A DNA stretch of 64,000 nucleotides from Terriglobia bacterium (lineage in GTDB: Bacteria > Acidobacteriota > Terriglobia > 20CM-2-55-15). Positions 1-64,000 of this stretch are shown here, one piece after another (the first letter of the stretch is position 1; every line of letters begins with the position of its first letter). The notes below the pieces were generated by a model. The model had not been told where the DNA came from, made no database searches, and saw only the letters and a list, made by a program, of their open reading frames with translations. Location of the stretch: the NCBI GenBank assembly GCA_965218585.1, contig CBDCLE010000025.1, positions 133,390-197,389 on the forward strand, read 5' to 3'. Both the position numbers and the translations under genes were made by a program.

Positions 1-356
1 AAAACCGATTCCGCTATCTGATATCCAATCTTGAGAACTGGATTCAGCGCTGTCATAGGCTCCTGAAAGATCATTGCAACCTTGGCGCCACGCCACTTTC
101 TCATCTCCGTGGGATCCAGCTTGAGGACATCCTGACCGTCGAGCAGAATCTCTCCGCCCACAACCCGCCCCGGTCGGTCGATGAGTCGGGCGATCGACAA
201 CGCAGTGACGCTCTTGCCGGAGCCACTCTCACCCACCAGCCCAAGCGTCTTACCGCAGCCGATGGAGAACGACACCTCATCGACCGCCTTGACCACACCA
301 TGATCTGTAAAGAAGTGCGTCTTCAGGTTTCGAACTTCGAGAACGTTGGAACTCAA
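1..356 (-). CDS. Oligopeptide/dipeptide ABC transporter ATP-binding protein (OppD/DppD family), runs off window edge
   Basis: Manual translation from TTG at 356 (GAGGTG RBS): [15 protein letters not shown]...VKAVDEVSF...[16 protein letters not shown] (Walker A)...[13 protein letters not shown]. Not in the ORF track. Confidence 0.92.
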
Positions 357-520
357 ACTTTCATCACCTCATGTTTAACCGTCCGATCGTCGGAAATGCT
401 AGCACATACAGCTAGTGGGCTTTGCAAGGTCATTCTGTGGCAGAGAGCAGTTGAGGCGCCGCGGGAACAAGGAGTTCGAAGCGACGCCGTGCCCGCGGAT
501 GGATCGGCTGCTCGACCGGC

Positions 521-3355
521 TTAAGACTTACCCATGAGGATGAAGGGAGCCCAATAATATGGGTGGGGAAACTCGGATTTTACGTCTATCGCTGCCTGGC
601 GTAACGCCTCCGGTTTGGACAAACCCTCCAGCAGACCTTCGTAGAAGCGTTTCATCAGAAGAGTCGTCGATCGATCGTTCACCCGCCAGAGGCTGACGAC
701 CAACGAAGGCGTTCCCGCATAAAGAAAACCCCGGGTCAGGCCCAACAGTTCATCGCCTTCGTAGAGGGCACTCATGCCTGTTTCGCAGGCACTCAATGTT
801 GTCAGTTCGGCTCCAAGTTTCAGGTTGAAGATGTCTACCAGATTGAGCCAGTCATCTCCCAGCTTCAACGATGAGAACATTGGGTTGTCGGCGCGGAACA
901 CACCGTGTGCAGCGATGTGGAGCTTGCCCGCATCCCCGCCGAACTCCCTGAGTCGCTCCACGCTGGCCTCCTCCCCGACAAACACACGCGCATTCGGCAA
1001 TAGTTCGCGTAGGACCTCGGCTTCATCTCTAATGGCTGGCGTGGCCGCATCGGGGGCGGCCAGAACCAGATCCGCTCCTGCCTTCCCCACTGTCTTCGCA
1101 CGGCAAATCTTCAACACAGAGGTGCTCGCGCTGTAGACCAGGTCGTGGCTGTCCACAACGTACCTAGCCCCGTCGTAAAGTGCCTGGAAAGGAACATAGT
1201 GCAATACCTGATGGGGGATGATGACCAGGGACTGCCCGGAGAGCCATTCCTCCAGCGGTACCAGAAGCATCTGGTACAAGTCCTGCAGATGATGTCGGAC
1301 GGCACGAAGCAGAAGTTGACCGTGATCTTTGATGTAGTCGTCGCTCAGATGAAACTTTGAAAGCTGGAAGTTCAAGCCCTTCAGGCACGCGCGCACGGCA
1401 CCGGGTTCGGCAAGGTCGTTCACGAAATGGAATCCGTCGCGACCGATCACAAACGCACAGAACCGATCGTGAACCGTGTAGTACTCGATGAGCACTTCGT
1501 TTTCCGACAGAATTCCCTGGACCTCTTCGACCGAAGGCATGGACATCGTCTCGAGACTCTCCCATCCCTCCCTCTCCGAACCGGCTTCTCGGAGAAGAGA
1601 GATCATTTCCTGCTCACGTTCGGAGATCTCTTTTTGAATCGCCTTGTCTGCGGCCAGAGCACTCACGGTCGTGCCGACCTGGGACAGCCGGCTGTAAAGT
1701 CCGTTCAAATCCTGACGGAGCTTTTTGATCGCCAATTGTTTCGGGTTCGATTCGTCCGACTGCCAGAGCGTATCGGTGTTCCGCTCAAGGAGATCGATCA
1801 AAGTCCGGGACTTCGACCGTTCCACAAACTCGAAGGCTTCTTCGGGCCGACCCGCCTGGATTTTCAGCCCGACCAGATTTTCGTAAACCTGATACTTGTC
1901 CTTACCAAAGGACATGCGGAACTCGTCGAGTTGGATGTTCCCACGCAAGGACTCCATCTCTTCGATCGCTTTTCTGTAGAGGCGCTCGGCCTCGAGGGCG
2001 TCTCCTTTGGCCGTATGGAGAGTTCCGAGAAGGTCATAGCATTGATAGGAGACCCACCTGGCGTGGTAGCCCGATAGATTGTCGAGCGCATGATTCGCCT
2101 CATCGATCGCCTCGTTCCCACGCCCCTGCTCGCGCAGGCTGTCTGCCAGCGTTATCCGAGCATAGGCACCACGGACCATCAACTCCTCTGCCTCAAAGGC
2201 CTCCGCAGACGATGACGCCAGCGTCTGGGCCGCGGGAAAGTCTCCCTTTCGCTGCAGAATCTTGGCCAGTTGCAGATCCACGCCTGCAGCCTCGACCGCT
2301 TTACCGAGATCTTGAAACATTTCGACTGCGCGGCGGAAACTCTCCTCCGCCGCTCGAGTCTCTCCGCGCTCGGATTGTGCTATGCCAACCAGCGCGAGAC
2401 ATTCGGCTGCTTCGGCGGGACTGGAGTTCTGTTCGAAAAACGCCTGGGCGGTCTCGGCCAAATCTGCGGCCTCTTGTGAGAGATTCAGCTGGAGGTATAT
2501 TGCGGCACGCTGGAGATCGCACAGGGCCAGACGGCGGTCGTCTTCCTGATCACGGTAACGCGGACGAACCTTTTCAAGACTGCGAAGGGCCTCGGAATAA
2601 CTTCCACGTTTGAAATAGAGGTTTGCGATGTTCTTGTCCAGAATGTCGAACCAAAGGCCAATCTCGTGCCGGACGCAGTACTCGCGAGCGGTCTCGTAGC
2701 TTTGGATCGCTTCGTCGAATCGATTCAATTCGGTCAGCGCTTCGGCCCGGTTCATTTCGACCGCCACAACCACGATGTACTGCTCGTTCACCTCCGCTGC
2801 TTCATGCGCGAGAGCGTATTCCTCTAAGGAATCCTTGAATCGACCGAGTCGATAGGACAAGTTGCCAAGGGCAACGTGAACTCTGGGCAGATACTCCTCG
2901 TCCTCGACGGCCTCGAGCTGATCCCTGGCTTCCTCGGCAAGACCGCGGGCTCGATCAAATTCACCCAGCGACATCAAGTTCTCTGACTGAGAAACAAGGG
3001 TTCGTCCCAGCTCCCGGCCTGCACCGGCTTCAGTGAATAAGGTTCTGGCTTTCTCGTAGAAGGGTTGCGCCTGGGCCGCTTTCCGCATGTTCATGAACAC
3101 GTGGGCCTGACATTGATGCGCGAAACCGGCAGCCAAAGGCGTGCCCAGTTCGGACGCGAGCAGTAGATTCGTTTCAGCGAGAGCTTCCGCGAGTTGGCGG
3201 TCCTTGGGAAGCCATTCCCGAATCCGCGCAGAGAGCTCTTCGATTAGTTCTTGGGAGAGAGGGAATTCACTGTCGGCGACAAACGCACGCTGCCCCACCA
3301 CATCACGAACCTGGACCAATGCATCCAGGAATTCCTGAACCGAGGAGGGTTTCAC
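521..3355 (-). CDS. TPR-CHAT domain protein (caspase-like C50/HetF protease)
   Basis: About 500 aa of TPR-like helical repeats, then ERSKSRTL, IIPHQVLHYVPFQAL, catalytic His motif LHIAAHG, catalytic Cys motif LSACETG, and C-terminal HPYYWAPFILMG. Confidence 0.93.
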   Translation of the reverse strand: MKPSSVQEFLDALVQVRDVVGQRAFVADSEFPLSQELIEELSARIREWLPKDRQLAEALAETNLLLASELGTPLAAGFAHQCQAHVFMNMRKAAQAQPFYEKARTLFTEAGAGRELGRTLVSQSENLMSLGEFDRARGLAEEARDQLEAVEDEEYLPRVHVALGNLSYRLGRFKDSLEEYALAHEAAEVNEQYIVVVAVEMNRAEALTELNRFDEAIQSYETAREYCVRHEIGLWFDILDKNIANLYFKRGSYSEALRSLEKVRPRYRDQEDDRRLALCDLQRAAIYLQLNLSQEAADLAETAQAFFEQNSSPAEAAECLALVGIAQSERGETRAAEESFRRAVEMFQDLGKAVEAAGVDLQLAKILQRKGDFPAAQTLASSSAEAFEAEELMVRGAYARITLADSLREQGRGNEAIDEANHALDNLSGYHARWVSYQCYDLLGTLHTAKGDALEAERLYRKAIEEMESLRGNIQLDEFRMSFGKDKYQVYENLVGLKIQAGRPEEAFEFVERSKSRTLIDLLERNTDTLWQSDESNPKQLAIKKLRQDLNGLYSRLSQVGTTVSALAADKAIQKEISEREQEMISLLREAGSEREGWESLETMSMPSVEEVQGILSENEVLIEYYTVHDRFCAFVIGRDGFHFVNDLAEPGAVRACLKGLNFQLSKFHLSDDYIKDHGQLLLRAVRHHLQDLYQMLLVPLEEWLSGQSLVIIPHQVLHYVPFQALYDGARYVVDSHDLVYSASTSVLKICRAKTVGKAGADLVLAAPDAATPAIRDEAEVLRELLPNARVFVGEEASVERLREFGGDAGKLHIAAHGVFRADNPMFSSLKLGDDWLNLVDIFNLKLGAELTTLSACETGMSALYEGDELLGLTRGFLYAGTPSLVVSLWRVNDRSTTLLMKRFYEGLLEGLSKPEALRQAAIDVKSEFPHPYYWAPFILMGKS

Positions 3356-3449
3356 GGTAAGTCGCTTCCTGCTTTCTAACTACGCGTTCTTCCTTTACGC
3401 GTTATTTCTACGTGACTCCGAATTCCCCTCCTGAAAAGGTGTAGGAAAC

Positions 3450-4067
3450 TTAGCCCAGGATCGGATCCCGGCGATGCACGCAGAAGAGTGTCACCTGCCC
3501 ATCCGGCAGGTCCATGGACAGATGATAAGTGTCCTGAGGAACTTCGTCGAACGAAAACTCGCCCACAGGGTTCGTCTGAGTCCGGTAGCGGGTCACTCCA
3601 TGGGACTCCAACCTTACGGGTGTGTTTTCAAAGAAACTCTCCGATTCTGACAGTACCTGGCCGGCCAGAGATACGCGTTCGTCTCCCGCTTCGATCCGGA
3701 CATCGACGTCCACTTCGCCAGCCCGGAAAAGAAGCTGCCTCGGCACACTGCCAACGTGGCGGATACCTACCGGTGCCGGCTGTTCGAAGCTGTCAAAGAC
3801 GAGCTTGGCAACACGGAGCACCTTGCTGACCTTGCCCTCAGCGGGACTGAGGACAGGCTGGAACAGTTGAATACCCCACTCTAGGAGTTCTGCCGGGGGC
3901 TCGTTGGCTGAATCGTTATTCAGAAAACTCAGCAATTCACTGAATTCATCTGCCTTACTCTGGCACTTCTCGCACGTACTCAAGTGCTGATTCACCGCTT
4001 CAAGACTGGTGTCATCTGCTTTGTTTTCAATTTGATCGATGAGGGTTTCAACTGTTAGATGGCGCAT
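3450..4067 (-). CDS. Soluble zinc-finger (ZAS) anti-sigma-like protein with C-terminal beta-sandwich (carboxypeptidase-regulatory-like) domain
   Basis: N-terminal MRHL...HLSTCEKC (HxxxCxxC); C-terminal TNPVGEFSFDEVPQDTYHLS; no TM helix; lies between the ECF sigma and CHAT genes. Confidence 0.7.
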   Translation of the reverse strand: MRHLTVETLIDQIENKADDTSLEAVNQHLSTCEKCQSKADEFSELLSFLNNDSANEPPAELLEWGIQLFQPVLSPAEGKVSKVLRVAKLVFDSFEQPAPVGIRHVGSVPRQLLFRAGEVDVDVRIEAGDERVSLAGQVLSESESFFENTPVRLESHGVTRYRTQTNPVGEFSFDEVPQDTYHLSMDLPDGQVTLFCVHRRDPILG

Positions 4068-4313
4068 CGTGATCTCCGTATCCTGGTTTTTAGGTCCCCA
4101 ATTATGTCTGAAGACCCATCGGACGTGTCCCTACGTCTTCATAACAGTAGAGTCATCCGCATCTGTGGAAATACACAGAAAGTCCAGAGCCTCCGCGCTT
4201 CGCGCCGGACCAATACCATCTACTGGATGCCCTTTCGACGAAGCATCGTACGGAGTTTCTCCGGTGATTATACACTTGACGAACCCTCATAAGGTGCGGC
4301 ATGATTTTAGATC

Positions 4314-5237
4314 ATGCAAGGGATTCGTCGGTTTCTGCGAGAAACGGAATGGAGTATCAGCTTGGCCGATTACGCCAGGTCTGCTGTTGGGGGCAGCGTC
4401 ATGGCTGCACTGATATCTTGGCTTCGAGAGCTTTCACTGTTTTGGGGCACTGTAGTTACGATAGGCGCAGGGGTAGTGACTGGGCTAGTGATTTTTTCGT
4501 TTTCGCTGTGGAGGCAGTACAGGGGATGGAAGCTGGATCGCCCAGAGGATGTCATGGTAAAGGAAGTTCCGGAATCTAGGGAGTACAGCGAATTCAAAAA
4601 GCAGAAGGATGAACTTGAAAAACGTCTAAGCACCGTCTCTTCCGAATATGATAGCTATAAGAAAGACACTGAGGATCGGAAGAAGAAAGAACTGGATGGG
4701 TTGAATACTCTTCTTGCGACCGTAGAAGAAAGAGCAAGGCTTCTTGAGGATCAATGCGACGGATACAAGCAACTGGCCGACGAAAATAAGCAGCTATCCG
4801 AAGACAGGGAGAAGGAGCTATCCGGTCTTCGTGGCGCATATGAGGCCCTGAGGGAGAGATACGGAAAGGCTATTCTGTGGGTAAGCGGAAGGACGTTTGA
4901 GTCCCGTAACCTATCTGTGGCGGTTCAGCACGTCAACATTGATGACGTTGAGCTTGCAAAGATAATACGGGGGCTTCTCGCATCACAATTACAGGTTGGC
5001 TCGATGGCCAATGAAAATTACGAAGTCAAGCACATTCTTCTCCCATTTAGCAACCCGAGCAGCGATGCCAGAATTGTGATCTTCTCTGATGATGAAGTTG
5101 GCGGTAGCGTCAAAGATGCGTTCAACGGATACAACTTAATAGACGAGAAAGTAGCACGGTTTGATCGGAGTTTCGCGGATGGAAATGTCCCTAACGTAGA
5201 TATCGCTGTCATTGTGTTCCCGGAACGAACCAAGTGA
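4314..5237 (+). CDS. IS passenger protein: two N-terminal TM helices, coiled coil, C-terminal alpha/beta domain; function unknown
   Basis: 307-aa ORF inside the TIRs, visibly lower GC than the host genes, hydrophobic N-terminus, E/K/L heptad region. Confidence 0.75.
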   Translation: MQGIRRFLRETEWSISLADYARSAVGGSVMAALISWLRELSLFWGTVVTIGAGVVTGLVIFSFSLWRQYRGWKLDRPEDVMVKEVPESREYSEFKKQKDELEKRLSTVSSEYDSYKKDTEDRKKKELDGLNTLLATVEERARLLEDQCDGYKQLADENKQLSEDREKELSGLRGAYEALRERYGKAILWVSGRTFESRNLSVAVQHVNIDDVELAKIIRGLLASQLQVGSMANENYEVKHILLPFSNPSSDARIVIFSDDEVGGSVKDAFNGYNLIDEKVARFDRSFADGNVPNVDIAVIVFPERTK

Positions 5238-5251
5238 TGGATGCCCCAATG

Positions 5252-6145
5252 TTACGCGACCAATTCTTTGTAGGTGAGGCTGTCGGTGTTGACGATGCGC
5301 TTGAGGGTGTCCCTGAAAATGTGGCGGTTGTCGCGGTTGTTGAACCTCCACTCCAGTTCTTCGAGGTAACGGTCAAGATGCTTCGCACTGATCTTGTGAA
5401 ACGATCCGACGATGGATCGCTTGAAAAGCGACCATACGCCCTCGATCCCGTTGGTATGAACGGCGCCGACAACCCACTCCTCTGCGGAGTGGTTGACCGT
5501 CTCATGGCGCGTGTCGTGATCCGCGATCCCCAAGTAAGACTTCAGTTCGTCGGTGTAGATCGCTTCGGCCTCGTCCTTTACCGTGCGGCTGATGAAGTCG
5601 TGCAGAGTGTGACGCCGCACGTCAGGAATGCGCTCAAGCCGAACCTTGCCCCCGCGCTGGATCGCGCCAGCAACCCAAGTTTTGTTTTTGCGGGAACCAC
5701 GGCCTACACCCTTCGCCTTGCCGCCCACAAGGGTTTCGTCCACTTCCACGATCCCGAACAGTGTGGGGCCGTCAAAGCTGTCGTTCCCCATTGCTTCCCT
5801 GATGCGGTGACAGAGATACCATGCCGTGCGGTAGGCCACGCCCAGCGTCCGACTAAGCTGGTTCGCCGACATGCCTTTCTTCGATTCGCACATGAGGTAG
5901 ATTGCGAAAAACCATTTACGGATCGGCAGGTGGGAGTCGTGCATGATCGTTCCCGAAGTCACCGTGAACTGATGCTTGCAGGATCGGCACTTGAACTTAT
6001 GCTTCACAGGAAGCTCGAACACGTTCATATCGCCGCAGCGCACACATGCAACTCCTCTCGGCCACCGCAAACCCTCAAGAGCGCGAAGGCACTGTTCGTC
6101 GGAGCTGAATTTGTCCACTAGGGAGAATAGGTTGATGTCAGTCAT
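5252..6145 (-). CDS. IS1595-family DDE transposase
   Basis: Zn ribbon CxxC...CxxC, FTVTSGT, VEVDET, IYTDE, HTNGIEGVWS, HLDRYLEE...RFNNR motifs. Confidence 0.96.
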   Translation of the reverse strand: MTDINLFSLVDKFSSDEQCLRALEGLRWPRGVACVRCGDMNVFELPVKHKFKCRSCKHQFTVTSGTIMHDSHLPIRKWFFAIYLMCESKKGMSANQLSRTLGVAYRTAWYLCHRIREAMGNDSFDGPTLFGIVEVDETLVGGKAKGVGRGSRKNKTWVAGAIQRGGKVRLERIPDVRRHTLHDFISRTVKDEAEAIYTDELKSYLGIADHDTRHETVNHSAEEWVVGAVHTNGIEGVWSLFKRSIVGSFHKISAKHLDRYLEELEWRFNNRDNRHIFRDTLKRIVNTDSLTYKELVA

Positions 6146-6296
6146 TGGAAAACCTCAAAAGAAGAAGCGGAAACCATCGCCGCGAAAACGACCGCCAAAG
6201 ATGCTCGAACTGGATGACCACGCGCTCATGGAAAAAATCTTCGGCAAGAGGGTGATGCAGAAGGTCGACGAAATAGTAGAGAGCCGAACTAAATGA
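6135..6296 (+). CDS. Small basic ORF inside IS1595, divergent from the transposase
   Basis: MSVIGKPQKKKRKPSPRKRPPKMLELDDHALMEKIFGKRV...; fills the space up to the right TIR. Confidence 0.4.
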   Translation: MSVIGKPQKKKRKPSPRKRPPKMLELDDHALMEKIFGKRVMQKVDEIVESRTK

Positions 6297-6903
6297 CTGT
6301 AACCATGCGTCTTTCCAACCATGAAAAGAAGTTTAGCATGGCTGATACTGGTTCGTCAAGTGTATAATCACCGTTTCTCCAGACAGCGGGCTCGTGTCGG
6401 GCCGATACTTGCGACGGGCATCTTGAGCTTCTCGCTGATTTCAGCATAGCCAGGTTCTGTCTGGTCCAGATAGAGAAGTTCCAGCAACTTCCGGCAGCGT
6501 TCCGCCATCTCACCTATCGCCTCTCGGGCTTTCTGCTCCCTGTCTGAACGTATCCTCGTCTCCTCACTCGTCTCAGTGGGGTCGGGGGTTTCCTCCATAC
6601 CTTCTTCGTCGGACAGATCCCGGTGCTTCATCGACCGGATGTGAATGCAGTGACGGGTCGTCGTTGTAATCAGCCAGGAGCTGACCTTCGATTCATCCTT
6701 CAGATCCTGAAGATGCTCGATCAGCTTGACACAAACCGTTTGAAAAACGTCGTTACAATCTGAAGGAGGAAAACCGAACTTGTTTGGAATAGAAAATATC
6801 AGACGACGATATCGGGTAATGAGCGTTTCCCACGCCATCGACTCGCCCTCCAGACACCGCCGGACGAGCTCAGGGTCGGTCAGGTTCTTGTAGGCATCGG
6901 GCT

Positions 6904-7155
6904 TCATTTCTGAATCTTCCTGGCCTTCCAAAAGTTATGAAGCCCAAAACCCAGCATGGAAACTGTGAAGATGACGGCTAGGCCAACGCGCCAGACACCA
7001 CTGTCAGAATCCGCTGCCCAACGCTGGTACTCTTGAACGACGCTCGTACCCCCAATGATGGCCAGGGCGAGGAAGAACCCGCCGACTACTTCAAGCGCCA
7101 GCGTGTGCGCTACCCGAAATGCATCCTTGAAAGCGGTTCTGAATCTACCGGCCAT
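6904..7155 (-). CDS. Small two-TM membrane protein
   Basis: 83 aa, two hydrophobic segments; stop overlaps the probable sigma ATG at 6907. Confidence 0.65.
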   Translation of the reverse strand: MAGRFRTAFKDAFRVAHTLALEVVGGFFLALAIIGGTSVVQEYQRWAADSDSGVWRVGLAVIFTVSMLGFGLHNFWKARKIQK

Positions 7156-7294
7156 AAGAGTGGATTTCCTACCCTATCACCTCCATCGCGGCGCTGCGAC
7201 GGTCACCCATGTGAATATCGGATGGCACTGGGACCTAATTCTACACGGTCGGAAAATCTGAGCTTAACCACTCGACGACAACCTCAAGAAGCTG

Positions 7295-7561
7295 ATGAAG
7301 GATTTGGGCGAGGCGATCAACGACGCCCTATCCGATTCCACGGGAATCAGCGAAGCGATCCAAAATGTCCGGGACTCCGGATACGATGTATATCTGGTTC
7401 TGGAAGCCACCATCGGATTCAACCGGCAGGCAAAGGAAGGCGACGCGGAAGACGAAGAAGAGGGCGTCATGCGAAGTGAGATTCAACTCCAGGTTAACGC
7501 TCAGGATATGAAGTTTCTCAAGTCCCTGAAAATCAAGGTTGATGACCTGGATAGTCCATAA
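7295..7561 (+). CDS. Conserved acidic hypothetical protein
   Basis: MKDLGEAINDALS...GYDVYLVLEATIGFN...DMKFLKSLKI; coding-like composition, resembles an acidobacterial family from recall. Confidence 0.7.
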   Translation: MKDLGEAINDALSDSTGISEAIQNVRDSGYDVYLVLEATIGFNRQAKEGDAEDEEEGVMRSEIQLQVNAQDMKFLKSLKIKVDDLDSP

Positions 7562-8552
7562 CCTCCATCTGACCCATCATTTCCAGCACTTCATCGACCT
7601 GAACATCCTCTACTGAGTCCTTCTTGATGTATCGGTCCTTGCTGCCCCGGGGCCTGTAGTGCTCAGGCAGACTGCTACTGAAAATCCCCAGAGTCGGGAC
7701 GCCTAACGCGGAACCCATATGCATAGGACCCGAATCGTTACTGAGGAGAAGGTCGGCTTGGACAATTACCGCAGCCATCTCCTGAATACCGAGACCGATC
7801 AGAATCTCGGCCCGGGCTCCGCTCCCGGCACCTACCTGCCGGGCGATCGAGCGCTCTGCATCCGAAAAGCCCGACAGAATAAGGACCGTAGCATCCCATT
7901 TGGCCACGACGCGTGAAACCAGAGCAGCAAATCTGGAGGCGGGCCAGCGGCGTTGGGAAACGGACGCACCCACATAGACGACAACGACCGGTCGGCCATC
8001 GTTCTGGCTCTGGATCGGCACGCGGACGTCAGGATTCACCTCAATTACGGGAGATTCAACAACCGAATCCGGACCGACGCCGGGGACATGTTCGACGACT
8101 TTCTGAAACATGTCCGCTACATGGAGATTCTTGTCTTCCAGAGCGGGTGTCAGATTGAAACAGAAGGGAAAGTATGCACGGTCTGCCCGTTTCATGCCCA
8201 ACCGGTAACGTGCCCCCGATAGCCTCGTCAGCAGGTTCGTCTCCCGAAAACTGTGGAAGTCCACAACGAGGTCAAATTGGCGGGACCTCAAGTCACCAAT
8301 GAGTCGCCAGATGTCCCGAATGGCCTCGAGCGGAGGACCATCTCGCATCCGAAGCCGGTCTACAGAGATCACTTCGTCTATGTAAGGACAGAGTTCGGCA
8401 ACCGGGGCCGCGCGGCTTCCAGTAGCCAGCGTCAATCGGGCTCCGTTAAAACTACCCTTCAAACGCGCAAGAGCGGAAAGAAGAAGGACAACGTCGCCAA
8501 TCCGGGCGAAACGGATAGCCAGGATGTTGGAGATCCCGGAAAGAGGCGTCAC
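7533..8552 (-). CDS. Glycosyltransferase family 9 (ADP-heptose:LPS heptosyltransferase-like)
   Basis: RIGDVVL, RRWP, SNDSGPMHMGSALGVPTLGIF motifs; GTG at 8552 overlaps the upstream stop. Confidence 0.9.
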   Translation of the reverse strand: MTPLSGISNILAIRFARIGDVVLLLSALARLKGSFNGARLTLATGSRAAPVAELCPYIDEVISVDRLRMRDGPPLEAIRDIWRLIGDLRSRQFDLVVDFHSFRETNLLTRLSGARYRLGMKRADRAYFPFCFNLTPALEDKNLHVADMFQKVVEHVPGVGPDSVVESPVIEVNPDVRVPIQSQNDGRPVVVVYVGASVSQRRWPASRFAALVSRVVAKWDATVLILSGFSDAERSIARQVGAGSGARAEILIGLGIQEMAAVIVQADLLLSNDSGPMHMGSALGVPTLGIFSSSLPEHYRPRGSKDRYIKKDSVEDVQVDEVLEMMGQMEVMDYPGHQP

Positions 8553-9178
8553 GGAACGATGATCTGGCGTGGTTCTTCCTTCGGCGGTTCGGGCGCCACC
8601 GAGGCCAGCCAATCGAGATATTGTCGGCTTCTCGGGCGACCGCTCGAGCGCGACTCGGCGGTCACCAGCAGAAAATCGATCAATTCAGGAACGTCCGAAA
8701 CCCGCAGGGCGTCATGGGTGGGCCCCTGAGGCTGCATCAAGGCTTCCAGGATAGACTTGATCCGCCGATAAAGGCCCGTCGCCACAGTGTTCCCTTCCGG
8801 AAGCGTCTCATAGTGAATCCCTGTCGCGAGGGTTTTCATCGTGGCTTTAAGGGCTTCGAGCGCTTCGCTCACATCCTTGTCGACCATGCCGGGGGCCCGG
8901 ACCCGCTCCTCCAGAATCGACTGGGCAACGCCGTTGACTGCCGCAGCATTCCGATAAAGAAACTGCTGGTTGAACTTCGCCGTGTGATGGTGAGCGTGGT
9001 GGTGGTGATGCCGGTCCGACTCGAAGGAACGCCCCTTCTTGAGGTGGACGCAATCGCCCGGACAGTCGATTTCGACCTCACGCTTGGTCCCGCAGCAGAT
9101 CGGGCAGATCTTTACCGCCTTTGCAGGACAATGGCGCTTGGCGGTTCGCTGTGAGCAGAGAGGGCACTTCGTCGCCAT
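8549..9178 (-). CDS. Cys/His-rich hypothetical metal-binding protein
   Basis: CPLC...CPA...ICPICCG...IDCPGDCVHL followed by HHHHHAHHH. Confidence 0.75.
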   Translation of the reverse strand: MATKCPLCSQRTAKRHCPAKAVKICPICCGTKREVEIDCPGDCVHLKKGRSFESDRHHHHHAHHHTAKFNQQFLYRNAAAVNGVAQSILEERVRAPGMVDKDVSEALEALKATMKTLATGIHYETLPEGNTVATGLYRRIKSILEALMQPQGPTHDALRVSDVPELIDFLLVTAESRSSGRPRSRQYLDWLASVAPEPPKEEPRQIIVP

Positions 9179-9325
9179 GACTGGGGCGAAGTATAGCACC
9201 TTGCCCCGAGCTCATGGATTGCTCCAATTCCAGTCTGTCTCGGCGAGCTGCGCATTTGACTTTCCCTACGCCCGAACGCGATAATCGTGGACTATGTCTT
9301 TGAAGAGATTGGGGGTGTGTAGCGC

Positions 9326-9529
9326 GTGGCTGAAGTGAGAATACAGGAGGGCGAATCGATTGAGAATGCTCTCCGCCGCTTCAAGCGAAAGGTTCAGCAA
9401 GAGGACATCATAAAACAGGTCAAGAAGCATTCCTTCTACCTGAAACCGGGCGAAAAGAAGAGAATCAAACAGGCTCTTGCGCGAAAGCGGAGCCGTAAGA
9501 AAATACGACGGCGCCCCGAACGCGAATAG
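9326..9529 (+). CDS. rpsU: 30S ribosomal protein S21
   Basis: GESIENALRRFKRKV...KKHSFYLKPGEKKR signature. Confidence 0.97.
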   Translation: MAEVRIQEGESIENALRRFKRKVQQEDIIKQVKKHSFYLKPGEKKRIKQALARKRSRKKIRRRPERE

Positions 9530-9554
9530 CTTCTTGTAAAAACTTAAAAACAAC

Positions 9555-9579
9555 AGGCCCTCGGGATATCCGGGGGCCT
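9555..9579. terminator. Intrinsic (probably bidirectional) terminator
   Basis: Stem AGGCCCTCGG / CCGGGGGCCT between convergent rpsU and the pta-like gene. Confidence 0.7.
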
Positions 9580-9594
9580 ATTATCTTTCCGGCG

Positions 9595-10557
9595 CTAAGC
9601 CAGGACAGTGACAGCGCTGACGTCGATTACGTCTTCAACGGTGCATCCCGCGCCTAACTCATTAGCTGGCGTATCCAGGCCCTGAAGAAGTGGCCCAATG
9701 ACCCGCGACCCCTTGAATGCTTTCTCGAGATTATATTGAAGGTTGCCTGGTTGGGAATCGGCAAACACATACGTGTTCGACCGGCCATCAGCGAGAACCC
9801 GACCGTGCAACTGACGATCCACAGCCAGATGGCTATCCCGGGCCTTGAGCGTGGCAACAGCCTCCTCCACTCGGCCCTCAAGGGTATCGCCCGCACTCTC
9901 GAATCTGTTCGGCCGTTCCAGTGACGCAACCACCGATGGCGCTATGAAGCCCACTCGGGGATGGAACCCGAACAACCTGTGTCCGCATCGGGACGCTTCA
10001 AGCGCGATTTCGGCTAGTTCATGTCCAGCGGGCGTCGCCATATTCAACCCGTCTGCAAACAAAAGCGCCTCGCTCTGCCCTCCCGGCGGTCGTATGACCA
10101 GAAAACAACGGCATGCCGACGACATCCCACTCACATTTAGCGCGAGTGTTCGGCCTAGCCCCTGGCCTTCCCTTCCCGATCCCGGACCGGCTATGAAACC
10201 GTCCGCATCGCCGGCACGAACCATCGCGGCCGCATATTCGATCGGGTCGCCAAGCTTTTCTTCCAACTCCAGGGCCCGAAGGCCCTGAGCACGCAAATCC
10301 TCCAGGAGGATTTCTACATACTTACCTGTAGCGGCTGGGTCCGGCTCCAGGACCTCGATATCCCCTCGCCGAATCCCCTGGCTTCGAAGCTCCCCTTCAA
10401 TCCGCGCCCTGTCCCCGAGGAGGATTGGATGGGCGATCTCCAGCTGCGCGATGGTGCTCGCGGCCTCGAGGACCCTGACATCAGCGGGATTCGGATAGAC
10501 GATCCGCCTGGAAAGGGATCGGGCGCGCTTGTGAATCTCATCGATTGCTGGAAACAT
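9595..10557 (-). CDS. Phosphate acyltransferase (PTA/PTB)-fold protein with degenerate catalytic motif
   Basis: AAAMVRAGDADG, LFAD, ELAEIA, GPLLQGL present; the canonical NDLSRG reads NELGAG. Confidence 0.8.
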   Translation of the reverse strand: MFPAIDEIHKRARSLSRRIVYPNPADVRVLEAASTIAQLEIAHPILLGDRARIEGELRSQGIRRGDIEVLEPDPAATGKYVEILLEDLRAQGLRALELEEKLGDPIEYAAAMVRAGDADGFIAGPGSGREGQGLGRTLALNVSGMSSACRCFLVIRPPGGQSEALLFADGLNMATPAGHELAEIALEASRCGHRLFGFHPRVGFIAPSVVASLERPNRFESAGDTLEGRVEEAVATLKARDSHLAVDRQLHGRVLADGRSNTYVFADSQPGNLQYNLEKAFKGSRVIGPLLQGLDTPANELGAGCTVEDVIDVSAVTVLA

Positions 10558-10598
10558 AGAAGCAGGATATCAGGATCGGCGGTTCAGAGGAGGGACGC

Positions 10599-12014
10599 TT
10601 AGACTGTCGACTTTTCTCTTTTTTTCTTACTCTTGATTCCGTGCCGCTTGATCTTCTGGTTCAGCGTTGACAGCGGTACATTGAAGGTCGCAGCGGCCTT
10701 GGTCTGACTCCAACCGGTACGCTCCAGCCGATCGAGAATGGTTCTCTTCTCGAAAGCATCGACGATATCGAAGAGCGAGCTGTCCTCGTCCAGCCCCAGT
10801 GAAGCAACGGTGGAGAATCGCGATGGTGGCCGGGTGACAGACTGGGGTAGCAGATCCTGGCCAATGACATCGGCATAGGCCAACACGACAGCTCGTTCGA
10901 CAACGTTTTCGAGTTCCCGTACGTTCCCTGGCCATGAGTAGTCCATCAGCACCTTCAGGGCTTCAGCGCTGAATCGATAGGTTGGCTTGTCATTCTCCTG
11001 GCAGTACTTCCTGATGAAAAAATCAATCAGCGACGGTATGTCGTCGCGGCGGTCTCTCAAGGGTGGAACGTCGAGTGCAATGACGTTCAACCGATAGAAA
11101 AGGTCTTCCCTGAACTCTCCAGCATCGACCAGCGACTGGAGATCGGTGTTGGTCGCCGCAATGATTCGAACATCCACTTTGATGGTTTCAGTTCCACCCA
11201 GTCGCATGAATTCTCTTTCCTGAATTACCCGGAGCAATTTGGCCTGTGTCTCCGGTCCGATCGTACCGATCTCATCCAGGAAGATCGTTCCCTGATCAGC
11301 AATCTCAAACAGTCCTTTCTTTGCGGCGATAGCACTCGTGAACGCTCCTTTCAGGTGACCGAACAGAGTACTCTCAAGCAAATCCACTGGCATGCTCCCG
11401 CTGTTGACCGGGACAAACGGTTTTTCTGAACGGGCACTCCTGAGGTGAATGGCCTTGGCAACCAGCTCCTTTCCTGTCCCACTCTCCCCTTGTATTAATA
11501 CGGTGCTCCGGCTCCCCGCCACCTGAGTCACGAGATCTAGAAGCTCGAGCATGCCCTCGCTCTTCCCAACAATATTGCTGTAACCGAATCGTTCCTTAAG
11601 AGCACGCCTGAGTTGCAGGTTCTCGCTATGGAGCTTTCGCTGCTTGATGGCATTGTTAACACTCACCATCAACTTCTCATTGTCCCAGGGCTTGGTCACG
11701 TAATCGTAGGCTCCCGAACGGATCGCCTCGACAGCAGTTTCCACGACAGCCATTGCAGTGATGATGATGACCGGAAGAGTGGGATCAATGTTCTTGAGTT
11801 CCTTTTGCACATCCAGGCCTGAACGGCCCGGCAGCATAAGGTCCAGCAGAACCAGATCGTAGGATTCCGTCTCGATTTGTTTTAGGCAGGTTTCGGCGTC
11901 GGCAACCGCATCGACAACCAATCCCTCGGAACTCATCAGGAGTTCGAGGCTGTCACGGATCTCCTCCTCGTCGTCCACCACCAGGATGCGGGGTTTGGCG
12001 CCTGTCTTAGACAT
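10599..12014 (-). CDS. Sigma54-dependent NtrC-family response regulator
   Basis: Receiver VVDDE/DLMLP, GESGTGKE, GAFTSA, FREDLFYRLNV, WPGNVRELEN, Fis-type HTH. Confidence 0.96.
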   Translation of the reverse strand: MSKTGAKPRILVVDDEEEIRDSLELLMSSEGLVVDAVADAETCLKQIETESYDLVLLDLMLPGRSGLDVQKELKNIDPTLPVIIITAMAVVETAVEAIRSGAYDYVTKPWDNEKLMVSVNNAIKQRKLHSENLQLRRALKERFGYSNIVGKSEGMLELLDLVTQVAGSRSTVLIQGESGTGKELVAKAIHLRSARSEKPFVPVNSGSMPVDLLESTLFGHLKGAFTSAIAAKKGLFEIADQGTIFLDEIGTIGPETQAKLLRVIQEREFMRLGGTETIKVDVRIIAATNTDLQSLVDAGEFREDLFYRLNVIALDVPPLRDRRDDIPSLIDFFIRKYCQENDKPTYRFSAEALKVLMDYSWPGNVRELENVVERAVVLAYADVIGQDLLPQSVTRPPSRFSTVASLGLDEDSSLFDIVDAFEKRTILDRLERTGWSQTKAAATFNVPLSTLNQKIKRHGIKSKKKREKSTV

Positions 12015-14748
12015 TCACGGGCTTTCGGGCAAGTGGCAGCTCTAACCGGAAGGTGGTTCCCTTGCCGGGTTCGCTCTCGACAAAAATATTTCCACCGTGC
12101 TCCTGAACAATGCCGTAGGAAACGGAGAGGCCGAGTCCGGTTCCCTTGCCGGCAGCCTTCGTTGTAAAGAAGGGGTCGTAGATCTTCTTGATGTTTTCGC
12201 CAGTGATGCCGGATCCGGTGTCTTCGATCCAGATGCGCAACTTGGCATCCGCCGTGTCCGTTCGGATACGAAGAGTGCCACCATCAGCCATCGCGTCTTT
12301 TGAATTCAGGAACAGATTCAGGAAAACCTGCTGCATCTTGCCGGCATTACCAAAGGCAAGGGGCACTTCGGCAGAGAATTCACGCTCGACCTCGATGCCG
12401 GCATTTCTTAACTGATGTTCCAACATTGAAACTGTCTCGGCAACAACCTGATGGACATCCAATTCCACGAATTCGGTCGCGTTCGTCCTGGAAAAGCTCA
12501 GGAGGTTGTTTACGATCTCGGAAGCTCTGAACGTCTGCTTGATAATCTTGTCCATGAGCTTGTTTCTTTCGTCTCCGGAGCTGAGTTGCTTCCGGAGCAG
12601 TTGCGAATAGCTGGAAATCACCGCGAGCGGTGTGTTGACTTCGTGTGCAACCCCTGCGGCCAACAGACCCATAGAAGTCAGCTTGTCGTTCTGAACCAAC
12701 TGGTCTTCGAGACGCACTCTTTCGGTGATGTCATCGACGATTATCAGCCGGCCGGTTGTTCGGCCTTCTTTGTCCAGTAGCGGCGTCGCCGAAAAGTTGA
12801 CGACGAGATCACCCCAGCGGTGCTTATAGAGGTTCCGCTCTTCGCGAAGTCGTTCTAGTGATTGTTCCGGAATCACGGTTGAAGCTTCCTTGCCGATGAC
12901 CCCCTTGCGCTCTCTGCCGGTCAGTCCCTCCAGCGCTCGGTTCCAGCCAATGATGCGGCCACCCACCTCAACCATCACGCCCACACTGATCGACTCGATG
13001 ATGTTCTCATTGAAATCTTTGAGCGTTTCGTATTCGGTCGCCTTGTCTTCCAGCGACTGATACAGCGTGGCATTTTCGACTGCGATACCGATGTAATCTG
13101 AAATGCCTTCCAGAAGGTCGATGTCTTCGCTGGTTAGATACTCTCCGTCGTGCGTCCGGCCCATACCCAGGAAAGCAATCACCCGTCCCTTGACCCGGCA
13201 CGGAATGAAGTAACTTAGATCCGACTCCTCTTCGCCTGAAAACACATAGGGCTGGTCGATGTCCTTCGTCAGGGTCGGGTAGACGGTCCCTTCCGGAATA
13301 TCGAGCCCGTGCGCACGGGCCAAAACGAACCGGGAAGGATTGTCCGGGTCCTCCAGAAGGACCGCCATCTTGTCGACCAGTAGCGAGCCGGAAAGACGCT
13401 CGACGATCCGGTCCAGCACCTTGGCGAGGTCCACTTCTGAGCCCAGCTTGCGGCCGAAATCGGTAACGGTCACTCTCAGGTTGTAGCGTTCCTTGTAGAA
13501 GAACTTGTCCAGCCAGACCTGGATGTGGTCCTTTGTCGGCGCAAAGAGAAAAGCGGCAACGATCGTGGCTACAATACTCCCGATTATTCCGAGCTGAGGC
13601 AGACCCCCTCCGAACAGAGCACCCACAACGACGACAACTGTCACATAGAGCCCGACGACCAGTGCCGTGGCAAGCGTGTATGCGGCACCGCGCCGGAAGA
13701 GGATGTCCACGTCCATCAACCGATAACGGTGTATCGCCCACCCAAACGATAACGGGATGAAGATGAGGGACAACAAGGCCACATCGGCGAATTCAGAAGG
13801 CACGAAACCGAGCACGCGCGGCAAGGATTGGAATAGGAAGTAAGGAACGGCCGCCAGCACCGTTCCACGCGTGACCCACTTCAGTTGCTGACGGAGTTCA
13901 GGCTCGTGGACCGTCCGATAGGTGTACATCAATATGCCGGCGCTCAGGACGAAGAACAGTCCGAAATGAAAGTCCTTCAGGCTGTCAAGTAAATCGCGGA
14001 GAACCACTAGCGAGGGGGAGAGCCCTAAGATCCCGCTTACGAACAGGAGCCATGCAGCCATGAGCAGACCAGCGGGCACGTAAATCATCGGCAAGATGAA
14101 CCGGAACTGCTCAGCCAACCGATTCCTGGTCGGGAACTCGAGGCAGAAATGCATGAATAGAGGCGGCAGAAACACTCCCGCCGCCAGGTCCGACCAGTAA
14201 ATCGTCCAGTCGAAGTCGTTGAACTTCCCCGTGTTGTGGAAGACGAAGAAGATAAACGAAACCAGGCACACAAAGTAGAAGTGCGTTGCGTGCGGGGCAC
14301 GCCATCGCTTGGTCACGACGAAAAGCCCGACCAACAGATACAGAACGCCGATGATTTCCAGGTATGTAAACTGACTCTGAAAGCGCTCCGGTCGAGGCGA
14401 AACCACTATGGTCGCTTCAAAGGGCGCCCCGTTCCGTTCCAGATGGTACGTCGCGCGCGCCCACTCTCCGAGATCGTAAAGGACCTGCGTGACATGGCGA
14501 TCGTTCTCGATCTCGACCTCGTCGATCGCGACCAGAACATCGCCGGGTTCTATCCCTCCCCGGCCGCCGGGACCATCCCCCAGCACGAGCGTCGCCTCCA
14601 CCTCGCCAGGACGCGTCTCGATCCAAGAGATTCCGTCGTCAGGTGCTACCCAGCTGCGTTTCTGCTGAACGTTGAGCCCGCCGAGGATGATCATCCCCAG
14701 GCTCAATATGACGGTGGCGATCAGCCGGAATGAAAGGATTCGCGTCAT
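12007..14748 (-). CDS. Multi-TM sensor histidine kinase (PDZ, TM bundle, GAF, PAS, HisKA, HATPase)
   Basis: GIEPGDVLVAID (PDZ-like), AHEVNTPL H-box, QVFLNLFLN, DPFFTTK, GTGLGL. Confidence 0.94.
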   Translation of the reverse strand: MTRILSFRLIATVILSLGMIILGGLNVQQKRSWVAPDDGISWIETRPGEVEATLVLGDGPGGRGGIEPGDVLVAIDEVEIENDRHVTQVLYDLGEWARATYHLERNGAPFEATIVVSPRPERFQSQFTYLEIIGVLYLLVGLFVVTKRWRAPHATHFYFVCLVSFIFFVFHNTGKFNDFDWTIYWSDLAAGVFLPPLFMHFCLEFPTRNRLAEQFRFILPMIYVPAGLLMAAWLLFVSGILGLSPSLVVLRDLLDSLKDFHFGLFFVLSAGILMYTYRTVHEPELRQQLKWVTRGTVLAAVPYFLFQSLPRVLGFVPSEFADVALLSLIFIPLSFGWAIHRYRLMDVDILFRRGAAYTLATALVVGLYVTVVVVVGALFGGGLPQLGIIGSIVATIVAAFLFAPTKDHIQVWLDKFFYKERYNLRVTVTDFGRKLGSEVDLAKVLDRIVERLSGSLLVDKMAVLLEDPDNPSRFVLARAHGLDIPEGTVYPTLTKDIDQPYVFSGEEESDLSYFIPCRVKGRVIAFLGMGRTHDGEYLTSEDIDLLEGISDYIGIAVENATLYQSLEDKATEYETLKDFNENIIESISVGVMVEVGGRIIGWNRALEGLTGRERKGVIGKEASTVIPEQSLERLREERNLYKHRWGDLVVNFSATPLLDKEGRTTGRLIIVDDITERVRLEDQLVQNDKLTSMGLLAAGVAHEVNTPLAVISSYSQLLRKQLSSGDERNKLMDKIIKQTFRASEIVNNLLSFSRTNATEFVELDVHQVVAETVSMLEHQLRNAGIEVEREFSAEVPLAFGNAGKMQQVFLNLFLNSKDAMADGGTLRIRTDTADAKLRIWIEDTGSGITGENIKKIYDPFFTTKAAGKGTGLGLSVSYGIVQEHGGNIFVESEPGKGTTFRLELPLARKPVNV

Positions 14749-14787
14749 GTTGTTCGACTGGACACACGGGTCCGTGCACTAATGTCG

Positions 14788-14804
14788 AGCAATTCGCTCA
14801 CCAA
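14788..14804 (-). promoter_or_regulatory. Candidate sigma54 (-24/-12) promoter for the kinase-regulator operon
   Basis: Minus strand TTGGTGAGCGAATTGCT = GG-N10-GC, about 40 bp upstream of the kinase ATG, next to an AT-rich tract. Confidence 0.5.
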
Positions 14805-14892
14805 AGAAGTATATACGTTTGCAATCACTTAGCACCAAAAATCCCAAATAATACTGTTTTTAGGATTCAGGATACAAAAAACCGTATTTAGG

Positions 14893-16530
14893 TCAGAACT
14901 TGAAGTGAATACCGCCCTTAAGCAATCGCGGATGTCCCGCGTGCATGGTCCGCCGCGAGCCGAACGAGGGCTCGAACAGGTTCCGGGCGTCCACAATCGC
15001 TTGGACTTTGGCAGGAAAGATACTCAGGTTGGGTAAATCTTGCGCAATCGTGACACTCAGGGTGGGGTCATTGTACTCAGCGAACCGTTGGTAAGGGTCG
15101 ATCGGCGCCAGGGAAAATCCCGACGTCCACCGATAAACTGCAGTCACAGCGGTCTGCGTCAGCTCGATATCCGTCTTGACCCGGGCGGTCACAACATGAA
15201 AGTTCCTCTGATTGGCCTGTTCGCGCAGTTCGTCGGGCGAAATAACATTGGGGTCGAACCCGGCCCCGCTGGCATAGGTGTATCCCACTCCGGCTTCGAA
15301 ATCTCTGAACACGCCATCCAGATAGACCCGCAGTCCGGAGGCCGCCGCGTTCGAGCGATCAAAGAACATGATGGCCCGCCGGCCATCATCGGAATCCACC
15401 AGAAAAGCCTGCGTTCCGAGTCGGTCCCGGAAGAGCACAGCAGAAACCTGAAGGCCTTCCGATAAGATCTGGCTGACTCCAAATTCGGCGTGGGCGTAAC
15501 GCTCCAGTTCCGGCGGGATATACACGGCCCGCTCAAAATACTCGCGCCCGCGAATGGGATCTGTCGTATCTTCTGGCGCCTGCCGTGAGAAGGAGCCGTG
15601 AAGCGTCGTTCGGGTCGCAAGTCCCCACGTCACGCCAAACTCTGGCCGGATATAGTGATCTCCCTCGATTCCGTCGGCCCGGCCAATCGAGGTGCCGTAG
15701 TTGAAAAGCAGGTCATCGGACCATTGCAGTTGCTCGTCATACTGCACCTGGATCTCACGCGCTTCAGAATTGCCCCCCCCGTTGAGCAACGCCCCCTGGC
15801 GCACGTTCACCGCCAGTGACGATCTCTGGCGACCTACGGGCGAAAACTCATACGTGGCACCGAAACCGCGCGGCTGATCTGCGGCTTCCGTATACTGCCC
15901 CGCGAAAGTCACCCGGGAATCGAGGGCCAGCGGGACGCTAAACGAAAACTGAGAGCCGACGGAGTCTCTGGCCCCGTCAGAAGTTTCCATGGATGTCGAA
16001 TAAACCTGGACGTATCCTGACGTCCTCATACCGCCGAGCACGTCAGCCACGGCATCTTCCTGGTCGGTCCCCTCGTTTTCTGCGAGACGGAGAACGGGGC
16101 GGGTGGACGGCGAACTCCTGAGCACCCACTTCATGTCTTCCAGGCTTCCGCGCCGTATCCCGCGGCGAACGATATCCATTGCTGTCTGAAGACTGAGCGT
16201 GAGGGCGACGTCGGCGCCGATATCGAGATCTATATCGGAGGCGACGGTCGGCAGGAAGTTGGACTTGGTAACCCGGACAAGATAGCGGCCCGCAACCAGG
16301 TCCGGCACGGAGAAAACTCCGAGATGGTTCGTAAAGACAAACTGGCGGACTGAGGAATCAACCGACGATTGAACAGCCACGAGCGCCCCAATCAGCGGCA
16401 TTCCCGAACTATCCTGGACGCGCCCCTGAATCTTCGCCAGGGTCTGAGCGTTCGCGGTCCTGACCGACAGAGTCCCGCAGACCAGTAAGATCACCAGAAT
16501 TCTGGGCCAGGGCCAGGACGTCTTACGCAT
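14893..16530 (-). CDS. Outer-membrane beta-barrel protein with N-terminal carboxypeptidase-regulatory-like domain
   Basis: Signal peptide, IQGRVQDSSG...GRYLVRV, alternating beta strands, C-terminal GGIHFKF. Confidence 0.75.
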   Translation of the reverse strand: MRKTSWPWPRILVILLVCGTLSVRTANAQTLAKIQGRVQDSSGMPLIGALVAVQSSVDSSVRQFVFTNHLGVFSVPDLVAGRYLVRVTKSNFLPTVASDIDLDIGADVALTLSLQTAMDIVRRGIRRGSLEDMKWVLRSSPSTRPVLRLAENEGTDQEDAVADVLGGMRTSGYVQVYSTSMETSDGARDSVGSQFSFSVPLALDSRVTFAGQYTEAADQPRGFGATYEFSPVGRQRSSLAVNVRQGALLNGGGNSEAREIQVQYDEQLQWSDDLLFNYGTSIGRADGIEGDHYIRPEFGVTWGLATRTTLHGSFSRQAPEDTTDPIRGREYFERAVYIPPELERYAHAEFGVSQILSEGLQVSAVLFRDRLGTQAFLVDSDDGRRAIMFFDRSNAAASGLRVYLDGVFRDFEAGVGYTYASGAGFDPNVISPDELREQANQRNFHVVTARVKTDIELTQTAVTAVYRWTSGFSLAPIDPYQRFAEYNDPTLSVTIAQDLPNLSIFPAKVQAIVDARNLFEPSFGSRRTMHAGHPRLLKGGIHFKF

Positions 16531-16581
16531 GAGGCTTCCTTCGGGAGTCTGGTCCCACCCGTACGGTGGGACCACATCAAC

Positions 16582-18213
16582 TTAACGGCTTGCGAGGAGA
16601 GGCTCTTGAACCTCGAAATCACTGGACTGACTGATGACCTCGCCAGACAGGTTGTCGGTAATGCGCACCTGGATCGAGTACTCGCCAGGCTCAAATTCGC
16701 TCAGCGCAATCATTTTCTGCAAGGTCATCTGCTGTGCAGCCCCCGACAATTCATCGGTCGTCTCAACGATCTTCTGAACTTCCCTGCCGTCTCGGGTGAT
16801 CAGTGTCTCAATCGTGGCAGACGGCTTGAGCTCGTTCTCGTCCAGTTGCAGGTTATAGACCTGGATCCAGTAAAAGAGCTCCTTGTCCCGATAGAACTCC
16901 TGCTTCACGCTCGGGCGCACCCGCAGGCTTCCCAATACGAATGGTGCCGAACCTACCTGCCGTGGCGGCAAGGGTTCGATCAAATCTGCCAGGATCAGGG
17001 AACTCGTTGCCAGCTGTTCGCTGGAAAAGCGCGGGACAGCCAGTCGCTGATTGATAGTTCCCACGTTTTCGCTCTGAACGTCCTTGATGACCAGATCGAT
17101 CTTGTACAGGCCGGGGCTCAACGGAAGTACTTTCTGGTAAATAGAGCTTCTGTCCAGAGAATCGCTGAACAAGGCATCGGGTATGGCCTGATTGATCGTA
17201 TCTTCGAAAGTCTGTACGATCCGCCCATTGATGCCGGTCACCTGGCCGAAAACGTTGAGTGTCGCTTCATGGATTCCCTGCGTCTCCTGAAAAGCAATAT
17301 CCCTGTTTCTGACAAGAACGGTGACCGGAGCCAGAACCGTTTCGTCAGTCACACGGACAAAGTCCGTCCTCAAGTCAAACGGAAGAAGATTGTAGGAGAG
17401 GTTGGTCGTAACTATAGCTTCCAGATCGGTGAACTCGATCTCCGGGGGCAGGAAAGCTCGAGTGAAGAGGTCAAGCCGATCGAACTGGTTGTCACCGCCT
17501 ATGCGCGTGCCCTGGTAGGCACCCGTCCGGCGGTCAAAGATCGATTGGTTCAGTGCGTTAATGTCGTCTGGGTCCTCGCTGCCAGCAAGCATTTGCTCTC
17601 GAAGCGTCAGGCCCGAGTTCGGAACGTTGGAAAGCGCTTCTTTCTCGTAGGGATTCATCGCCAGCCGGAACTCACCGGTCAGGGTCGGGTCGACGAACTC
17701 AAATTCGATGTTGTTGCCGAGCCCTGGAAGGTACCGGTAGTACCACTTCTCGAACGGGTACACGGTGGTCGAGCCACCACCCTCTTCTATGGTCCTCTGG
17801 TAGCGGCCCCCGGAAATCTGCCCCTCCTTGCTCGTCGGCTCACCATGAATGATATAGATTCGGCCCCGGTCGGTCATCCATCCCGGTTTGCCGGAAGAAA
17901 ACCGCTCGTTCGAGTGGGCGATTCTCCGGTAGTGCTCCTCCCGGTATTCGTTCTCGATCGAATCCGGTGTCGGATCGCGTCTCAACCAGAAACTCTCGAT
18001 GAAACTTGCCCGTTCATCGTCCGTGGTCAGCGCTTCAAACGCGTCCTCTTCGTTAGACGTGATAATAAAAGCCACATCCTGATCCAACCACCTGGCCAAC
18101 GCGCGATTCGCACGCTCCAGCCGAGCGCTGTCACTGTCTCGTTGCGCCCAAACTGGTGCCTGGCCGGCAAGGAGAAGAACCGCGATGGCGCCTACGACTA
18201 ACCTACGACTCAT
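16582..18213 (-). CDS. GWxTD domain-containing protein
   Basis: Signal peptide; FWLRRDPTP, EEHYRRI, GWMTDRGRIYI. Confidence 0.92.
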   Translation of the reverse strand: MSRRLVVGAIAVLLLAGQAPVWAQRDSDSARLERANRALARWLDQDVAFIITSNEEDAFEALTTDDERASFIESFWLRRDPTPDSIENEYREEHYRRIAHSNERFSSGKPGWMTDRGRIYIIHGEPTSKEGQISGGRYQRTIEEGGGSTTVYPFEKWYYRYLPGLGNNIEFEFVDPTLTGEFRLAMNPYEKEALSNVPNSGLTLREQMLAGSEDPDDINALNQSIFDRRTGAYQGTRIGGDNQFDRLDLFTRAFLPPEIEFTDLEAIVTTNLSYNLLPFDLRTDFVRVTDETVLAPVTVLVRNRDIAFQETQGIHEATLNVFGQVTGINGRIVQTFEDTINQAIPDALFSDSLDRSSIYQKVLPLSPGLYKIDLVIKDVQSENVGTINQRLAVPRFSSEQLATSSLILADLIEPLPPRQVGSAPFVLGSLRVRPSVKQEFYRDKELFYWIQVYNLQLDENELKPSATIETLITRDGREVQKIVETTDELSGAAQQMTLQKMIALSEFEPGEYSIQVRITDNLSGEVISQSSDFEVQEPLLASR

Positions 18214-18468
18214 AATCCACCTCTGAATGACGAATAATACTTCACGTTTTTTTTGGTTCAATTATCATAGCATTAGCGACCTAACAGTCAAGCAATTCAG
18301 TGGTTTGGTCACATCCCGATTTTCCGTATCTCTCTGGAGACAACTGCCTTCCCGATTTGGTAAAAACAACGTACCGTTAAGAGTAAGGGACGCTCGGAGA
18401 CCTTCGACGTGAGAAACAATCCCAAGCAAACTGTTCGTTCGGCGGGCCACTCCGGCCTCGGGAGAGGC

Positions 18469-18936
18469 ATGTCCCCACCCTCCGAAGACGGGCCCGTCGG
18501 GCTGTTGCTGGGGCTCGCAGCGCTCTGGTTGTCGGCAATTCTGGTCGCTCCGCTCGTCGAGAGCCGAGAAATCTACGCCTTCTTTGCACTAATCTGCCAC
18601 CAGATACCGGGCCGCAGCTGGTTTCTAGGCCCAGAGCCGCTGGCTACCTGTATTCGCTGTACTGCCATCTATGCGGGATTTCTGATTGGGCTGGCGCTTC
18701 GCCTTCCACCGGCAACGTGGTTCCTCAGGACGTCGGTAGCTCTCCTGGCACTCGAACTGGGCGTGGCCTATCTGTGGATCGACCTGGAATTCACACGCGC
18801 TGTCTCCGGCCTCTCGCTGGGTCTCGCCGCGGCGGGTTTCGTTTCCGAGGGCGTTCGAGACCTCCGAGCCAGGTTGAGAGGCGCCGGGAATCTATCCGCC
18901 ATCCACAACGCAAAGGACATCCTTGACCACGTGTAA
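18469..18936 (+). CDS. DUF2085-type membrane protein
   Basis: ICHQIPGRS...CIRCTAIY motif with TM helices. Confidence 0.8.
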   Translation: MSPPSEDGPVGLLLGLAALWLSAILVAPLVESREIYAFFALICHQIPGRSWFLGPEPLATCIRCTAIYAGFLIGLALRLPPATWFLRTSVALLALELGVAYLWIDLEFTRAVSGLSLGLAAAGFVSEGVRDLRARLRGAGNLSAIHNAKDILDHV

Positions 18937-19522
18937 GCAGTGCGGGGCGACCGTACCCGAAGAAGCCCAGTACTGCATGCAATGTGGTACGGCCATCGAG
19001 CCACAGGACCCGTCCCAACCCATGCCGGTTGGCGACTTCATCCAACCCGCCTTCCTTAGCGGCGCCATACTTGGAGCACTTTCCTCCGTTCCAGTTGTGA
19101 GTTTGGGCTGCTGCATCTGGGTCGTGGGTGGCGGTGCGCTCGGGGCGTGGCTGCTCAGAGGGAAGCATCCTCAGGGACCGAACGCGGTGACTTACGGGGA
19201 CGGCGCCTTTGTCGGAGTTCTCAGCGGGGCGTTTGGCGCCGTTGTGGCGACCGCGATCTCTATCCCGATTCGGTTATTGAGCGCCGAAGCCATGCGGAAT
19301 CAGATGGAGGCCGTGGAAGAAATGCTCATCGAAATCGAAGGCCCGTTCCGCGAATTGCTTCTCCGCCTGATGTCTCCGGAGCTGTCGCTGGTGACCATCC
19401 TGGCAACGTTCTTTGTAAACCTGATCATCTTTTCGCTGTTCGCGATGGTGGGAGGGATTCTGCTTCTGGCTATCATGGGCCGCAAATCCGGCGCTCCAGC
19501 TCCGCCGCCGCCTGCCAGCTAA
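18923..19522 (+). CDS. Zinc-ribbon membrane protein
   Basis: CKQCG...YCMQCG followed by about four TM helices. Confidence 0.8.
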   Translation: MTTCKQCGATVPEEAQYCMQCGTAIEPQDPSQPMPVGDFIQPAFLSGAILGALSSVPVVSLGCCIWVVGGGALGAWLLRGKHPQGPNAVTYGDGAFVGVLSGAFGAVVATAISIPIRLLSAEAMRNQMEAVEEMLIEIEGPFRELLLRLMSPELSLVTILATFFVNLIIFSLFAMVGGILLLAIMGRKSGAPAPPPPAS

Positions 19523-19563
19523 ACTGTTGGGAAAAGATTTCGGGCGATAAGAAAGAGCGCGGC

Positions 19564-20298
19564 TCACGCCCCGACGAAGTAGCCGACGATCTGGTAGCCC
19601 ATAAGGACGAAACCACCTGCCATCAGGACGGAGTTGGTCAGGAAAGCGTGGGCCAGATACCCCTGACGTGTTCGCCAGTAGCTCAAGGCGATCAGAACCC
19701 CTGTCAGGGCGAGCATCTGCCCGATTTCCACTCCGATATTGAAACTCAGGATGTTTGCGACCAGGCCCGACTCCGACAGCGTGAACTCCTGAAGCTTCGT
19801 CGCAAGGCCCAAACCGTGGAAGAGCCCGAACACCAGAACGGCCGCACGCGTGTCGATCTGAAATCCAAGGAACCGCTTGAAACCATCCACGTTTTCGAAA
19901 CCTTTGTAGACAACGCTCAGCCCGATGATCGCGTCGATCACGTAAGCGTTTGCCTCAAAGCCCCCGAGAACTCCCGCCAGCAACGTCACGCTGTGACCAA
20001 TCGTGAAGAGGCTCACGTAAAGCGCGATGTCCTTCACCCTGTACAGAAAGAAAATGACGCCGACCAGGAACAGGAGATGATCATACCCGGTAACCATGTG
20101 CTTGGCCCCGAGGTACATGAACGGACCGACGGCCGCGCCTTCGTTGGACTGAACGAATTCCGCGTCCCGTTCCGACACACCGTGCGCGGCGGCCAGGCCA
20201 GGAAGGGTCAAAACAAGCAATAAAACGGCGAGACCGATAACGAAGATTTGTCTGGCGATTATCACGTTCCGCTTATACCACCCAGCAAAGGAATCCAC
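19564..20298 (-). CDS. HupE/UreJ-family membrane protein (metal transporter-like)
   Basis: GAKHMVTGYDHLLF, FTIGHSVTL, FGLFHGLG, FNIGVEIGQ. Confidence 0.9.
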   Translation of the reverse strand: MDSFAGWYKRNVIIARQIFVIGLAVLLLVLTLPGLAAAHGVSERDAEFVQSNEGAAVGPFMYLGAKHMVTGYDHLLFLVGVIFFLYRVKDIALYVSLFTIGHSVTLLAGVLGGFEANAYVIDAIIGLSVVYKGFENVDGFKRFLGFQIDTRAAVLVFGLFHGLGLATKLQEFTLSESGLVANILSFNIGVEIGQMLALTGVLIALSYWRTRQGYLAHAFLTNSVLMAGGFVLMGYQIVGYFVGA

Positions 20299-20302
20299 AA
20301 AT

Positions 20303-20548
20303 CTAGCGCCGTCCGACGAGAATGGGGTGCGGCTTATACTCGCCGTCTAAAGCTTCCAGTTCGCTCTCGTCCAGCTTCAATTCAATAGCTCCTACGGAAT
20401 CCTCGAGATGGTTCAGTCGGGTCGCTCCAACGATCGGGGCAACAACGCCTGGCTGATGCATCAGCCAGGCCAGCGCAACCTGGGCGTTGCTCACGCCGCG
20501 CGCCTGGGCAACGCGCGTCACCTGATCCACAACCGCGAAATCGTACGG
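20303..20548 (-). pseudogene. Aldo/keto reductase, 3' fragment truncated by an IS end
   Basis: AQVALAWL...PIVGATRLNHLED motif; the frame starts abruptly at the IS boundary (20549). Confidence 0.85.
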
Positions 20549-22350
20549 CGCATTGACTCATTGAAAATGTTACCGAACTGAGGGTTGTTGCCTCATTAGA
20601 AATGTTACCCAACTCTATGAGAACGGAGGTGGGAAGTGAGGACACACATGACTGTTGCGGCAAGGCGAGAATTAGCTCTACGAACGGCGGTTCGCTACAA
20701 GAATGCGGCGCGACCGGAGAAGAAGCGAATCCTGGATGAGTTCCTTGAATCGACCGGGTTCCATCGGAAGCACGCGACACGGCTTCTGAACGACATTCTG
20801 AGGGGCGAACGGCCCCGACGGCAACCGCGCGGCCGGGTCCGTCGATACGGCCCCGCGGTGCAGGCCGCCCTGATCGCGGCCTGGCGCACAGTCAATGATG
20901 TCTGTGGCAAACGGCTCGTTCCGTTTCTGCCGGAGCTGATCCCGACCATGGAGCGTCACGGGCATCTGTCATTGTCTGATAAAACGCGGGCGGATCTGCT
21001 TGAGCTGAGCGCCGCCACGGCTGATCGGATCTTCCGTCAATTCCGATTCGATCATCGACCGCACGGCAAGACCACCACCAAGTCCGGACAGTTACTCAAA
21101 CACCGCGTTCCGATTCGCACATTCGCCGACTGGGCGGACACGCGGCCGGGATTCATGGAAGCGGACTTAGTTGCACACTGCGGCGGGAACTCGGAAGGCC
21201 CTTTCCTCCACACCCTGGTACTGACCGACGTGGCGACCGGCTGGACCGAATGTCTGGCGTTGCTACGGCGTACGGAGGCGGACATTCTGCAGGCGCTCAC
21301 GACGGCACGGCAGATCCTTCCGTTTCAGCTTGTCGGCCTGGACACGGATAACGGTTCCGAGTTCATGAACTACGGACTCCTCGCCTACTGCGAGCGTGAA
21401 ACGATTCAATTCACCCGAGGCCGAGCGCGCCGGAAGAACGACCAGTGCTTCGTCGAACAGAAGAACGGCTCGATCGTCCGCCAATTGGTCGGCTACGACC
21501 GCTACGAAGGCTCACTGGCATACAGGCAGCTTGCCGAGCTCTACCGAGTGGTCCGGCTCTACGTGAACTTCTTCCAGCCGTCCATGAAGCTCACGACGAA
21601 GACTCGCGATGGATCCCGGGTGACGAAACGCTACGATATCGCGCAAACACCCTATCAACGGCTCTCGAATTCAGATGCGCTCGACCCGGAGGTTCGCGTT
21701 CGCCTTGCTGCGATTTATGAACGTTCGGATCCGGTCGATCTCCTACGACAGCTTGAGAAACTCCAGGATGCATTCTGGAGACATGCGAAGGAACTGGCCT
21801 CTCCCACGCTAACGGACGACATCGTGCGCGCCGCCCTTGTGTCCCCGAACTGCGACGCAGATGCAGACCGAGCCCCGATTGAGGCGGAACTCCCCGATCC
21901 CGGCTTCGAGCAACGAATCACGCGTCGGTATCGCAAAACACGGAAACAACCTGTGCCCCACACCTGGCGTACTCGCCCGGACCCGTTCGACGGCGTCTGG
22001 GAGGAGATGCGGTCATGGCTTGAATCCGATCCCGGGCGAACATCAAAGTCGCTGTTGCTTGAGCTTCAGCAGCGGCGCCCGGGACGTTACCCCAACGGTC
22101 AGTTACGGACCCTGCAGCGGCGCGTGCGCGAATGGCGGCGTCAGATTCTGGAGACTTTCGATGGCGAGTGGCTCGAACTGGATCGGGTCCGCCCGGCTTC
22201 AGCATCTGCGGGCGACGGGGGCTGTGGAAAAGGCGGTCGCCCCACAGCCTCGACGGCGGGAAGAACTCTCCCGTTTGACCGGTCGTTCGGTAACATTTCT
22301 AATGAGGCAACAACCCTCAGTTCGGTAACATTTTTAAATGAGGCAATACG
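20549..22350 (+). mobile_element. ISNCY-like (integrase-core DDE) insertion sequence with about 60-bp terminal inverted repeats
   Basis: Left CGCATTGACTCATT...AAATGTTACC (20549-20609) and right GGTAACATTT...AATGAGGCAATACG (22289-22350); each end has two tandem TTGCCTCATTnnAAATGTTACC-like boxes; no TSD. Confidence 0.88.
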
Positions 22351-23929
22351 GCCGGGAGTTTTGATTGTCGCTGATCAAGGGATGCTTTCAGCCGTTTTTG
22401 AAAGATGTCCGGTCGACGGTGGTCGCGTCATGACCGCAAATCTCGATGAAATCCGGGTCATGCAGGGTGTTCGTAACGCCTTCGTCGTGGAGGGTGGGGA
22501 ACGGATGACCAATAGCCCGGGTGGGGCCCACCGGCTTCTGCCAGGTGTCGCGATTGTCGCCGATAGCTGGTGGCAGGCGCGCGCTGCCCGCACCAACCTT
22601 CGGGTGACGTGGGACGCAGGTGAAAACGCCGACGGCAGCAGCGAAGAGTTTTCCAGGATCGCCGAGGGTCTCGGGGATCAGGCACCAGAGGCGTGGGTAA
22701 CCGAAAACGGCGATGTAGACGCCGTTCTGGCGGATGCCGCACAGGTGATCGAGGCTGCCTATTCCTACCCCTTCATTTCGCATGCTCAGCTGGAACCCCA
22801 GAATTGTGTGGCCCGTTTTGAGGACGGGCGGATGGAGATATGGGCACCGACGCAGTTCCCTGCGCCCTCCCAGCAATTGGTGGCGACAACCCTGGGCATC
22901 GACCCATCCGATATCACGATCCACCTCATGAAGACGGGAGGTGGTTTCGGAAGGCGCCTTGTCGGGGATTTCATGGTTGAGACGGCATGGATTGCCAGGG
23001 AGGCCGGGGCTCCGGTGAAACTCCTCTGGAGCCGCGAAGACGACATGGCCCATGATTTCTACCGACCCGGCGGTTTCCATTTCTTCATGGGCGGGTTGGA
23101 TGCCGAGGGAGGGCTCGTTGCGTGGCGCGATCATTTCGTGACCTACGGCGACGGTGAACGCTACGTCACCGGGGCGAATATGAATGGTCAGGAGTTTCCA
23201 TCCGGACTCGTGCCCAACTTTGCTCTCAGGGCGACGATGATGCCGACCGGGGTACCCACGGGTTTGCTCCGGGCGCCCGGAAGCAATGCGCTGGGCTACG
23301 TCATCGAATCCTTTGTGGACGAGTTGGCAGCAGCAGGCGCTGACCCTGTGAGTTTCCGGCTCGACATCATGAGCAGGAATCCACGAGGCGGCGGAGGTTA
23401 TGAAAGCGCACGAATGGCCGCCGTTTTGGAGCGCGTCGCCGAGAAGTCAGGCTGGAGTAGACGCGGTAGCCTCGGCCCCAATCGATCCATAGGCGTAGCG
23501 ACGTATTTTTCCCACCGTGGCTATTTTGCAGAAGTTGTAGATGTCAGTGTTGATTCGGACAAGAGAGTACGTGTGAACAAGGTCTGGGTGGTGGCTGACG
23601 TTGGAAGCCAGATCGTCAACCCGAGCATGGCGGTCAATCAATGTCAGGGAGCCGTAATCGAAGGCTTGAGCCAAACGATGGCCTGGGAGATCACTATCGA
23701 GGGTGGCCAGGCCGTCGAAAGCAATTTCAACCGTTACCAGCCGGTTCGCATGGCCCAGGCGCCGCCGGAAATCGACGTCGAGTTCATCCGGACCGACAAC
23801 ATCCCCACCGGAATGGGTGAGCCGGCTCTGCCACCTGTGCCACCCGCGGTCTGTAACGCCATTTTCCAGATCAATGGCGAGCGCATCCGTTCACTGCCGT
23901 TGTCCAGGCACGGTTACCGTTGGGCGTAA
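20636..23929 (+). CDS. In-frame fusion: DDE transposase plus C-terminal half of an IorB-like (xanthine dehydrogenase family) molybdopterin-binding subunit
   Basis: N-half EADLVAHCGG, DTDNGSEF, KNDQCFVEQKN; after 22350 HAQLEPQNC, GGGFGRR, LRAPG, GMGEP. Confidence 0.85.
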   Translation: MRTHMTVAARRELALRTAVRYKNAARPEKKRILDEFLESTGFHRKHATRLLNDILRGERPRRQPRGRVRRYGPAVQAALIAAWRTVNDVCGKRLVPFLPELIPTMERHGHLSLSDKTRADLLELSAATADRIFRQFRFDHRPHGKTTTKSGQLLKHRVPIRTFADWADTRPGFMEADLVAHCGGNSEGPFLHTLVLTDVATGWTECLALLRRTEADILQALTTARQILPFQLVGLDTDNGSEFMNYGLLAYCERETIQFTRGRARRKNDQCFVEQKNGSIVRQLVGYDRYEGSLAYRQLAELYRVVRLYVNFFQPSMKLTTKTRDGSRVTKRYDIAQTPYQRLSNSDALDPEVRVRLAAIYERSDPVDLLRQLEKLQDAFWRHAKELASPTLTDDIVRAALVSPNCDADADRAPIEAELPDPGFEQRITRRYRKTRKQPVPHTWRTRPDPFDGVWEEMRSWLESDPGRTSKSLLLELQQRRPGRYPNGQLRTLQRRVREWRRQILETFDGEWLELDRVRPASASAGDGGCGKGGRPTASTAGRTLPFDRSFGNISNEATTLSSVTFLNEAIRPGVLIVADQGMLSAVFERCPVDGGRVMTANLDEIRVMQGVRNAFVVEGGERMTNSPGGAHRLLPGVAIVADSWWQARAARTNLRVTWDAGENADGSSEEFSRIAEGLGDQAPEAWVTENGDVDAVLADAAQVIEAAYSYPFISHAQLEPQNCVARFEDGRMEIWAPTQFPAPSQQLVATTLGIDPSDITIHLMKTGGGFGRRLVGDFMVETAWIAREAGAPVKLLWSREDDMAHDFYRPGGFHFFMGGLDAEGGLVAWRDHFVTYGDGERYVTGANMNGQEFPSGLVPNFALRATMMPTGVPTGLLRAPGSNALGYVIESFVDELAAAGADPVSFRLDIMSRNPRGGGGYESARMAAVLERVAEKSGWSRRGSLGPNRSIGVATYFSHRGYFAEVVDVSVDSDKRVRVNKVWVVADVGSQIVNPSMAVNQCQGAVIEGLSQTMAWEITIEGGQAVESNFNRYQPVRMAQAPPEIDVEFIRTDNIPTGMGEPALPPVPPAVCNAIFQINGERIRSLPLSRHGYRWA

Positions 23930-24023
23930 GGGAGATTCGGGACTGATCCCTATTTCCTGGACTAAACGTTCTGGACTGGCAATAAGTGTTTCGGGAAATA
24001 GGGCTCTGTCCCTTGAATTTCCC
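23930..24023. repeat. Long imperfect inverted repeat (REP-like) between convergent genes
   Basis: GGGAGATTC-GGGACTGATCCCTATTTCC ... GGAAATAGGGCTCTGTCCC-TTGAATTTCCC. Confidence 0.65.
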
Positions 24024-24030
24024 GGACTCG

Positions 24031-25263
24031 TCACTCCTCACCCGTCGCTTTCCCGTAACGGTTCTGCACATAATCTTCGAGTATCTCCGTGAAGTCGCTG
24101 GCGATGCTATCGCCCTGAAGCGTCGTGTGCAGTCTGGAATCAATGTAGACGGGAGCTTTAGGCTCTTCACCGTTTCCCGGAAGCGAAATCCCGATGTCGG
24201 CGTGCTTTGACTCGCCCGGCCCGTTTACGACACACCCCATGACTGCAACCCGGAGTCCTTCAACTCCTGAGTAGAGCTGTCGCCACATGGGCATCCGGCG
24301 TTCCAGGTACGCTTCGATGTCCTGCGCCATTTCCTGAAAAAGAGTGCTCGTGGTTCGACCACAGCCGGGGCAGGCGGCTACGTGGGGAGAGAAGCGGCGT
24401 AGACCAAGGCTCTGGAGAACATCACGGCACACCCGTACTTCTTCCGTGCGGTCGCCGCCAGGACTGGGGGTCAGGCTTACACGTATCGTGTCTCCTATTC
24501 CTTCAAGGAGAAGGACAGAAAGACCGGCCGCGCTCGCGACGGTACCCCGGCGCCCCATGCCGGCTTCGGTCAATCCTACATGGAGGGGACAATCTGTCTG
24601 GGACGCAAGATTCCTGTAAACGTCGATCAGGTCGCCCACGCTCGAAACCTTTGCGCTCAGGATGATGCGGTCGGTCCCGAGCCCGCACGATTCGGCAAGC
24701 TGGACCGATTCGAGCGCACTGACTACCATTGCTTCCAGTACAACTTTGCTCGCGTCCCGGGGTTGGCCGCGTTTCGCGTTCTCGTCCATCAACCGGGTTA
24801 CAAGCGCCTGGTCCAGTGATCCCCAGTTGACACCAATCCGTATGGATTTCCCGTTGTCCCGGGCGATGCCTATGATGGTTTCAAAGTTTTCATCGTGCTG
24901 ACGCCCCATGCCCACATTGCCGGGGTTGATGCGGTACTTGGCCAGGGCACTCGCGCATTCGGGGAACTCGCTGAGCAGGACGTGACCGTTGTAGTGAAAG
25001 TCCCCTATGATCGGAGTTCCTACGCCCTGATCTCTGAGCCGTTCAAGGATTTTAGGGACAGCCTGTGCCGATTCCCGAGTGTCGACTGTAATTCTCACCA
25101 ACTCAGATCCGGCCTCGCTAAGAGCAGCGATCTGTTCAACTGTGGCTTCGACGTCTGCCGTGTCTGTGTTTGTCATCGATTGGATGACGATCGGGTGAGT
25201 TCCACCGACGGGCACACCCCCGACATCGACGGTTTCGGATTGTCTTCTCTGCGGTTCGGGCAT
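24031..25263 (-). CDS. ispG: (E)-4-hydroxy-3-methylbut-2-enyl diphosphate synthase
   Basis: [58 protein letters not shown]. Confidence 0.97.
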
Positions 25264-25441
25264 ACGCCGAGATTATAGAGACGGGTGCCGGATTCGGCAA
25301 AGCGCGTCCGGGCAGCCAAACCTGTTGCGGGAGCTGTTTTCCCCCGTCCTCGAACTGTACAAAGTTCCTTCTCCAGTGTAAGAGTTAAGGAGTGATCGAT
25401 CCGTTTTTCCTTTGAAAAAAGGTTCAGGGACCGAAAAACCG

Positions 25442-25843
25442 ATGTTTGGCATTCCATTTCACGTGCTGGTCGTTCACTTTCCGATCGCCTTGGCAACTGC
25501 AGCCCTTTGCTACGATTCTTCGGGGTTTTATAACGGAATTTCTAGCTCTTACCGAATTGGGTCCAGGCTTGGCCGATGGGCTGCTTTGACGGCGGTCCTT
25601 GCTGCAGCGACGGGTTTCAATCTGGCTGGAGTGAGCGGCCTGGGCAGTCGAGGCGGCGTAACCGGACACGCCGGATTCGGGATAGTCACGACCATCGTTC
25701 TGGTGGTACTGATGTTCGTTCGCTATTCTGCTGAAGCGCGGGAAGAGTCTGTTCAAAAGGCTTTTCCCAGTGTCTGGCTTGCGGTTGAGTTTTTGGCCGT
25801 CATACTGGCGGGTGTGACGGTGATCATCGGACATCGCCTTTAA
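25442..25843 (+). CDS. DUF2231-type membrane protein
   Basis: HVLVVHFPIAL plus four TM helices and conserved His residues. Confidence 0.75.
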   Translation: MFGIPFHVLVVHFPIALATAALCYDSSGFYNGISSSYRIGSRLGRWAALTAVLAAATGFNLAGVSGLGSRGGVTGHAGFGIVTTIVLVVLMFVRYSAEAREESVQKAFPSVWLAVEFLAVILAGVTVIIGHRL

Positions 25844-25868
25844 GGCGCCGAACTAGGAGTAAGTCAAC

Positions 25869-26141
25869 GTGGAAGAGCGGGATTTTTTTTCGGAAAAGGA
25901 CGAGGTTAAGACACACCGGCTGGATTGTCCCTCCTGTCGGCAGTCGAATGAATACAAGATCCGGTGGCGGGTCCGCTCGAAAAAGAAATCTCTGCCGCGT
26001 CACGCCGGTGACGACGATCGGGCCCGATTCAAAGCGGCTAGGGACTACATGGTACGAATCGACGACGTCGTGAGGTGTGTGACGCCCCGGTGCGGGAAGC
26101 GGATCGAGATCAGCAGCCTGCAGTCCGTCATTTTCCTATAG
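25869..26141 (+). CDS. Small zinc-ribbon hypothetical protein
   Basis: AGGAG RBS; CPSC...CVTPRC. Confidence 0.75.
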   Translation: MEERDFFSEKDEVKTHRLDCPSCRQSNEYKIRWRVRSKKKSLPRHAGDDDRARFKAARDYMVRIDDVVRCVTPRCGKRIEISSLQSVIFL

Positions 26142-26172
26142 GAGCCTGTTCGGGGGATTCGCACAGAGGCCG

Positions 26173-26886
26173 CTAACCTTCGTATTCCTTAGTAACCAGA
26201 GTTCCGGGTTCAGCCGGATTCTTCAGGAGTTCGAGCGCGTCTCTGAATATCCGAAGCTGGAGCTCGGTGTTGTTCGGCAGCCCGAGCGACTGACCGGGTG
26301 CGAAGGGCTTGGGGTAGAGCGCACGGGAGGGTCCCGCCTCTTCCGACTCGTCGGGCGAGACCGTAATTAAGACCGAAGGAATACCCAGACATTCGATGGC
26401 GCGCTGAATCGTGACGACCGTCCGATGGCAGAGCGGTCAGCCACCGGTCAGAATCACCGCGTCCGGTCTCAGACGGGCAACTTCGTCAGCCACTTCCCAA
26501 CTGACGTCTTCTTTGAGCTGCCGCAGCCTTGTCGTCAGGCCCATCGAAACGTGGAAATCTGCGATCTTGCCGATTGAGCCGCCTGAAACGAGTTCCCTTA
26601 ATCGATCAATCGGGAATACACAATTGATGTCGCTTTCCGCCCAAGTCGGGTCGTAGTGACCGGCGACAACCCTGAGCTGCCCGCTATCGACGTCGGATGG
26701 AATCTTCCTGAAGCTCAGATCGTTATCCGTGAACGGCTCCATACCCTCGACATAGACCCCGGCGGTCGTCACGAGCGCCACGCGGGATTCGCCGAGCTTA
26801 CCCTTGAAAGGGGTGTATGGAATGCAGGCTCTGGCAATCTGAATAGGCATTAGGTGGGATGAAGGTGTGGGCATAGGTGGTCCCAC
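26173..26886 (-). CDS. Selenoprotein of the glycine/betaine/D-proline reductase B family (PrdB/GrdB-like), Sec at TGA 26437-26439
   Basis: VALVTTAGV, HYDP, DINCVFPIDRL, then ILTGG-TGA-PLCHRTV (UxxC); the frame continues AIECLGIPSV...PGQSLG to TAG at 26173. Alternative start at 26874. Confidence 0.9.
26402..26436 (-). promoter_or_regulatory. Candidate bacterial SECIS element
   Basis: Hairpin AUCG-GAC-[GGUC]-GUC-A-CGAU with a G-starting apical loop 17 nt after the UGA; lower stem CGCU/AGCG. Confidence 0.7.
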
Positions 26887-26907
26887 CCATGCCCGATGGG
26901 TTGGGTG

Positions 26908-27387
26908 TCAGCCTTCGATCTTCTTCAGTTCGTCAATCAGAACCGAATTCTTGGGCTGATCGCCGATCTCATGGACGTCTACGTAGCGGACAATGCCTTC
27001 CTTGTCGACGATGATAATCGCACGTTCCGTGAAGCCCTCTCCTCGAAGGACGTTATATTTCAACGCGACCGCGCCGTGCGGCCAGAAATCGCTCAGGAGC
27101 GGATAGGAAATCCCACCCAGAGATTCCGCGAAAGCCTTGTTGGAAAAAATGGAGTCAATGCTGATGCCCAGGACCTGGGCATCGAGCCGGTCGAATTCGG
27201 AAAGGTCTTCCTCATACGCCGGCAGCTGGAGCGTTCAGACAGGTGTGAACGCGAGCGGGTAAAACGCCAGCACCACGTTCTTCTTGCCTTTAAAGCTCGA
27301 CAGCGTGACTTCGGAGTCGAGATGTGACGGTAGAGTAAAGTCCGGAGCCTCTTCTCCGACCTTTAACTCGTTGGTTGCTTTGGGCAT
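26908..27387 (-). CDS. AhpE-like peroxiredoxin selenoprotein (Sec51 at TGA 27235-27237)
   Basis: Manual translation after AGAGGAG RBS: [19 protein letters not shown]...[15 protein letters not shown]...GISIDS...LLSDFWPHG...TERA...; TGA sits at the peroxidatic PxxxTxxC position. Absent from the ORF track. Confidence 0.92.
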
Positions 27388-27402
27388 TCAATTCTCCTCT
27401 TG

Positions 27403-28014
27403 CTAAAAAAATAACCGAATTACAGCAAACCCAGCGACCAATAGGATAAGGAATATTATCGTTAAAATCTCAAAATATTTTTCGATGAACGACCGAATAG
27501 GAGCCCCGAAGACGCGGATCAGGCCGCCGATCAGGAAAAAACGGAGGGATCGGCTGAACGCCGATGCGAGAGCGAACCGCGTAAGATCGACTTCGAAGAA
27601 ACCAGCTGTGATCGTGGCAACCTTGTACGGAATAGGTGTCAAGCCGGCCACCGCAACGGCGAAAGCGTCGTACTGTCGATACAATTCCTGAATCCTGAGA
27701 TATTGGTCCTCGGCCGCGTAAAACAGGACGATGGGTTCGCCGATGATTCCGAAGAACTCGTGCCCAATCCAGTAACCGAAAAGACCTCCCGTAACCGACC
27801 CGAGGGTACAGACTAAAGCGTAGCGGAAGGCCCGAAGGGGAACAGCAACAGCCAACGCGATCAGGAGGATGTCTGGAGGAATCGGGAAAAATGACGATTC
27901 GGCGAAAGCGATTCCGAACAGGGCCCACTGGCTGTACGGACTGTCCGCCCAACCGATGACCCAATCGTAGAGTCGGCGTATCCCACGTGTAAGGGTTGTG
28001 AGGGGATTAACCAT
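27403..28014 (-). CDS. DedA/YqaA-family membrane protein
   Basis: FAESSFFPIPPD, TPIPYK, SRSLRFF. Confidence 0.92.
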   Translation of the reverse strand: MVNPLTTLTRGIRRLYDWVIGWADSPYSQWALFGIAFAESSFFPIPPDILLIALAVAVPLRAFRYALVCTLGSVTGGLFGYWIGHEFFGIIGEPIVLFYAAEDQYLRIQELYRQYDAFAVAVAGLTPIPYKVATITAGFFEVDLTRFALASAFSRSLRFFLIGGLIRVFGAPIRSFIEKYFEILTIIFLILLVAGFAVIRLFF

Positions 28015-28128
28015 TAAGTCTAACTTTTAAGTCTAACTTTTAACATGGCCCATGGCCTCGATGGTATTATCAGTGGCTTCGAAAGGCGCTCTGGCAGATA
28101 CGTTTTCGTTTTGAAAGGTACTTCAGGG

Positions 28129-29160
28129 ATGATTCTGGTTACGGGTGGTGCGGGATATGTCGGATGTGTCCTTGTCCGCGAGTTGCTCGACAGGGGCGAA
28201 GCCGTGCGAGTGTTCGACAAATTATTGTTTGGTGATGAGCCTCTTTCTGAATTCCGGGACAGGATTGAGCTTGTCGAAGGCGACATACGTTCGATCGACG
28301 AATCAGCCCTGGCCGGAATCGACTCGGTCGTCCATCTGGCGGGGCTTTCGAACGACCCGACAGCCGAATGCAACCCGCGGGCCAATTACGAGATCAATAC
28401 GATTGCGACCGAACGACTCGCACAGTTGTCGAAACGGGCTGGCGTCCGCAGATTCACCTTTGCTTCGACATGTTCGATCTACGATCGCGGCCTCTTCGCC
28501 GACGATGTGCTGGTTGATGAAACGGTTGACGTATCCCCGCGGGCGGCTTACGCCGTGTCCAACTACGATGCAGAGAGGATTCTGCTTCACCTGGCCGACG
28601 AGTCGTTTTGCCCCGTGATTTTTCGCCAGGGAACAGTATTCGGATACAGCCCGAGGATGCGGTACGATCTCGTCGTCAATACTTTCGTCAAAGATGCCTT
28701 GTCCAAGGGACGGCTGACGGTGTTCGGTGGCGGAGAGATGTGGCGGCCGCTGGTCGACGTTTCAGACGTGGCAGAAGCCCACATTTGCGCCATCGAAGCG
28801 CCCGAGGAAAAGGTCCATGGCGAGATATTTAACGTTTCCTACCGGAACTACCGGGTCCTGGAATTAGTCCATTGGACGAAGGAGGCGCTGTCCGATATCC
28901 GGGACGTCGAAATCGATGTCGACTACAGCCCCTTCAAGGGCCGCAGTTATCGGGTTTCCACAGCCAAGATTGAATCCAGCCTGGGCTTCCGTCCGCGTGT
29001 GTCGGTCAAGGATTCGGTTGTTGACATGGTCCGGCGTATCGAGTCCCAGGCCAAAAACGATTTCATGAATCCTGTCTATTACAATATCCAGTGGATGACT
29101 CAGCTCGACCGGATGGAAAAGACCCTCCGACGAGTCGGACCGGTTTTTGGAGATGACTGA
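28129..29160 (+). CDS. NAD-dependent nucleotide-sugar epimerase/dehydratase (extended SDR)
   Basis: GGAGYVG, HLAGLSNDP, ASTCSIY, RMRYDLVVN. Confidence 0.9.
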   Translation: MILVTGGAGYVGCVLVRELLDRGEAVRVFDKLLFGDEPLSEFRDRIELVEGDIRSIDESALAGIDSVVHLAGLSNDPTAECNPRANYEINTIATERLAQLSKRAGVRRFTFASTCSIYDRGLFADDVLVDETVDVSPRAAYAVSNYDAERILLHLADESFCPVIFRQGTVFGYSPRMRYDLVVNTFVKDALSKGRLTVFGGGEMWRPLVDVSDVAEAHICAIEAPEEKVHGEIFNVSYRNYRVLELVHWTKEALSDIRDVEIDVDYSPFKGRSYRVSTAKIESSLGFRPRVSVKDSVVDMVRRIESQAKNDFMNPVYYNIQWMTQLDRMEKTLRRVGPVFGDD

Positions 29161-29181
29161 CAGGTTCAGCGTCTTTTCGAT

Positions 29182-30111
29182 ATGAAAATCGCATTGCTTG
29201 GAGCTAACGGTCAGCTCGCGTTCGACCTGAAGCGGGTTCTGTCAGATCATGAACTCGTTGCGCTGACTCGGTCCGATTTCGACGTTACCGACACCGAAGC
29301 GATGCGACAGTATCTTTCCTCTTCTGCCCCGGACGCAATAATCAATACGACGGCCTTTCATCAGGTCGACCTCTGCGAATCACGGCCAGGTGATGCTTTC
29401 AGGGTGAACGCCGCTGCAGTTTTCAATCTGGCATGCATCGCCCAGGCAATAGAGGCTCGACTTGTCCACATCAGTACGGACTATGTTTTCGATGGCGCGT
29501 CTCGGGAGCCTTATTCCGAAGACAGTATTCCTTGTCCAACTTCTGTTTACGCGAATTCCAAGTTGGCAGGCGAATACTTCGTACGTTCTCAATGTGAAAA
29601 GCACATCGTCGTTCGCACCTGTGGTCTCTACGGGATTGCGGGCAGCTCTGGCAAGGGTGGCAACTTCATCGAAACGATGCTCCGGAAGGCGAAGTCGAGG
29701 GAGGAAATCCGGGTCGTTGATGACCAGATAACTACCCCGACTCCGACCCTCGGTCTGGCCCGGCAATTGTCCGTTCTTCTTGAGAGCGATCAAAACGGGC
29801 TGTTTCATTGCACTGCGGAAGGCAGTTGCTCGTGGCATGAATTCGCCCGTGCCATATTCGAGATGAGTGGCCTTGAAGCGCGACTGGAATCAACGAATGG
29901 ATCTTTCCACAGGACACCTGCACGCCGTCCTGCATATTCGGTCCTGGAAAACGCCCGTCTGAATGCGCTGGGTCTCAACCGGATGCCGTCTTGGCAAGAC
30001 GGGTTAAGAGATTACCTTTCTGAGAAGCACGGTTTCGCTGACGCCGGTGCTCGGACCGGGGTTTCTCGAGCGGCAGCAACGAACGTTCACGCCGAGAACC
30101 GGGCCGAATAG
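29182..30111 (+). CDS. rfbD: dTDP-4-dehydrorhamnose reductase
   Basis: GANGQL, HISTDYVFDG, YANSKLAGE, VVDDQ, RPAYSVL. Confidence 0.93.
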   Translation: MKIALLGANGQLAFDLKRVLSDHELVALTRSDFDVTDTEAMRQYLSSSAPDAIINTTAFHQVDLCESRPGDAFRVNAAAVFNLACIAQAIEARLVHISTDYVFDGASREPYSEDSIPCPTSVYANSKLAGEYFVRSQCEKHIVVRTCGLYGIAGSSGKGGNFIETMLRKAKSREEIRVVDDQITTPTPTLGLARQLSVLLESDQNGLFHCTAEGSCSWHEFARAIFEMSGLEARLESTNGSFHRTPARRPAYSVLENARLNALGLNRMPSWQDGLRDYLSEKHGFADAGARTGVSRAAATNVHAENRAE

Positions 30112-30141
30112 GGGCGGGAGCGGATAGAAGGACCTTTCATC

Positions 30142-32340
30142 TTGAAGATGAGAACCGTCGCCGCGGCCTGTAAGACGATCCACGAACGTCTCGCCTTCGA
30201 TCAGCTTTCCCTGACAGGTTTGCTCGGAGTTGCCGAAAAGGAAGTGTCTTTTTCTCGACTTGAATCCGTCCGCACCGTTCGCGTTCCCGGGACCCACCGC
30301 GATTACGGCATTCTTTCTCCCCCAAACACACGCTTGTCTTTTCGATTGAAGCTTGGTTCGCGTCCGTATTTTGAGACACGCGTGGGCTTTCTTTCGCAAA
30401 CAGAAGAAATCTTTCCTGGAGCGGAATTTGCTGTGATTCTCGAGTCTGGGAGCTCGGAGAAGACACTTTTCAAGGAAGAAATTCCAGCCAAAATCGAGCA
30501 TTGGCGAAAGGTTTCAATCGATCTCAGACGTTGGGCGGGTCAGGAGATCGTTTTGGTATTGCAGACCTGTCTTTCCACGGATCACTCCCAGCCCGTCCCA
30601 GCCGTCTGGAACGCGCCGCGGTTGTTGGAGAAGCGTCCCGTTCAGGATCGCGCGTCCCGTTTAATGGACGACGTTCGTAAGTTGGGACGTCGGGGCATCA
30701 AGCACACTTTTCTTGCTGCGATGAGAGGTCAACTGGCAATTGAAGACCAGAAGAGCCTCTATCAGTTCTGGGTCGAGAGACACGATCTCGGAGCCGCTGA
30801 CCTACAGGCGATATCGAAAAGCCTCGCAGGCTTTTCCTACGCACCAAAGATCAGCATCATCACTCCTGTTTACAATACCGATCCCCAATGGCTTAGAAGC
30901 TGTATCGAGTCGGTCCGACACCAGCTGTATCCAAACTGGGAGCTGTGCCTGGCCGACGATGCTTCCACCGAGGGTCATGTTTCCGAAATCCTCAAGGAGT
31001 ATTCGGGGTTGGATCCGCGAATCAAAGTCGGGTTTTCGAACGCCAATCAGGGAACTTCGCAGGCTTCCAATAGAGCGTTGGAGATGGCAGGTGGAGATTT
31101 CATCGGCTTGCTCGACCATGACGACGGACTCACGCCAGACGCTCTGTACGAAGTCGTAAAACTTTTCCAGCATCACCCCGAAGCGGATGTCGTCTACAGC
31201 GATGAAGACAAGCTCGATGCTGATGGTCTCAGCAGTGAGCCCTTCTTCAAGCCCGACTGGTCGCCCGAGTACTTGCTTTCGTGCATGTATACAGGACACT
31301 TCACGGTCTATCGGAAGCAATTGGTTGATGAGGCCGGAGGATTTCGCGTCGGTTACGACGGAAGTCAGGACTATGACCTGATGCTCCGTGTCGTTGAGCG
31401 TACCGGAAATATCTTTCACATCCCGAGGATTCTCTATCATTGGCGCAAGGCCGCCGGTTCGGCAGCCGGCTCTACAGGTGCGAAGCCCTATGCATACGTG
31501 GCAGCGAAGAAGGCTCTGTCCGACCACCTTGAAAGGAAGCGTGTGAAAGGTGATCTGGTCGACGGCCAATGGCACGGTCACTACAGAGTCAGGTACAGAG
31601 TCAACTCAACCGACCCGGTCGCTGTTCTTATTTCCGTTCCTGAGCGTTCAGCTGACCTACGAAATTGTATAGACAGCATTCGAGCGCGGACCACTCATTC
31701 CGCTCATGAAACAATGGTCTTGGCCGAGCCCGAAACCGCGTCTGAGGCGGGTCGCCGAAATCTTGCGGCGAAGCAGGCCAACAGCGAGTATCTGGTTTTC
31801 ATCGATGGTGACACTCGGGTGATCACCCCCGAGTGGCTCGAGGCGATGCTGGAGTTTTCGCAGCAAGCCGAGATCGGCGTGGTCGGGGCGAAGCTGTTAT
31901 CAACGGACGGACGGATCCTGCATGCAGGAACTGTCCTCGGTCTCGGCACCGACCGACTTGCCGGAGAAACCCTGGCCGGATTTCCAGCAGATACGGGTTA
32001 TCACTTCGGTTTGGTTGGCGACGTCCGGAACTGCTCGGCTGTCAGCGGATCCTGCATGATGGTCCGCCGCGACGTATTCGAACTGGTCGGAGGCTTCGAT
32101 GAAGAAGTCCCTTCCTGTTTCGTCGATCTGGATTTCTGCCTCCGAGTCCGTCAGAAGCAGTTACGGATCGTCTGGACCCCCTATGCCAAGCTTTATCAAT
32201 ATGGCGCGTCAGTTCCCTACGTCCCTCGCGCGGCGGAGATCGATTTCATGAAAAGGCGCTGGGGGAGCACTCTGGATCAAGATCCCTACTACAATCCCAA
32301 TCTGACCCGCGACCGCGAGGACTTTGGGATCGGACTTTAG
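30142..32340 (+). CDS. Glycosyltransferase family 2 (two GT-A domains, O-antigen/rhamnan type)
   Basis: ISIITPVYN, DDAS, LDHDD, YSDEDK, GSQDYDL, DPYYNPNL. Confidence 0.92.
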   Translation: MKMRTVAAACKTIHERLAFDQLSLTGLLGVAEKEVSFSRLESVRTVRVPGTHRDYGILSPPNTRLSFRLKLGSRPYFETRVGFLSQTEEIFPGAEFAVILESGSSEKTLFKEEIPAKIEHWRKVSIDLRRWAGQEIVLVLQTCLSTDHSQPVPAVWNAPRLLEKRPVQDRASRLMDDVRKLGRRGIKHTFLAAMRGQLAIEDQKSLYQFWVERHDLGAADLQAISKSLAGFSYAPKISIITPVYNTDPQWLRSCIESVRHQLYPNWELCLADDASTEGHVSEILKEYSGLDPRIKVGFSNANQGTSQASNRALEMAGGDFIGLLDHDDGLTPDALYEVVKLFQHHPEADVVYSDEDKLDADGLSSEPFFKPDWSPEYLLSCMYTGHFTVYRKQLVDEAGGFRVGYDGSQDYDLMLRVVERTGNIFHIPRILYHWRKAAGSAAGSTGAKPYAYVAAKKALSDHLERKRVKGDLVDGQWHGHYRVRYRVNSTDPVAVLISVPERSADLRNCIDSIRARTTHSAHETMVLAEPETASEAGRRNLAAKQANSEYLVFIDGDTRVITPEWLEAMLEFSQQAEIGVVGAKLLSTDGRILHAGTVLGLGTDRLAGETLAGFPADTGYHFGLVGDVRNCSAVSGSCMMVRRDVFELVGGFDEEVPSCFVDLDFCLRVRQKQLRIVWTPYAKLYQYGASVPYVPRAAEIDFMKRRWGSTLDQDPYYNPNLTRDREDFGIGL

Positions 32341-32499
32341 ACCGCCTGCTAAATGGACCGCAGTCGACCTTATAAGCCTATATTTTCGAACGATATGCTT
32401 TTTCGAGTTGTCTCTAATTGACAGGTGAGTAAAACGAACCTGAATATGAAGTCGACTTTTTGGAAACGTTTCGCGTCTTCCAGAGTGTGAGGCTCAGAT

Positions 32500-33063
32500 T
32501 TGGATCTGAATTTGGAGAGCGCCGACGATTCGAGGATCATCGATCGAGTCCTCGACGGGGACACCAACGCTTTCAACCTCCTGGTGTGGCAGTGGGAGAA
32601 GCCAATCTACAACTATATCTATCGGATGGTCGGGAATCGGGACGATTCGATGGACCTTTGCCAAGAAAGTTTTCTAAAGGCTTTCCGCGAACTCGGGAAC
32701 CTGAAGGACCGGGACCGTTTTTCCTCATGGCTCTACCGGATCGCCCACAACGTGTGCTATTCGCGGTTCCGGAAGGAACAGGGAAAGACCTTCGTCGAAC
32801 TGGACCCGGATGTCGGAGCCTCCCGCATACCGATCGAAAATCGGTTGGCGGTAGAGAAGGCTCTTGGAGAATTGCCCGACGATCAAAGGGAAGTCGTTGT
32901 TCTGAAGGTCTACCAGGGACTCAAGTTTGACGAAATCGCCGCCATTCAGGGTGCACCGGTTTCAACCGTAAAGTCGAGGCTTTACATGAGCTTTGACAAA
33001 CTGAAGTTGGTTTTGGGTGAGCAGTCTGGTGGACAAGGAATGGGCCAGCCCAAAACATCTTGA
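32500..33063 (+). CDS. ECF sigma-70 factor
   Basis: DLCQESFLKAF, FSSWLYRIAHN, STVKSRL. Confidence 0.93.
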   Translation: MDLNLESADDSRIIDRVLDGDTNAFNLLVWQWEKPIYNYIYRMVGNRDDSMDLCQESFLKAFRELGNLKDRDRFSSWLYRIAHNVCYSRFRKEQGKTFVELDPDVGASRIPIENRLAVEKALGELPDDQREVVVLKVYQGLKFDEIAAIQGAPVSTVKSRLYMSFDKLKLVLGEQSGGQGMGQPKTS

Positions 33064-33080
33064 GAGACTAATGAGAATAG

Positions 33081-33749
33081 GTGGTTGATATGTCGCATTT
33101 GGAAGACAGGCTTGCGGAATTTGTATTTGAAGAGCTGACGGAACCCGAAATGGAAGCGGCCCGCCAGCACGTTGCTCAGTGTCTGGAGTGCCAGGGCCGT
33201 GTGGCCGGATTCCGGAAGGTTCAACATTCGCTTGAGCAGTTACCGGATGTGGACCTCCCACGTCGCATGGTTTTTGTCCCATCTGAGAGTCGTTCGAAGC
33301 CGAGATGGGTGCCCCTCGCGTGGGGAATTCCTTCTGCTATTGCCGCCGTGCTTCTGTTGGCTATTTTGATCAGTGGGGGCGCAAGCCTTGAGCGAAACGA
33401 TTCCGGTTTTGTGGCTGCGCTTGGTCCTCGAAGTGAAGCCCCACAGACCGTCGAAATTCAACCCGCCGTGAGGGAAACACCCGTCGCTCTTACAATCGAT
33501 TACGCAAGCCTCGATTACCAACAGATCATCGAGCGCATTCGTGGTGACATCCGAGAGGAAGAGGAAGCATGGCTGAGAGCCGAGATTGATCGGGTTGTCG
33601 GCGCACTCGAAGAGGTGAATGGCCGCGAGATCCAGCGTGTACGTGCAGAGCTTCAATATCTTTCCGAATTGCAACGTGCTGCGCAGCGAGAGACGTATCA
33701 ACATGCGTCCTACATACAGCGTCTTGCCCAACGGACGGGAGGAGACTAG
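33081..33749 (+). CDS. Zinc-binding (ZAS) transmembrane anti-sigma factor
   Basis: HVAQCLEC, single TM helix, periplasmic coiled coil. Confidence 0.85.
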   Translation: MVDMSHLEDRLAEFVFEELTEPEMEAARQHVAQCLECQGRVAGFRKVQHSLEQLPDVDLPRRMVFVPSESRSKPRWVPLAWGIPSAIAAVLLLAILISGGASLERNDSGFVAALGPRSEAPQTVEIQPAVRETPVALTIDYASLDYQQIIERIRGDIREEEEAWLRAEIDRVVGALEEVNGREIQRVRAELQYLSELQRAAQRETYQHASYIQRLAQRTGGD

Positions 33750-33751
33750 GC

Positions 33752-34282
33752 ATGTCCCGGAGTGTATTGCTCTCGATTGTTTTCTGTGTGGCGTTTCCGT
33801 TCGCCACGCCGCTGGCTGGACAGGACATTCCCTCCCAAGCCGCGCAGGTTGCTATTGCAGCTGAAGTTGATGAACAGGTGGCGGGGATCGTGCCCGGGCC
33901 TATGTTACAGACGGCGAAAGCGACGTATCTGGAAGGCTACGGCGTGGTTGTTACCGTCGAGGTGGCTTTCGAGCGACCCAGAAATCCGTTTAGTGCCCCC
34001 AGAGCCCCTGACGAAATCCGCCTGTCGAGCGAGACGCATCGGTCTCAACTCATAGAGATGGCGGTCCGACTGCTGGGTCAGCGTGTTTCCTCGCTCGATG
34101 GATTGGGTGCTGACGAACAGGTGGCGATCGTCATCTACATGCTGAACGTCAACCCGATCGATCTGCCGGATCTCCCCACACAGCTTGTTGTCTCAGCTCG
34201 AAAGCAGGACGGGGCGGACCTTCGGTCGGCGGCTATTTCTGAGACGGCCTTCGCTAATCGCGTGACCATACGGGAATACTGA
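33752..34282 (+). CDS. Exported hypothetical protein
   Basis: Signal peptide; YLEGYGVVV motif; tightly spaced with neighbours. Confidence 0.75.
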   Translation: MSRSVLLSIVFCVAFPFATPLAGQDIPSQAAQVAIAAEVDEQVAGIVPGPMLQTAKATYLEGYGVVVTVEVAFERPRNPFSAPRAPDEIRLSSETHRSQLIEMAVRLLGQRVSSLDGLGADEQVAIVIYMLNVNPIDLPDLPTQLVVSARKQDGADLRSAAISETAFANRVTIREY

Positions 34283-34284
34283 CG

Positions 34285-35979
34285 TTGAAAGCGCTACTCG
34301 CCTTTGAGCGCAAGCCCCTCGGAGAGTTGTTGGAGGACCGGGGCCTGATTTCCTCCGAGGACCTTTCCAGCGCTCTATCCCTTCAGAAAGAGAGCTCGGA
34401 TCGTATAGGCAAGATCCTTGTAGACCTCGGGTTCGTGTCCGAACGGGATGTGCTGTCGGTCTTGAGTGAGCAGATCGAGGTGCCCCTTTTCGATGGGGAA
34501 TATCCGGCGGTTCCTGTTGAAGCGGATCGATTGGGCTACCGTTTCCTGAGGGCGTCCTCTGCAGTGCCTGTTCATTTGGAGGACACGGTTTTATCGGTCG
34601 TGATGATGGACCCGCTCGACTCGGAAACCCGGTCGGCGATTCGGTTGAGGACCGGTCGTAGCCTCAAAGTCTTTATGGCCTCCGAATCCGAAATTGCTGA
34701 CGAATTGGACCGGCTTTACGGGGAGGAAGCCGACGACGCTCCGTCGATTGAAACGCTCGGCGAAGGTCTAGCCGACGACGATATTGACCAGTTGAGGGAT
34801 CGGGCGTCGGAGGTCCCGGTGATCCGAATGGTCAATCTCATCATCTCGCGTGCCGTGGAATCCCGTGCCAGTGATATTCACATCGAGCCGTTTGAGAAGG
34901 AATTGCAGTTGCGCTATCGCGTCGACGGCGTCTTACACAACGTGGACGCTCCTCCCAACAAAATCCGCGGAGCGATCATTTCCCGCATCAAACTGATGGC
35001 GAAGCTCAACATCGCCGAGCGCCGCCTGCCCCAGGACGGCCGGATCAAGCTGAAGGTGCTCGGAAAAGAGATCGACTTGCGCGTGTCGACTCTGCCGACG
35101 ATGTACGGCGAGAGCGTCGTCATGCGAATCCTCGACAAATCGAACACCGACCTGATCGATCTCCGCCGCCTGGGTTTTCCGGAAAACCTTTATTCAAAGA
35201 TCTGCGAAATGACGTCCAAGCCCCATGGGATTGTTCTGGTGACAGGGCCGACAGGTAGTGGCAAGACAACGACGCTTTATGGCGCGCTTAAACGAATCAA
35301 TATTCCGGACCGCAAGATAATCACAATCGAAGATCCTGTCGAGTACCAGATGGATGGAATCAACCAGATTCAGGTCAATTCACAGATTGGGTTGACTTTT
35401 TCAACGGGTCTTCGCCACATCGTAAGACAGGATCCCGATGTCATCATGATCGGTGAAATCCGGGATCTGGAGACAGCTGAGATTGCGATACGCTCGGCAC
35501 TGACCGGCCACCTCGTGTTCAGCACGCTTCACACCAACGATGCTCCCAGTGCGGTGACCCGACTGATCGATATGGGTGTGGAGGATTATCTGCTGGCTTC
35601 TTCGCTGATCGGCATTCTTGCGCAACGGCTGGTCCGGGCCAATTGCAGCCACTGCAGTCAGTCCGAGTCGATGTCGGCAGAAACAGCGATGTCGCTTGGT
35701 TTTCCGGCCGAAAGGGACAAAGGAATCATAGAAGTAAAGAAAGGCGCCGGCTGCGAACAATGCGGATATACCGGTTACGAAAGCCGGCTTGGAATCTTTG
35801 AATTAATTGACGTGGATGACGGGCTGAGGGAAACGATCACCTCCAATCCGGATGCCAATGCACTGACCGCACAGGCGATCCGCTCGGGAATGCGGACGCT
35901 GAAGCAGGACGGTTGGGACAAGGTTGTTTCAGGAATCACAACGCCGGATGAAGTGCTGCGTGTGACGCAGGAAGTCTGA
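34285..35979 (+). CDS. gspE: Type II secretion ATPase
   Basis: ASDIHIEP, RLPQDGR, GPTGSGKTT, EDPVEY, RQDPD, STLHTN, tetracysteine motif. Confidence 0.95.
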   Translation: MKALLAFERKPLGELLEDRGLISSEDLSSALSLQKESSDRIGKILVDLGFVSERDVLSVLSEQIEVPLFDGEYPAVPVEADRLGYRFLRASSAVPVHLEDTVLSVVMMDPLDSETRSAIRLRTGRSLKVFMASESEIADELDRLYGEEADDAPSIETLGEGLADDDIDQLRDRASEVPVIRMVNLIISRAVESRASDIHIEPFEKELQLRYRVDGVLHNVDAPPNKIRGAIISRIKLMAKLNIAERRLPQDGRIKLKVLGKEIDLRVSTLPTMYGESVVMRILDKSNTDLIDLRRLGFPENLYSKICEMTSKPHGIVLVTGPTGSGKTTTLYGALKRINIPDRKIITIEDPVEYQMDGINQIQVNSQIGLTFSTGLRHIVRQDPDVIMIGEIRDLETAEIAIRSALTGHLVFSTLHTNDAPSAVTRLIDMGVEDYLLASSLIGILAQRLVRANCSHCSQSESMSAETAMSLGFPAERDKGIIEVKKGAGCEQCGYTGYESRLGIFELIDVDDGLRETITSNPDANALTAQAIRSGMRTLKQDGWDKVVSGITTPDEVLRVTQEV

Positions 35980-37194
35980 ATGTCAACTTTTGCTTACAAG
36001 GCAGTCAACACTCAGGGGCAGCGATTCGAGGGTCGAATCGAAGCCGCAGACGCCGGTGCTGCCGCGTTCAGTGTTCGGAACATGGGCCTGATTCCGATAT
36101 CAGTTAACGAACCCGTTGAGAAGTCCAGGGGTTCGTCTCTGCCCAGGATTGAATTCCAGCGGGTGACGCGCAAGGACATTCTTTTTTTTACAGAGGAACT
36201 CTCCACTCTCGTCAGCGCCGGTCTGCCTCTGGATCGTAGCCTCAGCATTACGCGGGAACTGGCCACAAAACGTGTGTTGAGAAACGTAATCGACGATGTC
36301 CTGAAGCAGATTAAGGGAGGCAAGTCTCTCGCCGATGCGCTGTCGGCTCATCCCAAGCAGTTCTCTCGGCTTTACGTGAGTATGGTCCGTGCGGGTGAGG
36401 CCGGGGGCGTTTTGGAGGTGATCCTTGCACGACTCGCTGAGTTCGAGCGGTCGGCCGACGAGCTGCGATCCTATCTTACTGCCGCCCTGGTCTACCCGGC
36501 GCTTCTGACAGCCGTGGGGATTGGTTCAATAGGAATTCTTTTCTATTTCGTCATCCCGCGATTCTCGACGATTTTCGAGGACCTGGGAGCCGACGTTCCC
36601 GCGAGCACACAGGCCATGATCGGTTTTGCAAACGTAACGCGGGAGTATTGGTGGATCGTTCTCATCGCGATTGGTGTGGTGGGGTTCGCAACGCGGGCGT
36701 GGCTGAGGACTCCCGGCGGGAGCCGCACGTGGGACATGGTGCAGCTGAAAACACCGCTTCTGGGCTCTACGCTCCTGAAGATCGAAGTCGCCCGCTTCGC
36801 GCGCACGCTGGGGACGCTCGTGTCGAGTGCCGTCCCATTAATTGCGGGTGTGCGGATCGTTGAGAACATCGCCAGTAACCAGATCCTTGCCGAGGCCGTA
36901 TCCAAGATCGCAGACGGGGCCAAACGGGGCGAAGGCGTGGCCAAACCCATGCGCGAAGCGGGGATCTTTCCAGGCCTGGCGGTTCATCTCGTCGGTGTCG
37001 GCGAGGAGACCGGCCGCCTGGACACGATGTTGCTCCAGGTTGCCGATGTGTACGAAAAAGACGTCAAGACTTCAGTCAAGGCCCTGACGTCAGTGTTTGA
37101 ACCTGCAATTATTCTGGTGATGGGTATACTGATCGGGACAGTTGTGCTGTCGATGCTGACGGCCATTTTCAGTATCAACGACATCGCCTTTTAG
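35980..37194 (+). CDS. gspF: Type II secretion inner-membrane platform protein
   Basis: AGEAGG, YPALL, VGEETGRLD, FEP motifs. Confidence 0.93.
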   Translation: MSTFAYKAVNTQGQRFEGRIEAADAGAAAFSVRNMGLIPISVNEPVEKSRGSSLPRIEFQRVTRKDILFFTEELSTLVSAGLPLDRSLSITRELATKRVLRNVIDDVLKQIKGGKSLADALSAHPKQFSRLYVSMVRAGEAGGVLEVILARLAEFERSADELRSYLTAALVYPALLTAVGIGSIGILFYFVIPRFSTIFEDLGADVPASTQAMIGFANVTREYWWIVLIAIGVVGFATRAWLRTPGGSRTWDMVQLKTPLLGSTLLKIEVARFARTLGTLVSSAVPLIAGVRIVENIASNQILAEAVSKIADGAKRGEGVAKPMREAGIFPGLAVHLVGVGEETGRLDTMLLQVADVYEKDVKTSVKALTSVFEPAIILVMGILIGTVVLSMLTAIFSINDIAF

Positions 37195-37220
37195 GAGGAA
37201 TGGTGAGAGATTCACTCCAA

Positions 37221-37254
37221 ATGAGCCGAAGCGCGAGATGAGCCGAAGCGCGAG
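37221..37254 (+). repeat. Exact 17-bp tandem duplication ATGAGCCGAAGCGCGAG x2 at the gspG start
   Basis: Direct reading: 37221-37237 and 37238-37254. Confidence 0.95.
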
Positions 37255-37669
37255 CTACCCAGGAAGACAGCGGGGTGTCACGCTCATTGAGCTCCTTGTC
37301 GTCATGGTCATCATTTCGCTGTTCGCGACCGTCGTCGGCGCCCGTCTCTTCAGTAACGTCGACAGGGCTCGCCAGACGACAGCCAAAGCTCAGATTTCCG
37401 AGTTCGAAACAGTCCTCGATCTGTTCCGCCTGGACATCGGTCGTTATCCGACGGCCGCGGAGGGCCTCCAGGCCCTCCGTAACGATCCCGGGGGTATTTC
37501 CAACTGGGACGGACCCTACCTCGCCAAGCAGGTACCGATGGACCCATGGGACGGGGCGTACGTGTATCGATATCCAGGAGAGTTCGGTGATTTCGACATC
37601 CTTTCACTCGGTGCCGACGGCCAGGAGGGAGGCGAGGACGAGAACCTGGATATTGTGAGTTGGCAGTAA
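37238..37669 (+). CDS. gspG: Major pseudopilin
   Basis: G|VTLIELLVV prepilin site, GRYPT, WDGPYL, DPW, SLGADG. Confidence 0.95.
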   Translation: MSRSASYPGRQRGVTLIELLVVMVIISLFATVVGARLFSNVDRARQTTAKAQISEFETVLDLFRLDIGRYPTAAEGLQALRNDPGGISNWDGPYLAKQVPMDPWDGAYVYRYPGEFGDFDILSLGADGQEGGEDENLDIVSWQ

Positions 37670-37737
37670 CTTAGATCTTTTTCAGTATTTCACCCACCAG
37701 TCGTCTTTTCTTCGCTCAGGTGCGTCATCTACAACAT

Positions 37738-38157
37738 ATGGGTGATGTGCGCAAACTTGGGGCCGCGGGTCTTTCCTTGATAGAAGTCATGATCGTCATG
37801 ACCATTCTGGCCTTATCTGCGGGGCTGGTCGGGCCACGAATCGGTGCCGGGTTGACTCGTTTGGAGTTAAACCAGACCGAAGAGACGCTCAGGAACTTCA
37901 TCCAGAATGCACGCGTCCACGCCCAGCGCGAGAACAGGGCTTACTTCGTTATAGCTGACAGGAACGGACGCCGAATCCTCCTCCTTGACTCCGACATGGA
38001 GATTCTCCGTGAGCGGGGACTCCCTTCCTCGGTGGATTTTGTGCCGGCAGTGGATGGCGGTGTGAGGTCTATCTATGTGCCTCCCTCCGGTCTTCTCAGA
38101 GACCAGAGCGTCGGTTTGAGATCGCGACTTGGAGACACGGAGGTGGTTTTACGATGA
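37738..38157 (+). CDS. gspH: Minor pseudopilin (GspH-like)
   Basis: G|LSLIEVMIV N-methylation motif; gene order. Confidence 0.75.
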   Translation: MGDVRKLGAAGLSLIEVMIVMTILALSAGLVGPRIGAGLTRLELNQTEETLRNFIQNARVHAQRENRAYFVIADRNGRRILLLDSDMEILRERGLPSSVDFVPAVDGGVRSIYVPPSGLLRDQSVGLRSRLGDTEVVLR

Positions 38158-38591
38158 AGGGAGGTCGTGGCTTCACTCTCATCGAGGTCGTGGTTTCCAT
38201 GGCGATCCTGGGTCTGGCCGGGATTGCGCTCTTCAGCCTCTTCGGCCGTTCGATTGACAACATCAGGCGTATGGAAGACCTGCACAGTTACCAACTGGCT
38301 GGTGAGGAGGTCATGAGCCGTGTCTTTCTGCTGGGACGAGTTCCCGCAGATGGAGAAGCCAGGGGTCGATTCGATCAAATCGACGCGGACTGGACAGTGA
38401 GGATACTGCCATGGATTCCGGAAACGCTGGAAGGAAGGCCGGACCAGGCGATTGTGCGGATCGAGGTCGAGGTGGCGTGGGACGGCCGAGCGGGGCGCCG
38501 CAACCTGTTGCTCGAAACAGTCCGCCCTTCGTTGTTGTCCTATGACGACGCCGAATTTCGAGAGGCGATTGAAGCGGTGTTTCCCGGGTAG
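38154..38591 (+). CDS. gspI: Minor pseudopilin (GspI-like)
   Basis: G|FTLIEVVVS; gene order. Confidence 0.78.
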   Translation: MKGGRGFTLIEVVVSMAILGLAGIALFSLFGRSIDNIRRMEDLHSYQLAGEEVMSRVFLLGRVPADGEARGRFDQIDADWTVRILPWIPETLEGRPDQAIVRIEVEVAWDGRAGRRNLLLETVRPSLLSYDDAEFREAIEAVFPG

Positions 38592-38601
38592 ATCTGGAAA
38601 T

Positions 38602-39177
38602 ATGAAGTCCAAACGCACACGGAATAGTTCCGGTTTCACGCTGGTCGAAGTCATGGTGAGCATGGCTATCGTGGGTTTGATGATGACCTTCATGTCGTCG
38701 GGTTTGAGCGTCGGGCTCGACAGTTGGGAGAGAGGTACAGGCGCCATTCGGGAGCTGGAGAGCCGAGCCAACGTAGAGAGGCTTCTGCGCCGGCAGTTGG
38801 CATTGGCGTTACCAGTGGAAGTCGGAGGCGTCGAAGAAACTTTCGTTCTCTTCGAAGGAAATACGAGTCGTCTCGAGTTCGTATCTCAGTATTCCTTGAT
38901 CGACGGCGCCATAGGAGCTCGCAAGATCGATTACCGAATCGAAGATGGCCGATTCGACTACGGGGAGAGTGTCCTGTTAGATTATCAGCCCGGTGGGTTC
39001 CGATTCGAGGATTTGCAACCGCTGGCGACGTTTCGAACGATCGAGTTCCGATACCTGGGAACGGATGAAGACGAAGAGCTTGTTTGGCTGAACGAATGGG
39101 AACGTGGGGACGGGCTTCCCAGAGCCGTTCAGGTGCATGTGGAAGACGACTATGTCGTCGTGCCCCTGGTGTACTAG
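38602..39177 (+). CDS. gspJ: Minor pseudopilin (GspJ-like)
   Basis: G|FTLVEVMVS; C-terminal EW...LPRAV. Confidence 0.8.
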   Translation: MKSKRTRNSSGFTLVEVMVSMAIVGLMMTFMSSGLSVGLDSWERGTGAIRELESRANVERLLRRQLALALPVEVGGVEETFVLFEGNTSRLEFVSQYSLIDGAIGARKIDYRIEDGRFDYGESVLLDYQPGGFRFEDLQPLATFRTIEFRYLGTDEDEELVWLNEWERGDGLPRAVQVHVEDDYVVVPLVY

Positions 39178-39182
39178 CAGCA

Positions 39183-40181
39183 ATGAATCGAAGTCCAAAC
39201 AACGAGGGAGTCATTCTGGTCAGCGTCCTGTGGGTCGTTCTGATCCTGTCGGTGACCTCGCTGTCGCTGGCGACTGCTGCACGAACCCAGGTGTCTGCGA
39301 CCGGGAGCAACTTCGATTCTGAACGTGCGTTTTTCATGGCTCGTGGCGTGGCGGAGGTGATGTTTTACAGGATCTCCCAGGATCTCGACCTGTTTGATTT
39401 TGATGGATCACCAGTGGAACAGGACGGAGCCGAATTTGTCTTCCCCATGGCGACGGGCGAGGTGCGTGTGCGTCTGGAGACCGGCCAAGACCGGATCAAT
39501 ATCAATCAGGCTTCTGATGAGTTGTTGGCATCGATGTTCGATTCTCTCGACGTGGAAGCCGATACGCGGAGCCGGCTGGTGGACTCAATCCTGGACTGGC
39601 GAGACGGCGACGACATACCGAACGTCTATGGAGCGGAAATATCTGATTACGAGCGGATTGACGGCCCCCGCCTGCCTTCTAACGGGCCTTTCACTTCGGT
39701 GGACGAACTGCTGTTCGTAGCGGGGATGACCGACGAGATCTTTTATGGCCGGCTGCTCGCGGATTTCGCGGGGGAATATCGTCGAATTCCGGGCGTCCAG
39801 GACCTTGTAACAGTGCGTTCCGATCGGAGTGTTGTGAACCCGAACGAGGCATCTGCTGATGTGCTGGCTGCATTGCCCGGGATAGACCGCACACTCGCTG
39901 AATTTATGGTGGAAATCAGAGATGAGATACCGTTTTCTGACGGCGTGGACCTCGTGGAGCGTGTTCCATCCCTTAACAATTCGGACGCGTTGAATTTCGT
40001 AGCCCTCGACGGCGGCGAAGCGACGGCGATTGTTGCGCGAGCACAAATTGAGCCTTCAGGAGCATCGCGCACCGTGAAGATAGTTCTCAGCCGGAACGAA
40101 AGGCTTGAATTCCTGAGTTTATCACCGCTGTTTTTCAGGCGAGTTCAGGATATCGAACTGGATCACTGGGAATATGAATAA
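39183..40181 (+). CDS. gspK: Minor pseudopilin GspK
   Basis: G|VILVSVLW (no E5), RININQA, ILDWRD, FTSVDEL. Confidence 0.88.
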   Translation: MNRSPNNEGVILVSVLWVVLILSVTSLSLATAARTQVSATGSNFDSERAFFMARGVAEVMFYRISQDLDLFDFDGSPVEQDGAEFVFPMATGEVRVRLETGQDRININQASDELLASMFDSLDVEADTRSRLVDSILDWRDGDDIPNVYGAEISDYERIDGPRLPSNGPFTSVDELLFVAGMTDEIFYGRLLADFAGEYRRIPGVQDLVTVRSDRSVVNPNEASADVLAALPGIDRTLAEFMVEIRDEIPFSDGVDLVERVPSLNNSDALNFVALDGGEATAIVARAQIEPSGASRTVKIVLSRNERLEFLSLSPLFFRRVQDIELDHWEYE

Positions 40182-41517
40182 CATTCTCCCGAGAACGGTC
40201 GTAGGAGTTGATATCGCAGGGAGTGACCTGCGCGTTGCGATTTTGCGTTCCGCCTTCGGCAAGTTGCGATTGGTGAGCACTTTCGCGGTGGAAGACTTTG
40301 CACACATGGATGCAGCCGCCCAGCGGCAGGAACTTTCAAAGATTGGCGAACGTCACCAGTTGAACGGTTCCCGTATCTTTCTTTCTTTGCCCGAGGAGTT
40401 GGGCGTTGCGCGGCAACTCGAGTTCCCGATTGAGGCCGCAGCAGATTTGAAGCCGGCCGTCGAACTCCAGGTCGAGAGCTTGTCTCCGTGGCCGGTCGAA
40501 GACGTCTATTGGGATTTAGCCTGGAGAAATTCAACACGGGGAGGAGCCAAGCTTCGCGTGACAGTTGCGATTGCGGAGCGAGCGAAGCTGGAGCAATGGG
40601 TCGAGCTGTTCGCGGAAGCTGGATTACACCTGAAAGGAGTTTCGATTCGAAGCCTAGTATGGGCACACGCTACGACACGATTATGGCCGGATGATCAGGG
40701 AACGATGGTCTTGACCCTCGGGGCCGAGCAGGCGGAGGGAGCCTTTATCAGGGGTGAGGCGATCGTATCCACTCGAGTGAGGGAAGATCTGCCTGGACAG
40801 GAGCGTGTCCGACAGGTGGCGATGCATTTGATGAGTGTGGGACGTGTCCAGTCGCCAGATGAGATTCGTGTCCTGGCCTATGGTCGGGACGTTGGCGAAC
40901 TGGATTCGGATAATCCCGCCTTACCGATCGACGGCGCAGTCCCGGATTCTATCCGCTCTTTCGGCGCAATCGCTACCGCATTGGGTGGTTTGGGGAAGAG
41001 TCCTTTTTCCCTCAATCTGCTTCCTGAGGCAATGCGGTTTCGGAGTAATCAGACGCAACTTATCCCCACATACGTCGGCCTGGCCTTCGTTTTGCTGGCC
41101 GTTAGCATTCTGTTCGTCCGCGAGCCTTACCAGTGGTCGAGCTACGCTGCCGAGCTTGACGAGGCGATTGCCGCCGTCGCATCCGAAGCAGCCGACGTGA
41201 CCGATCAGGAGACTGAACTGAACCTTCTTTCGGATCGGTATCGAGCGCTCAGCATTCACTTGAACGGACGAGATTCGACTCTGGAAGCTCTCGATGCCCT
41301 GACACGCGTCATCCCCCCGGATACATGGATGACGTCGTTTTCCCTCAACGAAGGAGGCGTCACGGTTTCCGGTTTTTCCAACGGTGCGGCTGACGTCCAA
41401 CGCCTCGTGGAGGAGAGCGAGTCGTTCGAGAATGCCGAATTTGTTTCATCCGTTGTTCGTGATGACACGGGCCGGGACCGGTTTACCTTGCGCTTCGACC
41501 TGGAGGATCCTTCATGA
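40174..41517 (+). CDS. GspL / PilM-PilN-like assembly protein
   Basis: VGVDIAG actin-like start, LNLLP, TM helix, PilN-like C-terminus. Confidence 0.8.
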   Translation: MNNILPRTVVGVDIAGSDLRVAILRSAFGKLRLVSTFAVEDFAHMDAAAQRQELSKIGERHQLNGSRIFLSLPEELGVARQLEFPIEAAADLKPAVELQVESLSPWPVEDVYWDLAWRNSTRGGAKLRVTVAIAERAKLEQWVELFAEAGLHLKGVSIRSLVWAHATTRLWPDDQGTMVLTLGAEQAEGAFIRGEAIVSTRVREDLPGQERVRQVAMHLMSVGRVQSPDEIRVLAYGRDVGELDSDNPALPIDGAVPDSIRSFGAIATALGGLGKSPFSLNLLPEAMRFRSNQTQLIPTYVGLAFVLLAVSILFVREPYQWSSYAAELDEAIAAVASEAADVTDQETELNLLSDRYRALSIHLNGRDSTLEALDALTRVIPPDTWMTSFSLNEGGVTVSGFSNGAADVQRLVEESESFENAEFVSSVVRDDTGRDRFTLRFDLEDPS

Positions 41518-42125
41518 AGTTTGAACTCGGAGCCCGAGACCGCCGCGCCCTGATTCTTCTGGTCTGTGCCGTGGGACTGTACTTCCTGGTTTCGGGTGCT
41601 CTGTTTCCGGCATGGGACAACCTCGCTGCTGCCGAGGCATCGGCACTCGAGAAGGAAGATCAGCTGCTCCGGTATCGTCGAGCACTAGCACGCGCAGCTG
41701 ACTATTCGGCGCTGTTGGAAGACGCACGCGCACGGATAGCAGAAGGAGAGGAGCGGCTGATTCCGGGAGACAACCCGTCGCTGGCTTCTGCCCAACTGCA
41801 GACGCGGATTGAAGATGCTGCTGAACGGACGGGTATCGAGTTGGGCCAGAGGAACATTTCACCGGCACGCTTGGTCGATGATTATTTCAATGAGATTATG
41901 ATGTCGTTGGTGTTTCAGAGCACACCGGGACAATTGGTCCGATTCCTATCGGATATCCGAAGTGTCGACAATTTGGTCGTTGTTCGCTCCATTCAGGTTT
42001 CCCCAATCCAGACGGTTGACCAGGTTGTTCTGGAAGGCGAAGCCGTCAAGGATCTGAACGTGAACGTGACATTCGGTTCCATCCTGGCAACGCCCCCGTT
42101 GGAGAATGCTGCCGACGAGGATTGA
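41514..42125 (+). CDS. GspM / PilO-like protein
   Basis: RDRRAL plus TM, coiled coil, LVRFL ferredoxin-like C-terminus; gene order. Confidence 0.75.
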   Translation: MKFELGARDRRALILLVCAVGLYFLVSGALFPAWDNLAAAEASALEKEDQLLRYRRALARAADYSALLEDARARIAEGEERLIPGDNPSLASAQLQTRIEDAAERTGIELGQRNISPARLVDDYFNEIMMSLVFQSTPGQLVRFLSDIRSVDNLVVVRSIQVSPIQTVDQVVLEGEAVKDLNVNVTFGSILATPPLENAADED

Positions 42126-42138
42126 CGAGGGTTGATCG

Positions 42139-42852
42139 ATGAAGAAAGAATTTGTCGTGATTAACATGCTCCTGCTGACCGTTGTGATCGGCGCGGTTTT
42201 TCAGTCTTTCAATGGTTGGACCGCCTTTGGGATCGCTCATGATCCGGAAGCGATTCAGTATGAAGGTGAGGCCTTCGGGTCCCCACTGGTTCCCGAGACT
42301 GAGGGCGGCAGGGAGGATCCGGACTGGGCTCGGATCGCGGAAGAAAACCTCTTCAGTTTTGACCGGAACGACCTGTCCGTTGCGCCTCCCGAAAGTCCTG
42401 TCGCTACGGGTCCCCGGCCCATTCTTTTCGGGACGATGTCGATTGGAGACGGGCCCATCGCTCTCATGGCTACCGGGCAACCCGGGAACACCGCCTCCAT
42501 GCCCTACAAGGTCGGGGAGTCCATCGATGGCTGGCAAGTGGTCGAAATCGCGAACAAGTCGGTCGTCGTCGAGTCCGGAGGCGTCCGATCGACCGTACTA
42601 ATGAACGATCCCACAGCTCAAGTGCCTCGGGGGACTGCGAGAACCCTGCCTGCCGGTAGCGGCGTCCCGCAGGTTTCGACAGTTGGGGCTGGGGCGCCCA
42701 GACCGACGGTTCAGTCCAGCACAACCAGCACGAGTACAAGAGCTTCGGTTCCCAACCCATCCGAAATTACAGAGGAGAACGTTCCGCCGGGATTCAGGAT
42801 CCAAAGAACACCTGGGTTTGGCAATAGAGTCGTTCCTATTCCAGAACAATGA
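42139..42852 (+). CDS. GspC-like periplasmic linker protein
   Basis: N-terminal TM, NLF, YKVGESIDGWQVVEI (HR-like domain), Pro/Thr-rich tail. Confidence 0.65.
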   Translation: MKKEFVVINMLLLTVVIGAVFQSFNGWTAFGIAHDPEAIQYEGEAFGSPLVPETEGGREDPDWARIAEENLFSFDRNDLSVAPPESPVATGPRPILFGTMSIGDGPIALMATGQPGNTASMPYKVGESIDGWQVVEIANKSVVVESGGVRSTVLMNDPTAQVPRGTARTLPAGSGVPQVSTVGAGAPRPTVQSSTTSTSTRASVPNPSEITEENVPPGFRIQRTPGFGNRVVPIPEQ

Positions 42853-44875
42853 AGAAAATCACATTTACCCTGCTGAGTATCTTTCTTGGGTTCGGGCCAT
42901 TGGTGGCTCAGGAAGCACCGCAGTCACAACAAGAAGTCATTCAAACCCCGTTCGGGACGAGTGAGATTTCCCAGGCCGCGGATCCGGTGGCCACACCGGT
43001 CCCTGAAGAGGCCCCCCTTTCGGCACAGGACATCGCTGCGGCACAGGCACCTGGGCAGGCGGCCGCCGGAGAGGCTCCCGACGAAGTCGTCCCGATTCAG
43101 CTCTTCTTCGACAATCAGGATATTCATCAAATCATCCAGATCATCGGTGACGCCTTGGGCATCAATTACATCGTTGATCCCGCTGTGCGCGGAACGGTCA
43201 ACATCAACACGGCGGGAACACTGATGCGTTCCGATCTGCTTCCGATTCTGGAGACGATCCTTCGCATCAACGGAGCGACCATCATTCAGACGGGCAATTT
43301 CTACGAGATCGTTCCCGCGACGGTTGCCCTGCGATCGCGGTTGCAAGTCCAGGATGATTTGCAGACCCTTTCGCCCGATGACCAATTCGTCATCCAGATC
43401 GTCCGAATGCGGTTTGTGGCTGCTTCGGAAATGTCCCAACTCCTGTCGCCCTATATGAGCCAGGGGGCCAACATAGTGGTCCACGAGGGTGGGAACATCC
43501 TGCTCGTCAGTGAGCGTCGTCGAAATCTGGAGAAGCTCCTCGAGATCGTCGATATCTTTGATACCAACGTCTTTGAAGGCGAGAGAGTGCGTCTGTTTCC
43601 GATCCAGAACAATCTGGCCGATGACATGGTGGACGACCTGTCCACGGTCTTTTCGGGCTATGCGTTGTCTCAGGCCAGCGCCATCCGGTTTGTTGCCATC
43701 GAGCGACTGAACTCGGTCCTGGTGGTCTCGCCAAATGCGGCAGTCTTCGAAGAGGTTCAGAACTGGCTTGAGAGGTTGGACCAACCCTCGGCGGGGATCC
43801 AGAACTTTGTGTACAAGGTGCAGAACGCCAAGGCCGTTGACATCCAGCGCGTTCTGACCCAGCTCTACGGAACACAGCTACAGATTGCGAATATCGTACA
43901 GACCGTTGCCGGCGGGAATGCAGAAGGGCAAAACAGGTTCCGTGGCCCCGGACGCGGGTCCTCAGGCCTTTGTTCCCAGCAGCGACATCCGGATCATTGC
44001 AGACGAGATCAACAACGCCCTCGTCATTCAGGCGTCGGCTCAGGAGTACGCTGCGATCGAAGACACCATTCGGCAGCTGGACGTCCTGCCCCGGCAGGTC
44101 TTGATCGATGCGCAAATCTACGAGGTGGTTCTTGACGACTCGATAGCCTTCGGGCTGTCGGCTATCCTGCAGAATCGCGGCACGCTTGCAAATCCCCAGA
44201 CGACGGCTTCCTTTGCGGGCAGTCCTCCTTCACTGAGCGCCCAGACTTTTGCCTTCATCGGCCGCTCGAGGGAACTGCTGGGTTTCTTGAATGCTTCTGA
44301 AAACCGCTCCCGTGTCCGCACGCTCTCAGCGCCGTCCGTATTGGTCAGCGACAACATGCCCGCTGCATTTCAAGTCGGTGCTGAGGTTCCCGTGCCGACG
44401 ACTTCATCGGTGACACCGGTTCAGTCCGACGGAACCAATCTCTTTGCCCAGACTATCCAGTTTCGTCCGACCGGCGTCATCCTGAACGTCACGCCACAGA
44501 TCAACGATAGCGGGAACGTCACGCTCGAAATCAGACAGGAAGTTAGTCAGGCCGCTGCAAATACGACTTCCGGCGTTGTCGCGCCGGTGATTGGGGACGG
44601 CTTCGGTTCAGTCCACAGTTGTGGTTCGGGACGGCCAGACCATCGCCATCGCCGGATTTATCAGGGAAAGCAACGACTTGATCCGGAACAGGGTGCCCAT
44701 ACTTGGACGGATTCCCGGTCTGGGTGTCCTGTTTGGCAGTACCTCGCGCTCGAACACTCGGACGGAACTCATTGTTCTCATTACGCCTCATGTCATCCGC
44801 AACACTGAAGATGCAGACCTGGCGACCGACGAGCTCAGGGATAAGCTGCGGGAAATCCAGGAGATGCTCGAATAA
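42849..44875 (+). CDS. gspD: Type II secretion secretin, split by two frameshifts (about 43930-43950 and 44590)
   Basis: N-domains (NYIVDPAVRGTVNI), LDVLPRQVLIDAQIYEV, TGVILNVTPQIN, VPILGRIPGLGVLF...RTELIVLITPHVI across three frames. Confidence 0.9.
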
Positions 44876-45071
44876 CACACTGCCATTCCGGAATGGTCGA
44901 TTTCGACTCAGCCCAGCTCCGTCCGGTGCCGCTAAATGCCTCACAGATAGGGTCCCACCTTGTGGAACGGAACGTGCTCATTTCTGGGCGTGGTAACGGA
45001 CGACCCGAAACACTTGGTCCCGGACGCTGGAAGCGTCTTAAGAAAGAAGAGGTTGGGGCCCCACAACAAGC

Positions 45072-45100
45072 TTGACAGAGGCCCCACCGCATGTTACGTT
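45072..45100 (+). promoter_or_regulatory. Strong sigma70-type promoter upstream of the S-layer-like gene
   Basis: TTGACA-N17-TACGTT with extended TG. Confidence 0.65.
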
Positions 45101-45319
45101 ACCGACGTTTTGTTCTAACTTCTTGTATGTGAAGAAGTTGGATGTGATCATCGGTCACTTTCTGCGACCTTGTGATGAAACTGATCGGGGCAGGTTGTAT
45201 TTGCTTCCCCATTTTGAGTTCGGATAGCGCTGCTGTCGACCGTCGATAGTTACGGTCGTCGACGGTAGAAATTGACAGTAGCCGTTGAAAAAATTCTAAC
45301 TTTGATGAAGGAGAAACAA

Positions 45320-46935
45320 ATGCAACTGAAGTCCAAACTTCTATTTGGGCTCGTAGCCACGGTCCTGATGGTGGGCATGATGGCGTCCACTGCTGAAGCC
45401 CAGATCAGCATTACGCTGTTCCCGAACGGCGCGTCGACCGAAGTCGCGAGCAGTCGAACCGCGCTGACGAACGATCGTAGTTCGACCGGTTCGGGCGTAG
45501 TGATTACGGGTGGCTTGTTGGCCCAATCCAACCTGACCCTCACCAATTTAGTCCTCACTTACTCGGCGCCCATTACCTCGAGTGCTGACAACAATCCAAG
45601 TCCGGGTGCGAACCCCGCGGGAGACGCTCTGCGGTTGGCAGGCGCGACGGGAGTGTTCGCCACGTCCACGATCACGACCGTGAACTTTTCAGCCGGTACA
45701 GTTACTATTTCGATGCCTACCTTCGATGTGAACACGGCTTCGGGATCGATGCGCCTGGTTGGAGTCCGTGTAGACGCTTCCGGCGAAACAGCGCCGGTTA
45801 CGGTTACGGCCTCGCTCAGCAACACGGCGAACAACTACCTTCTGTCGTCGTCCACAGCGCAAACGGTCCTCAGCACGTTGACGGCTGGCCTTGGGACCGT
45901 AGGAATCGGGGTTGTCAGTGGCAATGTTGGTTCGGGTACCTCGACGCTGCTGACGAACGCGACGATCGCCGACGCGACAGCGCAGATTTTGATCACCGAA
46001 GGCTTTGCATCGGCATGGCGGACGGCAACGCAGGAGTCTAATTCCGGCACCGCGCTTGGCGGCTCCGGCACTCAGATCACGCTGACGTTTACCGGAATTC
46101 CGTCCGGCGTGACTTTAAGGCGTGACTTTAACCGGAGCGGTTACGAATTCCTCCTCTAGTTTCACGGCACCGACGATCGGCGCCAACACCACGGCGACGT
46201 CAACTGCGGGGGGACAATGTGTTCATCTTCACGTTGCCCGCGGCGGGAGGAAGTCTGACCACTGTTCAGTCGTTTGACGTCACCATCACAGTGACGGTTT
46301 CGGGCACGACAACGAGTCTGACAGCCGCGACCATCACGGCAGTGGCTGATCTAAGGCCGATAGCGGCAGCGTTCAGCACGTCTTCAGGTTCGACGAACTT
46401 CCCGACATCCACTAGTTATCCGCGATTTGCTGCGGCGCCGACCTCTTCGTTCACCGTGGTCAGTATTATCGCTGCCAGGACGAACCTGTTGGTACCATAC
46501 CTCGTGGCTGACGGAGGCTTCGATACAGGCATAGTCATCGCGAATACGACAGCCGACCCGTGGAGCGGCATAGGGGGTGGAACACCCCTCGGCGGTACAC
46601 TCACATACCACTTCTACCCCCGGACCAGTACCGGTGCCGGGACCATGTTCTCTCTGACGACAGGCAGTACTGTGACGCCGGGTGTTGGATTGTCAACGAC
46701 CGGTGAGTTGGCGGCCGGGGCTACGCACTCGGTGCTGTTGTCGGAACTCTTGAGTGCGGCGAGCCAAAGCGCAACGTTTACAGGATACGTCTTCGTAGAG
46801 GCGAACTTCCTGCTGGCGCACGGTATCTCGTTCGTCAGTGACTTTACTGGCCCGTTCACGTCGTTCTCGCCGATGCTGGTAATTCCGAATACCCAGACAA
46901 CGGCAAGAACCGCAAACGAATCGTTGGGCTTCTAA
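45320..46935 (+). CDS. Large exported Thr/Ser/Ala/Gly-rich surface (S-layer-like) protein, split by a 13-bp duplication (46106-46131) and a G6 tract (46208-46213)
   Basis: GAAGGAG RBS, Sec signal (AEA|Q), no Cys, all-beta composition, C-terminal TNLLVPY...GFDTGIVIANTTADP...AHG; one continuous frame after removing one repeat copy and one G. Confidence 0.7.
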
Positions 46936-46961
46936 TCCAAGTTCTGACGTAAGCATGTAGG

Positions 46962-46992
46962 AAGAAAGGGGGCTCTCGGGCCCCCTTTTTTT
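46962..46992 (+). terminator. Rho-independent terminator
   Basis: AAGAAAGGGGGCTC-TC-GGGCCCCCTTTTTTT. Confidence 0.9.
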
Positions 46993-47117
46993 GTCACCCG
47001 AGTCCTGTTCTGAGGCTGTTTCCAACAGCAGTTCCGGTTCCCGGCTTTGGTATAATTCTATTACGCTGCCGAAGAGTCTTTCGGACTTGAGGTCCTTTGT
47101 CTTTGGCCGATTGAACG

Positions 47118-48169
47118 ATGCATTGTCGCACTATCACCTTGATGCTGCTATTCCTGTTCGTTGGCACTTCCTACGGCGCTGCAGCTTCGCAGGTTGCAAT
47201 CCCTCCTGATCTAGGCGAGCTGATCGAGGCGGCCCAGACGACCCGAACTCTTTTAGCCCAAGGCCAGATGATCGAGGTGATTGAGTTCATCGTTCCGGAA
47301 AAACGGAATCAGGTTTTGACTGCAGGACGACCTACATTTCGAAATCCGAAGGTGGTCGGCGTCGACCTGACCGAGGATCCCGACCGTGTGGTCGTTCGTG
47401 TGTCGGTCGAAATGCCTGCTGTAGAGCTGGCAGGTGCGCGTGCCTGGACAGCGCGGGACACATGGGTTCGAATCGATGGCCGGTGGTTGTACGAGCCGAC
47501 CAATTACACCGGGGCTTGGATGTCGGAGTTTACTGGCGCACCCAAGCCGGATCCGGAAGAGTCGCTCCGGGAGATTTCCGAGCGTTTCACCCTCGTTGAG
47601 GACTTGATTGATGTAGGTACGGTCAACGTGGGCGAACGCCACGTCATTCCCGTTCCGATCGAGTACTCCGGGGACTCACCGATTCGTGTGGGTACCTCGA
47701 TTCCGTCGAACTTCCTCATCCTTGACGGGGCGTCGACACGGGCGGTGTCTTCCACCGATTCGAGCTTTAACCTAGTGTTGGACCCTGAAGGCTGGGATGG
47801 CCCGTTCCGGTTTCCCTTGCCGCTGACGATCGATTATGAGGGTGTTACGATCGAGAGAACTCTCACCGTAGTCGGCAACGTCTTTGCGCCGCTGACTTTT
47901 GAGTTCTTACCACGGAGGCTTCTTCTCCGGATGATTTCAGGTTCTATCTTAGAAACAACACAGAGCAGACACTCGAAGTTATGGTAAACGCTGAGGGAAA
48001 ATTGGAACTAATGGATCACAGTGACGTTCTCGATCCTATGAGCGAAGGCTCTATTCATTTCAGCCGGATTCCGGGTGTCGATCCGCCGAATCGATTTACT
48101 GTCTCTGTAACTCCCCCCGTTTTGGGCAGAACCACCTTTTCTTTTCCTTTTGATTTCAATTCACGTTAG
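47118..48169 (+). CDS. Exported hypothetical protein with Ig-like C-terminal domains, frameshift near 47910
   Basis: Signal peptide; frame switch at TTACCACGG joins 47118-47987 to ...FRFYLRNNTEQTLEVMVNAEG.... Confidence 0.6.
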
Positions 48170-48183
48170 GAGAGTCTCCATCC

Positions 48184-49715
48184 GTGAAGAAGAAGTCAGC
48201 AAAGAAGAATTCACCAACGCGGAAGCCAAAGACAACCAACCGTGTCAAGTATCAGTTTCCGCTGTGGCTTGCGGCCGCTGTCGTGATTCTTGTCGGTGTG
48301 ATCGCGTACTGGAATTCGTTCGATGCCCCGCTGGTCTTCGACGATTTTCTGACGATTCAGAACAACGATTTTGTTCGATTTGGTGATGTTCTGAGTTTCA
48401 AGCCGCTCGGAGCGCGATCCCTTCTCTATATGACTTTCGGCATCAATTACGCGCTTCACGAACAGGATGTGTGGGGCTATCACCTGGTTAACGTGACCCT
48501 ACATCTGCTGAACGGTCTTCTTATCCTGTTGATCGCGTTGTACACGTTTCGACGGATCGAAATTGAAGAGTCCAAGGCACGGATCTACGCCGTTCTAGCG
48601 GGGGCGTTCTTTGTATGGTCACCCGATTCAGATACAGGCGGTGACGTATGTCTCCAGCCGATCCGAGACTCTCTCCACGTTCTTTTATCTGCTTGCACTA
48701 TTCGTCTTCGTTCGGGCGCCGAGTCGCCGGATTGGCTTCGGGCTGAGCCTGGTTGTGGGCGTGATTATGTACGCGGGTCTGCTGTCTAAGGAGACCGTGA
48801 TTTCCCTCCCGGCAGGGCTGTTGGTTTACGATTTTCTGTTTCGGTCGCGAAGCAGCCTGCGGGAGCTGCTTAGCCGCTGGAGGTTTTACGTCACGTTTCT
48901 CGTCGGCGGGACTGTGGCAGGATATTACATGCTCACCGGTCCCCTGAGAAATGCAGTCGGTAGCGCGCAGACGGGCAATCTTACCGTATGGTATTACCTG
49001 CTCACTCAGTCCAAGGTCATTGTGCACTATCTCCAACTGACGTTGTTCCCGATCGGTCAGAACCTGGATCACGACGTTCCACCCTCAGTGAGTCCTCTCG
49101 AACCCGCTGTTTTTGTATCGTTGTCGGTGATTGCCGGCCTCTTCGCAGTCGCATGGTTTACGCGCCTCCGTTCTCCGGTCGTTGCATTCTCGATCTTGTG
49201 GTTTTTCGTCACGCTGGCACCCACATCGAGTTTCGTCCCGATCATTGACTTCATGTTCGAACACCGGATGTATCTTCCTATGGCCGGCATCTGCCTGTCG
49301 TTTCCGATTCTCCTGGATCTGTTTGGCCGAACTATAAAAGAGCGACTTCGGTTCAGGCCGCGTCTGGTTCCTGTAGCGGCGGGCATACTGACCGCGTTGA
49401 CGATCGGCACCGTCATGCGGAACGAAGTGTGGCGCGACGAAGTGACTTTGTGGGCCGACGTCGTTTCGAAATCCCCAGAAAAGCTTCGTGGTTACAACGC
49501 TCTGGCTATGTCTCATTTCCGCAAGGGAGAGTACGACCAAGGCCTGCGCGTAGCGCGTCAGGGATATGAGAGATTCCCGGACCAGAGGGGAGCATTCGCC
49601 GACTCGATAGGAAATATGTATCTACAGTTGGGTCGTTACGACGAGGCGGTGCAGACGTTCAGGGATGCAGTCGAGACCGAAGCCGCCAAGACCAGCCCCG
49701 ATGAGGCCTTCCTCT
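48184..49715 (+). pseudogene. TMTC-like GT-C membrane glycosyltransferase with TPRs; frameshift near 48615, 3' truncated
   Basis: VFDD, YHLVNVTLHLLN, HPIQIQAVTYVSSRSE, SKE, EHRMYLP, RNEVWRDEVTLW, then TPRs cut off at a junction. Confidence 0.8.
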
Positions 49716-49756
49716 CGCCTGATCGACGGGAAGGGGCGCGTCGTGGACGACGCCGT

Positions 49757-51539
49757 GGCAGGTTGTCTGGATTATCGGCAACGTCGAGAATCAGGGTCCC
49801 CGACGGATAGCGGCTGCCCTCGTGAGTGAACGCCTTGTCCGAACTCTTGACGGCAAGTCCCTCGCGCAGGGTGTTCGTGAGGAATCGCACAGCTGAGGCC
49901 GAACCCCAGGGGACCAGATAGGCGACACTGCCGTTAGCACCCGAGACAACTCCCGGCTGCACGAACTCGGATCCCACCGGCGAAAAATCACCGGCGACTG
50001 AACGATTACAGGCATCCGCCCGAACGTTCATCATCAGCGGCATAGACCAGGCAGTGACATCGTAAATCTCGTCTGGCAGATTCTTTGATCGGAGCCGTTC
50101 CTGCTCAGCAAGGAACTCGTCTCCGAGCGGGACCTCTACATCCAGCAGAGTCCTTATGAGACGCTTCGACGGTTGGGCCATGTTGATGACGTAAGTGCCG
50201 GCATCATAGGACTGATCACAGGCAGTGAAGGACGAAGCGGCTTTCCCAACCTCTACGCCTTGCCGCACGAGCAATCCTGCCAACTTGTCGACGGCCGATT
50301 GATCGGGCTGGGTCGGCAGGATGTAAGATCGAATGTCGTCGCTCTCGCCTTCCTCTATGGCCGTAACCTGGTATTGATAGAAGTCTGTAAGGAACTTAAC
50401 CCGGTTTGCGGCGACCGTTTCCGCCGTGCCAAGTGAAGTCACGAAATGATTTCGCACAGTTTCCCGATACCTCAAGTCATTGCCGTCGTACTGCCTGAAA
50501 ACCAGACCTCTGGCCGACGCCTGCTCGTATGTCATCGCAATGCTGCCGAAGTACGACGGCCAGCTCGCACCGTAACCGGGATAGAACGCGTCGTAGACTT
50601 CACGAGTGAAGTAATCGATACCGAACTGGTCGAACCAGCGAGCGTTGTTCTCTCCAAACAATGCCAGGCTGTTGCGCTGATCCTCTGCCAGATGGGGGTT
50701 GTAAGGAATAGCTTCGGGGGCAAAGTAATAGGTGCCATCCGAACCCATTTCGTGCGCGTCGACATATGCGACCGGATACCATTCCTGCAACGCATCAATC
50801 CGCCCTCGTGTTTCAGGCTGGGTCAATATGAACCAGTCACGATTGAGATCAAATAGGTAGTGATTGGTGCGCCCGCCAGGCCATGGTTCATCGTGTTCTG
50901 CAGATACCCGGTCCGAATCCGGCAGCAAGCCCTCCGACATTTCAAAGTGGTGCAGGAAACGGTCACGCCCGTCAGGATTCTGCATCGGGTCGATAACGAC
51001 AACAGTATTCCTCAAGATATCGGCAACTCGCGCGTCACCGCCCGATGCCAGCAGGTGATAGGCAGTCAGCATGGACGCATCCGTCGATGAAATCTCGTTG
51101 CCGTGAACACCGTACGACAACCAGGTAACTGTGCGGGCTGCGTTTCGATCAACTCCTGCGCCTCTGGGCGCGTCGTAACTCGCGGGTCCGCAAGGCGCTG
51201 CATGCCGGCCTTGATTCCGTCGATTTGTGCGATGTTTGGAGGAGACGAGATAGCAACGTATATGAGCTCTCGGCCTTCCCACGTGGTTGCGTAGCGTGTA
51301 ATGAGAAGACGATCCGGCGCTGCCGCCGCGAGAGCCTCGAAGTAACGGATGGCATCGCGATGCCAGGTTATTTGTTCACCGGGTCCGTAGCCGAGAACGC
51401 TTTCGAAGGTCGGGATTGTGGGGTCGTAGTTCGCGTCCGGCCAGAAAACGAAATTATCCTGAGCCCCGGATTGGGAAGTACCAAGAATGATTGCAACTAT
51501 GACGAGCGCAAGTCTCGTGCCTGTCAGCATCCGTTTCAT
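49757..51539 (-). pseudogene. M14 zinc carboxypeptidase; frameshift near 51135, 3' truncated
   Basis: Signal peptide, VHGNE, NPDGR, FDLNRDW, DAHEMG; ends abruptly after DNPDNLP. Confidence 0.85.
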
Positions 51540-51797
51540 TTGCTCCCCCCATCAGCTATGAGTTTGCTTGACCAACGATTTCGAATTAGGGCTGCAAAGG
51601 CGTGTCCCAATTCAGAGTCTGATGTCTTTCCAAGCCGTTCCCTCACTGGTTCAATTGGAATTCCCGTGCCGAATCAGGATTCAGATCACCGGCAAACATC
51701 GCTCGATACATTCGATCGCACCTCAGATGTCGTTTTCGGATTCGGCATTGTCGCGGCTTTCCTCGGTGCGATCCTGCTGTTGAGCTAGAACTGATTT

Positions 51798-51842
51798 CGA
51801 TTCTCTACGACCGAGAAGACGATTTCTCGGGCGTTGAGATCC
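51798..51842. repeat. Dispersed palindromic repeat, copy 1
   Basis: CGATTCTCTACGACCGAGAAGACGATTTCTCGGGCGTTGAGATCC; 35/45 identical to 54444-54488 by eye. Confidence 0.55.
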
Positions 51843-51946
51843 CCGAAAAGCGACTGTGAGTCCTTCACGCCATCCACGCGCGGCACTGCTCCACATCCGT
51901 GGAGTCGGCGACGAACTGAGCCGTTTGACCCACAGGCTTCCACAAA

Positions 51947-53410
51947 CTAATTGAACCCTTCGACCTGTTTCCTGACTTCCCGTAGAAGTGCCGGCGCATC
52001 GTAGACGCGGCCGTCTTTTATCGTCCAGCGCACGCCTGCCCCGGCCGGGCCATAAGCACCGTAAAGCCGCTTGAGATCAGCGATCGGATTGCCCTCAACC
52101 AATATCAAATCCGCTGCCCAGCCCGGGCGTAACTTCCCCAGTTTCTCCTCGCCAAGTATCTCGGCCGAATTCGCTGTTGCATGACGAAGGGTTTCAAGAG
52201 GCGAAAAGCCCGCTTCCACATGCATTTCAAGTTCCCGGATGAATCCGAATCCGAACAGGTGGAATCCGGCGCCGGCATCCGCGCCAGCGGTCACCATACC
52301 CCCATTCCGCGCGAAATAACGTACCGCACGCATCCATAGCTGGAAATGCTGGCGCCAGGCGACCTCATCCACTGTCGTCCACTCCGAATGAAAGGAACCG
52401 TGGACAGACGGGTCCGGTTCCCAGTTTACAGTCGTATCCGGGTGAGCATAGTCTCGGAGCCAGGGCAGATTCCGGACTCGGAGCAGATCACGATTACCTT
52501 CATAAACACTGAAGGTCGGATTCCAGGAGACACCATCGGCAATCATCTGATCCAGCGCCGCTTCCATCATCGGCCAGTCCACTTGCTGCCAAAGACGTCC
52601 GGCCCAGCGAAAACGATGCAACTCATTTAATTCGTTATAGTCCAACGGGAGATCCGCTCCCCCGGGCACCGCCACGTCCGGCACGCCGTACCAATGTTCA
52701 ATCGAAGTCACGCCTGCCTTAGACGACAGCAACGCGTTGGCACTGCCTCGTAGCGGAATACTGTTGTGTTGCATGATGGGCAGACCCACCCGTTGGGCTT
52801 CGTCGCCAATGGCTTCCAACAAATCGGGATAAACGCCAGACAGTTTGATACCATCCGCGCCTTCTTCCCGATACTGCCGGACCAGCTCCCGCGCTGAATC
52901 AGGAGTGAGACTGCCGGCAAACATCGCCCGATATGCAAATATACGCGGTGCTATTCTGCTGCCTTCCTCACTTTCTTCCCGATGGCGCTTCAGCGTCTCG
53001 AAACCGCTGAAAGATCCCGCATCCCGCACCGTCGTGATCCCGTGGGCCAGAAACAACTTGTACGCATAATCCGGGCCCCACGGGCTGTTTTCTCCCGGTA
53101 TGTGGGTATGCATGTCAATAAGACCAGGCAAGGCATACATACCTTCAGCTTCGATAACCCGCGTCCCTTCCTCTACCTCAGGACGTCCACCGACCTGGCC
53201 GGTAGCGATCAAGTCCGCATTTACGACGTTAGTAATAACGCCCCCCTCAACTACGATATCGACCGGACCCCGGGCCGGTGCGCCGGTGCCATCGATCACG
53301 GTTGCATTCCGGATCAATAAACGCTGCTCGACATCCTGAGCCAATAAAGGGAACGATAGCAGTGAAATAACGACTGCGTGTAAGATTGCCGTGCCTGTCA
53401 GGTTTTTCAT
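51947..53410 (-). CDS. Exported amidohydrolase-family metalloenzyme
   Basis: Signal peptide, PGLIDMHTH, GITTVRD, SIEH, GAD, ADLILVEGNP. Confidence 0.9.
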   Translation of the reverse strand: MKNLTGTAILHAVVISLLSFPLLAQDVEQRLLIRNATVIDGTGAPARGPVDIVVEGGVITNVVNADLIATGQVGGRPEVEEGTRVIEAEGMYALPGLIDMHTHIPGENSPWGPDYAYKLFLAHGITTVRDAGSFSGFETLKRHREESEEGSRIAPRIFAYRAMFAGSLTPDSARELVRQYREEGADGIKLSGVYPDLLEAIGDEAQRVGLPIMQHNSIPLRGSANALLSSKAGVTSIEHWYGVPDVAVPGGADLPLDYNELNELHRFRWAGRLWQQVDWPMMEAALDQMIADGVSWNPTFSVYEGNRDLLRVRNLPWLRDYAHPDTTVNWEPDPSVHGSFHSEWTTVDEVAWRQHFQLWMRAVRYFARNGGMVTAGADAGAGFHLFGFGFIRELEMHVEAGFSPLETLRHATANSAEILGEEKLGKLRPGWAADLILVEGNPIADLKRLYGAYGPAGAGVRWTIKDGRVYDAPALLREVRKQVEGFN

Positions 53411-53546
53411 CTTATTTCTCCAATGGAAATGCGATTTCTTTTTGAGACAATCACCCTCTGCCATGAAAAAATCCTTTACCAAGGAGGCTCAGTACTTCGT
53501 AGTGGCCGAGTTTGGTGCCGGATTCCATCGCTATAGTGTTTTGCTA

Positions 53547-54360
53547 GGGCGTGTTAATACTAACGTAGTGCCTCGACGATGAGTGCGAAGTGAAGGAAGG
53601 CGAGGAACATGACGTCGAGTTTATCGAAACGGGAGAAGATACGCCGAAAACCCTTGAGTCGGCGGAAGAGCCTCTCGACTTCGTTCCTGCGGCGGTAGAG
53701 CACGCGGTCGTATTCCCACGGCTCCAGGCGGTTGCGCTTGGGCGGCACGACGGGAATCCACCCAAAATCCAGAGCCAATTGGCGGGTCTGGTCGTCCTGG
53801 TAGGCACGGTCCATCAGCAGCGGCAGCGGCGCGGGCAACGGCCCCAGGCCGGCGAGCAGATCGCGGCCCTGCGGGGCGTCGTGCGCTTGGCCGGGCGAGA
53901 GCGCAAACGTTATCGCCGTTCGAGCATTCGCGGCAACCAGATGAATCTTGGTGGTCCATCCACCGCGGGATTTGCCGATCGCTTGCGGACCGTTTTTTTT
54001 AACGCTCCCGTGCCGTCGGGATGCACCTTCACAATGGTCGAGTCCATCGAAACGGCTTCCACCCGGATGCGCACCAGTTGCTCGCGCTGGAGTTTTTCGA
54101 AGACGGCGTCGAGCACCCCGTTCTTGGACCAGCGGTTCATCCGGGTGTAGATGGTGTGCCAGTTGCCAAAGCGCTTGGGCAGACCGCGCCACTTGCAGCC
54201 CTGCTCAGCCACATACAAAATGGCGTTCAAGACCGTCAGGTTCGAAAGACTGACGTTGCCCCGCTGACGCGGCAGTTCCGGCTCGATGCGACAATACTGC
54301 TCCTGTGTGATCTCCATGCCTGATTATAAAACATTCATGCTCATTAGTGTTAACACGCCC
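53547..54360 (-). mobile_element. IS5 family (IS427-group-like), 814 bp, two-ORF transposase with programmed -1 frameshift
   Basis: TIR GGGCGTGTTAA(T/C)ACTAA, TA duplication within CTAG; orfA 53910-54317 and orfB to 53560 joined at an A8 run (53993-54000); SRGGWTTKIH, MDRAY, RNEVERLF. Confidence 0.93.
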
Positions 54361-54443
54361 TAGTTGGAACCGTGAAAAACTCGCTAAAGAATACTAAGGG
54401 AGGGGTTTGTAAGCAATCAGAAGGTCAACGCTCGTATTTAACC

Positions 54444-54488
54444 CGATTCTCAACGTCCGGGAAAATGATTTAACAGGCGTTGAGAATC
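54444..54488. repeat. Dispersed palindromic repeat, copy 2
   Basis: CGATTCTCAACG-TCCGGGAAAATGATTTAACAGG-CGTTGAGAATC with an 11-bp perfect stem. Confidence 0.55.
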
Positions 54489-54506
54489 AATTTCATGGTC
54501 ATCTAG

Positions 54507-56048
54507 GAGTCTGCGCGGCAGAGCGGAAAGAACCTGGATTTATTGGGATTTGATCGTGTTGTCGGAGGCGACCGGACCGATTCTGCCGTTATGATGAACT
54601 CAGACCGGTGCGGACTCCAGTAGTAAGCCGTGTGATAAGGGTGGCGGTCCCGGTTTTCCGGATTAGGCCCATTCGATCTTCCCGTTCATCCGTCGTAAGT
54701 TCACTGCTAGAGTCACCAGGTTCCACTCACAGGTCACCTTGTCCAAACCTCGCAGACTGAACTGTCGGAATCCGAGCACCGATTTGATCCACCCGAAGGG
54801 CGGTTCACCAATGTGCTTTCTGGCCCGGTAGCGATCACGCCCAGACGGGGATTTCATCTTTCTCGTCATCCGACCAAGCGCGGTATCTTGTGGCGGGAGG
54901 GGGGCATCGTCCAGGTCCTTCTCCCGCCCCATGGCGACATACCCATCAATTTGGCGTTGTTCTAACATCCCCAGATTCGACTCGGATCGATACCCCGCAT
55001 CAGCGAGCACGCGGCCTGGAGACTCTCCCAGGTTGTTGTTCACCGCATCCAGAGTCGGCTCCAACTGCCCCACATCCGACGCATTGTCGCTCACCGTGGT
55101 CGCCACGATGATCCGGGCCTCGGAATCCACCATCGCCTGCGCGTTGTAACATTGCTGGAACCCTTCCGTGGAGGTCTTCATGATCCGGCTTTCTGGATCG
55201 GTGAAGTTCTCCTGGGCCTTGGGCTTGGGCTCGCCCATGGGGCGTTTGAATGGCTTGCCCTTCTTTCCGCTTCCCGGTTCGTCGTCTCCCGGTTTCCGTC
55301 CGGCTTCCTGGTCCGCAGCCATCTGACGTTCCTCGAGTCGCTTCATCGCCGCCTGGATCGTGGCCAGACGCTTCTTACGGGTCGCCAACCCGTCGGGTAG
55401 TTCGTCTCCGCGCCGGTCCTTGCCGTAACGCTGGTCTTCGTCCTCATCGGTCGCGGTCGCCCGGTTCAACAGATCCCGAATCTGCTCACCCAACTCGGTC
55501 TCCTGCTTCTTCATGCGTTGATAGCTCATCGCTTTGCGTTTGCTCGCATTCGCCCGCATCTTGGTTCCGTCCACCGCTACCGTCCCCATCTTCACCAAAC
55601 CCGCTTCTCGCGCCATCATCACCACTTGCACAAACAGCTTCCCGAACTCCTCAAGATGCAGTTTGCGAAAATCCGAGATCGTTCGGTGCGCGGGAAAGTT
55701 CTCGGCTCCCAACATCCGGAACGCCACATCTTCTCTCAACTTCGCTGCGATCTTCCTGGATGAAAACACTCCGGTCCCGTACCCATAGATCATCACCTTC
55801 ACCATCATCCGCGGATCGAAGGCCTGATTGCCAGGCCCGTCAGTTCCATGCCTCTGTTCGAACCCGCTCAAATCCATCGCGTCCACAGCATCCGATATGA
55901 AGTACGACAGGTGATCTTCGGCCAGCCAATCGCTCAGCGACGGTGGCATCAGCAGGCTCTGTTCTGGAATATAGGCTCGGTAAGTTCGTGGCATGCCCTA
56001 TCTTCCATCCATTCCCGCCCAATTTCGGTCCTTCTGCCGCGCAGACTC
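54507..56048 (-). mobile_element. IS1182-family element; transposase at 54663-55994
   Basis: TIR GAGTCTGCGCGGCAGA, CTAG TSD (54503-54506 / 56049-56052); VDGTKMRANAS, TDPESR, YNAQ, ADAGY, EPPFG motifs. Confidence 0.94.
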
Positions 56049-56113
56049 CTAGACGACCGGCAAGCCCCCGGCCCTGGAAGGCCTTCAAAAAACGAAAGCT
56101 CCGGGAATGAGCC

Positions 56114-57316
56114 ATGGCGCGTCACTACTCGACCCGAAGCTTCTTCCGACAGATGCCGGCCGGCTTGCTGGCGCGCTACTTCGGGCGCCGGGCGGTGCTG
56201 GCGGATTTCAACTTTGCGGGCCTGGAGGAAACCCAACCCGAGGCGTTGTTCGCGGCCTGGCTGGAGTTGCCCGAAGCAGACCGGAACTCGATGGAGGCCG
56301 AGTTTCGCGAGATCTTCGAGATGGGCTGCGAGAAGGGAATCCTGGCCATTGTCGACGAAGCGCGCTGGCAGTGGCGGAGGGATCCCGGCCGGGTCACGGC
56401 TTTCCTTGAAGCATCGTCCGCCCTGCCGGGCCACTACGACCGGGCCATGGCCGCCTACCTCGATCACCCGGAATGCTGGACCGGGGCCACCCGCTTCCAT
56501 CATGCCGACGCGCTGCCCTACTGGCGCAAGCGCAAGAACCTGGGGCACCGGCCCGCGGTGGTGGACGCCGGCAGTCTCGAGCATCTGGCTGAGCTGATCC
56601 GCACCTATTTTCACTCGAGCGAGGGCCGGGGGAACCACTGCGTGGTGGAATCCTACCGGCGCGGGGAGCTGGATTACTTCTTCGCCTATCCGGAGGACTA
56701 CTCCCGGCAACAGATCGAATGGGTGGATGGCGCCTTCGGGCGGCGACCCCACAATCCCGCCTTCGAGGTCGTCTTCGTCTACGCGCGCGAGGAGGGCACG
56801 CTGGACCTGAACTTCGATGGACCGTACCGCTCCGTGGAGCCGCTGCACGGCATGTTCGCGACGGCGATTCTCAAACTGGAACGGCCCCCGCCCGATCCCA
56901 CCGACCAGGGCGTCTACGACCTGGAGCCGCTCGGAGGGTGGGGCTTCGGGTTCGTCTACGACATCGGCAGCGGGATCGAGAAGGTGAGGGTCATGAGACT
57001 GGGGTTGTCCTCCCTCGAGAGAGAGGGCGACCGGATCACGGTGGAAGCCGATGCGTCGGAGAATCCCGAGGCGGTCTACGACCTGCTCGAACAGGTTGCC
57101 CCGGCGATGCCGTTCAATCCGTATCGCGTCTCCGAGGTGGAGCTGGCGGCCTGGATCGCGACGGAGGCGGAGAAACCGGCCACCCGGGTGCCGATCCGCA
57201 TCGCCCACCCGAATTCCTGTTCGCTCAAATACGACGAGCGGGACCTGAAGCTGCGGGCGATGCTGGAAGCCTCCGGCATCGAACTCGAGGAACCGCCCGG
57301 GGAGGCTCCGGCATGA
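56114..57316 (+). CDS. Hypothetical protein of genomic-island type
   Basis: 400 aa, high-GC codon bias, MARHYSTRSFFRQ start, ATGA-coupled to the next gene. Confidence 0.8.
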   Translation: MARHYSTRSFFRQMPAGLLARYFGRRAVLADFNFAGLEETQPEALFAAWLELPEADRNSMEAEFREIFEMGCEKGILAIVDEARWQWRRDPGRVTAFLEASSALPGHYDRAMAAYLDHPECWTGATRFHHADALPYWRKRKNLGHRPAVVDAGSLEHLAELIRTYFHSSEGRGNHCVVESYRRGELDYFFAYPEDYSRQQIEWVDGAFGRRPHNPAFEVVFVYAREEGTLDLNFDGPYRSVEPLHGMFATAILKLERPPPDPTDQGVYDLEPLGGWGFGFVYDIGSGIEKVRVMRLGLSSLEREGDRITVEADASENPEAVYDLLEQVAPAMPFNPYRVSEVELAAWIATEAEKPATRVPIRIAHPNSCSLKYDERDLKLRAMLEASGIELEEPPGEAPA

Positions 57317-58125
57317 GACCCCGTGCCACGAGTCCGGAGGCCGTCCTGATCGAGGTGCTCGACCGGATCGCCGGTTCCCGGGATCACACGACCCGGATCA
57401 GCGCCCGTGAACTGGCCGGCTGGCCGGCCGATGCGGTGGCGGCCCTGAAGTCCCAGCGGCTCCTGCGCCGGTCGCGCCCCGCCACCAGCGTCGTATGTCC
57501 GGGATGCGAGCAGCAGTGCGGCATGCCGGTGTACACGGTGGTGGGTCCGGGCGCATCGGCCGGGCAGACCGATCGATGGAGCTTCATCGTCTGCGACAAG
57601 CGTAGCGATATCAATCGGGTCACTGTGGAACCGGATCGGCTGACCCGGTGGCAATCGAGTCTCGATGCCGTCTGCGATTTCGTGGCGGGCTCTCTTGGAA
57701 TGCGGCGCGCCGGAAAGCGGAGCGGCCGGGCCGGGTTGATGGAAATCGGCATGGCCAGCGGTAACAGGCGTCGTCAGATGCTGTGCCTCCGCGCCGACGT
57801 GGAATTGGAGTTGGTCGCCGGAGACGGCGCCGTCGTCCTAACCGAAGTGGTCGATTTCCGCCGCGGCCGCTACGGATTGAAGAAGGCCCGGCTCCGCCGA
57901 CTCGTGGACACGTTCGCGACGCCCGATGCCCGCTACACCCCGGGCCACAACAGGCAACAAGCGCGCCAGCGGGCCATCCGCGCCCGGGATCAGGCGTTGA
58001 GAGAGGCCTACGTGCAGCTGAAACGGGAACGCCCGGGCATGACCGGCGCCTGGTATGCCCAGCAGATCGCCAAGCGTGACGTTGCCGGTGGCCTCAGCCC
58101 GGAAACCATCCGCAAGAAGATATAA
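57313..58125 (+). CDS. Hypothetical protein with Zn-binding CPGCEQQC and C-terminal HTH
   Basis: GGAGG RBS, ATG at 57313; C-terminus WYAQQIA...LSPETIRKKI. Confidence 0.75.
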   Translation: MRPRATSPEAVLIEVLDRIAGSRDHTTRISARELAGWPADAVAALKSQRLLRRSRPATSVVCPGCEQQCGMPVYTVVGPGASAGQTDRWSFIVCDKRSDINRVTVEPDRLTRWQSSLDAVCDFVAGSLGMRRAGKRSGRAGLMEIGMASGNRRRQMLCLRADVELELVAGDGAVVLTEVVDFRRGRYGLKKARLRRLVDTFATPDARYTPGHNRQQARQRAIRARDQALREAYVQLKRERPGMTGAWYAQQIAKRDVAGGLSPETIRKKI

Positions 58126-58141
58126 AACCAGGAACAACTAG

Positions 58142-59878
58142 CCCGCATGTTTCACCAGTCCGGCGATCAGGGGGATTTGGGCAGTAAGAATCGGATTCGG
58201 GAGGATCTGGGTTCGAATTGGGCATGTGTGGCGTGACTCGGCGGTGTCGACAAGCGGGAGTTGCTGCGTTTTCGGGTTCAGAAGAGGGTGACGAAACGCA
58301 CTGAGACAAACCTCGGCGGAGCCGAAAAGAGCGAGTCGATTTTGGCGCAGGGGATCGGGTCGGTTCTCAGCAGCGCAGAGGAAGCGCCTGCAGGTTTCGA
58401 TGGACGAGGGCAAAGACCTCGGCGTAGGGATAGGCTTCCGACATGGAGATCCAGATGTTGCGAACCGTCAGACGGACTTGAGCTCCGATCTTGAGGAGCT
58501 TCAAGCGGATCGTCTGGCACTGAGCGCGGGCCAGATCGGTATTCTTCAGTCCCAGACGGCGTAACGCGTGCAGGAGCATGTAGGCGGCCGAGGACAGATA
58601 GAGCCGGAGTTGATTGGCGCGCATGGTTGCCGCGCTGGTCCGGTCGGCGAATAGATCCAACTGCTGTTCCTTGATGCGATTTTCCATGTCGCCCCGCGCA
58701 CAGTAAAAGTCTTCATAGAGGGCGCGGGCGTCCAGGCGTTCCGGCGACAGTGAGGTCACAACGAATCGAGGATTGGCGCCTTTCTCCAGGAACTCGGCCT
58801 TGCCGATGACGCGTCGGGTGCAGGTCCAGCTCTTCCGAGTGCGATACCGGAAATCGTTAAACACCCGCGCCGGTTTCCCGGTGTCGTTAAACTCGGCTTC
58901 GGCCTGACTCATCGATTCAGCGATCTCGCGCTTGAGCCGATCGTTCTTGGCCAGACCCACCACGTAATCGACCTGGTGGGCCTCGCACCAACTCAGCAAT
59001 TCATCCCGGCAAAAGCCCGAGTCGGCCCGGATGATAATCGACACCTCCGGCCAGCTCTGCCGGATCTGGCCGATGATGCGGTTCAATTCCTCGACGGCGC
59101 CGTCCGCACCGTCGACATTGGAGCACCGCAACCGGGCGCATAGCAGATGCTCTCCCGAAAAGATGTAGAGCGGCAGATAACAGTAGTTGCCATAGTAGCC
59201 GTGAAAGAACCGTCCTTCCTGATGGCCATGGATCGGATCATCGGTCGCATCCAGGTCCAGAACAATCTCCTCGGGCGCCGATCCGTGAGCCGCCACAAAT
59301 GCATCCACCATCCAGCGGTCGATCTTGTCCGGGTCCATGGCCATCTTCTTGTACCGCTCCTTCCCATCGACTTGCTCCCCGGTCAGTTCCAACCGGTTCA
59401 GCGTACACTTGCCCGCCAACGCTTTTCCCCGGTCTCGGGCCTGCCGCCGCTTCTCCCCCAGTGGATCGGCCTTATCCACCGCCACGGCCAGCATCGGATC
59501 GGTCCGCAGTTGGTCATGATCGTTCAGATCCTCGTAGCCCAGACAGAGTCCGTAGACGCGCTGCCCCAATAACTCGCTCACCGTGTGTTCGATCAACCTC
59601 GCGTCCCGGTAATCCCTGAAACACTCGGCCAGTCCGGCGATCAGACCCGTTCGCTTTTCCACTTCCCTCAACAGCAGAACCCCAGCGTCGGAGGTGATCT
59701 TTCCGCCGTCAAAACGCGCCTTCACTTTTCGTTGAAGAAGTCCGTGAAATTCGAACGTCGTTTGGTTACACTCTGTTCTCATAAGGGCCGTCTCCGTTTG
59801 GCTTGTTAAACGTTTATTTCAAAACGCTTTATGCCAGACAGGGCGGCCTTTTCTGGTCCTATCGGTGAAATATGCGGG
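58142..59878 (-). mobile_element. IS1380-family element; transposase at 58367-59782
   Basis: TIR CCCGCAT(G/A)TTTCACC, CTAG on both flanks; TSDAG, LDLDATDD, RADSGF, YCARGDMENRIKE. Confidence 0.95.
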
Positions 59879-60427
59879 CTAGCACCACCGATTCTGGTGG
59901 CCTGGCTGATCGACAGCGTCACGGGCAACGCGCCGGGCTGGATGTCCCCTGTGGGGTTGACCGAGATGTTTCCACAGGTGGTGTTTGTCGCCATCCTGAC
60001 CGTGGTGATCTTCGGCTTCGAGAGCCTTTCCCAGTGGGGTTACGCGTACGGCTTCATGACGATTGCGCAGGATATGCAACATCGTCTGAGAGTGGATGCC
60101 TACAGCCAGGTACAATCCCGCGAGATTCGTTTCTTCGAGGAACATCGTCTTGGCCAGACCCTGGCCATGCTCAACGACGACGTCAACCAGCTCGAACGGT
60201 TTCTCAATAACGCTTTTAACGAAATAGTCCAGCTCTGCGTCCTCGTCGTGTTTGCCGGTGCGGTGCTCTTCACGATCAGTCCGGGTCTGGCGGGGCTGGG
60301 CCTGCTGCCTTTGCCTTTCATCGTGTGGGGTAGCCTCAAGTTTTCCCAGATTCTTGAGCCCCGTTATCGCAAGGTGCGTGCCACGGTGGGCGACGTGGCC
60401 TCCCGTCTCGAGAACAATATTGGCGGT

Positions 60428-60813
60428 TCTATGGAAGGGGCTGTCAAGAGAAACACGTCCCCGCCGAGCGGACCACCGGACCCAACACTGTCGTGGCAGC
60501 CAGCCCCTGTCTCCGTTGAGACGAACTGTTGATCCGGCATCGCAGAGAAGTCGATCACTCATCACAACGTGGTGTGGTTTCGAGAAACTGAAAAGCGCAA
60601 AGGGGTCGTGATTGCCGACCACGGTTCTATCTGAGCCTCGAGGGCTATCGCTTTTCCAGGTCGTGCGAGGGGGGATAGAGTATTACATGGGCCTTCAGCA
60701 AGCGCTGTGTGCCAACCGCGTATCGGATCCTCACCCTCGACCCTACCGTTCCGACGCCTCACCGACGACGAGCGGTCGAATGCCTCGCGCTGTCGGCAGA
60801 AGTCTGGAAACGG
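60428..60813 (-). ncRNA. Putative bridge/seek RNA region of the IS1111-type element
   Basis: 386-nt non-coding end containing target matches (GTATTAC 60680-60686, GCCAA 60711-60715) and donor matches (GTTCTAT 60624-60630, GCTAT 60644-60648). RNA boundaries unknown. Confidence 0.7.
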
Positions 60814-61985
60814 CTATGTCGCCAAGTTCAGTTTCTTTGCGTTAAACGTGTCTCCTTTCTTCCACATCTTCAGTGCGGTCGCTGCAATCTTCCTCGCCAG
60901 TGTCAGCCGAGCCATCTCCTTACGCTTGCCGTCTTTCTGGAGCCCCTCCAGGTAGCTTTTCCAAGGTTCGGCCCCCATGCCTCCGGTCGCCGCCCCGATG
61001 AACACATCTTTCAAACGTCGGTTGCCGTTGCGGTTCAGTCCCCGCGTGGCGATCGGCTTTCGACGACGTACCACACGACTCCCTTCCTGCTCATACTCCG
61101 CACTCATGTGCATTGCCACGGCCAGACCGCTGTAGTTCCAGAGCTGGCGTTTGGTTCGAAATCGATGCGGGGTGTCCCCCGTCGCTACAATCAAGGCGCA
61201 ACGTATCGGTCCCAACTGGGGAATCGTCTGCAATATCCCCACCGCACGATGCTTGCGGCTCTCGGTTAACATCGCCAGCTTCGCTTTTTTTCTTAACCCT
61301 CTCAGATGATCCAGCTCCTCATACAACCATCCGGTACGCCGCCGTGCACCGGTATTGGCGAGCTGTTCGATCCAGTGTTCCCGCTGCGATGGGAGGTAGA
61401 CGCCGTGGCCCGGCGTCCGGATCCCACGTCCTCGATACATTGCCTTGATCCGAACCATCGTCCGCTGCGTATCCAGGGTCAAGGTCTCATATCCGCGGAC
61501 CAGTTCTTTCAACGTCCGCGTCGCATCGTGCCCGTGGTAGACCGACCGCAGCCATCCGGCCCGGAGCAGCTCGGCCAGTTTCAGGGCATCCACCCGGTCG
61601 GTCTTGGACCCGTCACTGAGCAGTTTGTTCCGTCTGGGATCACACACGATCACTTCGCTCACATATCCCCGGACCACGTTGTAGAGCCATTCGGCCTGCG
61701 TGGTTTCTTCAAACGTCACGTGCAGCTCACCACTCAGACTCTCCAGCAAATCAATGATTGGCCCGGCCTGGGTCTCTACGATCTTTTCCCAGACCAGTTT
61801 GCCGTCTGCGTTTAAGACCATCACCACCGTCGTTGCCTGGTGCACATCCATGCCGATATACTTGGCCTGTTTCATTTACGTGCTCCTTTGTCTTTGAATT
61901 CAACGCAGCTACGTTGAATGGGTTGTTGTCGGGAGATTTTCCTCCTGGCAACAGCCGACAAAGGGGGCGTCCTTCCTTATAGCGT
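60428..61985 (-). mobile_element. IS110 family, IS1111-type element; DEDD recombinase at 60814-61875
   Basis: YIGMDVH, FEE, KTDRVDA, C-terminal Ser domain; precise insertion in GGC GGT|ATT ACG with a shared GT core; short subterminal IR A(T/A)GGAAGG; long 3' non-coding end. Confidence 0.92.
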
Positions 61986-63145
61986 ATTACGGTCATCAAG
62001 TCCTTCACCGCTGAAGGCTACGAGGCGGATCGGGTCGAAGAGGCCAGCGAAAGCTACCGCAAGGCCAATTACCACGCGATCAAACTGAACGCCGTATTCG
62101 TCCCGATCATTCGTATGGGTATTGCGTTCGGGTTTGCGGCGATCATTGTCCTGGGCGGGTGGCTCGTCATGCAGGAAACACTGACTGTCGGCGAGCTGGT
62201 CCTCTTCTGCATGATGATTCAACGGCTGCTGTGGCCGATGACGCGGCTGGGCCAGACCTTTGACGAATATCAGCGCGCGAAGGCCAGTTCCAGACGCATC
62301 TTCGGGCTGCTGGACACGCCAGGTTCGGTTCAGGACGCCGATGACGCTGCGGCTCTTGAACGGGCGAGTGGGGACGTTGAATTCGACGACGTGTTCTTTG
62401 CATACTGGGACCGCGAGCCTGTCTTAAACGGCCTCTCGCTGAAGGTCAGGGCCGGAGAGATGGTCGGTATCGCGGGAACCACCGGTGCCGGAAAGAGTAC
62501 GCTGATCAAGTTGCTCCTGCGCCTCTACGACGTGAACGAAGGTGGGATACGGATTGATGGAGTCGATATCCGGCAACTGCGTCAACACGATCTCAGGCAA
62601 CAGATCGCGCTGGTAAGCCAGGACGTGTTCCTGTTCCATGGAACGATTCGCGAAAACATCGCTTACCCCGGCGTCGACGTGCCGCTCGAAAAAGTGATCG
62701 AGGCTTCCGCTCACGCCCAGTTCCCACGACTTTGTGGACACATTGCCCGAGGGTTACGAGACGATCGTGGGCGAGCGCGGCATCAAACTGTCCGGTGGGC
62801 AGAGGCAGCGGTTGAGTATTGCCCGTGCCTTGTTGAAGGATGCGCCGATTCTGGTCCTGGACGAGGCGACCAGCAGCGTCGACACCGAGACCGAACGCAT
62901 GATTCAGCAGAACCTCGAGGAGCTGACTGCCGGCCGGACGGCACTGGTGATCGCCCATCGCCTCAGCACAATCCGCAAGGCCGACCGCATCGTCGTGATC
63001 CGTGATGGCCAGGTCGAAGAAGAAGGCAGCCACGACGAACTGGTCACCCACGGCGGCACATACTCAGAACTGTGGGCTGTTCAAAGTGGTGGGGAACTGC
63101 TGCGCGTGTAGCCAGACGGGGCTTAGATTCAATTCGAAGGCGAAA

Positions 63146-63187
63146 CAGGGGCCCGGTTCTAATCCGTGCAATCCGCCGGGCCCCTTT
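63146..63187. terminator. Stem-loop between convergent genes
   Basis: AGGGGCCCGG ... CCGGGCCCCT followed by TT. Confidence 0.55.
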
Positions 63188-63216
63188 CTCATCATCCTTG
63201 AGGGCAGCTGCGCCGC

Positions 63217-64000
63217 CTAATTGGCAGGCGGTCTGTCCCCAACCCTGTTCGAAATACCTCTCCCAGTTTTGAGCCCAGGGCCGGCCGAAGAAATCGACAT
63301 AACCTTCGTCGAAGGGCAGGAGCGGCATCGGCCGTCCGTCCGGACCATTCACAATTGTGCCCGCCGTCTGGCACTGGGGCATCGGAAATCGTTTGTCCGG
63401 ATCATCGATAGGAAAATCAAGAACCCATGGCGTGACCAGATTCAAAGGTTCGAGGAAAGCCTCCGAGTCATAGAACGTTGTTTCGACGATGGGTCCGGGT
63501 CCATCCGGATTCTGCCTGAAGATCTCGATGACCTCCAACTCGCTGCTGAATTCGAACAGCGAATGCTGCAGTCCCCATCCTTGCACGTTAGCCGTCCAGG
63601 CGATAAGGACGTCGCCGTTCCAGAAGCCCACGGTCTCGCCGAACCATTGGGGCACTTGCTGCACGTGTTCCCGACCGATGTGGATCTTCCGGACGAAGGT
63701 GTCCGCCGTGCCGCCCAGGAGCTGGACCTGGTGCGGCGTCATCAGGAGCTCATAGCCGTCAGCAGCAGTGGCGCTCCGGCTCCACCACCGCATGAGGCCT
63801 TCCGGACGACAGAAAGAAGCATTCCACTGCGGTGCATTACTCACGGCTTCGTGATAGTTCGCCTGCACCAGGTACCGTCGATACGTCGGCGTCAACACGG
63901 AGGCCAGGGTGCCAGTTTGGAGGTCGCCGAAGATCCACTGCTGGTCGCGTGCTCCCCGGCTGTACCACCCGTCCCATTCGGGCAGCATCTCCCGAGTTTT
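63217..64000 (-). CDS. Hypothetical protein (5' part outside the window); probable frameshift in G4 near 63237
   Basis: Open to the window edge; PQWNASFCRPEG, WFGETVGFWNGD; removing one G gives a natural end WDRPPAN* at 63217. Confidence 0.7.

Follow-up and report, generated by a model that had tools for sequence, protein, structure and literature searches.

The window analysed here, a stretch of DNA of 64,000 nucleotides, contains an insertion sequence lodged in an ABC exporter gene, and the question raised by this locus is whether the long non-coding region downstream of the transposase gene encodes an RNA that matches both the target and the donor DNA, and which segments of such an RNA serve as guides. 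We consider it highly probable that this is an IS1111-style element with a guide RNA of two loops, one fitting the target and one the donor; the element is a further member of the known IS110/IS1111 bridge RNA elements, real but ordinary. It lies within its host gene as follows:

60428..61985, minus strand: the whole insertion sequence, 1558 bp (defined by 16 copies with identical ends and by continuity of the ABC_membrane domain)
59831..60427, plus strand: 5' part of the interrupted ABC exporter gene (ABC_membrane profile positions 11-189; the remainder runs from 61986, profile positions 190-267)
60814..61875, minus strand: transposase/recombinase gene, 353 aa (DEDD RuvC-like and Transposase_20 domains)

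The bounds 60428-61985 with GT at both junctions, as given in the original prediction, were confirmed: one copy of the GT core lies inside the element at 61984-61985 (AC on the transposase strand), and the core copy of the target is found at 60426-60427. The interrupted ABC_membrane domain reaches profile position 189 at base 60427 and resumes with position 190 at base 61986, which bears out the proposed empty target ATTGGCG-GT-ATTACGG and, together with GT at both junctions, indicates no target duplication beyond the shared core dinucleotide. The genome holds 16 copies of the element with 99.8-100% identity, the 353-aa reading frame being intact in all of them; the copy in the window has one additional G, at 61963, which is absent from the other 15. 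The flanks of the 16 copies have nothing in common beyond a 14-bp site. Non-coding DNA amounts to 386 nt downstream of the transposase gene, as had been claimed, versus 110 nt upstream. Judged by its sequence, this is an IS110-family element with IS1111-type layout, active or recently active.

The recombinase matches both Pfam domains of the family, PF01548 (DEDD_Tnp_IS110; 63.1 bits, cut-off 29, E 3.4e-17) and PF02371 (Transposase_20; 37.2 bits, cut-off 21.3, E 3.9e-9), and its candidate catalytic residues D10, E56/E57, D93, D96, and S258 are invariant across 25 homologues. It aligns over both domains to the solved bridge recombinases of ISCro4 (9t56) and IS621 (8wt6), with the DEDD residues and the serine of GL-x7-S kept. 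Around this serine, relative to the G-x-x-P-x4-S-G motif, V replaces P and A or S replaces G, so that the serine motif reads S-A or S-S where the published form is S/T-G. The NCBIfam model NF033542 ('IS110 family RNA-guided transposase') is matched over its full length (1-342 of 343) with 129.5 bits (E 1.6e-37), less than the curated cut-off of 140. By these alignments the recombinase is a divergent relative, just below the NF033542 naming threshold. None of the named plasmid-borne relatives exceeds 28% identity, the nearest named matches being ISAzs32 (26.5%) and IS621 (25.9%). A scan of genome contigs with the single protein found no relative, whereas an alignment-based scan did find relatives.

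Two structured segments were delineated in the non-coding end downstream of the gene:

60608..60742, minus strand: bridge/seek RNA core, target-binding loop followed by donor-binding loop (covariance model R1)
60745..60813, minus strand: conserved 5' hairpin, placed after the stop codon and before the target loop (minimum-free-energy fold)

Model R1 scores 139 bits at 60608..60742 (E 1e-33), and in the genome it recovers exactly the 16 element copies; a relative, G055, yielded seven weak matches of 33 bits. Among at least 572 metagenome relatives, 80 were retained, and in 77 distinct related RNAs the two-loop scaffold has 96.0% of its cells paired, versus 36-49% with the pairing partners slid. 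Compensatory changes occur in 13 of 29 pairs of these RNAs, and the covariation score was reached by none of 500 shuffles. The fold agrees with the earlier claim that the target loop lies 5' of the donor loop on the transposase strand. The two sets of guide columns have entropies of 1.45 and 1.84 bits versus 0.2-0.3 bits in the stems, and the donor loop hardly varies (0.06 bits). The system had been called reprogrammable; what speaks for this is natural variation, with 54 distinct guide pairs among 77 RNAs sharing one scaffold. The 5' hairpin has 90.2% of its cells paired in 34 relatives versus 33-45% with partners slid, and compensatory change in just two of 16 pairs; RNAalifold on this region gave four pairs only, and the hand-drawn helix did better, with little covariation.

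The segments that bear on target recognition are the following:

60715..60723, minus strand: true 5' target guide, RNA AUACGCGGU, plus-strand letters ACCGCGTAT (from the 16-site consensus and the flanks of relatives)
60680..60686, minus strand: 3' target guide, RNA GUAAUAC (pairs with the plus-strand core and right flank GT-ATTAC)
60711..60715, minus strand: GCCAA, a 1-nt linker followed by the opening of the inner hairpin (its GGC is paired with GCC, and columns 32-34 covary with their partners, columns 65-67)

The consensus of the 16 occupied sites is ATACGCG-GT-ATTAC. Its left flank and core, ATACGCG-GT, are the reverse complement of the plus-strand letters at 60715-60723; the RNA has the same letters as this plus-strand flank and core and would pair with the other strand. 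The 16 sites match this 5' guide at a mean of 7.25 of 9 positions versus 3.83 at random GT sites, and among 5000 dinucleotide shuffles of the non-coding end 0.06% contain the 9-mer. The same agreement is seen in relatives: among 65 elements in which both the target loop and the right end were found, a set that holds no Blastocatellia-type loci, 49 distinct guide-flank pairs match at a mean of 7.35 of 9, versus 4.92 in 2282 mismatched pairs. There are exceptions, four of the 49 matching their own flank at only 4-5 of 9; the guides of L040, L051, and L052 disagree with their flanks.

On the other side of the core, the segment GTATTAC, named in the original prediction as the right target guide, is borne out. 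It lies on the 3' side of the target internal loop and arises in 0.24% of shuffles; the right-flank consensus ATTAC is matched by the 16 sites at a mean of 3.19 of 5 positions versus a background of 1.06. In 50 non-redundant relatives (of 60) the 3' guide matches at 5.96 of 7 positions on average versus 3.39 in the control, and at its five non-core positions the values are 4.04 and 1.47; this test covered loci other than the 15 of Blastocatellia/Pyrinomonadaceae type, in which the left-end pattern is 2 nt out of register and where, by eye, the 3' guide GTCGCTAC matches the flank GGTCGCTAC. Taken together, both guides are matched at 10 or more of 14 positions by 13 of the 16 sites, versus 0.12% of random GT sites; two sites are poor on the left (3/9 and 4/9), one of them apparently through a shift of a single base. 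The guide columns, which are hypervariable, follow each relative's own flanks, so that covariation with insertion-site flanks in homologues, which had been proposed as a check, is seen for both target guides. An 82%-identical relative illustrates it on the smallest scale, since a single guide base is changed there from C to A and the flank is altered at the matching base. A search of the genome for unoccupied target sites found no perfect site and one with a single mismatch; 14-mers with two mismatches number three versus 20 expected, if bases are assumed independent.

The left target guide had been sought elsewhere, and here the first reading has to be replaced. In its exact form that reading combined the target pair GTATTAC and GCCAA with the donor pair GTTCTAT and GCTAT, in an RNA matching its own TTGGC flank. 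All four short strings are indeed in place at 60680-60686, 60711-60715, 60624-60630, and 60644-60648, and TTGGC does flank the window copy; however, 5-mer matches of the GCCAA kind appear in 33% of 5000 dinucleotide shuffles, TTGGC is found in none of the 15 other sites, and ACGCG occupies the homologous place in 13 of 16. The GGC of GCCAA is, moreover, engaged with GCC in the covarying helix. Comparison with the insertion sites of the other copies, also suggested as a check, thus fits on the ATTAC/core side and leaves the TTGGC side unrelated, for that segment only. GCCAA is a chance match to the atypical site of the window copy, and the left guide was misplaced by 4-9 nt because this copy occupies an off-consensus site, with 7 of 9 matches on the left. 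A single-copy reading can mislead in this way: an off-consensus site inside the ABC exporter gene led to a wrong left guide.

The same data bear on a more radical view, that the element has no guide RNA, its non-coding end being a 3' UTR, a terminator, and an end-binding region whose matches are due to chance. Predicted folding stability does not exceed that of shuffles (z of +1.85 over 386 nt and +0.68 over 161 nt), and a permissive Rfam search of 60000-62400 returned two unrelated, chance-level matches only (E 1.3 and 8.9), as this view would have it. Yet the guides covary with the flanks in about 50 non-redundant relatives, the two-loop fold itself covaries, and the 16 sites fit the guides, which leaves this view with practically no credit. 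The general reading of an intact IS1111-type recombinase element is supported by the same 16 sites and relatives.

For donor recognition, the ends of the element have to be considered along with the RNA. Their features are:

61876..61983, minus strand: left end and 5' leader, beginning GCTATAAGGAAGG (end conserved in relatives)
61976-61981: -10-like TATAAG in the left end
61971-61976: subterminal repeat arm CCTTCC (plus strand) in the left end
60433..60438, no strand assigned: GGAAGG, the second arm of the subterminal inverted repeat (first arm CCTTCC, 61971-61976)
60442..60447, minus strand: -35-like TTGACA in the right end (conserved in the right ends of relatives)

A terminal inverted repeat CTAT/ATAG of 4 bp precedes both 6-bp arms, with an offset of 2 nt; it is not among the 25 longest repeats listed and was seen by reading the sequence. 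The arms change jointly in relatives, where GGAAGG/CCTTCC, GAAAGG/CCTTTC, AAAAGG/CCTTTT, and GAGAAG/CTTCTC are found.

The donor loop has two sides of unequal standing:

60624..60630, minus strand: 3' donor guide, RNA AUAGAAC (the transposase strand has the same letters at the right end and core, ..CATAGA-AC)
60647..60658, minus strand: RNA UGGAAAAGCGAU, on the 5' side of the donor loop (only AGCG, 60649-60652, results in the register that corresponds to the target guide)

The 3' donor guide is identical to the element end and junction core in 63 of 65 relatives, the other two differing by one base each. Among the 63, AGAGAAC occurs in two and ATAGAGC in one, the variant being present on both sides, and a CG-core relative with four copies has AUAGACG in the loop and ATAGA-CG at the end. 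The corresponding plus-strand string GTTCTAT lies on the 3' side of the donor internal loop and appears in 0.64% of shuffles; its proposed role as the right donor guide is supported by the 63 relatives and the shared variants. The left donor guide proposed at the same time, GCTAT, fares otherwise. It appears in 9% of shuffles, leaves the core uncovered, and overlaps the inner helix: AUAGC (60644-60648), tried as a guide, runs into this helix, where pair 115/140 is CG in 41 RNAs, UA in 22, and GU in 14. It is true that AUAGC could pair with the left-end GCTAT and that 4-5 of the 5 positions are still pairable in most relatives; the G and C of GCTAT, however, lie in the covarying inner helix, and relatives with the left end GCATT, GCAAT, or TATTA keep UAG and the helix unchanged. 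With GCCAA already refuted by the other 15 sites, the exact four-string version appears very unlikely. Pairing of the 5' side of the donor loop with the left end was also explored in nine registers, of which the best pair 0.41-0.43 of positions, with no covariation; the Blastocatellia-type rows of this test are unreliable, the 5' side having been taken from the wrong place. Left-end recognition involves at best 4-5 bp of RNA pairing, and the covarying subterminal inverted repeats probably contribute to it.

The near invariance of the donor loop raises the possibility that the first loop alone guides, the second being a protein-binding scaffold whose AUAGAAC resembles the element end through shared conservation, with the recombinase reading the ends via the subterminal repeats and the flanking target halves. 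At 0.06 bits, agreement of this loop with the end is indeed mostly conservation; pairing on the left donor side is weak, the two arms of the inverted repeat covary, and according to Siddiquee et al. 2024 (PMC11187229) IS1111-family transposases mainly bind short seekRNAs of 82-96 nt that match the target alone. RNA-library contigs point the same way as far as they go. Those of near-identical relatives from one study cover 60654-60967, including the target loop, although they show neither strand, ends, nor level, and DNA may be present in the libraries; the contigs of two runs, X15 and X16, both stop at 60654, just past the target loop, at most a lead towards a short form of the RNA. Parts of the element without contig cover in X15-X17 and X20 are no sign of absence. 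What weighs against a purely structural second loop is that it varies where the right end or core varies (AGAGAAC twice, ATAGAGC once, and ATAGACG in the four-copy relative), that just 2 of 65 relatives disagree, by one base each, and that the donor loop shares its internal-loop form and strand geometry with the target loop. We regard guidance by the target loop alone as improbable, and prefer the reading in which both loops guide.

Under this two-loop reading, the right end would encode, on the transposase strand, a predicted bridge/seek RNA of about 135-205 nt, composed in order of the 5' hairpin, the target-binding internal loop, and the donor-binding internal loop; both production of the RNA and its binding by the recombinase are inferred. 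The two sides of the target loop, AUACGCGGU (5') and GUAAUAC (3'), would take one strand of the consensus site each, pairing with its 3' half and overlapping on the GT core, in the strand arrangement known from IS621, and the 3' side of the donor loop would pair with the right end and core in a circular junction. The circle, its junction promoter, and the reaction chemistry are drawn by analogy with studied relatives: the recombinase would excise the element as a circle, and the ends joined with one core copy would bring TTGACA 18 nt upstream of TATAAG, forming a candidate junction promoter. In the linear copy, a promoter scan found no sigma-70-like site on the minus strand. The element would then insert at guide-matching sites with no target duplication beyond the shared core.

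The junction cores add a further detail. They differ in six of the 16 copies, and in all six the odd core is at the right-end junction (the left side on the plus strand), the left-end junction retaining the GT of the donor. One might speculate, although we think it rather unlikely to hold in full, that throughout an Acidobacteriota-wide clade donor recognition is half RNA-guided, the right end and core being read by AUAGAAC and the left end mainly by the covarying subterminal repeat, with a 5' donor guide decayed to at most 4-5 bp; and, separately, that one-sided core inheritance reflects directional strand exchange or resolution, not random heteroduplex segregation.

The mechanism as such is already established, and for specialists these results are a confirmation and not a surprise. 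They provide a well-documented natural example of RNA-guided recombination beyond the model elements, with 16 fresh copies at known sites in one genome. The conserved 136-position scaffold, carrying at least 54 guide pairs beside their own targets, amounts to a natural reprogramming table, and the system is compact, consisting of a 353-aa recombinase and an RNA of about 135 nt, with relatives that use other cores (CG, GC).

Among known systems, ISPpu9/Ssr9 of Pseudomonas putida (PMC12288879) is likewise an IS110-family element with a small RNA gene downstream and several copies. According to that paper, P. putida has extra stand-alone ssr9 copies and insertion into REP sequences, whereas here R1 is found only inside the 16 elements, and the flanks are alike over the 14-bp site only.

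The likeness to IS621 and ISCro4 of the IS110 group (Durrant et al. 2024, PMC11208160; PDB 8wt6, 9t56) lies in the RNA architecture: two internal loops, the target loop before the donor loop, whose 5' and 3' sides pair with opposite strands and both reach the 2-nt core, and guides that are hypervariable while their scaffold is conserved. The DEDD residues and the serine are also kept over both domains. In contrast to these elements, the RNA is encoded here after the gene and not before it, so that with respect to the element the guides come in reversed order. In place of CT, the core reads AC along the transposase strand, or GT along the plus strand. A 5' donor guide is either weak or missing, most relatives leave the final base of the 5' target guide unpaired with the first core base, and identity to IS621 is about 26%.

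Finally, the IS1111 seekRNA elements ISEc11, ISPa11, ISKpn4, and ISPst6, as described in PMC11187229, differ from the present element in several respects. The protein here is very distant from theirs, the best named plasmid relatives being 26-28% identical, and its serine motif is GL-V-x4-S-A/S where theirs is GL-P-x4-S/T-G; the inverted repeat is only 6 bp with a 4-bp terminal repeat, IS1111 subterminal inverted repeats being 7-17 bp long according to PMC11208160; the target is not a repeated element; and the host appears to be an uncultured Acidobacteriota-type lineage. At the same time they share with it a long non-coding region downstream, a DEDD transposase of about 340-350 aa with a C-terminal serine motif, subterminal inverted repeats, insertion without target duplication, and a -35 element at one end and a -10 element at the other that would form a junction promoter. 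In IS1111-type elements the seekRNA is encoded behind the transposase gene, and its match to the top strand lies 5' of its match to the bottom strand (PMC11187229). The same order is found here on the transposase strand, where AUACGCGGU (5') is the complement of the top strand ACCGCGTAT and GUAAUAC (3') that of the bottom strand.

To judge from its sequence, the element interrupting an ABC exporter gene at 60428-61985 is a real and intact IS1111-style bridge/seek-RNA element with a predicted RNA, and its mechanism class is already known. The original prediction of an IS1111-type element with a guide RNA matching both target and donor is right as a concept, as the guides covary with the flanks and ends of relatives and the two-loop fold itself covaries; of the four guide segments proposed, one proved wrong and one is doubtful. 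The features discussed here are the following.

60428-61985, minus strand: insertion sequence, with GT flanking both sides (60426-60427 and 61984-61985)
60814-61875, minus strand: transposase ORF of 353 aa with IS110-family Pfam domains
60715-60723, minus strand: 5' target guide ACCGCGTAT, matching the reverse complement of the consensus ATACGCG-GT without mismatch
60624-60630, minus strand: 3' donor guide AUAGAAC, equal to the right end plus the junction core
60442-60447, minus strand: TTGACA at the right end, conserved in relatives
61976-61981, minus strand: TATAAG at the left end, conserved in relatives

The limits of the element and its GT core, as originally proposed, are borne out by the Pfam ABC_membrane profile of the split gene: the left fragment ends at profile position 189 at base 60427, and the right one restarts at position 190 at base 61986. 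Thus the limits are exact, with no duplication except the shared GT. Beyond the interruption the exporter gene seems frameshifted in its ATPase domain (62115-63111), with ABC_tran profile positions 1-80 in the ORF 62115-63005 and 99-137 in an overlapping ORF in a different frame, 62734-63111. Mobile elements are abundant around it; the exporter ORF is preceded, at a distance of about 50 bp, by a second, unrelated transposase gene (58367-59782, minus strand, 471 aa, DDE_Tnp_1_4 8.4e-158).

Non-coding ends of about 110 nt before and 386 nt after flank the transposase ORF. Its product contains both IS110-family domains (PF01548, 3.4e-17; PF02371, 3.9e-9), and the solved bridge recombinases ISCro4 (9t56, 1.6e-9) and IS621 (8wt6, 4.2e-7) align over both. 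In this alignment the catalytic positions are occupied by D10, E56/57, D93, D96, and S258, invariant in the 25 homologues compared; with the 353-aa ORF present in all 16 copies of the element in this genome, the description of it as intact holds. The recombinase is divergent by these comparisons: with the NCBIfam IS110 model it reaches 129.5 bits where the cut-off is 140, and among named plasmid-borne relatives the highest identities are 26-28% (ISAzs32, 26.5%; IS621, 25.9%).

The 16 copies are 99.8-100% identical, with only five variable alignment columns. At 61963, within a run of Gs in the left end or leader, the copy in the window is one G longer than the 15 others; in the copy at C1:6956, the stem closing the target loop is one G short (60669). 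The plus-strand left flank is (A)TACGCG, with GT after it at ten sites, TT at five, and GC at one; the right flanks approximate ATTAC. The odd one is the window copy itself, with the left flank ATTGGCG-GT. The right junction has a GT core in all 16, and wherever the two cores of a copy differ (six copies), the odd one lies at the same junction (plus-strand left, 60426-60427 in the window). Four relatives (L084, L100, L102, and L104) carry the odd core, GC, at the opposite junction.

Comparison of these sites decides between candidate target guides. The previously proposed left guide GCCAA (60711-60715) fits the window copy only, since TTGGC occurs at none of the 15 other sites; of 5000 shuffled versions of the non-coding end, 33% contain a 5-mer match of this type, and the GGC of GCCAA is part of the inner helix of loop 1. 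The adjoining ACCGCGTAT occurs in 0.06% of shuffles. The right guide GTATTAC (60680-60686) stands, occurring in 0.24%. The expected site TTGGC-n-GT-ATTAC recurs elsewhere on its ATTAC side and not on its TTGGC side. The mean guide match over the 16 sites is 7.25/9 on the left and 3.19/5 on the right, against 3.83 and 1.06 at random GT sites of the same genome, and a match of at least 10/14 is found at 13 sites versus 0.12% of random ones. The window site matches at 7/9 and 5/5; the worst site (4/14) appears one base shifted (ATACGC-GT). Unoccupied 14-mers similar to ATACGCGGTATTAC number 0, 1, and 3 in the whole genome at 0, 1, and 2 mismatches, where base composition gives the crude expectation of 0.02, 0.97, and 20.

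Folding of the region 60600-60760 (minus strand) predicts two internal loops. Loop 1 would be closed by the helix GAGGGUGAGGAU/AUCCCCCCUC and capped by an inner hairpin, with CCG-AUACGCGGU-U on its 5' side and CAU-GUAAUAC-UCU on its 3' side; loop 2 would have the closing helix CGACC/GGUCG, the inner hairpin AGCC..GGCU, and the sides UGGAAAAGCGAU (5') and CAG-AUAGAAC (3'). The folding stability is no better than that of shuffled sequence (z = +0.68 and +1.85), and therefore the case for the RNA rests on comparison. Relatives were gathered from 41 genome loci, almost all Acidobacteriota-type MAGs by record titles, and 80 metagenome loci. The alignment of 77 distinct RNA cores supports the two-loop fold: 96.0% of cells are paired versus 36-49% with slid partners, compensatory change is seen in 13 of the 29 pairs, and the covariation score was reached by none of 500 shuffles. 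A further 5' hairpin, lying after the stop codon and before loop 1, is also conserved (90% paired versus 33-45% slid), with little covariation. Searched with a covariance model of the core, this genome yields the 16 element copies and nothing else, with no orphan RNA copies outside elements; among 150 other genomes sampled from the phylum, 9 have matches. An Rfam search of the non-coding end gave no match.

The guides are the variable part of this RNA, with an entropy of 1.45 bits in the 5' guide and 1.84 bits in the 3' guide outside its core positions, compared to 0.2-0.3 bits in stems; the 77 RNAs contain 54 distinct guide pairs. Among copies and homologues, the target guides at the places of ACCGCGTAT and GTATTAC track their flanks.

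Target guide matches to own and mismatched flanks in relatives
5' guide, 9 nt at the right-end junction (49 non-redundant of 65): own 7.35/9; mismatched 4.92 (2282 pairs)
3' guide, 7 nt at the left-end junction (50 non-redundant of 60): own 5.96/7; mismatched 3.39
3' guide, five non-core positions (same 50 non-redundant elements): own 4.04; mismatched 1.47

The 5' guide matches at 9 positions in seven elements, 8 in eighteen, 7 in fifteen, and 4-6 in nine. In the closest relative (82% protein identity), AUAAGCGGU replaces AUACGCGGU and the flank is ACCGCTTAT, which is, as read from guide and flank, a one-base natural retargeting. Most relatives end the 5' target guide in an A that is unable to pair with the first base of the core (column 30 of the RNA alignment A2); the window element has a U there (60715), which pairs. 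At three loci (L040, L051, and L052) the target-loop guides are unlike the flanks (4-5/9), and at L040 an unoccupied GCGCTGGTCGCTC matching both guides lies about 50 bp downstream in opposite orientation. L046 is apparently a deletion derivative, its non-coding end missing the entire target loop and, of the donor loop, the 5' half.

In the donor loop, the proposed GTTCTAT (60624-60630) is supported as the 3' guide: of 65 relatives, 63 have it identical to the right end together with the junction core, and the other two differ by a single base each. Variant 7-mers are carried by both loop and end (AGAGAAC in two relatives, ATAGAGC in one), and a relative present in four copies, whose core is CG, has the loop AUAGACG, the end ATAGA-CG, and a 5' target guide ending in ..GUCG. 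Together these observations support the 3' donor guide and indicate that the core can change. The left donor guide GCTAT (RNA AUAGC, 60644-60648) found no such support: the core is excluded, and its G and C lie in the inner helix, where the pair 115/140 is CG in 41, UA in 22, and GU in 14 RNAs. UAG and the helix are kept in relatives with left ends starting GCATT, GCAAT, or TATTA. In the window, the register homologous to the target guide offers only AGCG (60649-60652); none of the other eight registers does better, yet it pairs just 41-43% of positions (27 distinct combinations). Pairing in this register is better in two distant relatives, L043 (7/10) and G120 (8/8 including two G-T wobbles, read by eye). 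The subterminal repeat arms (here GGAAGG/CCTTCC) change together among relatives, which would fit recognition of the ends partly by protein.

A promoter scan of the minus strand found none in the linear copy. The circle junction would set TTGACA and TATAAG 18 nt apart as a candidate junction promoter; such promoters are described for this transposon family in PMC11187229. The stretches 60654-60826 and 60654-60967 are covered at 95-99% identity by contigs from RNA libraries, two runs belonging to one study, which shows presence in an RNA library and nothing more. Contigs of both runs stop at 60654, shortly past the target loop in the 3' direction of the RNA; as a lead only, this is about where a short seekRNA form with the target loop alone would end.

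Read along the transposase strand, the RNA complements the top strand with its 5' guide and the bottom strand with its 3' guide. The same guide order is reported for IS1111-type seekRNAs, and the reverse order for IS110-type ones, in PMC11187229. Seen from the RNA itself, the pairing predicted here agrees with that described for IS621.
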